Assembly: GCA_943354975.1 (NCBI GenBank)
Contig: CALRDS010000003.1
Coordinates: 1-34,395, forward strand
Length of the DNA: 34,395 nucleotides
Direction: 5' to 3'
Source of the DNA: Candidatus Nomurabacteria bacterium
GTDB lineage: Bacteria; Patescibacteriota; Minisyncoccia; Phycocordibacterales; UBA5272
Part shown: positions 1-34,395 of the stretch, piece after piece
How positions within the stretch are numbered: position 1 is the first letter of the stretch
Layout of the letters: every line of letters starts with the position of its first letter
Program-made: the position numbers and the translations under genes
The notes under the pieces: generated by a model
What the model was told of the DNA's origin: nothing
What the model saw: only the letters and a program-made list of their open reading frames with translations
Database searches by the model: none

Positions 1-4
1 CCCC

Positions 5-754
5 ATGCCTTCTCCCGAACTCTGCACACAACTCCAAGAAAAACTAGCATCTCTTCGCACCATTGAGAAAGAAATGCAAGATCTTCAGAAAAGACTCCTA
101 ACTGAAGGCTCTTCTTCGGTTGGTGAAGTAAAAAAGGCTTTTCTTGCAAAAAATACGAAAGCAAAATCCCTAAAAATAGACTTAGAAAAACTCCTTAGAG
201 AAGCGTCCCCGGATGTACGTAAAGACACACCTGAATCCATTAAGAAACTCCTAAAGGAAATTGGTACTCCTGCTACCTTGGATGAATCGTTTGAGGGAGG
301 CATAATTGCTCTTGAAATAGATAAAAAGACTCTAGAAGCATTAAAGACGTGGGATAAGGCAAAGGATGCATATAAGAAGGCAGATAATGCCTCTCCATCA
401 TGGATATGGGACGAATTAGACAATATTCCATACACTGCCCCAACCTCTTCATCATACGGTGTTCTCGTACTCAATCATGGAGAAACCACACCTGCACAAA
501 GAGATAAGCTAGTGGCAGATTTAGACAAAAAAGGATTCCGTCCACTTGAATTCTCTGAATTGGTAGCACTCGGTATCATGAAGCCTGAATATAACAAAAG
601 AAACGAAATACTAAATACATATAAGAAATACTCTCTGGGCGGTGATTCTCAGTCTCCGTGTCTCGGCTGGCCTGGCGTCGAGCGTAGCTTGGACGCGAGT
701 GTTGTGTCGATTGTCTGGGGTGGGCGTAGTCGGTTCGTGTTTGTCCGCAAGTAG
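5..754 (+). CDS. DGR target (variable) protein with N-terminal coiled-coil-like region and C-terminal variable repeat, probably C-type lectin-like fold
   Basis: 249-aa ORF whose last ~40 codons align to a nearby non-coding copy differing only at adenines; C-terminus ...W..RSRFVFVRK resembles DGR targets. The start is at the window edge, so it is uncertain. Confidence 0.88.
   Translation: MPSPELCTQLQEKLASLRTIEKEMQDLQKRLLTEGSSSVGEVKKAFLAKNTKAKSLKIDLEKLLREASPDVRKDTPESIKKLLKEIGTPATLDESFEGGIIALEIDKKTLEALKTWDKAKDAYKKADNASPSWIWDELDNIPYTAPTSSSYGVLVLNHGETTPAQRDKLVADLDKKGFRPLEFSELVALGIMKPEYNKRNEILNTYKKYSLGGDSQSPCLGWPGVERSLDASVVSIVWGGRSRFVFVRK
632..721 (+). repeat. DGR variable repeat (VR)
   Basis: Ungapped 90-nt alignment to 1077-1166; 18 mismatches, all opposite A in the other copy (12 A>G, 4 A>T, 2 A>C). 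Confidence 0.95.
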
Positions 755-875
755 AACTTAGATTTTAGACACTTTGCTTAGGCTTTAGGCCTTTTGACTT
801 TTCGAATTGAAAATAAGACTGGGAATATAAGAATAAGAAAGGGAGAGGTATACTGGGGAGCGAGAGTAGATAATG

Positions 876-1340
876 TATACAAGGGTACTCCTTTGTATCA
901 TCGAAATCAGTAGGCTGTAGGCGAGAATTTTTGCGCACATGTTGTACAAAAAGAGTGTCTACGGTGTTTCAAAAAAGAAATCTACTTGGCGCATATATAT
1001 TGGGCATTATGATGCCGACTTAAATACAATACATGGTTGTGACTATGTATGGTGGGAAGCACGTATATATGCGAAATCTCTGGACGGTAATTCTCAGTCT
1101 CCATATCTCAACTGGAATGGCGACAAGCGTAACTTGAACGCGAATGATGTGTCGAATGACTGGAATGACTCTATGAATAAAGTCCTTATTTAGCAACAAA
1201 AAGTGACATAGAGCTGTAATGTTATAGGTCTTGTTTGTGTCACTTTTGTCACTTTTTACTAGTGCTCGAGACGCGTCGTTTCAAGTTCTCTTAAATATAG
1301 TAAAATGTCCTTACAGGGGTTGACCGACTACGGTTCTAAC
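876..1340 (+). ncRNA. Putative structured DGR RNA containing the TR (boundaries approximate)
   Basis: Nested stems: 909-914/981-986, 916-923/957-964, 990-999/1064-1073, hairpins 1003-1016 and 1029-1050, and an AAAAGTGACA/TGTCACTTTT stem at ~1199-1257; G-U pairs favour the + strand. Confidence 0.55.
1077..1166 (+). repeat. DGR template repeat (TR)
   Basis: AAC/AAT-rich copy of the VR (25 adenines, 18 substituted in VR; all 65 non-A positions identical). Confidence 0.95.
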
Positions 1341-1390
1341 TCGAGACGCTCCGCCAAAATTGATAGTTTGCTATACTTAAGTAATAATAT

Positions 1391-2158
1391 ATGCCCCCAA
1401 TAGAAAAACTTGAGCCGATGAGCAAAATGGAAAAGTGGAGTATAAAGACAAAGAATTTTTTAAAGATTAAAGCTATTTCTTATGGTGTGAGTGCTGCTGT
1501 TGGTGCGGGTGTTGGATATAAAGTTCAAGAAATGGAAAGAGCTGTGACTGGATATAGTCCTGACAAACATGAAAAGGTTATAAAAGATATTGCTGCAACA
1601 AAAGAAAAAGTAGATTCTTTTGAGGAATTCAAAAAACAACAAACAGAAAAAAGAAAAAATAGCATTAAAGAAATGGCGCTTGGGTTTTTGTCTGATATAA
1701 AAGAGAAGATTAAACAAAATGGTGTAGACCCTAAAAAATATTTGGAAAACACAGAGATGTACAGAAATTTGCTTTCAAAATATTATGATACTTTAAAATT
1801 TATAGATGATGTCTCATTACTTGCTCCAGCATTATTAATGTTTATTATGTTGGGTGGATTTTTGAGTAGAAAATTAACCGAAATGAAAGGAGATGCAGTT
1901 CAAAAAGAGCAGATTACTAGAATAATTGCAAAGATAAATGAGTTAGCTGATAATATTAACGCAATTTATGGACAAATTCAAAAAAATGGTCCAGAGTCTT
2001 TAACTGAAGCTGTAGCTGCAGACGTTAGACGAGTATTAATTGCTAGTAAAGAGGCATTTCCAGAAGCAGAATCTCTAATTGAAGATAAAGTTTCTCAAGA
2101 GCGAAGTAGTCTAGAAGAAAATAATAAAAAACCTCCAGAAGGTTCAGAATTATCTTAA
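1391..2158 (+). CDS. Hypothetical membrane protein (two hydrophobic segments, coiled-coil-like regions)
   Basis: 255-aa ORF; TGCTATACT extended -10 upstream; no family recognised. Confidence 0.7.
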   Translation: MPPIEKLEPMSKMEKWSIKTKNFLKIKAISYGVSAAVGAGVGYKVQEMERAVTGYSPDKHEKVIKDIAATKEKVDSFEEFKKQQTEKRKNSIKEMALGFLSDIKEKIKQNGVDPKKYLENTEMYRNLLSKYYDTLKFIDDVSLLAPALLMFIMLGGFLSRKLTEMKGDAVQKEQITRIIAKINELADNINAIYGQIQKNGPESLTEAVAADVRRVLIASKEAFPEAESLIEDKVSQERSSLEENNKKPPEGSELS

Positions 2159-2206
2159 TTTGTTATCAACTAGTTTCTATTCGTTAGTGAAGATATACTT
2201 AACGAT

Positions 2207-3262
2207 ATGGATAAGAAACTTCGTGTAGCGATAAATGGTTTTGGGCGTATTGGACGTGCATTTTTTAAAGTTGCATATGATAACCCTGAAATTGAAATAG
2301 TCGCGGTGAATGATTTAGGAAATGTGCACAATCTAGCTTATCTTCTTCAATACGATACAGTCTACAGAGTCTCACCTTTTGATGTACATGCAGAAATACA
2401 TGAGGATTCTAATGAACAATATTTAGTAATAGAAGGGGAGAACGATGTACGAGTAAAAGTCGTTCAAGAAAAAGATCCATTAGCTCTTCCATGGAAGGAT
2501 ATGGATATAGATGTGGTAGTGGAATCAACTGGACTTTTTACATCTTATGACAAGGCACAGGCTCATATAACGGCAGGCGCAAAGCATGTGGTTATTTCTG
2601 CTCCGGCAAAAGATGGAGCAGATGGAACAATATCTGGAGAAACTATTTTGCTTGGTATAAATGAAGAGAAGTTTGGAACAACAGAGATTACATCTAACGC
2701 ATCTTGTACTACCAACTCCGCATCTCCACTTATCGCAATATTAGACGAAGCTCTCGGTATTGAAAAAGCATTACTCAATACTGTACATGCCTACACTGCC
2801 TCTCAAGCGATTGTGGATGGTCCTAGTAAAAAAGATTTTCGTGAAGGACGTGCTGCCGCTCAGAACATAGTACCGTCTTCAACTGGTGCTGCGATTGCTG
2901 TTACAAAAGCTTTTCCAAAGTTAACAGGATTATTTGATGGAATATCTATGCGTGTGCCAGTTCCTGCGGGTTCTATCGTAGATGTTACATTTATTGCTGG
3001 CCGTGATACTACCGCGGAGGAAGTAAATAAAATATTAACTGATGCATCACGCGAAGAAAGATGGAAAGATATATTTACAGTCACAGAAGAAGAATTAGTT
3101 TCCAGTGATATTTTGGGACTACCTTATGCATCAATTGCCGATCTTAAAATGACACGGGTGGTGGGTAATCTCGTAAAAGTTTTAGCTTGGTATGACAATG
3201 AAATGGGGTATACACATACACTAGTCTCTCACGTAATAAAAGCTGGTAAGTCAATAAAATAG
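2207..3262 (+). CDS. gap: Glyceraldehyde-3-phosphate dehydrogenase, type I
   Basis: INGFGRIGR, SNASCTTN and WYDNE motifs. Confidence 0.98.
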   Translation: MDKKLRVAINGFGRIGRAFFKVAYDNPEIEIVAVNDLGNVHNLAYLLQYDTVYRVSPFDVHAEIHEDSNEQYLVIEGENDVRVKVVQEKDPLALPWKDMDIDVVVESTGLFTSYDKAQAHITAGAKHVVISAPAKDGADGTISGETILLGINEEKFGTTEITSNASCTTNSASPLIAILDEALGIEKALLNTVHAYTASQAIVDGPSKKDFREGRAAAQNIVPSSTGAAIAVTKAFPKLTGLFDGISMRVPVPAGSIVDVTFIAGRDTTAEEVNKILTDASREERWKDIFTVTEEELVSSDILGLPYASIADLKMTRVVGNLVKVLAWYDNEMGYTHTLVSHVIKAGKSIK

Positions 3263-3370
3263 ACCATCTTCTTCGTTACGGAGCCTCTTTCGCTCGTCAA
3301 CGTACTATTTAATACGTCTCCTCGCTCATTTCTCCGTGCCTTGAATATGGAACTATTTTATTTACTTATA
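3246..3370 (+). repeat. Palindromic dispersed element, family A, copy 1
   Basis: CATCTTCTTCGTTACGGAG...CTCCGTGCCTTGAATAT with nested stems; homologous to 23355-23481. Confidence 0.8.
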
Positions 3371-3407
3371 ATATATCTAGTTTTTCATCAAATGATATAC
3401 TTTAAAT

Positions 3408-3866
3408 ATGAAGATTTATACAGCCACAGATCATGCGGGATTTGAACTAAAAGAAAAAATAAAAGAATACCTTGAAGAAAAAGGTCATGAAGTTTATGAT
3501 TGTGGGGCTCTTACTTTTGAATCAGGGGATGACTATCCAGAATATATGGCTCGTGCAGCGGAGGATGTGCAAAAAGATTCTATGCATGCACCATCTGTCG
3601 CAATTTTGTTCGGTGGGTCTGGAGTTGGGGAAGCAATAGTAGCAAATAGATTCGCCCATGTGCGTGCAGTAGTGTACTCAGGTGGACCGCTTGATGTTAT
3701 AAAAATCTCTCGTGAACATAACGATACAAATGTTTTATCAATAGGGGCGAGATTCGTTACAGAAAATGAGGCGATACAGGCCGTGGACTTATTTTTGGAA
3801 ACAGAGTTTTCCCATGCAGAGAGACATGCGGAACGCATTATACAAATAGAAGAACTTACTAAATAA
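3408..3866 (+). CDS. rpiB: Ribose-5-phosphate isomerase B
   Basis: TDHAG, DDYP, GSGVG, SREHNDTNVL and RHAERI motifs. Confidence 0.95.
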   Translation: MKIYTATDHAGFELKEKIKEYLEEKGHEVYDCGALTFESGDDYPEYMARAAEDVQKDSMHAPSVAILFGGSGVGEAIVANRFAHVRAVVYSGGPLDVIKISREHNDTNVLSIGARFVTENEAIQAVDLFLETEFSHAERHAERIIQIEELTK

Positions 3867-3871
3867 TTTTT

Positions 3872-4525
3872 ATGAACATAAAACCAGCGATTTTGCCACA
3901 TAGTTTCGAGGAAATACAAGAAAAACTTTCTCGTCTTGATGGAGTGTCGGCACGTATACAGATAGATTTGTGTGATGGAGTGGTTGGTCGTGAGAAAACA
4001 TGGATGCCAGATGGAACTGAATCTATGCCAGCAGGATTCTCGTATGAATTCGATTTGATGTTAAACGATTGGGGCGTGGCGACCATGAATTGTGTAAAGC
4101 TTGGTGCTAAATCAATTGTGGTGCACATGGATTCTTTCACAGATGAAGACATAAAGACACTAGTTGGATTCGTAGGACCGCATGGTGTGGCAATAGGCGT
4201 CGCAGTTTTAAATGATAAGTCTGTGGACTTTCATGCAGACATGATAAGAAAAACTCAGGCACTTTATCAAAATATTTTTATTCAAGTTGTTGGAATAAAA
4301 ACTATAGGTGAACAGGGGCTTCCATTTGATGAAGAAACAACTGAACGTGTGAAATTACTGAAGCAACAGTTTGAAGGAATTGAATTACAAGTAGATGGCA
4401 GTATGAAGCCAGAAACAGGTAAGCTTGTAAAATCTGCTGGCGCTGCCACCTTGGTAGTAGGCACGTACATATTTGGTTCTGGTGATGCTATGCACGCTTA
4501 TCAGGAAATGTCTGATATTGAATAA
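3872..4525 (+). CDS. rpe: Ribulose-phosphate 3-epimerase (divergent)
   Basis: QIDLCDG, QVDG and LVVGTYIF motifs; lies between rpiB and tkt. Confidence 0.88.
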   Translation: MNIKPAILPHSFEEIQEKLSRLDGVSARIQIDLCDGVVGREKTWMPDGTESMPAGFSYEFDLMLNDWGVATMNCVKLGAKSIVVHMDSFTDEDIKTLVGFVGPHGVAIGVAVLNDKSVDFHADMIRKTQALYQNIFIQVVGIKTIGEQGLPFDEETTERVKLLKQQFEGIELQVDGSMKPETGKLVKSAGAATLVVGTYIFGSGDAMHAYQEMSDIE

Positions 4526-4586
4526 AAGTATTTTTTCTGTGCATTAAAAGCTATCAGCTATCGACTATTAGCTATATACTGGGTGC

Positions 4587-5453
4587 ATGCATTCTCTTAC
4601 CGATGTAGAAGTACAGGCGCTCACTTTACGTGCTGAGGATATCCGAGAAAGTATTATAAAAATGCTGGTAGAAGCAGGTAGTGGTCATACTGCAGGGCCC
4701 CTTGGTATGGCGGACGTTTTTACTGCTTTATACTTTAGAATTTTAAATCATAATCCCCGCCACCCGACTTGGGCTCAGCGAGATAGACTTATTCTTTCAA
4801 ATGGACACATTGCTCCGGTTCTTTATGCGACGATGGCCCACGCTGGATATTTTTCTGTTTCAGAATTAAAGACTTTAAGAAAGTTTGGTTCAAGGTTACA
4901 GGGTCATCCACACAGAGAATCTTTACCAGGACTAGAAACTTCATCTGGTCCTCTTGGGTGTGGATTATCTCAAGCAATTGGTATGGCCCTTATGGATAAG
5001 CTAGAGAATCATAAACCGGATAGATATTTCTATTGTTGTATGGGAGACGGGGAATTAGATGAGGGGCAAAATTGGGAATCATTTTTACTTTTGAATAAAT
5101 ATAATTTAACTAAAGTAATTCCGATAATAGATCGCAACACTATTCAAATAGATGGTTATACAGAAGAGATTCTTCCGCTTGAATCATTAAAAGATAAATT
5201 TGAAAGTTTTAATTTTCATGTGATAGAAATAGATGGACATAATTTTCGCGATATAGTTCGTGCAACTGGTGCAGCAAAGAGTAGTATGGATAAACCCACA
5301 GTAATAATAGCCCACACTATTCCAGGTAAAGGAGTGACTTCATTTGAGGGTGATTATAGATGGCATGGAAAAGTTCCGAGTACAGAAGAGGGGAGAAAGG
5401 CGCTTAAGCAATTACGTAGTATGAATGGAAAAATAAATCTAGGCGAACTGTAA
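4587..5453 (+). CDS. tktA: Transketolase, N-terminal (TPP-binding) subunit
   Basis: GSGH, RDRLILSNGH, LQGHP, GDGELDEG and TIPGKG motifs. Confidence 0.95.
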   Translation: MHSLTDVEVQALTLRAEDIRESIIKMLVEAGSGHTAGPLGMADVFTALYFRILNHNPRHPTWAQRDRLILSNGHIAPVLYATMAHAGYFSVSELKTLRKFGSRLQGHPHRESLPGLETSSGPLGCGLSQAIGMALMDKLENHKPDRYFYCCMGDGELDEGQNWESFLLLNKYNLTKVIPIIDRNTIQIDGYTEEILPLESLKDKFESFNFHVIEIDGHNFRDIVRATGAAKSSMDKPTVIIAHTIPGKGVTSFEGDYRWHGKVPSTEEGRKALKQLRSMNGKINLGEL

Positions 5454-5457
5454 ATCT

Positions 5458-6444
5458 ATGCTAAGAACAACTTTATTTACACCTAAAGAAGAAGAAAAAA
5501 CTACTCGTGAAGGATTCGGCGAGGGTCTTGTAAATGCGGGGCTTAATGATTCACGTGTTGTAGCGCTGTGTGCTGATTTAACTGAGAGTGTGAAGATGGA
5601 TGGTTTTCGTAGAGAATTTCCACTTAGATTTTTTGAAGTAGGTGTTACAGAACAAGCGATGTCAGGGCTCGCTTCAGGAATGGCAGCTATGGGGTACATT
5701 CCATTTATGGCGAGCTACGCTATGTTTTCACCGGGGAGAAATTGGGAACAGATTCGTACGACTATTGTTTATAATAATCAACCAGTAAAAATAGTTGGAG
5801 CTCATTCAGGTGTTTCTGTTGGACCAGATGGCGCGACTCATCAAGCACTTGAAGATATGGCTTTGATGCGTTTGATTCCAAATATGCATGTGTTTGTACC
5901 TTGTGATGCGGTAGAGGCTCGTGTTATCACAGAACATATCGCAACTACAAAACACCCATCTTATTTAAGACTAACTCGTGAAAAAACTCCGATTATGTTG
6001 TCGGATGATTATGCATGGGGAAATGGTAAAGCTTATGTGATGCATATAGCTCAACATAAGCATGGAGGAAACTACGCACACAATGTCGGGATAATCGCAT
6101 GCGGTCCGATTATTTATGAAGCATTAAAGGCAGCAAGAGAACTTGAGAAAGAGGGAATCGGTGCGACAGTTATAAATATGCCACAAGTAAAACCACTCGA
6201 CACTGCATTTTTACTTCGCTTTGTAAAAGATATGAAAGCTATAGTTACAGTAGAGGAACATCAAGTATCTGGCGGACTTGGAAGTGCTATTGCAGAATTT
6301 TTAAGCGAACATCACCCTATACGTATAGCTCGTGTCGGTGTCGAAGACAGATTCGGTCAAAGTGGAAAAATGCAAGAATTGTATGAAGAGTATAAGTTAT
6401 CCGCAAAACATATTGCAGATAAAGTTAGAAGTGTGACGAGATAG
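5458..6444 (+). CDS. tktB: Transketolase, C-terminal subunit
   Basis: GVTEQ, GPDGATHQ and VTVEEH..GGLG motifs. Confidence 0.95.
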   Translation: MLRTTLFTPKEEEKTTREGFGEGLVNAGLNDSRVVALCADLTESVKMDGFRREFPLRFFEVGVTEQAMSGLASGMAAMGYIPFMASYAMFSPGRNWEQIRTTIVYNNQPVKIVGAHSGVSVGPDGATHQALEDMALMRLIPNMHVFVPCDAVEARVITEHIATTKHPSYLRLTREKTPIMLSDDYAWGNGKAYVMHIAQHKHGGNYAHNVGIIACGPIIYEALKAARELEKEGIGATVINMPQVKPLDTAFLLRFVKDMKAIVTVEEHQVSGGLGSAIAEFLSEHHPIRIARVGVEDRFGQSGKMQELYEEYKLSAKHIADKVRSVTR

Positions 6445-7437
6445 TTATTTCAAAATTGCGAGTTTAAAATTCGCGGGAGCTTTTTTCAGCAGTTCTTCGA
6501 TTTTTTCTTGAGTTAGTAGTCCTTCTTGTGCACCAATATGTTGTTCTACATTCATACTGTTTATTGGGGCACGTAGTATCGCTTCTTCTGGAGTTTTACT
6601 AAGAGCTAAATATGACACGAAAGTACTACAGAATGCGTCACCGGAACCAGTGCGCTCAAGTGGGGGGACAGTATCAGGATAAATCGGCTCATAGTATTCT
6701 TCTGTAGTCTTCATATACGCACCATGTGGCCCATCTGTTACCAAAACTATTTTTGGACCAAGTCCTGCAATTCCACCTAATAAGACTTTGAAATCATCCG
6801 TAGTAATTCCTAATATTTCTTCCGCCTCTTCTTTATTTACACAAAAGACTTCAGTGCGAGCATATATTCTTTTTAGTTTTTCTTTTCCAATTTTTATTTG
6901 ATAGCTACCAGGCTGGAATGCTAATTTTACTTCAGGATTAGCATCTAAATAATTTGCCAAGTCTTCATGTATAGTAAGTGAATTTTCTCCAAGAGATGAT
7001 AAGTAAATCCATTTCGGTTTTCCAATATCTGGAAATGCGCACATAAAATCAGTGTGTTTTATTAAAATAGTTCTGTCGCTTCCATACCAAAGGACATAAT
7101 GATAGTTCGTTTTCTTTCCCGCTTCAGTTCTGATAAATTTCGTTGAAACTTTCTCTTCTTCTAATCTTTTTATACATTCTTTTCCGTTTTCATCATCACC
7201 CACACAACTAACTAGAGCAGTTTTCAGTCCAAGACGTGAAGCTGACACCATAGCATTAGCACTGTTTCCTACAGCAGGAACTACGGTAACTGAGTCAAAA
7301 GGTATTTTCGCCCCATATGGAATACAGAGTTCTGCTCCTACGGCGGATTCTTGCACATGGCCAACAGAGAGCTTTATAAAAGCATCTATTACAGTGTCGC
7401 CAATACCAACAATATCAAAGGATTCCTCGGGATTCAT
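6445..7437 (-). CDS. PfkB-family carbohydrate kinase
   Basis: VGNSANA..ASRLG, VGDDENG and RTGSGDAF signatures. Confidence 0.92.
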   Translation of the reverse strand: MNPEESFDIVGIGDTVIDAFIKLSVGHVQESAVGAELCIPYGAKIPFDSVTVVPAVGNSANAMVSASRLGLKTALVSCVGDDENGKECIKRLEEEKVSTKFIRTEAGKKTNYHYVLWYGSDRTILIKHTDFMCAFPDIGKPKWIYLSSLGENSLTIHEDLANYLDANPEVKLAFQPGSYQIKIGKEKLKRIYARTEVFCVNKEEAEEILGITTDDFKVLLGGIAGLGPKIVLVTDGPHGAYMKTTEEYYEPIYPDTVPPLERTGSGDAFCSTFVSYLALSKTPEEAILRAPINSMNVEQHIGAQEGLLTQEKIEELLKKAPANFKLAILK

Positions 7438-7479
7438 ACATTTTATTGTATCACCGGTAGGATGTTATACTCTGTTGAT

Positions 7480-8370
7480 ATGAAGTCTCTTATTCCTCAG
7501 TCCGAACAATATTTAGAAACCATTAATTCATATAAACAGCAGGGAAAAGCGATAGCACATTTTAATATTTCTAATTTGGATCAAGCACGCGCCATATGTG
7601 ATGTGGCGGGAGAACTTAATCAACCAGTCATCATCGGAGTTAGTGAAGGGGAGAGAGGCTATATCGGAGTTGAGATGACGAGAAAAGTGGTGGATGAATT
7701 GAACCAAGAATATGATATAGCAATTTTTTTAAATGCGGATCATACATATTCATTTGAAAAAGTACAAGAAGCGGTAGAGGCTGGTTATGACAGTGTGATA
7801 ATCGATGGAGCGAAACTTCCTTATGAAGAAAATGTAGAACTTGTAAAAAAATGTGTAGATTATGTAAAGGGTTATGAGAGAAGGACTGGTAAGCGTGTTT
7901 TGGTAGAAGCAGAGCTTGGATATATCGGTCAGTCGTCATCACTTAATGCAACCTTGCCTGAAGGTGTAACAGAGTCTAACTTAACGACCAAAGAACAAGC
8001 AAAGGATTTCGTCATCAGAACTGGTATAGATATGTTCGCACCGGCGATTGGAAATGTGCATGGCATGTTGGTGAACGCTCCAGAGCCTCGTCTTCATATT
8101 GATAGACTAAAAGAAATAGTTAGTATGGTAGACGTTCCACTAGTGCTTCACGGGGCGAGTGGAAATACAGATGAGGATTTAAAAAATTCTATTGATGCTG
8201 GTATTGCAATAGTTCATATAAATACAGAAATACGTAAAGCGTTCCGCGACGGTGAGATGGAATATTTAAAAGAGAATCCAAATGAAATAGCAGGCTATAA
8301 GTTTGGCAAAGAAGGGCAGGAAGAGATGAAAAAAGTTGTTCGCGCAAAAATGCAGCTATACGTAAAATAA
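7480..8370 (+). CDS. fba: Class II fructose-bisphosphate aldolase (start moved to ATG 7480)
   Basis: FLNADH, VEAELG, GNVHG and LVLHGASG motifs; the longer ORF overlaps pfkB, and TGTTATACT precedes 7480. Confidence 0.95.
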   Translation: MKSLIPQSEQYLETINSYKQQGKAIAHFNISNLDQARAICDVAGELNQPVIIGVSEGERGYIGVEMTRKVVDELNQEYDIAIFLNADHTYSFEKVQEAVEAGYDSVIIDGAKLPYEENVELVKKCVDYVKGYERRTGKRVLVEAELGYIGQSSSLNATLPEGVTESNLTTKEQAKDFVIRTGIDMFAPAIGNVHGMLVNAPEPRLHIDRLKEIVSMVDVPLVLHGASGNTDEDLKNSIDAGIAIVHINTEIRKAFRDGEMEYLKENPNEIAGYKFGKEGQEEMKKVVRAKMQLYVK

Positions 8371-8407
8371 AATGTATAGTTAGGGTTATCGATAATGGAA
8401 ACTTTGA

Positions 8408-8920
8408 TTATTGTATGATGCTCGCAATATATTCTCCGATATAGAATGCGATAAACGCAGAAATAGAACATATTATTATGGATTGTATTACTGTGCGGTA
8501 GATATTTCTTTTCAAGATTTTGCCACGTAGATATCCTATATAAGTGAATCCAATAAGTGTCAGAATTGTAGAGAGTATGAACATGGATAATGGTAACGTG
8601 GCATTCGCTGGTAGCGTATAGTATGCATACAGCGATGGTGCAAGTGGAAAGCATCCTATGAGTACAAAGGAGATAAATGTAACAAGGGCGCTCATTTCTT
8701 CTTCTTTAGGTGTAACATTTATACGTGAATCTTCTGACAGATAGTCAGCGGTTGCCATAGAAAATCCATCTGCTACTACGTTGGATACGCCAATGGCTAT
8801 AAGCATGTTTATAGGAAGTCCTGCACCGTAGGCTCCGGCCATGAGGGTGAAATAAGACACTGCTCCATCTGACCCTCCGTACACAAGACTCGGTAGATAT
8901 TTCTTGAGAATGTTCTTCAT
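8408..8920 (-). CDS. VIT1/CCC1-family Fe/Mn transporter (start probably ATG 8920)
   Basis: VYGGSDG and ADGFSMA..DYLS motifs; hydrophobic helices. Confidence 0.88.
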   Translation of the reverse strand: MKNILKKYLPSLVYGGSDGAVSYFTLMAGAYGAGLPINMLIAIGVSNVVADGFSMATADYLSEDSRINVTPKEEEMSALVTFISFVLIGCFPLAPSLYAYYTLPANATLPLSMFILSTILTLIGFTYIGYLRGKILKRNIYRTVIQSIIICSISAFIAFYIGEYIASIIQ

Positions 8921-8978
8921 ATAACTATAGTATATATGACAGTTCAGCAATAAGTATATTTTGTGATAGAGTAGGGAC

Positions 8979-10217
8979 ATGTCATTTTCGTTTGATATAG
9001 AAAAAAAATCTACTGAAGTTAATCTTGCTCGTGCAGGAGTTATTCATACACCACATGGAGATATACAAACCCCTGCATTTATTACTGTGGGGACTAAGGC
9101 AACTGTGAAGTCTTTAACACCTGAAGATGTCTCTAAATATGTAGGTTCACAGGCAGTTTTGGCAAACACGTATCATCTTTATCTTCAGCCAGGGGATGAA
9201 ATAGTTTCTAAGCATGGAGGATTCGCCAAAATGATGAATTGGCAAAAAGATAATAAACCGCTTCCAACTTTTACAGATAGTGGTGGTTTCCAAGTATTTT
9301 CACTAGGGCAAGCACTCGGTCATGGTGTTAGTAAAATAGCTACTAGTGAAGAAATTTCAAAACGTGAAACTATAGAAGAAACTAGTAACCATGAAAAGTT
9401 AGCACACATAGATGATGATGGAGTGACTTTTAATTCTGTGGTTGATGGGAGTAAACATAGATTCACTCCAGAAATTAGTATGCAAATACAACACAATCTC
9501 GGTGCTGATATATTTTTCGCATTTGATGAATGTACTTCGCCACTTGCCCCAAAAGATTATCAACGTAAAGCTATTTCACGTACGTATGAGTGGGCTAAGC
9601 GTTCATTAGCGGAGCACAAGAAGTTGGGTGTCTCAAAAGCAACAGGTGAGGTACAAGCATTATTTGGAATAGTACAAGGTGGAGCATATGAAGATTTACG
9701 AAAAGAATCAGCTCATCATATGGCAGAGTTAGATTTCGATGGATATGGAATAGGCGGAAGTTTTACAAAAGAAGATATGGGAAATGCAGTTAGGTGGGTA
9801 AATGAAATATTACCAGAGAATAAGCCGCGACACTTACTTGGAATAGGGGAACCGATTGATATTTTACTTGGGATAGAAAACGGAATAGATACTTTTGATT
9901 GTGTTTCACCTACTAGGATTGCACGCAACGGCGCTATCTATACATATGATGGTCGTATTAATCTTCATAATGCAAAATTTAGAGAAGATATGTCACCACT
10001 ATCGGACGATGCATCTTGGTACACACATAAGTATACAAAAAGTTATGTGGCACATTTATTTAAAGCAGATGAAATGTTAGCTTCCACTCTTGCATCGATT
10101 CATAATCTGAAATTTTTAACTACACTTTGTGAAGATGCACGTAAACATATTATTTCGGGAACATTTTTAAAATTCAAAGAAGATTTTATAAAAAGATATT
10201 ACAAAACAGGGGAGTAG
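8979..10217 (+). CDS. tgt: tRNA-guanine transglycosylase
   Basis: NTYHL, TDSGGFQVFSL, FGIVQGG and DTFDCV motifs. Confidence 0.97.
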   Translation: MSFSFDIEKKSTEVNLARAGVIHTPHGDIQTPAFITVGTKATVKSLTPEDVSKYVGSQAVLANTYHLYLQPGDEIVSKHGGFAKMMNWQKDNKPLPTFTDSGGFQVFSLGQALGHGVSKIATSEEISKRETIEETSNHEKLAHIDDDGVTFNSVVDGSKHRFTPEISMQIQHNLGADIFFAFDECTSPLAPKDYQRKAISRTYEWAKRSLAEHKKLGVSKATGEVQALFGIVQGGAYEDLRKESAHHMAELDFDGYGIGGSFTKEDMGNAVRWVNEILPENKPRHLLGIGEPIDILLGIENGIDTFDCVSPTRIARNGAIYTYDGRINLHNAKFREDMSPLSDDASWYTHKYTKSYVAHLFKADEMLASTLASIHNLKFLTTLCEDARKHIISGTFLKFKEDFIKRYYKTGE

Positions 10218-10231
10218 AATTTTTACTAGCC

Positions 10232-10267
10232 AAAATAAAAAACGGGGCTGCTTTCGCAGCCCACGTT
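10232..10267 (-). terminator. Intrinsic terminator of a minus-strand cassette
   Basis: A-run followed by GGGCTGC-tttc-GCAGCCC hairpin on the + strand. Confidence 0.8.
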
Positions 10268-10275
10268 GTATTTCA

Positions 10276-10671
10276 TCATTCTCCGGCCAATCTAGAACCG
10301 GTTTCGCCAATCTTGTACAAGATGATGGTTATAGTGACGATTGTCACGAGGACGATGGGGATCATCCAGAATCCGATCCAGCTGTACCCGAGGTCAATCA
10401 GGATGAGGTAGGCGATTATCCTCGCCCATTTTTTCGCCCAGTCGTAGAAATCTACGATAAAAGGGAAAAATGGGTCAGTATTGGGATTCAAAAATTCCAC
10501 CAACCACTCTTCATCTGAGACTTTTCTCACGATTGGCCAGAGCATCACGATTTGGGAGATGAACATCATGATGGTTGTCCATGACTTGTGGTCATGGATG
10601 AAAAGTATCGCCGCAGATGGCACTCCGATGAGTGAGACGAGTGCGAACGCAAAACTCATTTGCCAGTTCAT
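10276..10671 (-). CDS. Hypothetical multi-pass membrane protein
   Basis: 131 aa, about four hydrophobic segments, AAGGAG Shine-Dalgarno upstream. Confidence 0.75.
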   Translation of the reverse strand: MNWQMSFAFALVSLIGVPSAAILFIHDHKSWTTIMMFISQIVMLWPIVRKVSDEEWLVEFLNPNTDPFFPFIVDFYDWAKKWARIIAYLILIDLGYSWIGFWMIPIVLVTIVTITIILYKIGETGSRLAGE

Positions 10672-10706
10672 TTAGCTTCTCCTTGGGGGGTGATGTTTGA
10701 TGGTTT

Positions 10707-10907
10707 TTAACCCATCACCATCGCGCCGTTTTGTTGAATGAAGTTGCTGATTGGCCCGATGTACTCGTAGGCAAGAAACAGAAACGCCATAAGCAGCATT
10801 AATCCGATGCTGGCTTTCCAGAGTGATGACAGAAAGGTGCTTGCCAGTTGTTCGATTCCATCGTTGGATTCTGGTGATTCTGATTCGTAAGCTTTGTACG
10901 GGTCCAT
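10707..10907 (-). CDS. Small single-pass membrane protein
   Basis: 66 aa, GGAG Shine-Dalgarno, downstream of a sigma70-like promoter. Confidence 0.65.
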   Translation of the reverse strand: MDPYKAYESESPESNDGIEQLASTFLSSLWKASIGLMLLMAFLFLAYEYIGPISNFIQQNGAMVMG

Positions 10908-10958
10908 GTTTTTCTCCGTGGACGTGGGGGTTATATTTTCAAGGACTACTTAATTTTT

Positions 10959-10987
10959 ATACTACAATTATAATTATATTTTGTCAA
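10959..10987 (-). promoter_or_regulatory. Sigma70-like promoter
   Basis: TTGACA-17 nt-TAGTAT on the minus strand. Confidence 0.7.
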
Positions 10988-10999
10988 AGCGTTTGATAA

Positions 11000-11075
11000 C
11001 AGGGTAGTAGAAGTTGGTATTATTTCGATAATAATCGAAACGCACAAAGTGCAATACCAACTTTCACTAACCCTG
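11000..11075. repeat. Palindromic dispersed element, family B, copy 1
   Basis: CAGGGT...ACCCTG terminal inverted repeats and two inner hairpins; reverse complement matches 24774-24848. Confidence 0.85.
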
Positions 11076-11076
11076 C

Positions 11077-11111
11077 AAATAAAAAAGCTCGGATGTTTCC
11101 ATCACGAGCGT
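11077..11111 (-). terminator. Intrinsic terminator
   Basis: AAAAAA GCTCG..GATG/CATC..CGAGC hairpin next to the stop codon of 11112-11522. Confidence 0.75.
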
Positions 11112-11522
11112 TCACCGATTTCTTTTGAGTGGTGGTTTTCGGTAACCACTTTTTTCTGCACCTAGTGCCTCTTCGTAATCGCGCAACCATTCTTCATTGC
11201 TTTGCAGACGAGGATCCTTTTCTGAATACTGTGGTGGAGTAGGCGGTTTATATACAGCTTTACTGCCATCGGTTTGTTTCCAGTAATCAGAACGATAACG
11301 TGCTTTTTTCACCTTCCAATTCCAATCCGTGCCTTCCCATTCTTCATCCGTGAGTTCGGTCCTGTCGAACATGTCGTTGAAGAATCTGGGGCTGTCGAAA
11401 TTCACACCGCTGAGATATTCTTCAACCCCACAATTGGCCTCGTCAGGTTCCTCGTAGGATTGTTCCTTGTCCCATTTGGTGGCGAGCTGGAGCTCCTCAT
11501 TTATCCACGAGTAGTCCATCAT
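11112..11522 (-). CDS. Hypothetical acidic, Trp-rich protein
   Basis: 136-aa ORF, start overlaps the upstream stop codon, followed by a terminator. Confidence 0.65.
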   Translation of the reverse strand: MMDYSWINEELQLATKWDKEQSYEEPDEANCGVEEYLSGVNFDSPRFFNDMFDRTELTDEEWEGTDWNWKVKKARYRSDYWKQTDGSKAVYKPPTPPQYSEKDPRLQSNEEWLRDYEEALGAEKSGYRKPPLKRNR

Positions 11523-11701
11523 GCTTTTCCGCGCATTCTCGGAACATCGATGATGTGCGAATCTTTTGCACCCACTTTGCTGAAGTCACTCCTGTCAGGA
11601 GCAGGAAGTCCTTTGCATACCGTGTCCTTCGAATCCCCAGGCTGGGGATTTGCAGGTTGGAGTCTGCATGTTTTCTTGCAAGCGCAGGGATTGTTTTTCA
11701 A
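11519..11701 (-). CDS. Small Cys-containing protein
   Basis: 60 aa, TTG start with AAGGAG SD, CxCxxxC...C pattern. Confidence 0.55.
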   Translation of the reverse strand: MKNNPCACKKTCRLQPANPQPGDSKDTVCKGLPAPDRSDFSKVGAKDSHIIDVPRMRGKA

Positions 11702-11730
11702 GGGCCTTCTCCTTTTTTGTGAACAGTTTT

Positions 11731-11759
11731 ATGCTATAATTGTGAGTCAACTATGTCAA
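11731..11759 (-). promoter_or_regulatory. Sigma70-like promoter overlapping the uvrB start (divergent pair)
   Basis: TTGACA-17 nt-TAGCAT on minus; TGCTATAAT at 11732-11740 on plus. Confidence 0.6.
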
Positions 11760-13825
11760 GCGAGTCTAATACAGAAAGAAAGCGAAAAAGAAATGAAGGG
11801 ACCTTTAATCTGAAGGGGTTTGTTCCGGCTGGTGATCAACCAAAAGCCATCAAGGAACTCGTAGAAGGGTTATCAAAACGCATGAAAAGACAAACACTTC
11901 TTGGTGCAACAGGTACTGGGAAAACTTTTACTATTGCAAATGTAATACAGCAAATTCAAAAACCAACACTTGTTATTGCTCACAATAAAACTCTCGCCGC
12001 CCAACTCGCACAAGAATTTCGTACATTTTTCCCAGATTCCGCCGTCCACTACTTCGTTTCTTATTATGATTATTATCAACCAGAAGCGTACATGCCCGTG
12101 ACTGATACATATATTGAAAAAGACGCACAGATAAATGAAGAGATAGATAGATTGCGTCACGCTTCTACTCAAGCATTACTCACAAGGAAAGATACAATAA
12201 TAGTTGCATCAGTATCATGTATTTATGGTCTTGGTTCACCGGTTGACTATGAAAGAGAAAATATTAGATTATCAGTGGGGGATTCTGCTACAAAGGTGGG
12301 GCTTATGCAAAAATTTGTAGGTATTTATTATGAACGCACAAATGCTGATCTTTCACCTGGTACATTTCGTGCACTTGGAAACAGAATAGATATCATGCCT
12401 ATTTCAGAAACTGTAATGCTTCAGATAGAAATCGCGGGAGGGAAAATTTCTCACATGCATACAGTGGATCCAGTTTCTATGAAATTAATAGAAGTAGTTC
12501 AAGATTACTTTATTTTTCCAGCGAAGCACTTTATATCAGACATCCCAACACGTGAGCGCGCTGTACAGACTATAGAAAAAGAATTAAAAGAACAACTCGC
12601 ATATTTTGATAAAGAGGGGAAAATTCTCGAAGCGGAAAGATTAAAACGTCGTACGCGTTATGATGTGGCGATGATAAAAGAAGTTGGATTTTGCCAAGGT
12701 ATTGAAAACTATTCACGACATTTATCAGGAAAAGACCCAGGGGTTGCACCAGACACATTGCTTGAATATTTTCCGCACGATGAAAAAGGAAATCCACTAT
12801 TTTTAACAGTTATAGATGAGTCACATGTGACACTTCCGCAATTACACGGCATGTACGCGGGTGATCAATCACGAAAGAACACTCTCGTTGAGTATGGATT
12901 TCGACTTCCTTCTGCAAAAGATAATAGACCTCTGCAATATGAAGAATTTGAAGGACGTGTCGGGGATGTGATTTATGTAAGTGCGACACCAGGGAATTAT
13001 GAACGCGAAATATCTTCTCAAGTGGTAGAACAAATTATTCGCCCAACAGGATTACTCGACCCAGTACTTGATGTTAGAAAAGTAGAAGAAATAGGAAAAT
13101 ACCCAGGGCAAGTTCATGATTTTATAACAGAAGCGGTGAAGGATATAAAATCAAGTGGAAGAGTTTTAGCTACAACGCTCACTAAAAAGATGGCAGAGAA
13201 TTTGTCAGAGTATTTGAAAGAACAAGGTGTGAAGGCAGAATATTTACATAGTGATATAAAAACAATGGAACGTATTTCAATACTTACAAGTTTCCGTAGA
13301 GGAGAATTCGATTGTTTAGTTGGAGTGAATTTACTTCGTGAGGGATTAGACTTGCCTGAGGTAACTCTCATTGGAATACTTGATGCTGACAAAGAAGGCT
13401 TCTTGCGTAGTGAGACATCACTCATTCAAACAATAGGTCGCGCAGCGCGCAACGTAAATGGTAGAGTTATTTTGTATGCTGATCGCATGACTGGTTCGCT
13501 CGAACGCGCAATAGGGGAAACAAATCGTCGCAGAAAAATACAAGAAGATTATAATATTAAACATAAAATCACTCCGACTACGATAAAGAAAAATATAAAA
13601 GATATTACGGAAGAGTTACAAAGTACTCATGAAAAAGCTGTGAATGAAGAGCTTCGTGTGGATCAAAAGCTTTTTGCGAAAAATCCAAACAAGTTAATTA
13701 CACTTAAAGAAAAGCAAATGAAGGAAGCTGTAAAAATATTAGACTTTGAAACTGCAGCAATTCTTCGTGATGAGGTAGTTTTCCTAAAAGAAAAATTGTT
13801 AAAGGAAAGTACAAAAATAAAGTAG
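11753..13825 (+). CDS. uvrB: Excinuclease ABC subunit B
   Basis: GATGTGKT, YYDYYQPEAY, DESH, LLREGLD motifs and C-terminal UVR domain. Confidence 0.98.
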   Translation: MSSESNTERKRKRNEGTFNLKGFVPAGDQPKAIKELVEGLSKRMKRQTLLGATGTGKTFTIANVIQQIQKPTLVIAHNKTLAAQLAQEFRTFFPDSAVHYFVSYYDYYQPEAYMPVTDTYIEKDAQINEEIDRLRHASTQALLTRKDTIIVASVSCIYGLGSPVDYERENIRLSVGDSATKVGLMQKFVGIYYERTNADLSPGTFRALGNRIDIMPISETVMLQIEIAGGKISHMHTVDPVSMKLIEVVQDYFIFPAKHFISDIPTRERAVQTIEKELKEQLAYFDKEGKILEAERLKRRTRYDVAMIKEVGFCQGIENYSRHLSGKDPGVAPDTLLEYFPHDEKGNPLFLTVIDESHVTLPQLHGMYAGDQSRKNTLVEYGFRLPSAKDNRPLQYEEFEGRVGDVIYVSATPGNYEREISSQVVEQIIRPTGLLDPVLDVRKVEEIGKYPGQVHDFITEAVKDIKSSGRVLATTLTKKMAENLSEYLKEQGVKAEYLHSDIKTMERISILTSFRRGEFDCLVGVNLLREGLDLPEVTLIGILDADKEGFLRSETSLIQTIGRAARNVNGRVILYADRMTGSLERAIGETNRRRKIQEDYNIKHKITPTTIKKNIKDITEELQSTHEKAVNEELRVDQKLFAKNPNKLITLKEKQMKEAVKILDFETAAILRDEVVFLKEKLLKESTKIK

Positions 13826-13830
13826 TAGAA

Positions 13831-13953
13831 ATAAAAAACCGCAGTAGCTTGAGTATTAAAGACTACGCGGTAGGGGCCGCCCCGGACATCCAACCCTCAA
13901 GTCACTAGGGAAGAGCGCAACCTTTCGGGTACTAATCGGGGCCGGGGCGGATA
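13831..13953 (-). ncRNA. Candidate small structured RNA, family unknown
   Basis: Promoter 13960-13988, 9-bp closing stem 13877-13885/13942-13950, terminator 13831-13871, no credible ORF. Confidence 0.55.
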
Positions 13954-13959
13954 ATTACC

Positions 13960-13988
13960 AGTATAGCAGACCAAATTATATATGTCAA
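13960..13988 (-). promoter_or_regulatory. Near-consensus sigma70 promoter
   Basis: TTGACA-17 nt-(TGC)TATACT. Confidence 0.8.
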
Positions 13989-14030
13989 GTATTTTGCAAG
14001 CTGATTTTTAGAAGTGTATACTGGTCCCAT

Positions 14031-14564
14031 ATGAAAACATATACATACATTTTGATAGTAGTCGCGGTATTGGCAGTAGTGGTTTTAGGAGGATATGCAT
14101 TTAGAAAAAATAGTAATACAGTTGTTTTGAAAGAAGAGAAAAAAGAATTCGTTAATATGAAAACATTTGAGGGACAAGTAACTAGAATATTTGAAGGAGA
14201 AAATAAAATCGTTTATAGTTTCGATATATCAGAAAATGGAACTACATCAATCAGTATGGACGGAGCTCTTATCAAAGTTACAGATCCAGCAGGTCTCTAC
14301 GCTAGTCTTTATATGAGTTATGAAGGTGGAAGGGGGCTAACTCCTGCTCAGTACATTAATCAAGTTATATCTCCACATGTCGCTGTGATAAGTATGAAAG
14401 GTACTTCAACTATAGGATTATTTGATTGGCAAATAGCGGAATCTCCAGCTAGTGAATGGCATGTAACATCTGTACTAAATGGTCAGTGGTTGATAATTGT
14501 AGAGAATAAAAAGTCTTTGCATGATGACGTTCAGGAAACTCTTAAAAGTCTAAGGGCGAACTAA
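14031..14564 (+). CDS. Hypothetical secreted or membrane-anchored protein
   Basis: 177 aa with N-terminal hydrophobic helix; TTGCAA-17-TATACT promoter upstream. Confidence 0.75.
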   Translation: MKTYTYILIVVAVLAVVVLGGYAFRKNSNTVVLKEEKKEFVNMKTFEGQVTRIFEGENKIVYSFDISENGTTSISMDGALIKVTDPAGLYASLYMSYEGGRGLTPAQYINQVISPHVAVISMKGTSTIGLFDWQIAESPASEWHVTSVLNGQWLIIVENKKSLHDDVQETLKSLRAN

Positions 14565-14577
14565 AATAGCGTTATAG

Positions 14578-14606
14578 AAAAAGCGACGCCGTAGGCGTCG
14601 CTTTTT
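14578..14606. terminator. Bidirectional intrinsic terminator
   Basis: AAAAAGCGACGCC-gta-GGCGTCGCTTTTT. Confidence 0.9.
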
Positions 14607-14659
14607 GGTCCAATTTATGTTATAATCCCCTAGTTAAACCAATCTTTTATAATTTTATT

Positions 14660-17284
14660 ATGTCTCCAAAGAAATCAGAGCGTGCCAACAGTCACTTAGA
14701 TACTATTATCGTAAAAGGCGCACGTACTCACAATTTAAAAAATATTACCGTAGAGATGCCGAGACACAAGATGATTGTGTTTACCGGCCTTTCTGGTTCA
14801 GGAAAGTCATCACTTGCGTTTGATACTATTTTCGCCGAAGGACAACGCAGATATGTGGAGTCTCTTTCTGCATACGCACGACAGTTTTTAAACCAAATGC
14901 AAAAGCCAGATGTAGATGAAATAGTCGGACTTTCTCCTGCGATTTCTATTGATCAAAAATCTGCTGGACGTAACCCTCGCTCAACGGTCGCGACGATTAC
15001 AGAAATATATGATTATCTGCGTGTTTTATATGCGCGTGTTGGAAAGCCATATTGTATAGAGTGTGGGTCTAAGATTCAAAAACTTTCAAACGAAGAGATT
15101 ATTCATTTCATAATGGATAAAGTTAAGTCCGTTGATTATAAGAAAATAAAAAAGGATGTCATGGGCGTAGAGTTTTCTCATGCAGAATTACACATTATGT
15201 CTCCACTTGTGCGCGGTAGAAAAGGGGAACACTATCAAATGCTCTATGACATGCTTGGCAAAGGTTATACAGAAGCAGTGATTGATGGTGAACGTAAAAG
15301 TCTTCGCCAACAAATCGTTTTGACCAAAACTAAAAAACACGAAATATCTATTGTCGTTGACTCTATCGCGCTTGATGATTTTAAAAATAAACAAACAGAA
15401 AAGGACGTTCGTATACGACTTGCTGAAGCAATAGAAAGAGCACTACACGAATCAAATGGTTTACTTGAAGTGGAAATATTAGGGGAGAAAACTATTATGA
15501 GTAATAAGTTTTCTTGTGCGAACTGTGGATTTTCATTTCCAGAGATAGAACCTAGATTGTTTTCTTTCAACTCACCATATGGAGCATGTCAGACATGTAA
15601 TGGTCTAGGTACGAAATATTTTGGTGGATTGGATGCTTGCGAAGTATGTGAGGGAAAGCGTCTGCGGCCTGAAGCGTTACATGTATATCTGGACGATAAA
15701 GAAAAAATAAACATAGTAGATATAACTGCGCTTTCTATAAAAGATGCCGAGGCTTATTTCGCGCGGTTACCACTTAGTAAAAAAGATCAAGAAATCGCAT
15801 CTGTTGTTATAAAAGAAATACAATCACGATTAATATTTATGTTAGATGTGGGATTGGATTATTTAGCGCTTAATAGAAAAGCAGACACACTCTCCGGAGG
15901 TGAGGCTCAGCGTATACGACTAGCATCACAACTTGGTTCGAAGTTAGTTGGTGCGTTATATGTGCTTGATGAACCAACTATTGGTCTTCATCAGCGTGAT
16001 AATGACAGACTTATAAAAACACTTTTACATTTACGTGACATTGGAAACACTATTATAATCGTTGAACATGATGAAGATACTATTTATGCCTCCGACTATA
16101 TAGTAGACATCGGTCCTTTAGCTGGAGTACACGGTGGGGAAGTTGTTGTCTCTGGATACTTAGAAGAATTATTAACTGCTCCGAGAAATAAATCCGGTTC
16201 AGTGACGCTGTCATACCTACGTGGTGAAAAAGAAATCGCAATTCCTGTGAGACGTCAGCAGGATAAGGGAACGATCAGGGTAACAGGCGGAAATATTTAC
16301 AATATTAAAGATATGAATGTTTCTTTACCGCTTGGAAAGATGACAGCTATCACTGGAGTTTCAGGTTCAGGTAAAAGTTCTTTTATGTATGAAATACTTT
16401 ATCGTAACTTACTCGCTAGACTAGAAAGGAAACACAGAAGCGCGCAGGTTCACAACGTGGCTACATTTACTGGAACAGAATATGTTTCGCGTGTTGTACT
16501 TATTGATCAGTCTGCCATCGGACGTACTCCACGAAGTAATCCTGCAACATACACTGGTGCGTGGACTCATATCAGAGATTTATTTGCAGAAACTGAAGAG
16601 GCAAGAATTCGCGGGTGGAAGCCATCACGTTTTTCTTTTAACGTTAAAGGAGGTAGATGTGAAGCATGTCAGGGGAATGGTGAGATAGCAGTGGAGATGC
16701 ACTTTTTGCCAACTGTGTATGTACAGTGTGATGTATGTTTGGGTAAAAGATTTATGAAGGAGACGTTAGAAGTGAAATGGAAAGGAAAAAGTATTTATGA
16801 TGTACTTCACATGACAGTAGAAGAAGCACTAACTTTTTTTTATGATATTCCAGCCGTGTATGACAGAGTGAAAACATTAGCAGATGTCGGCCTTACATAT
16901 TTAGAGCTTGGACAATCAGCGACGACACTATCTGGCGGGGAGGCTCAACGTGTAAAAATTTCTTCAGAACTCTATCGTCCACATGTAGAAAAAACTATTT
17001 ATCTATTAGATGAACCATCCATTGGACTTCACTATGAAGATATCGTGAAACTAATCGAAATATTAAATAAATTGGTTGATAAAGGAAATACTATAGTACT
17101 TATTGAACACAATCTTGATATTGTAAAATCTGCAGATTATATTATAGATATTGGGCCAGATGGTGGAGTCGGAGGTGGTAAAGTTATTGCAACGGGTTCG
17201 CCTGAACAAGTGGCGTCAAATATAAAATCGTATACAGGGCAGTATCTCAAGAAGGTTTTAAAAAGAAGTAAAGATAGAAAATAA
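14660..17284 (+). CDS. uvrA: Excinuclease ABC subunit A
   Basis: Two Walker A motifs ([16 protein letters not shown]), two LSGGEAQR signatures, CxxC zinc modules. Confidence 0.98.
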
Positions 17285-17310
17285 TTTTAATTTCCAATTT
17301 TCGAAAATAC

Positions 17311-17341
17311 AAATAAAAAAGCGGGCGCCGAAGCGTCCGCT
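17311..17341 (-). terminator. Intrinsic terminator
   Basis: A-run plus GCGGGCGC..GCGTCCGC hairpin. Confidence 0.75.
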
Positions 17342-17375
17342 GTGTCGCGCACTCCTTATGCACATGATAGTTGTT

Positions 17376-17798
17376 TCAGCGTCTCCGTACGGTTGCGCGA
17401 TTGCGCGCGCCCCGCTGGGACACTTCTTCTTTTGCCATGTCCGCTGCGATTAGCTTAGCGCATGCGTTACGGAACACGGTTTTATTGAACATCAGAGTCG
17501 TTTTTATTTCACGACCCTTTGGCCCTTCCTTATGCTCGATCGATATGACCGAGCTGTTCACAGATAGCAATCTCTCGAACTCGCTTATAGGGTAACGTAC
17601 TGTCCCATCGCAAGTATCGTAGCAGAATACTCCTTTTGCATCTCCAGAACACAGAATGAACACATCCTTTTCGAATTTCATTAGGACTTGTCCATTACCA
17701 GCGTGCCTATCGACGAGTTCAGTCGTCGATAGGACTTTTCCACCCCTAAGCTTGTCTAGGACTTGGGGTAGTAGGCTTTTCGCCATTTTTTTTAACAA
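17376..17798 (-). CDS. Hypothetical protein (start probably TTG 17798 or ATG 17786)
   Basis: GGGAG SD 7 nt before the TTG; own terminator; TTGCTT-17-TACTAT promoter overlapping the uvrC start. Confidence 0.65.
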   Translation of the reverse strand: MLKKMAKSLLPQVLDKLRGGKVLSTTELVDRHAGNGQVLMKFEKDVFILCSGDAKGVFCYDTCDGTVRYPISEFERLLSVNSSVISIEHKEGPKGREIKTTLMFNKTVFRNACAKLIAADMAKEEVSQRGARNRATVRRR

Positions 17799-17898
17799 AG
17801 TATTTCTCCCACTTCTGTAGATTGTTAACCTAACTAAGAGAGGTGCGCGCGCCCGCCCGCACATGCATAAGTTAGTCTTTTATAGTACAATACAAATC

Positions 17899-19113
17899 AT
17901 GAAAAAGCAAGTGCTACCCACACTCAAACTCCCTGATAATCCGGGGGTATATTTTTTTCGTGGTAAGGAGGGTAAGATTTTATATATAGGAAAAGCTACA
18001 TCATTACGTGATAGAGTGCGAAGCTACTTTAATCCGGACCTGATGAAAGTTCGTGGTCTACGTCTAGTTACTATGGTTACTATTTCAGATACTGTTACGT
18101 ATCAAGAAACAGGCAGTGTACTAGAGGCATTATTACTTGAAAGTAAGTTAATAAAAGAAAATGACCCTATATATAATGCAAAAGAAAAAGATGATAAAAG
18201 TTTTACTTGTGTGGTTATCACTAAAGAAAAGTTCCCAAGAGTTTTAACTATGCGAATAAGAGATTTTGAAAAGAGATTCGAGAAGAACCAAGTCTCTGTG
18301 GTGTATGGTCCATTTGCATCATTATCACAATTACGTGACGCGATGAAAATAATTCGTAAGATGTTTCCATATAGAGATATTTGTGAACTAAATCAATCTA
18401 GACCGTGCTTTAATGCACAATTGAAACTTTGTCCAGGGGTATGTGTGGGGGCGATAACGGAGGCTGATTATAAAAGACACATTTCACATATTAGGAAACT
18501 GTTTGACGGCAAAAAGACAGAAATAAAAAAATCTCTGGAAAAGGAAATGAAAGAATATGCTAAAAAGTCTATGTTTGAAAAGGCTGGATTGGTTCGCAAC
18601 ACTATTTTTGCACTTGATCATATAAAAGACATAAGTTTAATTAAAGAAGATGAAGTATTGTCTTTTAAAAATAACGATTTTAGAATCGAAGCATATGACG
18701 TGGCGCATATATCTGGCACATCAAGAGTTGGTGTTATGACAGTGATGATTGGAAAAGAAAAAGAAACAAATGAATACAGAAAATTTAAATTGCCAGAGAA
18801 AATAAATGATGATTATGAAGGACTACGAGAAATTTTATTGCGAAGACTTGCGCATAAAGAATGGAGATACCCAGATCTTATAGTTATAGACGGTGGAACA
18901 GGTCATAAACAAACAGCTGAAAAAATTCTCGCAGGTCTCGGACTTAGTATTCCATGTGTTTCTGTAGTAAAAGATGAACGTCATAAACCAAAAAATATTC
19001 TAGGAAATAAAGTACATGTGGATTACCATAAAAGAGAGATACTTCTTGTTAATTCTGAAGCACATAGATTTGCAATTGGTTACCACAAAACCTTACGAAA
19101 TAAGGTCTCATAA
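17899..19113 (+). CDS. uvrC: Excinuclease ABC subunit C, short form (GIY-YIG, UVR and RNase H-like domains; no HhH domain)
   Basis: PGVY..ILYIGKA..LRDRVRSYF, IEAYDVAHISG, LIVIDGG and EAHRFAI motifs; start moved to 17899. Confidence 0.92.
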   Translation: MKKQVLPTLKLPDNPGVYFFRGKEGKILYIGKATSLRDRVRSYFNPDLMKVRGLRLVTMVTISDTVTYQETGSVLEALLLESKLIKENDPIYNAKEKDDKSFTCVVITKEKFPRVLTMRIRDFEKRFEKNQVSVVYGPFASLSQLRDAMKIIRKMFPYRDICELNQSRPCFNAQLKLCPGVCVGAITEADYKRHISHIRKLFDGKKTEIKKSLEKEMKEYAKKSMFEKAGLVRNTIFALDHIKDISLIKEDEVLSFKNNDFRIEAYDVAHISGTSRVGVMTVMIGKEKETNEYRKFKLPEKINDDYEGLREILLRRLAHKEWRYPDLIVIDGGTGHKQTAEKILAGLGLSIPCVSVVKDERHKPKNILGNKVHVDYHKREILLVNSEAHRFAIGYHKTLRNKVS

Positions 19114-19127
19114 TCGCATGCAAAATC

Positions 19128-19154
19128 TCATGTCAAGGTTTACTCTTGACATGA
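19128..19154. promoter_or_regulatory. Dyad upstream of nrdA
   Basis: TCATGTCAAG-7 nt-CTTGACATGA perfect 10-bp inverted repeat; function unknown. Confidence 0.45.
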
Positions 19155-19238
19155 CATTGAAAGACAAAAAGAGTGGCTTTTAGAATGTAAATGTGTAAAC
19201 TGGATACATTAACAAATATGTAATTTTTAGCGTGTATT

Positions 19239-22190
19239 ATGCCTATTCTACAAATAATTAAGAAGCGAAATGGGGAGATTGTGCAATTTGAACCAGGGAA
19301 AATCGAGTTAGCAGTTAGTAAGGCATTTTTGGCAGTAACACGGGATGAAAAGCTTGCAGTCTCTAAACATATCGCAGAACTTGTAGCTAAGGAGCTCGAG
19401 CTAGAAGCGCTTACTCGTGAAGGCTATGTTCCATCTGTAGAACACACTCAAGATTTAGTTGAGAAAAACATAATGAGTGCAGGCTTTTTTGATGTCGCTA
19501 AACATTACATCATTTATCGTTTTGAACACGCAAAGATTCGTGAAGTGAAAAAGCTTGAGACACTAGAAAAAGTAGAAGAGGGAGGGCTATTCATAACAAA
19601 GAAAAATGGGACTAAGCAAAGATTTGATATAAGTAAAATCGAAAGTGCAGTGAAGTATGTTATCTCAGGTTATGAAAAAGAAATAAATGTAGATCAAATC
19701 ATAAATCAAGTAAAACTAGAAATTTATGAAGGGATGCCTACAAAAGAAATCAGTCGTGCACTTATCATGACGATACGTTCTTTAATAGAACAGGATACTG
19801 CATATTCATATGTCGCCTCGCGCATGATACTCGCACAAATAAATGAAGATGTTATTGGAACTGAGGTAATGGATTATTCAAAGATAGATGAACAGTACAA
19901 GGGGGCATTTGTTAAAGGAATACACCGCGGAGTTGAAAAAGGAATATTAGATACGAGGATGAATAACTTCGACTTGAATCGTTTGGCCGCAGCGCTTGTG
20001 CGCTCACGTGATGAACTATTAATGTATCTTGGTTCACAAACATTGTACGAAAGATATTTAACACGAGATATAGAAGGAGATGGAAAAATAATGGAACATA
20101 TACAAGGGTTCTGGATGAGAGTCGCTATGGGAGTAGCGCTTGCTGAAAGAGAAATTGATCGTACCACTCGGGCCATAGAATTTTATGAAGCAGTTTCTAC
20201 ACTACGATTCGTACCGTCTTCTCCTACACTTTTCCACGCAGGTACAAAGCATGCACAGCTATCTAGTTGTTACCTAAACATAGTGGGGGATTCCCTAGAG
20301 AGTATTTTCAAAGTTTATGGTGACAACGCTCAGCTATCAAAATGGGCAGGAGGAATAGGAACGTCCTGGACTTCTGTGCGAGCGTCTGGCTCACTGGTGA
20401 AAAAGTCTGGCATGAAATCAAACGGTCTAGTTCCATTTCTTAAGATTGCAAATGATGTAACTGTGGCTATTAACCGTTCAGGACGACGTCGTGGAGCCAC
20501 ATGTGTATATATAGAGAATTGGCATTATGATGTAGAAGAATTCCTAGAACTTCGCAAAAATACAGGAGATGATAGACGCCGAACGCATGATATGGACACA
20601 GCACTTTGGATATCAGATTTGTTTATGAAGAGAGCACAAGATGATGGAGATTGGACACTTTTTTCACCGAATGAAGTACCAGAACTTCCAGAGACATACG
20701 GTTCAACCTTTGAAAAACATTACATGCGTTATGAAGAGTTAGCAAAGGAAGGAAAGATTAAAATCTTTAAGCAAATAAAAGCCCGCGAACTTTGGCGCAA
20801 GATGATTACTATGCTTTATGAAACAGGACATCCATGGATTACATGGAAAGATCCATCAAATGTGCGTTCACCACAAGATCACGCTGGAGTCGTTCACAAT
20901 TCAAATCTCTGCACTGAAATCACGCTTAACAATTCTGTAGATGAAACAGCAGTGTGTAATTTGGGCTCATTGAATTATCAGCGTCTGATGCGTGATGGCA
21001 AGTTCGATGTGGACATGGTAGCAGCTACTACTCGCACAGCGGTGCGTATGCTAGATAATGTGATTGATGTTAACTATTATCCAACAGTAGAAGCAGAGAG
21101 AAGTAATTTCCGTCATAGACCGATTGGCCTTGGACTTATGGGATTCCACGATGCACTTTATATGATGAATATAAATTTCGATTCTGATGAGGCTGTGAAG
21201 TTCGCAGATGAATCTATGGAGCTCATTTCATACCACGCGATTTTGACGTCCGCAGAACTCGCTCGTGAAAGAGGGACTTATGCAAGTTATAAGGGAAGTA
21301 AGTGGGACCGCGGAATATTCCCAGTGGACACTCTCGCACTTCTTGAAAGAGAACGTGGACTAGAAATTCCAATTTCAAAAGAAGGACGCCTCGATTGGAC
21401 CCCAGTGCGTGAAGCAGTACGTCAATATGGAATGAGAAATTCAAATACTATGGCTATGGCTCCAACTGCAACTATTTCAAACATCGCTGGTTCTGTTCCA
21501 TGTATTGAGCCGACTTACAAAAATATTTATGTTAAGTCAAACATGAATGGAGAATTTATCGTTCTTAATCAATATCTAGTATCTGATTTGAAAGCTCTCG
21601 GGCTTTGGGATTTTGAAATGATTGGACAATTGAAATACAATGACGGCTCGCTAAAAGATATTCCTTCAATACCGCCACATATAAAAGATAAGTACAAAGA
21701 AGTATTCCAAATCGAACCATCATGGTTGCTAAAGTCAGCAGCAGCACGTGGTAAGTGGGTAGATCAGTCACAATCACTAAATATTTATTTCGCTGGTTCA
21801 TCAGGAAGAGAGCTTGCAGGAATATACGAATACGCATGGTCTTTAGGACTAAAGACTACATATTATCTGCGCTCTCTCGGCGCTTCTCAAGTAGAAAAGA
21901 GTACAGTCAATGCTGCAGAATTCGGCTCTACTCATACACGTACAACCGGTGGAAAAACAACAGATGCAGTATCACAAACTTCAGTTCCTAGTCCAGTCTC
22001 TGTAGCGCCAGCCATGGCCTCCGCGGTTGCTTCATCAATAGTTTCGCCAGTTGCTCCGATTATGTCTATGGTACAAAATGTAACACAAGAAGAAAAAGTT
22101 CCAGTGCTCGCACAAGCTCTTCAGCAAAATAATCAGATGAAATACAAAATCACTGTTATGCCTGATGCCACCTGCGATGGATGCCAATAA
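19239..22190 (+). CDS. nrdA: Class I ribonucleotide reductase alpha subunit with two N-terminal ATP cones
   Basis: KKRNG and KKNG cone starts, QLSSC, SNLCTEI, MAPTATIS, KTTYY and C-terminal CDGC. Confidence 0.97.
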   Translation: MPILQIIKKRNGEIVQFEPGKIELAVSKAFLAVTRDEKLAVSKHIAELVAKELELEALTREGYVPSVEHTQDLVEKNIMSAGFFDVAKHYIIYRFEHAKIREVKKLETLEKVEEGGLFITKKNGTKQRFDISKIESAVKYVISGYEKEINVDQIINQVKLEIYEGMPTKEISRALIMTIRSLIEQDTAYSYVASRMILAQINEDVIGTEVMDYSKIDEQYKGAFVKGIHRGVEKGILDTRMNNFDLNRLAAALVRSRDELLMYLGSQTLYERYLTRDIEGDGKIMEHIQGFWMRVAMGVALAEREIDRTTRAIEFYEAVSTLRFVPSSPTLFHAGTKHAQLSSCYLNIVGDSLESIFKVYGDNAQLSKWAGGIGTSWTSVRASGSLVKKSGMKSNGLVPFLKIANDVTVAINRSGRRRGATCVYIENWHYDVEEFLELRKNTGDDRRRTHDMDTALWISDLFMKRAQDDGDWTLFSPNEVPELPETYGSTFEKHYMRYEELAKEGKIKIFKQIKARELWRKMITMLYETGHPWITWKDPSNVRSPQDHAGVVHNSNLCTEITLNNSVDETAVCNLGSLNYQRLMRDGKFDVDMVAATTRTAVRMLDNVIDVNYYPTVEAERSNFRHRPIGLGLMGFHDALYMMNINFDSDEAVKFADESMELISYHAILTSAELARERGTYASYKGSKWDRGIFPVDTLALLERERGLEIPISKEGRLDWTPVREAVRQYGMRNSNTMAMAPTATISNIAGSVPCIEPTYKNIYVKSNMNGEFIVLNQYLVSDLKALGLWDFEMIGQLKYNDGSLKDIPSIPPHIKDKYKEVFQIEPSWLLKSAAARGKWVDQSQSLNIYFAGSSGRELAGIYEYAWSLGLKTTYYLRSLGASQVEKSTVNAAEFGSTHTRTTGGKTTDAVSQTSVPSPVSVAPAMASAVASSIVSPVAPIMSMVQNVTQEEKVPVLAQALQQNNQMKYKITVMPDATCDGCQ

Positions 22191-22265
22191 ATAGTCGAAA
22201 GTCTATAAAGTTCATAAAGTTAAAAGTGAATTCAATACAAAATTATCAACTAAAAATAAATCACC

Positions 22266-23354
22266 ATGAACCCAACACCACAACCTCAATCAGGAACAGT
22301 TACACCCACAACACACAAGTCAGTTATTGATCGCGGTGCAGGACGAGTGGATATAAATAAACGCAAGATAATAAATGGTGAAGGGGCAGACGTGGTACAG
22401 CTTTGGCCGATAAAGCATAAGTTCGCATGGGAAGCATATAACGTCGGTAATGCGAATCACTGGCTTCCTACAGAGATCAGTATGCAACTAGACATCGAAC
22501 AGTGGCGTGCACAGAATGTTTTAACAGCAGATGAGCGTCATGCATTTCGTACAGTGCTCGGATTCTTTACTACAGCGGATTCAATCGCAGCGAATAATTT
22601 GGTCCTAGCATTTTATAAACACATCACATCTCCTGAGGCACGATTGTATTTACTCCGTCAAGCATATGAAGAGGCAGTACATACTCATGCGTATCAATAC
22701 ATGGTGGAGTCTTTAGGACTTGATGGTACAGAGATATTTAACATGTATCGTGAGGTGGATGCAATTTATGATAAAGATGAATTTATCTTGTCATTCAATC
22801 AAGGAATCTTTGACCCACATTTCAAAACAGGAACTTTTGAAAATGATCAAAAGTTTTTAGAAAACATGTGTGTATTCTCACTAATTCTTGAAGGAATATT
22901 TTTCTATTCATCATTTGCAGTTATGTTTGGATTTCAGCGACAGGGGAAGTTGGTAGGTTCAGCTGAGCAGATTCAATACATCATGCGTGATGAGAGTAAT
23001 CATATGAACTTCGGTATTGATATGATAAATACTATAAAGCAAGAACAGCCAGAACTCTGGACTCTAGCTTTTGTGGAGAGAATTACAGCGCTTGTGAAGA
23101 AAGCGGTGGAGTTGGAATATAAATTCGCAGTTGAAGTTTTCCCAAAGGGAATATTTGGATTAAATGCAGATGGTTTCAAACAGTACATTGAACACATTGC
23201 AGACAGGAGACTTGCGCGTGTGGGAATAGATCAGGTGTATGGTTCAGCCAATCCATTCCCATGGATGAGTGAGGCGGTGGATTTGAGTAAGGAGAAGAAT
23301 TTTTTTGAAACGAGGGTTACCGAATACAAAACTGGGGGCACTCTCGACTGGTAG
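22266..23354 (+). CDS. nrdB: Class Ia ribonucleotide reductase beta subunit
   Basis: ADS, EEAVHTHAY (radical Tyr present), EGIFFYSSF, RDESNH and NFFETRV motifs. Confidence 0.97.
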   Translation: MNPTPQPQSGTVTPTTHKSVIDRGAGRVDINKRKIINGEGADVVQLWPIKHKFAWEAYNVGNANHWLPTEISMQLDIEQWRAQNVLTADERHAFRTVLGFFTTADSIAANNLVLAFYKHITSPEARLYLLRQAYEEAVHTHAYQYMVESLGLDGTEIFNMYREVDAIYDKDEFILSFNQGIFDPHFKTGTFENDQKFLENMCVFSLILEGIFFYSSFAVMFGFQRQGKLVGSAEQIQYIMRDESNHMNFGIDMINTIKQEQPELWTLAFVERITALVKKAVELEYKFAVEVFPKGIFGLNADGFKQYIEHIADRRLARVGIDQVYGSANPFPWMSEAVDLSKEKNFFETRVTEYKTGGTLDW

Positions 23355-23481
23355 TTATTTCGCCAGAAATTACTTCATCTACTTCGTTGTGGAGCCTCGT
23401 TTGCTCCTCAATGTAGTGGTACCTACATCTCGTCACAAACTTCTCCACGCCTTGTATCTAAAGCAATTTCTTACGAAATAA
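23355..23481 (+). repeat. Palindromic dispersed element, family A, copy 2
   Basis: CATCTACTTCGTTGTGGAG...CTCCACGCCTTGTATCT; compensatory changes relative to copy 1. Confidence 0.8.
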
Positions 23482-23504
23482 AAAAGCCCCAAATAAATGG
23501 GGAA

Positions 23505-23666
23505 ATAAAAAAGGGGACGCGCTTGCTGTTGCTTTGCGTCCCCCGCCGACTTAAGTATTTAAGACCATTACCGTGTTGTCTTACACCTCGGAATGCTTTA
23601 GGAGCTTTCTCGTCCCTTAGCACGCCAGACACGGGAGGAAGCGCGATTGTTACCTAGGCTTCACAC
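23505..23666 (-). ncRNA. Candidate ~160-nt structured RNA, family unknown
   Basis: TTGACA-16-TATAAT at 23673-23700, stem 23571-23576/23629-23634, terminator 23505-23543, no ORF of 60 aa or more in the track. Confidence 0.5.
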
Positions 23667-23672
23667 CCTTTA

Positions 23673-23700
23673 ATTATACACCCTGTGAATCTTTTGTCAA
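23673..23700 (-). promoter_or_regulatory. Consensus sigma70 promoter
   Basis: TTGACA-16 nt-TATAAT. Confidence 0.75.
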
Positions 23701-23721
23701 CCCTATAAGATTTGAATATAA

Positions 23722-23912
23722 AAAGAAAAAACCGGGGGTGAGCCGGTTGCAGGTGTGCATCCAAACTAGGGATTTGGATATGGGATCGCACGCCTTAGAT
23801 TTACTACTCGCACCAAACAAGTTGTGTGCGCCTATGGAAGTAGCCCTAGATTTTCACCTCCCGAGAAACGGGTATGGGCCTCACTACCTGCACCACGACG
23901 ACCGGAAAGGCG
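23722..23912 (-). ncRNA. Candidate multi-hairpin RNA, family unknown
   Basis: Closing stem 23748-23754/23886-23892 enclosing three hairpin arms; terminator-like hairpin plus A-run at 23722-23748. Confidence 0.45.
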
Positions 23913-23930
23913 TATTAATATATTAACATA

Positions 23931-23966
23931 AAAATAAAAACCGGGGAGGAGATGAGTCCTGCCCGG
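23931..23966 (-). terminator. Intrinsic terminator of the GNAT gene
   Basis: A-run plus CCGGG.AGGA/TCCT.CCCGG hairpin. Confidence 0.75.
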
Positions 23967-23973
23967 AATAAAT

Positions 23974-24534
23974 TTATTGTTTCTTTGAAGCTTTCTTCCA
24001 GTTGTCGTAGAAGCATGCAAGAGTTGCTACGTCTACCCAGCCACCTTCACGGAATAACTGTTCTTTCAATATTCCTTCGACTACGTATCCGCAACGTTTG
24101 CTATAGGCGAGGCTTGCTTTGTTTCGCACATCGACGTGTGAAATGATTTTATGCATTCCGAGAGTTTCGAATGCATACTGGAGCATCACCATCTTCGCGT
24201 CAGTGGCGTAGCCTTTTCCGCGAAGATTTTTCTCGCCGATGATCGTTCCAGTTAACGTATGACGATTCACCCAGTCGATACCGTGCAATCCCATCACGCC
24301 GATGGTGCGACGATTTCTTTTAGTCTCTATCATCATCACTATGTCGTTTGGGTTTTTCGACAGGTTGCCTATCTTTTTAACCCAGTCCTCTTCTTCCATT
24401 TCCGTCATCGGAAATGTACGTGCCAGATAGACCCTCGTTTCTGGATCATTTATCCAGCGTGTGAAAAGCGGGATATCTGACATCGAGACGGGACGGAGAA
24501 TGGTTTTCTTTCCGGAGAGGAATACGTTTGTCAT
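23974..24534 (-). CDS. GNAT N-acetyltransferase, RimJ/RimL family
   Basis: ILRP, RGKGYATDA, NKASL....RCGYVVEG motifs; AGGAG SD. Confidence 0.92.
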   Translation of the reverse strand: MTNVFLSGKKTILRPVSMSDIPLFTRWINDPETRVYLARTFPMTEMEEEDWVKKIGNLSKNPNDIVMMIETKRNRRTIGVMGLHGIDWVNRHTLTGTIIGEKNLRGKGYATDAKMVMLQYAFETLGMHKIISHVDVRNKASLAYSKRCGYVVEGILKEQLFREGGWVDVATLACFYDNWKKASKKQ

Positions 24535-24551
24535 GGTTGACTCCTGGTGGT

Positions 24552-24722
24552 TTAAAAGAACAGAGCATCACATTATGTGATGCTCTGTAGGCCTTTATTA
24601 TTTATATATAGATTTCGTTATAAAGATTCACCCAGCATCACACAATTAAAATACGCCACAGGATTAATACCTGAGAGGTTCGCAAAACGCATATTTGTAT
24701 GTGATGACTGTGTCTTTGCCAT
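24552..24722 (-). promoter_or_regulatory. Four-segment transcription attenuator in the GNAT leader
   Basis: Mutually exclusive pairings 24698-24710 : 24633-24644 : 24575-24588 : 24560-24573; the last pair is a perfect hairpin followed by TCTTTT. Confidence 0.75.
24618..24722 (-). CDS. Putative 34-aa leader peptide MAKTQSSHTNMRFANLSGINPVAYFNCVMLGESL
   Basis: Translated by hand; covers attenuator segments 1 and 2; TTGACA at 24752-24757 would place the transcription start near its ATG. Confidence 0.55.
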   Translation of the reverse strand: MAKTQSSHTNMRFANLSGINPVAYFNCVMLGESL

Positions 24723-24773
24723 AATTTATTTCTACTATATATAAGTTTTTGTGTCAAGAAAGATTTTTTGGAA

Positions 24774-24848
24774 CAGGGTAGTGTAAGTTGGCCTCGCACT
24801 TTGTACGTTTCGACATCAGACGAAACAATGACAACTTCTACTACCCTG
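24774..24848. repeat. Palindromic dispersed element, family B, copy 2
   Basis: About 60 of 76 positions identical to the reverse complement of 11000-11075; terminal 17 nt identical. Confidence 0.85.
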
Positions 24849-24878
24849 AATAAAAAAGCCCCGCACGAATGTGCGGGG
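24849..24878 (-). terminator. Intrinsic terminator
   Basis: AAAAAAG CCCCGCAC-gaat-GTGCGGGG. Confidence 0.85.
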
Positions 24879-24941
24879 GGTGTCCCAAGTGGGAGGGGAG
24901 GGACAAAGGAGCTGCGGCAAAATCGGGGTAGTGTGCGCTTG

Positions 24942-25088
24942 TTATTCGAGGAAAAGCGCAACGAAGATCTTCATCATCGTATTTTCCGGGTTGACTGTGA
25001 GCACAAAGTACGCGGTGAGCAGTATTGCGAATGCAACTGCAACCACGAAGCTCAGCACCGGCTTCTGAGGCGGGTAATCGTTTTTCAT
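24942..25088 (-). CDS. 48-aa small membrane protein, not in the ORF track
   Basis: MKNDYPPQKPVLSFVVAVAFAILLTAYFVLTVNPENTMMKIFVALFLE; AAGGGAG SD; own promoter and terminator. Confidence 0.7.
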   Translation of the reverse strand: MKNDYPPQKPVLSFVVAVAFAILLTAYFVLTVNPENTMMKIFVALFLE

Positions 25089-25141
25089 GGGGTGTCTCCC
25101 TTATTTTTAATGCCGGATTTACCGGCGAACTGTACTCTTAT

Positions 25142-25170
25142 AATATAGCATATTTGTGATGTTTTGTCAA
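25142..25170 (-). promoter_or_regulatory. Sigma70-like promoter
   Basis: TTGACA-17 nt-(TGC)TATATT. Confidence 0.75.
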
Positions 25171-25255
25171 TATAAGTTTTATTATTTTCAAATTGACTTT
25201 AGATGAAAATACAAGTAGATTTACTAATGAATTCTTGATCGATTTTTTGGGGGGG

Positions 25256-25657
25256 ATGCACTTGAAAACGAAATTGATAGATTTGATTCACGAGTACCCG
25301 AAGCCGATAGCTATCTCAGGGTGTCTCAGGGAAACTCTCAGCTCCTTGGGTTATCTGCGTGATGAAGCACCGCTTATGGTTTCTGAAGAGGGGGACGTAA
25401 GAATCTGGTTTAGAATCTTCGAAGGTAGAAAGTTCGTAGATGTTCATTTGGATGAGCCAGACTTTTCTTGAGAAGAGCTACAAAATTTTTGGAGTTCTCT
25501 TACCGAGGAATGGAGTAAGGCTAGCCCTGAAGAAATTCTCGCAGTCATGAATATGTTCAAAGATGAAAAGGTGATTGCTGACCTAAAAAGGGTTCTTTAC
25601 GAAAAGGGGATGACTAGGTGGCATGCAAACTTTGCCCCCGCAACGTCCTTTCACTGA
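25256..25657 (+). pseudogene. Hypothetical gene interrupted by one in-frame TGA (25469-25471)
   Basis: The frame stays open for 61 further codons after the TGA and ends just before a terminator at 25677-25702; the start is uncertain. Confidence 0.55.
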
Positions 25658-25676
25658 TTCCTCTACGGTTTACATT

Positions 25677-25702
25677 AGATCCGCTACGGCGGGTTTTCTT
25701 TT
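25677..25702 (+). terminator. Intrinsic terminator
   Basis: ATCCGC-tacg-GCGGGT followed by a T-run. Confidence 0.7.
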
Positions 25703-25718
25703 TGCTATACTATTAAGT

Positions 25719-26657
25719 ATGATAAATGTTTCGAAAAGTTTGCCAGATATCGCAGTCTTGCGAGGTGGAACAAAAGAATTTAAGAAGTCTCTCACAGATG
25801 GAGGAGAGGTGCTCTCTTCACTTTCTAAAATAGGATATCAACCACTCGATGTTTTGATTACTGATAATGGTCAGTGGACTGTGCGCGGAAGACCGACTGA
25901 TGCACATGAAATATTTTCTAGGTCACATACAATAATAGACACAACAAGAGAAATAAATAAAGATTATCATGACCTAGCACGTCGCATGGGAATACCACTT
26001 ATGCTATCGAAAGATCACAACATGACTTTAAGTCGTGAAGACATGTATAGAATATTACGCCAACAAGGAATACGAGTACCAGACACTATTACAATACGTG
26101 CGAGTGAACCACTTTTAGATACTGACCTTCGTGATATTTGGTCCACGTATCATACACCACTTATCGTACGATCTCTTCATAGAAATGAAACTGCACCATC
26201 TAAACTTGTTCGAATGTTTCAAGATTTGGAAAACGCCGTGCGTGATTATCATGGAAGAGGAATAGATGTGCATGTGATGACATACAGACGTGTTCCGACA
26301 TCATCTGTCGCAGTATTACCAAACTTTCACGGTCAGGAACTCTACACACCACTATGGGTAGATACTTTCGCGGGTATTAATGAGATACCAAATAGTTCTG
26401 CAAATATGAGTGCACATCACCAAGCTCCACAATTTAGAAAAGATCAGATTAGAGAATTTGTTACAAAAACATATGACGCATTAGGATTAACTGGGCCTGC
26501 ATGTATAGACGTTATTCAGCATAATAATGGATATATAGTAGTAAATGTAGATCCAGCACCTTCTTTTAGAAAAGATAGTAGATTTACTAAGTCTCTTGAA
26601 TCAACTGGTTCAAGTATTGGTCAATATATTCACTCACACATCGTATCGTCATTATAA
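25719..26657 (+). CDS. Degenerate D-Ala-D-Ala ligase-like ATP-grasp protein (start moved to 25719)
   Basis: IAVLRGG...SL..G N-terminus, GIRVP, and a C-terminal pattern like Ddl but with RID/EVN replaced by CID/NVD. Confidence 0.7.
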   Translation: MINVSKSLPDIAVLRGGTKEFKKSLTDGGEVLSSLSKIGYQPLDVLITDNGQWTVRGRPTDAHEIFSRSHTIIDTTREINKDYHDLARRMGIPLMLSKDHNMTLSREDMYRILRQQGIRVPDTITIRASEPLLDTDLRDIWSTYHTPLIVRSLHRNETAPSKLVRMFQDLENAVRDYHGRGIDVHVMTYRRVPTSSVAVLPNFHGQELYTPLWVDTFAGINEIPNSSANMSAHHQAPQFRKDQIREFVTKTYDALGLTGPACIDVIQHNNGYIVVNVDPAPSFRKDSRFTKSLESTGSSIGQYIHSHIVSSL

Positions 26658-26684
26658 TAATGTGTATTATATCTAGGCAAGGCT

Positions 26685-26806
26685 TTAATTCAGATATTGA
26701 GTCAGATACGAGTTATGCAAAATTTTTAAAACTAAGGCGTCCATAGACGTACGACGCAGGAATAAAAATTTTGCATAGCGAAGTAGATGGCACAATATAT
26801 GGATTA
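26685..26806 (-). repeat. Palindromic element sharing family A outer motifs (copy 3, inverted)
   Basis: Minus strand CATCTACTTCGCTATGCAAAATTTTTA...AAAAATTTTGCATAACTCGTATCT. Confidence 0.65.
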
Positions 26807-26890
26807 AACAAAACAAAAAACGCGCCTCTGGTAAGTGTCGCGTTTCTTGTTTGTTACTTTATATTCAAAGTGACGTCTTTGTTTGATGCG

Positions 26891-27010
26891 TTACGGTTGC
26901 TTCTTCGGGCTTCCGTTTTTGTTAGCAATTGTTTTACGAATTACTTCCAGTTGTTTTGAAGCCGCATCTGCTTTTTTATCGGCATTGATATGATTGTCTT
27001 TATAATACAT
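26891..27010 (-). CDS. Possible 39-aa Lys-rich peptide
   Basis: MYYKDNHINADKKADAASKQLEVIRKTIANKNGSPKKQP; terminator-like AAACGCG/CGCGTTT hairpin at ~26815-26848; no SD. Confidence 0.3.
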   Translation of the reverse strand: MYYKDNHINADKKADAASKQLEVIRKTIANKNGSPKKQP

Positions 27011-27169
27011 TCATATCTTTATAGACTTCAAGAACCTAATGTTCTTTTCTCTAGTACTAAAAGCTGATAATGAAACAACTGTCTACCACTAGTGTATCAA
27101 GCCCGTGACCTATACTCAAGGGTAGCAAGTAAAGTTATTCACATGTCCACTATTGGCTATTTGGGAATC

Positions 27170-27859
27170 CTAGACGATATCACAATCTTTAAGTAGGGTG
27201 GTGACTTGTCGTGGGTTGAGGATATGTACAATGCCTGATTTTAGTCCATGAATAGTAAATGACAAGATACGCACCCTACGAAGGGATAAAACTGTTAAGT
27301 TAAGGGCATTTAACATTCTTCGGATCTCATGTTTCTTTCCTTCAGTTAAAATAATTTTTATCGAGTACCCTTCATTATAAATCGCAACTGATTTCACCGG
27401 AGCAAATGTTCCTTCTTGAGTGTATATTCCTTTTTTCAAAAGTGTCACTACACGAGGTGTCGCTTTTTCTCTGATTGTTACGTCGTATTCTTTTTCACGA
27501 GCATGTTTAGGATTTAGTAGTGCATCTACTACACGATAGTCATTTGTGTAAAGCAAAAGTCCGTCAGATTCTTTATCTAATCGACCAACTGGCTCACACT
27601 TTGTAAGTTCTGCGATTCTGCCAGTTATTTCTCCACGAGGTTTATTATAAAGTGCGTAAACTAGATTTTTAGTAGGGGAGGATATTACGACAGTGTCTCC
27701 CTTTTTTAATTTGCTACCTAAAGTAGCAACTTTTCCATTTATGGTTATGTATTTTTTAGTTATGTATTCATCAATGTTACGACGAGAACCAATCCCTTCA
27801 TCTCGAAGAAATACATTTATTCTGGCTGGAGTGATTTTGTTATATTTAATTGTTTTCAT
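27170..27859 (-). CDS. rRNA pseudouridine synthase, RsuA/RluB/RluF family, with S4 domain
   Basis: SRR, YNKPRG, VGRLDKESDGLLL and EGKKHEIRRM motifs. Confidence 0.95.
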   Translation of the reverse strand: MKTIKYNKITPARINVFLRDEGIGSRRNIDEYITKKYITINGKVATLGSKLKKGDTVVISSPTKNLVYALYNKPRGEITGRIAELTKCEPVGRLDKESDGLLLYTNDYRVVDALLNPKHAREKEYDVTIREKATPRVVTLLKKGIYTQEGTFAPVKSVAIYNEGYSIKIILTEGKKHEIRRMLNALNLTVLSLRRVRILSFTIHGLKSGIVHILNPRQVTTLLKDCDIV

Positions 27860-27902
27860 ATAGTTTGGATTTGTGTTTATTTAAAAATTAAAAATTGAAA
27901 AT

Positions 27903-29072
27903 TTACCTGGTATCTTTAAGTGGCATAACATAAGATACAGTCCAAAGTAGTACGGCTCCTAAAACTATAAACATTATTTGAGGCCTATCTATTAAAAATG
28001 GTGCGATGGCTACCCCAGTTGCTCCCACTAGAACCGTGGCTACACTTTTTGTGTTTGTGAAAAGTGCTGTTAGCGAAGCATCTTCTGGGCCTACTTTTTT
28101 GAAATAATAGGTGAACGCCATAGTTTCTACACACGCTGCACCGATTCTTGATATTAGTAGTAAAAATACCCAAATGCGTGGGTCAGGCGATGTGACTAAG
28201 ACACACAGGAAAGTAGTGACGGCTAAAATAAGTAATCCCCCAATAAGCAGTTCTTTCTCTCCGAATTTTTTATCTGCGAGTAGTCCAAGTTCATATGGTA
28301 ATACTACAAGGGGGGCAATTACAATTGGTAATATATAAGACAGATAAACGGCTAGGGGTATACCAAGCGTTGAGAGATATATCGGAGAATATATAATCAT
28401 AACAGCATAAAAACACTCAAGCACTAAAGCAGCTACTAATATTTCGCGCAGATTTTTGTTTCTCCAAGCTTTCTTTAAGGCCTCTAACATATTTATACTG
28501 TGATATGCAGGCTCTTGGATATGATTGAAGTACTTCTTTAAGAAAAATAGAAATGGAATTAAGATAAGAGCAGATATGGTGTAAAGAGTTTCAAACGAAG
28601 TTCTACCTAAGATTGTTCCCCCAATAAGTGGGGATATAAGTATTCCAAGATTAAGAAGTACAAGAAATAACCCTCGAATACTTCCTGTTTCAGCGTGTTT
28701 ACTAAAGCTCTCTATAAATACATTTAGACATATGTATAGAAGCATTTGGAGAACGAAATGTACTATAAAGAATAATCCTAGAAAATAGGGATGTTCTGTG
28801 ACTCCAAAAAGATAAGTAAAAATAATTTCCAATATAACTAAGGCAAAAGTAAAAGAATAGGTGTGATACTTTTTTATGTATTTAGCTACAGAAATTGATG
28901 CCCACAGAGACCCAAGACTTCCAAGCATATAAAGCAGACTCACCATCGAAGAATTGAAGTACTGGTGAAGGTATGATGAAGTAGCATAAAGTGGGATTCC
29001 GTAATGTAGTGCGTACAGTATAGTCAGCATGTACGTAACGACCAGGAGTTTATTTCGGACTATGTCGTGCAT
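27903..29072 (-). CDS. MFS transporter
   Basis: About 12 hydrophobic helices; GLLADKKFGEK motif-A-like loop. Confidence 0.9.
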   Translation of the reverse strand: MHDIVRNKLLVVTYMLTILYALHYGIPLYATSSYLHQYFNSSMVSLLYMLGSLGSLWASISVAKYIKKYHTYSFTFALVILEIIFTYLFGVTEHPYFLGLFFIVHFVLQMLLYICLNVFIESFSKHAETGSIRGLFLVLLNLGILISPLIGGTILGRTSFETLYTISALILIPFLFFLKKYFNHIQEPAYHSINMLEALKKAWRNKNLREILVAALVLECFYAVMIIYSPIYLSTLGIPLAVYLSYILPIVIAPLVVLPYELGLLADKKFGEKELLIGGLLILAVTTFLCVLVTSPDPRIWVFLLLISRIGAACVETMAFTYYFKKVGPEDASLTALFTNTKSVATVLVGATGVAIAPFLIDRPQIMFIVLGAVLLWTVSYVMPLKDTR

Positions 29073-29078
29073 TAGGAT

Positions 29079-29176
29079 AGTTTACAGTTTTTGGCTGTTA
29101 GTTTCCAGTGAAAAACTTAAGCGCCGCCCTTAGGGCGGCGCTTAACTAAAAACTGACAACTGTAAACTGAAAACTA
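29079..29176. repeat. Perfect GC hairpin flanked by inverted heptamer-repeat tracts
   Basis: TTAAGCGCCGCCC-tta-GGGCGGCGCTTAA between CAGTTTT-like and AAAACTG-like repeats. Confidence 0.7.
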
Positions 29177-31072
29177 TACTGATATAATTACTGGTATTAT
29201 CACAGGGCGTTTAGCAGTCTTTTGGAGTAAGAATTTTGTCGTAGCTTCTGCCACGTCTTGCTTCATTTGGTCTAGATTCATAAATCCACCCCGCGCAAGT
29301 GCATCATTGATAACTTTCTTAGTTAGCAGACGCGTCTGATAAAGCAGATCTTGAGATTCTTTTAGATAAACGAATCCACGAGAAATCAAGTCAGGGGATT
29401 TCTTAAGTGTATGTGTATGACTATCGATAACGCCGATGACCACAAACATACCATCTTCTGCAAGAGTCTGACGGTCACGCATAACCACATCTTGGATTTT
29501 ACCGACAGATGTTCCATCAACCACAATCATTTCCCCAGGAGCCTTTTCTTTTAGGGTTGTAATCTTATTTCCACCGTCTTGTATTTCAATAATCATTCCA
29601 TTATCCGCAATCACAATGTTTTCTTCAGGCATTCCTAACTTTCTTTCCAAATCAGCGTGCACTCGGTGCATGTAGTGGTATCCGTGAACAGGGATGAAGA
29701 ATTTCGGATGAATCTTTCGGTGAATCCAAATTAGCTCTTCAGCATTAGCATGACCTGAGGAGTGTACGTCAGATGTCCTGTAGTGAATAAGGTGAGCTCC
29801 TTGTCGAGAAAGTTTATCTTTCAAGTTCTGAACATTACGTTCATTTCCTGGAACAATAGAAGAAGACATGAGAATAGTATCACGCATACTTAAACGGATG
29901 AACTTATGAGTTTTGTTCCCAATGCGACCAAGAGCAGCAAATTCTTCGCCTTGTGCGCCAGTTGCTAGAATAACAATTTTGTTCTCCGGATAGCGTTGCA
30001 TATCATCTAATGTGATAAGAGACTCTGGGCGAATCTTCAACATGTTCGCAAGTTTTGTAACTTCAATATTTGTCTTCATACTACGACCTTCCACTACAAT
30101 TTTCTTTCCATGTTTTTCTGCAGTTTCTAGCATATAAAGCATTCTTTCTACTTGGCTGGCAAAAGTACTGACTATAAGTCTTCCCGGAGTGTCTCTGATT
30201 ACATTTTCAATGTTTTTGAATACGACACGATCAGATATAGAGAATCCTGGGTTTTCACAGTTTGTAGAATCTGTCATCAAGAGAAGCGTATTTCGATTTT
30301 CGAAAACTTTATAGCGCTCTTCCTCTTCTTCTGTTGGTACTCCATCATCATGATCAAGTCGCAGGTCTCCCGTGTGTACGACATCACCAAGAGGGGTTTC
30401 TACAATTATTCCCATAGAGTCTGGGATAGCATGAGAAACTCCGAAGAAACGAACCTTTAAATCTCCAAAGGTTATTGTGTCTCCTTTCTCTACTACATTT
30501 ATTGTAATCGGTGGTAGGTGAGGGAATTCTTCCTGACGCTTCTTTATCATAAGAGATGTGAATAGTCGGGCATAGAGCTGAGGGTTTCCAATGCGAGGCA
30601 TAATATAAGGAATGCCCCCGATGTGGTCTAAGTGACCATGGGTTACGACTACACCTTTTATTTTGTGTTTATGCTCTTCTAGGTATTTTGTATTCGGTAA
30701 GATGAAATCGATACCCGGGGTGTGAGACTCGGTAAATTGAACCCCGCAATCAATTATCACGATTGAGTTTTTGTATTCAACCATACTCATGTTTCGACCG
30801 ATTTCCTCTACACCTCCAAAGTGAATAATACGTATGTCTCCATCTTTTAGTGGTGGAATGTGATCGGTTTCTCTTTTAGATGATACAGTGGTATCGAATT
30901 TTGGTCCTACCATAGATCTCGGGGGACGATTATTTCGTCCGCGGGAACTGCCACCTGTGCGAGCAGGACCTGATGGTCTTCGATAAGGAGTTGTCTGTGG
31001 GGCAGGAGATATGACGCTTCCTTGTGCTCCTGTAGTTTCAGTAATTTCTGTTGTTGTGTTTTCTGGGTTCAT
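29174..31072 (-). CDS. rnj: Ribonuclease J
   Basis: GGVEEIGRN, THGHLDHIG, HTGD, HSSGHA and PVHG motifs. Confidence 0.97.
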   Translation of the reverse strand: MNPENTTTEITETTGAQGSVISPAPQTTPYRRPSGPARTGGSSRGRNNRPPRSMVGPKFDTTVSSKRETDHIPPLKDGDIRIIHFGGVEEIGRNMSMVEYKNSIVIIDCGVQFTESHTPGIDFILPNTKYLEEHKHKIKGVVVTHGHLDHIGGIPYIMPRIGNPQLYARLFTSLMIKKRQEEFPHLPPITINVVEKGDTITFGDLKVRFFGVSHAIPDSMGIIVETPLGDVVHTGDLRLDHDDGVPTEEEEERYKVFENRNTLLLMTDSTNCENPGFSISDRVVFKNIENVIRDTPGRLIVSTFASQVERMLYMLETAEKHGKKIVVEGRSMKTNIEVTKLANMLKIRPESLITLDDMQRYPENKIVILATGAQGEEFAALGRIGNKTHKFIRLSMRDTILMSSSIVPGNERNVQNLKDKLSRQGAHLIHYRTSDVHSSGHANAEELIWIHRKIHPKFFIPVHGYHYMHRVHADLERKLGMPEENIVIADNGMIIEIQDGGNKITTLKEKAPGEMIVVDGTSVGKIQDVVMRDRQTLAEDGMFVVIGVIDSHTHTLKKSPDLISRGFVYLKESQDLLYQTRLLTKKVINDALARGGFMNLDQMKQDVAEATTKFLLQKTAKRPVIIPVIISV

Positions 31073-31089
31073 ATATTTATTGTTAATTG

Positions 31090-32805
31090 TTAATGAATAA
31101 TATTCTCAAATTTTTCTAATATTTTTTTGTAATAAGTTTTTGGCCACACACTCTCTGTATATCTATACCAACTATGGATGAGTGCGAATCGGCTGGAACT
31201 ATCAAAACTGTAAATAGGTAATATTGTATTTACTTTATCATTTGCTATATAAATAAGTGATGGTGCGAATAAAAATATTCCTGGTACTTCATCGGCAAAT
31301 TCTTTTTTTACTGCTTCATAGGCTCTGATTCTCGCGAGTTCGTCTTCGCTACTTCGTAGTGTTTCTAGATTCACATCTAAATTTTTGCTGACATAATTTG
31401 AAATGTTTAGTCCAGGGTAACTACGTTGAGATGAATGCCAGAAAGCATAAAGATCGCCAGGGTTCTGAATAATAGAGCCAAAAAGTAGTGCTTGGAAATC
31501 TCGTTCCTTTATAACGGCTTGGTTTAAGTCAGCTACTTCGTATATAGCAATAGTGGTTTTTACACCTATCGCTTCCCAATTTTCTTTTATCATGTTTGCA
31601 GTGTGTTTCATTTCCTCTGTATTTGCTGTCGTAAGTGTTATTTCTAAAGTACTAGAAGCCTTCTTCATAACTTTGCTCTTCTTTAGAAGGGTGCGAGCTT
31701 TTTCTACATCATATGTTGGGTAGGATTCTTCATCGTCAAATGGATAAGGATTATTTATTACTTTTCCATAGTTTAGTAGTACATCACGGACTATTGCTTC
31801 TTTGTCTATTGCAAGAGCCAGCGCCATTCGTACTTGCTTATTTGAGAGTGCTGTTGATTTATTTGGATTAAAGAATACTCTGAAACTTCTTGGGAGAAGA
31901 GTCGTATGTATACTACTTGAAGCGATATCAAGTCGGGCTATTTTTTCAGGAAGTATTCCACTGATTCTGTTCACGTTTCCATTTGTAAATGCGGATATGG
32001 CCATTTTTTCATTCTGGTAGGTTTCGATAGTTATTTTGTCTATATATGGACGTCCTAAAGTGTAGCTGGGATTAGACACAAGTGTGATGGTAGCCGGGAT
32101 GCCAGAGTTAGTTTTTATGTCACTAATAGCATACGGCCCAGATCCAATGGCATGTATATTGTAATCACTTAAACTAAACTGCTCGTCAGTTAGATTTTTC
32201 CAGGTTGATTTTGGAAGTATTCCAATACTTAGAACATTCATGAATAAGGGAAATGGTTTCTTTAAAGAAAGAGTAAACTCAAGATCATTTTTCTTTTCTA
32301 CGCTTACTCCTTCCCACTCTACACGGTGAGGGCTTTTTATATTTGGATTTTGTATGAGAGAAATAGTATAAATTATGTCATCAGTAGTTACGTGGCTTCC
32401 ATCATGGAAACGGGCTGTATTTTTTAAGACAACATCGTAGTGAAGATGGTCTTCGCTTTCATTTATTGATTCTGCCATATCGAGAATAGCTTGGCCGGAG
32501 GCATCTTTTTTCGTAAGGCCTGCGTAAACTAATGCGACTAGATTCTCATCTTGGTCACTTGTTGCAAGTACCGGATTTATAAAGCGTGGAGTGCCGATTA
32601 TGCCTTCGCGGATACTTCCTCCATATGTTGGTACGTGTATTAGAAATTTAGAATTAAATACAACTAAAGCAGAAAATATAAGCATTATAGAAAGAGAGCA
32701 GAGCAGAGCAAAAATCATAACCTTCTCTGGTGTAAGGGTTCTATATATTCTTAGAGCGTTTGATGCCCAACTATTTATGATTTTTTTATAATTTGAGATG
32801 TCCAT
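31090..32805 (-). CDS. ABC transporter peptide-binding protein (SBP family 5)
   Basis: N-terminal TM helix; GG...EG, FHDG...TTDD and IGSGPY motifs. Confidence 0.92.
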   Translation of the reverse strand: MDISNYKKIINSWASNALRIYRTLTPEKVMIFALLCSLSIMLIFSALVVFNSKFLIHVPTYGGSIREGIIGTPRFINPVLATSDQDENLVALVYAGLTKKDASGQAILDMAESINESEDHLHYDVVLKNTARFHDGSHVTTDDIIYTISLIQNPNIKSPHRVEWEGVSVEKKNDLEFTLSLKKPFPLFMNVLSIGILPKSTWKNLTDEQFSLSDYNIHAIGSGPYAISDIKTNSGIPATITLVSNPSYTLGRPYIDKITIETYQNEKMAISAFTNGNVNRISGILPEKIARLDIASSSIHTTLLPRSFRVFFNPNKSTALSNKQVRMALALAIDKEAIVRDVLLNYGKVINNPYPFDDEESYPTYDVEKARTLLKKSKVMKKASSTLEITLTTANTEEMKHTANMIKENWEAIGVKTTIAIYEVADLNQAVIKERDFQALLFGSIIQNPGDLYAFWHSSQRSYPGLNISNYVSKNLDVNLETLRSSEDELARIRAYEAVKKEFADEVPGIFLFAPSLIYIANDKVNTILPIYSFDSSSRFALIHSWYRYTESVWPKTYYKKILEKFENIIH

Positions 32806-32811
32806 AACAAT

Positions 32812-32912
32812 TTAGTTTATAAAGTTTGAAAGTTTATAAAGTTTGAAAGTAAACCCAACATTGAATTTCACTTTATGGACTTTATAACTTGTAACTTTAC
32901 GGACTCTTTAAC
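32812..32912. repeat. Inverted tracts of degenerate AAAGT/ACTTT short repeats
   Basis: (AGTTTATAAAGTTTGAA)x2 facing ACTTTATGG-ACTTTATA-ACTTGTA-ACTTTACGG; similar tract at ~22195-22228. Confidence 0.7.
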
Positions 32913-32915
32913 TAT

Positions 32916-33140
32916 CTAAGCTGCTACGAGGGGATAAGCAAGAGTTACAGTAAACAATACTGCCACGATAACCGTAAGACGGTGGATTGATTTTTCTGCT
33001 CCACGCTTAACAAGTGCTGCCCCTGTTCCTCCATCCGCACCGAAAGCGCCTGATGCGTCAGTGTTTGCTCGTTGTACCAATACGAGAGCAATGAGGAGAA
33101 TAGCTAGTACTAATTGCACAATAGATAGCAAGTGAACCAT
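32916..33140 (-). CDS. secG: Preprotein translocase subunit SecG
   Basis: 74 aa, two TM helices, VLVQ..GAFG..KRGAEK pattern. Confidence 0.92.
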   Translation of the reverse strand: MVHLLSIVQLVLAILLIALVLVQRANTDASGAFGADGGTGAALVKRGAEKSIHRLTVIVAVLFTVTLAYPLVAA

Positions 33141-33286
33141 AAATCTATTATATCACAAATGGATAAACCTATGCAATATAGGGGTATTTGGGGGGAATGG
33201 GGCGATAAATGTATGAAAATTTCTAAGGTCTAATTCCCAATGAAATTCGAGATTGTATTTTTATTAGGTTAATTAGAAATTAGGCT

Positions 33287-34395
33287 TTAGACATTTTTTT
33301 CAAGACTTTTAACTTCATCAACTATTATCGTCTTGTCTCCATTTCTGGTGTTTACCTTTCCGCGGATTATAAGGGGAGCATCTATTAATAGAAGGCTTTT
33401 GTATCTTTTGTATGTTTCTGGAAATACTGCCACTTCTATTACTCCACGGTAGTCACGTAATGTGAGTAGTGCCATAGCATCACCTTTTTTTGTATTCATT
33501 ATTTTCATACGTTCTATTAATACCGCGACAGATACTTCTTTGCCGTCCGCGGTGTCGTGGTGTATTTTCTCTATGTTTATTCCACGAGACTCAATCTTTT
33601 CTTTCCATGGATCAAGCGGGAATCCCGAAACGAAAAGACCAAGCAGTTCTTTTTCCCAAGCGAGTTTCTGACTTGCTTCTACTGGTGGTGCTTTTTTCAT
33701 AACAAAAGAAGTAGTATCTGAACTTGAAAACAAACTGTCTTGCATAACATTATCTTTTACTACGCTTTTATGGAAGCTTAAAATGCTGTCCATATTAGAA
33801 AGTATTTCCCCACGCTCTCCTAAATCGTCCAATGCTCCACACATAGTTAAAGCTTCAAGAGACTTTTTGTTCAAATTTTTGTGAGTGACACGCCTAATGA
33901 AATTTTCAAAAGAAGCGTACTTCCCATTTTCTTCTCGTTCTTTTATTATGGCATCCGATATGTCTATTCCTAGATTCTTAATAGTGTAAAGTCCGAATCT
34001 AATTTCTTCTTTTTTATTTTTATCTTCAACGATATTAAATCCACCTTGACTCATATTGATATCTGGTGGAAGTACATAGATATTCATGCGTTTACATTCA
34101 GAAACAATTTCTGCAATTTTTTCTATATCGCCGGATTCATTCGTCATAATTGCTGTCATATATGCAACAGGGAAGTTAGCTTTCATATATGCAGTTTGGT
34201 AGGCGAGTCTTCCATAACTTGCGGCATGAGCTTTGTTGAATCCATAAGCAGCAAATGGTTCAATGAGTGACCAAAGTAGCTGACTTTTTTTTACAGATAG
34301 ACCGTGCTCGACGAATCCACTTAACAGGTTTTCTTTTTGTGCTTGCATTTCCGCGGGGATTTTTTTACCCATAGCTTTACGTAACTTATCAGCTT
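33287..34395 (-). CDS. dnaE: DNA polymerase III alpha subunit, C-terminal part (continues beyond the window)
   Basis: FAAYGFNKAHA, LPPDIN, EKELLG motifs and OB fold. Confidence 0.97.
   Translation of the reverse strand, partial: ADKLRKAMGKKIPAEMQAQKENLLSGFVEHGLSVKKSQLLWSLIEPFAAYGFNKAHAASYGRLAYQTAYMKANFPVAYMTAIMTNESGDIEKIAEIVSECKRMNIYVLPPDINMSQGGFNIVEDKNKKEEIRFGLYTIKNLGIDISDAIIKEREENGKYASFENFIRRVTHKNLNKKSLEALTMCGALDDLGERGEILSNMDSILSFHKSVVKDNVMQDSLFSSSDTTSFVMKKAPPVEASQKLAWEKELLGLFVSGFPLDPWKEKIESRGINIEKIHHDTADGKEVSVAVLIERMKIMNTKKGDAMALLTLRDYRGVIEVAVFPETYKRYKSLLLIDAPLIIRGKVNTRNGDKTIIVDEVKSLEKNV

Follow-up and report, generated by a model that had tools for sequence, protein, structure and literature searches.

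Target gene, variable repeats and gene content of the locus

The window, by which we mean the whole stretch of 34,395 nt analysed here, is the start of contig C3 in genome G000, an assembly of 579,640 bases in 41 contigs that is 91% complete. It opens with a target gene, the C-terminal part of which is 44% identical to residues 395-560 of a PcfJ-domain target protein in the relative G028; a variable repeat (VR) lies in this gene and a template repeat (TR) further downstream on the same strand (Table 1). Comparing the VR with TR positions 1077-1168 on contig C3, we found 19 mismatches, all of them at TR adenines, and a second copy of the end of the target gene, located on contig C22 of the same genome, carries a VR that likewise deviates from the TR at adenines only (11 of 11 mismatches). 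As all VR/TR mismatches fall at TR adenines, we regard the repeats as the template/variable pair of a DGR. Compared with each other, the two VRs of the genome deviate at positions 720, 723, 726 and 728 as well. In the Pfam search among the 28 ORFs of the window, the genes 3' of the TR turned out to be a 255-aa ORF without known family and then GAPDH; neither an RT (RVT_1) nor Avd was found by Pfam among these ORFs. The 255-aa ORF (1391-2158) shows no significant Pfam family, and no homologue of it stands beside the related intergenic elements described below.

Table 1. Features of the first 1360 nt of the window.
Feature	Position	Strand	Description
Target gene	5..754	+	ORF of 249 aa, no Pfam match
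VR	632..728	+	At the 3' end of ORF 5-754; 632-723 aligns with TR 1077-1168
Small terminator-like hairpin with T-run	780..792	+	3' of the target gene
-10-like box	849..854	+	TATACT; family box conserved at the same offset
Entire 5' scaffold domain of the DGR template RNA	860..1076	+	Examined by folding, homologues and covariation
Hairpin 1	873..901	+	873-875/899-901 and 877-885/890-898, loop 886-889
Middle domain	909..986	+	Candidate closing helix 909-914/981-986 around a long interrupted hairpin
Three-way junction	990..1073	+	Basal stem 990-999/1064-1073, hairpins 1003-1007/1012-1016 and 1029-1037/1042-1050
TR, 3'-truncated	1077..1168	+	26 A in 92 nt; VR homology
Tail to in-frame TAG	1169..1193	+	Not clearly homologous to 729-754 at the VR 3' end, nor to relatives' TR 3' ends
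Conserved intergenic stretch, outside the DGR element	1195..1360		Common to 16 non-DGR loci of the genus

The end of the target gene and a 105-nt spacer occur in two downstream contexts (window 1-859 and G000:C22:1-360, locus L002): on C3 the shared sequence is followed by the structured region and the TR, on C22 by a minus-strand tRNA region, and each copy has a VR of its own. Both continuations after position 859 are present in Logan contigs from 4 runs, and the depth over 175-609 is about twice that over 1219-2600. The doubled depth and the two branches of window 1-859 mean either that each genome has the gene twice or that two strains are present.

A conserved structured RNA domain precedes the template repeat

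The earlier note, made from the sequence alone, had described the TR as embedded in a long, multi-domain structured non-coding region. For the part 5' of the TR, folding clearly exceeds that of shuffled controls: the plus strand of 860-1080 has a minimum free energy (MFE) of -68 kcal/mol compared to -48.9 +/- 3.9 kcal/mol for the shuffles (z = -4.86; 0 of 200 as good), while the minus strand reaches -43.4 kcal/mol (z = -2.29; 7 of 200 shuffles as good). Window 862-1168 could be aligned with three genomes of the same genus at 73-81% identity, and already among these few sequences the 10-bp stem in front of the TR shows compensatory changes. From five copies, the window copy among them, we built a covariance model, R1; as the window copy belongs to the seed, its own R1 score is no evidence. 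The model yielded 81 matches (80 distinct) from genomes of Patescibacteria, aligned as A5, of whose cells 84.4% form standard pairs and in which both partners have changed in 62 of the 68 pairs. A5 has a covariation score of 0.631 as compared to at most 0.114 when the partners are slid by 1-3 columns, and none of 500 shuffles scored as high.

As A5 and the corresponding alignment of metagenome copies (A10) were fitted to R1, and thus lean toward the structure of the model, we carried out two additional checks. When 23 of the 81 sequences were aligned with MAFFT, blind to structure, RNAalifold returned the same five helices, and compensatory double changes were seen in 43 of the 48 predicted pairs. 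For a metagenome replicate we took a 20-nt probe from a single-stranded scaffold junction, which is present in at least 119 metagenome contigs; 80 contigs were fetched, and 76 of them match R1. In these 76 copies (A10), 81.7% of the cells are paired and 57 of 68 pairs are double-changed, with a covariation score of 0.443 (controls, 0.095 or less). An exact 30-mer of the window scaffold is absent from the metagenome contig collection. Several G-U pairs of the scaffold are close to invariant (e.g. 74 of 78 cells at one pair), and their conservation fits an RNA read from the plus strand. Taken together, 860-1076 is a genuine conserved structured RNA domain of the plus strand, which we refer to as the scaffold.

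Helices of the scaffold

All 5' helices named in the earlier note recur in the 81 homologues and the 76 metagenome copies, and the stems are both conserved and covarying; the helix closing the middle domain is a candidate. In A5, the hairpin 877-885/890-898 is paired in 92% of the cells, with double changes in 8 of its 9 pairs, and the two parts of the long hairpin of the middle domain (915-923/956-964 and 928-937/943-952) are paired in 85-90%. The note had read the first of these parts as 916-923/957-964, which is one base off; 915-923/956-964 is the correct register, and the other elements stand as named. A trial structure with helix 915-923 one base out of register was paired in 26-34% of cells. 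In the three-way junction, the 10-bp basal stem is 97% paired and all 10 pairs covary, the hairpin 1003-1007/1012-1016 is 94% paired, and the outer four pairs of 1029-1037/1042-1050 are 98.7% paired (A5 in each case). The basal stem ends at 1073 and the TR starts at 1077, leaving 3 nt between them, which bears out the observation that this stem ends just before the TR homology.

The closing helix 909-914/981-986 shows compensatory changes at 913-982 and 914-981 and forms in the MFE fold of 876-1340; it was not predicted from the structure-blind alignment (RNAalifold, 23 sequences). We consider this helix plausible.

Several further pairings were tried and rejected. R1 contains a 5' helix GAGUAGAU/AUCUACUU, in which 981-987 would pair with the 5' end in competition with the closing helix; it is 69.5% paired in A5 and 55.9% in A10, and two central pairs fail in 67-68 of 69 cells. 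A 3-bp helix of R1 also failed (62% paired in A5, 56% in A10). An all-against-all search of the columns for additional covarying pairs, including pseudoknots, gave three isolated off-structure pairs only, which we took as noise. Finally, pairing of a conserved 5' motif with the linker that follows the TR found no support and showed no covariation, as the linker varies and the 5' motif is constant.

Distribution and gene context of the scaffold family

Within the genus, R1 gives 28 full-length matches in 17 of 53 genomes. An even sample of the order has matches in 40 of 151 genomes, representing 39 of 131 genera, and 20 of 151 genomes sampled from the phylum have matches, other classes included (G000 is counted in all three sets). 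Related loci were seen in three Nomurabacteria and Paceibacterota MAGs and in one of Gracilibacteria. An RT-based scan of genome contigs, for which the peptide patterns were too narrow, gave 4 loci, and the RT-based scan of viral contigs revealed no relative. The scaffold family is thus widespread among DGRs of Patescibacteria.

In 60 of the 81 loci we found one common layout, namely target gene with VR, promoter, scaffold, TR, terminator hairpin, inverted avd and RT, with Avd on the minus and RT on the plus strand at fixed distances. The remaining loci comprise 8 with Avd or a remnant of it only (3 of these with a short flank) and 13 with neither Avd nor RT. The genes of the relatives are recognized by Pfam as RVT_1 (E about 1e-19) and bAvd (E about 1e-12). 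An upstream VR-like repeat of at least 80 nt on the same strand is present in 67 of the 81 loci, and 1103 of the 1211 mismatches in these repeats are at TR adenines. In 60 of these 67 loci with a detected VR the TR homology starts 2-6 nt past the basal stem. The avd stop codon lies 90-286 nt beyond the scaffold end, which in most intact relatives is between a few and about 60 nt beyond the TR; the rest of the interval between TR and RT is antisense avd, and the RT gene is arranged head-to-head with avd. At this head-to-head junction, between +480 and +640 counted from the end of the scaffold, 42 of the 81 loci have a run of 7-12 G; a run of that kind elsewhere in the locus was seen in 1 of the 81 only.

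Signals suggesting a separate transcription unit

A TATAAT-like hexamer precedes the scaffold in many loci: among the 80 distinct loci, 26 have it at -9 and 22 at -8, and 11 more at -6 or -5. The family box is often preceded by TG, and further upstream lies the terminator hairpin of the target gene. From the position of the box in the window, the RNA probably starts near 860-862. In the family a linker, short and conserved, separates the TR from a covarying hairpin that carries a T-run. Scored by simple rules for terminators, 60 of 81 loci qualify as compared to 1 of 76 control segments inside target genes, and the terminator-like hairpin starts at a median of 133 nt past the scaffold end. On the opposite strand, the avd stop codon is inside or beside this hairpin, which leaves little room for a 140-nt spacer of the kind found in phage BPP-1 unless it is antisense to avd.

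As promoter, scaffold, TR and terminator follow each other in this order in 60 of the 81 loci, the RNA appears to form a transcription unit in its own right, with avd displaced rather than absent. At the level of the family, the template RNA therefore looks like a stand-alone unit, with both ends read from consensus signals. Among RNA sequencing runs, none was listed that contains the locus (window 400-1700). This modifies two proposals of the earlier note. The stand-alone DGR RNA that it suggested is well matched by the family, with its -10-like box and terminator-like hairpin, but the window copy is a truncated remnant. The scaffold indeed occupies the interval between VR and TR in which BPP-1 carries avd, but avd itself is found inverted after the TR in 60 of 81 loci.

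The conserved stretch 3' of the template repeat

The hairpins that the note had described 3' of the TR did not hold up as RNA structure. The inverted repeat 1198-1208/1247-1257 is present, but folding of 1169-1390 is near the level expected by chance (plus strand z = -1.85, 8 of 200 shuffles as good; minus strand z = -0.53), and in the alignments of homologues of 1195-1360 covariation was seen in 3 of 22 and in 0 of 10 pairs. Homologues of this stretch occur in 16 loci of the genus, none of which contains the scaffold or homologues of RT, Avd or the target, and the neighbouring genes vary. The note's 3' hairpins do not belong to the RNA family. Conserved within 1195-1360 are repeated TGTCAC/GTGACA/TGTAAC boxes, which look like DNA-level sites, and two direct repeats CTCGAGACGC (1265-1274 and 1341-1350) flank a promoter-like stretch. 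The region may be the operator array of some regulator.

Truncation and decay of the window copy

Mismatches between TR and VR at positions other than adenine begin at 1169, three of them at 1169-1171. The TRs of relatives extend about 35 nt past the equivalent of 1168, and the extension resembles the end of the window VR; with its homology ending at 1168, the window TR has no IMH/IMH*-like 3' end matching the VR 3' end. As the VRs differ at 720-728, beyond the reach of the present TR, the TR that wrote them was longer. Neither linker nor terminator hairpin follows the TR in the window. The junction 1168/1169 is bridged by Logan contigs in 4 freshwater runs from 2 studies, which rules out an assembly chimera; the truncation is in the DNA and not an error of this assembly.

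We then turned to the whole assembly of G000 (91% complete), in which the RVT_1 profile has 0 matches and tblastn queries with three relatives' RTs found nothing at E values up to 1. With 91% completeness in 41 contigs, an RT could sit in the unassembled part. One avd homologue is present elsewhere in the genome (G000:C28:562-882, 43-45% identity). Two more scaffold-TR modules were found, on C28 and on C8: the former retains the full TR along with terminator and avd, but its junction G-run is not followed by an RT, and the latter is cut within the terminator hairpin. On C28 the G-run of the avd/RT junction is kept (905-915, L027) and is followed by unrelated DNA where the RT is expected. Besides G000, five genomes of the order sample contain the scaffold without an RT match (G086, G145, G148, G154 and G196; one of them a single contig), and the recurrence of such genomes points to decay as a common fate. 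Modules of scaffold, TR and VR without RT are found at L046, L040/L047/L048, L051, L059, L063, L072 and L077, some with an avd remnant of 29-56 aa, and adenine-only mismatches occur in RT-less modules (17/17 at L046, 21/21 at L040 and 9/9 at L072). The copy in the window is a 3'-truncated remnant that has lost linker, terminator, avd and RT.

Comparison with known systems

Scanning the window against Rfam 15 gave no match at the gathering score, and a search with nine loci of the family at E up to 1 gave only two chance matches (a microRNA family and NrrF). Our full-text literature searches did not turn up any account of such a domain in front of the TR, and the supplements of Wu et al. (2018) and Handa et al. 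could mention upstream RNA structure. The scaffold RNA is apparently undescribed, in keeping with the suggestion of the earlier note that it might represent a new RNA class.

Among the closest known systems is the DGR of phage BPP-1. According to the accessible part of Handa et al. (bioRxiv 10.1101/2023.10.23.563531), its RNA consists of the 3' end of avd, the TR and a 140-nt spacer (Sp), a stop element is formed by base-pairing between the spacer and some 10 nt upstream of the TR, and the spacer holds Avd-binding, priming, thumb-ring and RT-binding parts. Judged against that part of the paper, the family resembles BPP-1 in that the TR is embedded in structured RNA, that a duplex lies directly upstream of it, where in BPP-1 cDNA synthesis must stop, and that in intact relatives a stem-loop lies directly downstream. 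Over 99% of its length, the RT of the family shares 30% identity with Brt of BPP-1. Unlike in BPP-1, the large structured part (about 220 nt) is 5' of the TR, with about 50 nt (linker and hairpin) 3' of it, and the duplex in front of the TR is built entirely from upstream sequence, whereas BPP-1, as described in the same text, combines upstream and downstream sequence. With filters off, R1 reached at best 3.4 bits (E = 6) in the BPP-1 locus and, when three other phage DGR loci were added, at best 11.3 bits (E = 0.044), a match inside an RT gene; neither this search nor the Rfam scan revealed homology to the BPP-1 RNA in sequence or structure. The survey of other DGRs by Handa et al., CPR included, covers in its accessible part only the 40 nt before and the 100 nt after each TR (bioRxiv 10.1101/2023.10.23.563531).

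In gene order, inverted avd and host phylum the intact relatives correspond to the architecture B3, TR-(avd)-RT, to which 90% of the CPR set belong in the accessible text of Wu et al. (2018, PMC5758913); the window copy differs from B3 in that the avd and RT that define it are absent. The PcfJ-like target domain is also shared with CPR DGRs (category g in the same text), and DGR clade 2 is given as confined to Patescibacteria in the part of Roux et al. (2021, PMC8144416) that was available. Both surveys, to the extent that their text was accessible, describe genes and repeats and no structured RNA before the TR. A further likeness is to RT-1 to RT-19, structured RNA motifs beside RT genes that are included in Rfam, of which RT-10 sits in the BPP-1 DGR between TR and RT (Weinberg et al. 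2017, PMC5737381, accessible part). The scaffold, too, is a structured RNA beside RT genes; unlike RT-10 as described there, it lies 5' of the TR, and it has no Rfam match.

Retrons offer another parallel. Their msr-msd RNA is a stand-alone structured RNA that serves as both scaffold and template for a dedicated RT, with priming from a conserved branching G and msDNA as the product. The template RNA described here resembles it as a stand-alone structured RNA; unlike in retrons, its template is a protein-coding repeat that is copied into a target gene.

Interpretation

The most probable reading, in which we have considerable confidence, is that 860-1168 represents the front two thirds of a template RNA gene of a Patescibacteria-type DGR, the cassette of which has decayed in G000. 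An intact RNA would be about 400 nt long, running from the promoter through a 5' scaffold of about 220 nt, a TR of about 125 nt and a short conserved linker to the terminator hairpin. The scaffold is made up of hairpin 1, the long interrupted hairpin and the three-way junction, the basal stem of which ends 2-6 nt before the TR. By analogy with BPP-1, the scaffold might do from the 5' side what the 140-nt spacer does there from the 3' side of the TR: it could act as an RNP platform binding RT and Avd, and the basal stem may be the duplex that halts cDNA synthesis at the 5' edge of the TR. The arrangement would then amount to a 5'/3' permutation of the BPP-1 design. In G000 the TR would have been cut at 1168 and linker, terminator, avd and RT lost, and the two VR copies would still hold the purely adenine-type differences left by an earlier, longer TR.

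A cassette still in use, in which RT and Avd would be supplied in trans to a solo template RNA from genes next to the avd on C28 or in the unassembled 9% of the genome, seems improbable to us, although a number of observations speak in its favour. Every scaffold helix is intact in the window and both VR copies differ from the TR at adenines only (19/19 and 11/11); the genome has two further scaffold-TR modules and one full avd, and C28 keeps the G-run of the avd/RT junction, though unrelated DNA follows. RT-less modules with adenine-only mismatches also recur in other loci (L046, L040, L072). However, the window TR lacks the roughly 35 nt for the VR 3' end, as well as linker and terminator hairpin, and the VRs vary at sites to which the present TR no longer reaches. 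Neither the Pfam profile nor tblastn with three relatives' RTs (E up to 1) detects an RT in the assembly, and the five order-sample genomes that also have a scaffold without RT, one of them in a single contig, argue for decay as something common. We therefore prefer a decayed cassette.

Two other explanations would remove the folded region from the template RNA altogether. It might merely adjoin the TR, as a small protein gene, a cis-regulatory leader or an sRNA, and in fact an 84-codon ORF runs from 939 into the frame of the TR (939-1193), and 10 of 81 scaffolds are free of stops over their full length in one frame. But stops interrupt all three frames in the other 71, for which reason we dropped the coding interpretation; moreover, ORF 939-1193 has no Pfam match, and the substitutions are compensatory in stems and show no codon pattern. 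With the TR following the scaffold in at least 67 of 81 loci, and Avd and RT in 60, a region outside the retroelement is very improbable. Pairing could also act in the DNA, as a cruciform or a recombination site for retrohoming, and DGR targets do need DNA hairpins downstream of the VR, as stated in the accessible part of Wu et al. (2018, PMC5758913). Against this, many of the conserved G-U pairs would become A-C mismatches in the complementary strand, folding of the minus strand is poorer by 25 kcal/mol, and the element sits between a promoter-like box and the TR instead of directly 3' of the VR, which makes a function in DNA a most remote prospect. A conserved RNA of a decayed DGR cassette hence remains the reading we adopt.

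More tentatively, and with rather less than even confidence, we propose for the family a permuted autonomous template RNA, in which the domain that binds protein and controls synthesis would lie 5' rather than 3' of the TR, and which would be transcribed independently, from promoter to terminator; several such modules could be served in trans by one RT-Avd. A shared scaffold acting as the handle in trans would explain the RT-less modules with adenine-only VR differences, including the three in G000.

To our knowledge, DGRs are the only natural targeted protein hypermutation systems in prokaryotes, and we know of one phage only for which the control of the RT by RNA has been worked out. Patescibacteria hold a large share of the known DGRs. 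Taken alone, the window is a modest result, being a broken copy; the family it led to provides a strongly covarying RNA domain as a concrete object to clone, probe and image. The position of the scaffold predicts that control elements may also be located on the opposite side of the template, and R1 detects DGR template genes, orphan and decayed ones included, with no need of an RT.

A minor observation concerns the arrangement of the locus: in run X1 a single contig of low depth (2.2) connects window position 2131 to 869 via 31 other letters, which suggests another arrangement or a related strain in which the scaffold follows the end of the 255-aa ORF.

Follow-up and report, generated by a model that had tools for sequence, protein, structure and literature searches.

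In the 34,395-nucleotide stretch of Candidatus Nomurabacteria DNA analyzed here (the window), a gene for a GNAT-type N-acetyltransferase is preceded on the minus strand by a 34-codon upstream open reading frame (uORF) and by a hairpin that ends in a T tract. This arrangement raises the question of whether a ribosome on the uORF decides if the acetyltransferase gene is transcribed and, if so, what that ribosome senses. The first-pass annotation had described an attenuator of four RNA segments, a RimJ/RimL-type acetyltransferase as the regulated gene and translation-inhibiting antibiotics as the inducer. The seven sequencing runs listed for the stretch are freshwater or drinking-water DNA metagenomes.

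Anatomy of the locus

The segments, the uORF and the terminator were all found on the minus strand at the positions given in the first-pass annotation. In the direction of transcription, the elements are the following:

24850..24878, minus strand: intrinsic terminator of the preceding small gene; stem CCCCGCAC-ATTC-GTGCGGGG of 8 pairs (7 G-C), then CTTTTTTATT
24729..24757, minus strand: promoter; -35 TTGACA at 24757-24752, 17-nt spacer, -10 TAGAAA at 24734-24729
24618..24722, minus strand (read 24722-24618): uORF MAKTQSSHTNMRFANLSGINPVAYFNCVMLGESL, 34 codons (34 aa) plus TAA, no Shine-Dalgarno sequence before the ATG
24698..24710, minus strand: segment 1 (5' strand of the anti-antiterminator), CAGTCATCACATA, uORF codons 5-9; paired with segment 2 in the MFE structure
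24690..24695, minus strand: codons 10-11 (AAT ATG, conserved Asn-Met), immediately after segment 1 on its 3' side; proposed stall site
24647..24689, minus strand: central hairpin closing the 1:2 stem, from folds of the window and alignments of its relatives
24633..24644, minus strand: segment 2, TGTGTGATGCTG, encoding C-V-M-L; pairs with segment 1 or with segment 3 (antiterminator)
24576..24588, minus strand: segment 3, 5' arm of the terminator, ACAGAGCATCACA, from terminator search and folding
24560..24572, minus strand: segment 4, 3' arm of the terminator, TGTGATGCTCTGT, from terminator search and folding
24551..24559, minus strand: T tract TCTTTTAAA, predicted release point of attenuated transcripts
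23974..24545, minus strand: Shine-Dalgarno AGGAG (24545-24541) and GNAT gene (24534-23974), 186 aa, SpeG-like GNAT N-acetyltransferase

The attenuator terminator, ACAGAGCATCACA-TAA-TGTGATGCTCTGT (24588-24560), comprises 13 perfect pairs followed by TCTTTT. The presence of a terminator upstream and of a promoter of its own indicates that the GNAT leader and gene form a separate transcription unit, which the hairpin at 24850..24878 is predicted to insulate from upstream transcription. Because only 25 nt separate the attenuator hairpin from the GNAT ATG (24534), there is no room for a productive promoter downstream of the hairpin, the arrangement that the first-pass annotation had named as incompatible with its reading. 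The single promoter-like site inside the leader (24624-24597, 9/12 match) would place the RNA start at the terminator, without segment 2. The central hairpin corresponds to a hairpin-capable stretch in alignments A2 and A3, where its sequence changes between relatives.

Alternative pairings in the leader

Folding reveals mutually exclusive 1:2, 2:3 and 3:4 pairings in the window. The full leader adopts 1:2 together with 3:4 (-52.4 kcal/mol, z -4.1), and the 2:3 pairing forms once segment 4 is removed. None of 200 shuffles is as good as the full leader, and the same holds for the terminator (3:4; -20.4 kcal/mol, z -6.8) and for the 2:3 element (-19.6, z -3.9). Of the three pairings, the weakest is the 1:2 stem-loop (-25.1 kcal/mol, z -2.1), which is matched by 8 of 200 shuffles. 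As an isolated duplex, segment 2 and the 5' arm of the terminator reach -14.7 kcal/mol (z -4.2; 0/100 shuffles as good). Exact 9-nt direct repeats link segments 2 and 4 as well as segments 1 and 3 (families D2 and D3), segment 1 repeating part of segment 3 (D3). The uORF-coupled 1:2/2:3/3:4 logic put forward in the first-pass annotation thus holds in the window, as judged by folding and shuffles.

Conservation upstream of GNAT homologues

The comparison covered leaders upstream of GNAT homologues from genomes and metagenomes, in a set of 114 loci chosen for an identity of 35% or more and an upstream sequence of 200 nt or more. The metagenomic relatives reported number roughly 538 or more. A terminator-like hairpin is present in 94 of these loci, with an adjoining uORF in 89, and 20 are without a terminator by the simple finder used. 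Among the 87 distinct terminator-bearing leaders, 80 contain an ATG-initiated ORF of 27-60 aa that ends -5 to 80 nt before the terminator (14.1 expected), and in 70 of the 87 the ORF ends within the narrower interval of 15-35 nt (3.7 expected). These expectations derive from a pipeline-matched test, used in place of a first ORF-openness test (median 0.09) that was biased by selection. The recurrence of the architecture upstream of homologues, which had been suggested as a check, is therefore strongly positive, and on this comparative evidence the combination of uORF and terminator is not a product of chance. Across the family, the median uORF length is 35 aa and the median distance from stop codon to terminator is 26 nt; homologous uORFs of 34 codons are present in the close relatives of the window locus. 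Clustering of the uORFs at 60% nucleotide identity placed 80 of 82 in one group and was uninformative. In the non-CPR GNAT homologues L004-L006 (31-35% identity; Chloroflexota, Anaerolineaceae, Defluviitaleaceae) no comparable leader with uORF and terminator was found.

The 2:3 complementarity also recurs. When the 5' arm of the terminator was duplexed with the uORF region at 82 loci, its partner was located in the last third of the uORF; the median z is -1.87, 39 loci have z < -2 and 21 have 0/100 shuffles as good, statistics that overstate independence because the loci share descent. The paired 2:3 sequences are unrelated between subfamilies (GTGTGATGC/GCATCACA, GCTGGGGCAAT/ATTGCCTCGGC, TAGCCGTGATA/ATCTCGGCT, GGGCTGGTTTG/AAACCAGCC, TCGCCAGGGAGATTTTTG/AAAAATCTCCTGGCG). 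For the 11 sequences of subfamily A3, pairing in the 2:3 helix amounts to 87.6% and drops to 20-43% when the strands are slid by 1-3 columns. RNAalifold recovers the 1:2 pairing and the terminator; 8 of the 24 pairs show compensatory changes. Within the window's own subfamily the covariation is small, since segments 2-4 are nearly invariant among the close leaders, in which the T tract GTTCTTT is also conserved in 9/9. Family-wide, the 1:2 pairing is statistically weak (68 loci; median z -1.22, 19 with z < -2 and 5 with 0/100 shuffles as good).

Promoter spacing and the start of the uORF

A perfect TTGACA ends 28-34 nt upstream of the ATG in 37 of 79 uORFs, against 0.45 expected from shuffles and a count of 1 in the control window. 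Both hexamers match in at least 4/6 positions, with the -10 element 6-9 or 12 nt before the ATG, in 43/79. In the locus under study the -10 element ends 6 nt upstream of the uORF ATG, from which the RNA is predicted to start at or next to the A of this codon. Given the recurrent position of the perfect TTGACA, a leaderless uORF is probable; its ATG lacks an upstream Shine-Dalgarno sequence, and the GNAT gene has its AGGAG. The probable leaderless state is absent from the first-pass annotation. The promoter scan filter required T at position 6 of the -10 element, and the TAGAAA of the window thus falls outside its list.

Conserved motif and candidate stall site

The uORF peptides share a short N-terminal motif, (Gln/Lys/His)-hydrophobic-Asn, which in the window reads His-Thr-Asn-Met. 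A hydrophobic residue followed by Asn at codon 9 or 10 occurs in 42 of 82 uORFs, where 3.8 are expected; 60 of the 82 can be anchored on the motif and 22 are without it as defined. The predicted pairing probability peaks over segment 1, from 19 to 6 nt before the Asn codon, and falls at the motif itself. It is likely, from this position directly after segment 1, that the conserved motif is a ribosome stall site. Third-codon positions around the motif carry little information, as in coding sequence. The Asn codon is AAT in 56 of the 60 anchored uORFs, compared with 58.5% AAT in the cognate GNAT genes, the base that follows it is A in 51/60, and AATAT is invariant in 9/9 close leaders. The bias toward AAT and the following A indicate that part of the conservation concerns nucleotides or codons and may be unrelated to the peptide. 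Similarly, the richness of the N-terminus in His, Lys, Gln and Asn can be explained by segment 1 mimicking the A/C-rich arm of the terminator.

No run of regulatory codons is present in the peptide of the window or in those of the family, in agreement with the first-pass annotation; what that annotation had overlooked is the single conserved Asn codon (AAT) adjoining segment 1. Known drug-arrest motifs include R/K-x-R/K, IFVI and Ala/Ser/Thr at the penultimate position. None of these motifs is conserved among the 82 uORF peptides compared.

The regulated acetyltransferase

The GNAT protein matches Pfam Acetyltransf_3 (6.1e-24; 85.7 bits against a threshold of 25.4), and the description as RimJ/RimL-type is correct at this level. 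It does not extend to the NCBIfam models of RimL (NF007539, 30.6 bits vs 184) and RimJ (NF008072, 26.8 vs 190), neither of which is reached. In the PDB profile search, SpeG chains rank at the top over their full length (3.7e-29 to 1.3e-23), followed by AAC(6') enzymes as the next-best relatives (6.9e-22). With the family profile, the acetyltransferase domain of MccE (PDB 3r95) reaches 6.4e-12, a much weaker match than SpeG. For the AF2 model (pLDDT 89.3), nearly all of the top-ranked Foldseek matches listed are SpeG (TM 0.76-0.82), and a tyrosine of the GNAT protein aligns with that of the SpeG HVY motif, a catalytic residue in SpeG. By profile and modeled fold, the nearest solved relatives are thus the SpeG spermidine acetyltransferases, not RimL or MccE. 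The identity to SpeG is 22-26%, and the SpeG equivalog model NF011709 gives 45.2 bits, below its cut-off of 218.

No conserved operon partner was found: in 15 loci, the same-strand downstream ORFs belong to unrelated Pfam families or to none. The lack of related neighbors in 15/15 loci identifies the GNAT gene as the regulated gene. Its distribution is patchy, with occurrence in 7/53 genomes of the genus and 37/401 of the class.

Proposed mechanism

Taken together, the locus is probably a ribosome-mediated transcription attenuator with a leaderless leader peptide, controlling a stand-alone SpeG-like N-acetyltransferase gene. The sequence anatomy, the conservation, the alternative pairings and the promoter spacing support this reading directly; it is inferred from the sequence that the uORF is translated, that the ribosome stalls at the position given below, and that transcription terminates or reads through in vivo.

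Transcription would begin at or within about 3 nt of the uORF AUG, where a 70S ribosome would initiate without a Shine-Dalgarno sequence. Two situations would keep the gene off. With no ribosome engaged, segments 1 and 2 would pair, the 3:4 terminator would form and transcription would end at the T tract, 25 nt short of the start of the GNAT gene. With a ribosome that reaches the stop codon, segment 2 would be covered and the terminator would form again; family-wide, segment 2 ends approximately 11-30 nt before the end of the stop codon. The gene would be switched on by a ribosome stalled at (Gln/Lys/His)-hydrophobic-Asn, with approximately codon 9-11 in the decoding center. Segment 1 would then be masked, the emerging segment 3 would be captured by segment 2, and the GNAT gene would be transcribed, no terminator being formed.

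Nature of the signal and alternative explanations

As a tentative first suggestion, the signal may be an excess of polyamines that slows the ribosome on the peptide, in which case switch and enzyme would constitute a homeostatic loop. The suggestion is weakened by the SpeG cut-off that the protein fails to reach and by the genome itself (91% complete), in which no spermidine synthase was found. More generally, the leader peptide could, rather speculatively, act in the nascent chain as a sensor that responds to polyamine load or to a polycationic translation inhibitor resembling a polyamine, a stall on the motif after approximately 10 residues opening the terminator switch and inducing the neutralizing acetyltransferase. 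If true, a sensor of this kind would give CPR bacteria, whose reduced genomes encode few transcription factors, a self-contained homeostatic loop. Its function would parallel that of the antizyme and AMD1-uORF circuits of eukaryotes, and its mechanism would differ from that of mdtU and speFL, which depend on Rho.

It is also conceivable, if somewhat doubtful, that the signal is a ribosome-targeting and probably polycationic antibiotic: a ribosome arrested by it near the start of the uORF would lead to expression of a GNAT able to acetylate this drug. Candidates would be aminoglycosides, streptothricin-, edeine- or puromycin-like compounds, and processed aminoacyl-adenylate "Trojan horse" antibiotics. 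At the predicted stall the nascent chain would be just 9-10 residues long, and the drug-dependent arrest peptides ermCL, ermBL and cmlAL act with nascent chains in this range. The patchy distribution of the gene resembles that of an accessory resistance gene, AAC(6') enzymes rank second after SpeG among the PDB relatives, and multi-drug sensory uORFs are known, such as toiL (PMC12121999). However, none of the drug-arrest motifs considered above is conserved in the family, and the best match by profile and fold is SpeG rather than a drug-modifying GNAT, with MccE far weaker. No result of the present analysis shows induction by a translation-inhibiting antibiotic, as the first-pass annotation had advanced.

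A signal of some other kind is rather unlikely, and a shortage of Asn-tRNA still more so. In the latter case, the single AAT would serve as a "hungry codon" and the attenuator would fire when Asn-tRNA(Asn) is scarce, either through inhibition of the route via non-discriminating AspRS and GatCAB, for example by aspartyl-adenylate mimics, or through a shortage of the amide donor. The codon lies directly 3' of segment 1, the site of trp-type regulatory codons, in the 60 motif-anchored uORFs of the 82, and its strong bias toward the wobble-read AAT agrees with such a role. In addition, the genome encodes GatB (351 bits) and no AsnRS above the cut-off (best 102 vs 342.6 bits), which suggests that Asn-tRNA is probably made indirectly, although at 91% completeness an AsnRS gene could be unassembled. 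In contrast, there is one regulatory codon rather than a run, conservation extends to the flanking hydrophobic and Gln/Lys/His positions, for which a sensor of the codon alone would have no use, the MccE-type similarity is weak, and no evident logic joins Asn supply to a SpeG-like acetyltransferase.

An attenuator that responds through RNA alone or through a protein, as a riboswitch or the target of an RNA-binding protein, with the uORF incidental, is quite improbable. Alternative structures could by themselves act as a switch, the motif is conserved in part at the nucleotide level, and polyamines remodel RNA structure (PMC7815308). Nevertheless, the leader has no Rfam family at gathering score, its best matches being sub-threshold miRNA models, and no sequence core shared by the subfamilies is present between segments 1 and 2. 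Moreover, the open frame kept in 80 of the 87 leaders and the promoter placed so that the RNA begins at the ATG would be unexplained without translation. Least probable of all, and very unlikely, is a uORF that is an independent small-protein gene, with the strong hairpin (-20.4 kcal/mol) ending its transcript, the GNAT gene reached by leaky readthrough and the 1:2 and 2:3 pairings fortuitous. As protein, the peptide shows no conservation in its C-terminal half, which instead tracks the sequence of the terminator arm; 2:3 complementarity recurs with unrelated sequences; and the 25 nt between the hairpin and the GNAT gene hold no separate promoter for it.

Distribution and significance

The proposed ribosome-mediated attenuator recurs in many ultra-small (CPR) bacteria, where it probably turns on a polyamine-type acetyltransferase gene. 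It represents a widespread cis-regulatory family, of which genomes and metagenomes supplied over 80 distinct leaders, and Rfam has no entry for it: the whole window gives 0 matches at gathering score, and the interval 24400-25000, searched at E up to 10, gives sub-threshold matches only (ylbH on the opposite strand, across the neighboring terminator, and several miRNA models). The literature searches found no description, for CPR, Patescibacteria or Saccharibacteria, of a leader peptide or attenuator in front of a GNAT or speG gene. Used to look for the leader before other genes, the pattern TTGACA-N28-34-ATG-N21-24-ATGAATA yielded 15 matches in 13 of 401 genomes, compared with 2 for the reversed control; one is a GNAT leader and the rest are unlike the leader by eye. 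A scan of the window's own genome for promoter, ATG, short ORF and terminator returned 24 candidates, none resembling the leader, with a procedure that is insensitive in that its -10 filter misses the real leader.

CPR bacteria (Patescibacteria) account for a large share of bacterial diversity, with tiny genomes and almost no characterized gene regulation. The element suggests that they use leaderless translation, intrinsic terminators and the ribosome itself as a sensor, and its conserved motif provides a concrete, short and testable candidate for an arrest peptide. If the ligand is a polyamine, a new type of bacterial polyamine homeostasis circuit would be at hand; if it is an antibiotic, an inducible resistance gene would be circulating among uncultivated episymbionts. 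Cell-free testing of the element is possible without cultivating the organism.

Comparison with known systems

The element shares with the trp/his/leu-type attenuators of enterobacteria the leader ORF, the exclusive 1:2, 2:3 and 3:4 hairpins, the intrinsic terminator before the regulated gene, and the logic by which a stall adjoining segment 1 leads to readthrough. It differs in having one conserved Asn codon within a short motif instead of a run of regulatory codons, an acetyltransferase instead of a biosynthetic operon as the regulated gene, a uORF that is probably leaderless, and a stop codon that follows segment 2 instead of separating it from segment 1.

Drug-inducible leader peptides coupled to transcription attenuation are represented by bmrB-bmrCD of B. 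subtilis (PMC4191407) and by mef/msr(D) (PMC4335068, PMC10314930). These systems and toiL resemble the present element in that a stalled ribosome on a sensory uORF remodels the leader and switches on a protective gene, and the stall predicted here likewise follows a short nascent chain; no known arrest motif is held in common. E. coli toiL (PMC12121999) combines occlusion of the ribosome-binding site with Rho, in contrast to the intrinsic terminator found here.

In E. coli mdtU-mdtJI, a precedent for polyamine-related control, induction by spermidine requires translation of a 34-codon uORF (PMC7815308). This spermidine exporter locus and speFL-speF resemble the present element in that a uORF of some 34 codons precedes a gene for polyamine handling and control is exerted through premature termination, the polyamine role being a candidate one in the present case. 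However, mdtU and speFL rely on Rho, with C-terminal conservation and a stall near the stop codon, whereas the element studied here combines an intrinsic terminator with conservation at the N-terminus. A BLASTP comparison between the window uORF and E. coli MdtU gave no alignment at E up to 100. As regards the enzyme, a putative polyamine acetyltransferase, SpeG is the best full-length match by profile and fold, with the HVY-motif Tyr aligned, but the identity is low and the score lies below the NCBIfam cut-off.

Leaderless regulatory short ORFs are known from the polycysteine attenuators of mycobacteria (bioRxiv 10.1101/834739) and from leader peptides of Deinococcus deserti (PMC4007540). There, as predicted here, a 5'-terminal AUG opens a short regulatory ORF upstream of the controlled gene. 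The present element differs in phylum (CPR), in the regulated gene and in the peptide motif, and it joins the leaderless ORF to a three-hairpin terminator switch.

Leader Anatomy and Folding

All of the leader elements proposed in the first-pass annotation are present when the minus strand ahead of the GNAT acetyltransferase gene is read. Together with a promoter and the terminator of the preceding gene, they are arranged as follows:

24878-24850, minus strand: terminator of the preceding small gene
24757-24729, minus strand: promoter TTGACA, 17-nt spacer, TAGAAA; last base of the -10 element 6 nt before the uORF ATG
24722-24618, minus strand: uORF, 34 codons
24710-24698, minus strand: segment 1, CAGTCATCACATA, uORF codons 5-9
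24644-24633, minus strand: segment 2, TGTGTGATGCTG
24588-24560, minus strand: terminator hairpin, perfect 13 bp, loop TAA, then TCTTTT
24534, minus strand: GNAT ATG, preceded by AGGAG; 25 nt from stem end to gene

For the leader in full, the predicted fold combines 1:2 with 3:4 (-52.4 kcal/mol, z -4.1), a stability equalled by none of 200 shuffles, and the 2:3 pairing appears once segment 4 is removed. Folded alone, the terminator reaches -20.4 kcal/mol (z -6.8), the 2:3 element -19.6 kcal/mol (z -3.9) and the 1:2 stem-loop -25.1 kcal/mol (z -2.1; 8 of 200 shuffles equal). Exact 9-nt direct repeats link segment 2 with segment 4 and segment 1 with segment 3.

This anatomy fits a ribosome-mediated attenuator, with uORF translation, stalling and termination as steps deduced from the observed sequence, structure potential and conservation. 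With no ribosome on the leader, 1:2 and 3:4 would form and transcription would terminate; a ribosome at the uORF stop codon would cover segment 2, again leaving 3:4 to form. A ribosome stalled at codons 9-11 would instead cover segment 1, so that 2:3 forms and readthrough follows.

Conservation among GNAT Homologues

Homologues were collected from species-representative genomes, the same genus, the same class and metagenome contigs (best 80 of 538 relatives kept). Within the genus, 7 of 53 genomes carry the gene; within the class, 37 of 401 sampled genomes do (E ≤1e-30). So patchy a spread is what an accessory gene shows. In nine close relatives the leader is recognisably homologous, with the 34-codon uORF length of the window and the invariant blocks CACA, AATAT, TGTGATGC, GCATCACAT and GTTCTTT. 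The peptide C-terminus C/Y-V-M-L/P/Q-x-x-S-L is found in seven of them, six of which stop there; the exceptions among the nine are L050, with one extra codon, L049, with an earlier stop, and L009, which lacks the upstream ATG. The sole possible start in the L009 frame is an internal Met codon after the conserved Asn, giving 24 aa. Its contig (G020:C87) extends only about 290 nt ahead of the GNAT start, leaving roughly 85 nt before the expected uORF start, and no TTGACA-type promoter was found there.

Homologues at 36-52% protein identity keep the same leader plan with quite different leader sequence. The loci that reach 35% identity or more and have 200 nt or more of upstream sequence number 114; a terminator-like hairpin is present in 94 of them, and a uORF lies beside it in 89. 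The first-pass annotation had suggested looking for this architecture ahead of GNAT homologues, and it is indeed found there: an ATG-initiated ORF of 27-60 aa whose end lies -5 to 80 nt ahead of the terminator occurs in 80 of 87 distinct leaders, against 14.1 expected from shuffled leaders put through the identical picking procedure. For ORF ends 15-35 nt before the terminator, the figures are 70 of 87 against 3.7. The median uORF has 35 aa, with 26 nt from stop codon to terminator. These statistics, like all others here, rest on related sequences and simple finders. The leader is absent from the non-CPR homologues examined (31-35% identity).

Alternative Pairings

When leaders are folded without the terminator 3' arm, the 5' arm in most of them finds its partner in the final third of the uORF. 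For this duplex the median z over 82 loci is -1.87, with z < -2 in 39 and no equal among 100 dinucleotide shuffles in 21; in 68 of the 82, the end of the partner lies no further than about 35 nt from the stop-codon end, typically 11-30 nt ahead of it. The paired words differ wholly from subfamily to subfamily while pairing is kept. As a result, the peptide's C-terminal half (CVML, AGAI, FSRD, WGDL, GWF, SLGQF and others) tracks the terminator sequence instead of showing protein conservation.

In an alignment of 11 leaders of one subfamily, RNAalifold finds 1:2 and the terminator, and 8 of the 24 pairs show compensatory changes. The 2:3 helix, specified by the analyst, is 87.6% paired, compared with 20-43% when slid by 1-3 columns, and has double changes in only 2 of 11 pairs. 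Over 68 loci the 1:2 pairing gives a median z of -1.22 (z < -2 in 19), segment 2 finding its partner mostly from codon 3-6 to codon 7-13; it is less well supported than 2:3.

Candidate Stall Site

Near its N-terminus the uORF carries a (Gln/Lys/His)-hydrophobic-Asn motif that is independent of the hairpin sequences, its carriers being found in subfamilies with unrelated terminator arms. Hydrophobic-Asn with Asn at codon 9 or 10 is present in 42 of 82 uORFs, where codon shuffles predict 3.8. Looser bounds give 52 hydrophobic-Asn uORFs and eight of an Asn-Met form, to which the window (H-T-N-M) belongs. Predicted pairing probability is maximal over segment 1, at 19 to 6 nt on the 5' side of the Asn codon, and drops at the motif, so that a ribosome decoding the motif would cover segment 1. 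The motif is the likely stall site.

Third-codon positions beside the motif carry little information, as in coding sequence. The Asn codon is AAT in 56 of 60 cases, versus 58.5% in the cognate GNAT genes (nominal binomial p 1.4e-9, the sequences not being independent), and is followed by A in 51 of 60, so selection at the codon or nucleotide level is at work too. Codons 2-12 are enriched in His, Asn, Gln, Lys, Met and Tyr, mostly as an A/C-rich segment 1 would dictate, and this bias is not taken as a sign of peptide conservation.

Transcription Start

A Shine-Dalgarno sequence is lacking at the uORF and present (AGGAG) at the GNAT gene. A perfect TTGACA ending 28-34 nt ahead of the uORF ATG occurs in 37 of 79 leaders, against 0.45 expected from shuffles and one in a same-size control window within the uORF. 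In 41 of 43 leaders with a 16-18-nt spacer and both hexamers matching at least 4/6, the -10 element ends 6-9 nt before the ATG. From this spacing, the RNA would be expected to start on the AUG itself or some 3 nt away at most, which would explain a uORF without Shine-Dalgarno; the uORF is probably leaderless.

Regarding more distant loci, L011 (G025:C2), a 34%-identity GNAT homologue of a different family in the same order, has a uORF about 200 nt upstream (TTGACA-16-TATAAA-8-ATG, 46 aa, containing A-N-M; probably leaderless), then a hairpin with no clear T tract. Judging by this locus, the design may reach past the family studied here.

The Downstream Acetyltransferase

The 186-aa protein matches Pfam Acetyltransf_3 (6.1e-24), which agrees with the RimJ/RimL-type label initially proposed only at that level, as no NCBIfam equivalog cut-off is reached (score/cut-off: PseH 49.7/93.1, SpeG 45.2/218, RimL 30.6/184, RimJ 26.8/190) and SpeG ranks first in structural databases. 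A profile from 24 family members, searched against PDB, retrieves SpeG spermidine N-acetyltransferases first, nearly full length (3.7e-29 to 1.3e-23). Diamine acetyltransferases follow, and after them entries deposited under the name aminoglycoside N6'-acetyltransferase (6.9e-22), which Foldseek titles 'putative acetyltransferase from Bacillus cereus'. RimJ (1.9e-13) and MccE (6.4e-12) lie further down. The AlphaFold model (mean pLDDT 89.3) has nearly all its best Foldseek matches in SpeG (TM 0.76-0.82, identity 22-26%). Genes downstream vary by locus, which points to GNAT alone as the regulated gene.

Genomic Surroundings

The genome (580 kb, 91% complete) is of CPR/Patescibacteria type. Between nrdB and GNAT lie 620 gene-free nt (23354-23974, minus strand), and a small ORF precedes the leader:

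23700-23673, minus strand: perfect promoter TTGACA-16-TATAAT, within the gap
23748-23730, minus strand: terminator-like hairpin, within the gap
near 23545-23478, minus strand: more G+C-rich hairpins with T tracts, within the gap
25170-25142, minus strand: promoter of the 48-aa ORF, 11/12 match, extended TG
24942-25088, minus strand: small hydrophobic ORF, 48 aa, MKNDYPPQKPVLSFVVAVAFAILLTAYFVLTVNPENTMMKIFVALFLE
24878-24859, minus strand: strong own terminator of the 48-aa ORF

The gap may be the source of one or two small RNAs; it has no Rfam match (E ≤0.1), and its fold z-scores are unremarkable (-0.7 and -1.1). The 48-aa ORF matches no Pfam or NCBIfam family. On the plus strand, 25623-26657 encodes a 344-aa protein with a weak D-Ala-D-Ala ligase C-terminal (ATP-grasp) domain match (5.9e-9) and an unusual N-terminal hydrophobic stretch.

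What the Switch May Sense

Induction by a polyamine is put forward tentatively. The nearest characterised relatives of the enzyme detoxify polyamines, and the E. coli spermidine exporter is described as controlled by a 34-codon uORF that must be translated for spermidine to induce the exporter (PMC7815308), although that peptide is unrelated to the present one and the E. coli system, as described there, uses Rho. No spermidine synthase (PF01564) was found in the 91%-complete genome, so any polyamine would be imported. A ribosome-targeting antibiotic, with the leader as drug sensor, is a slightly less likely candidate inducer: the 9-10-residue nascent chain at the predicted stall suits such a role, as does the patchy gene distribution, and multi-drug sensory uORFs are on record (PMC12121999), but the peptide has no known arrest motif. 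It is improbable that the conserved, wobble-read AAT codon reports on Asn-tRNA supply, since no functional link to a SpeG-like enzyme is seen, even though GatB (351 bits) without an AsnRS reaching the NCBIfam cut-off (best 102 vs 342.6 bits) indicates that this 91%-complete genome probably makes Asn-tRNA by indirect transamidation.

Comparison with Known Systems

Ribosome-mediated attenuation is a textbook mechanism class. Neither Rfam nor the literature searched (main texts) returned this leader family, and the literature returned nothing on the motif, the host clade or the coupling to a SpeG-like enzyme. Regulatory short ORFs of the leaderless kind are described in mycobacteria (10.1101/834739) and Deinococcus (PMC4007540).
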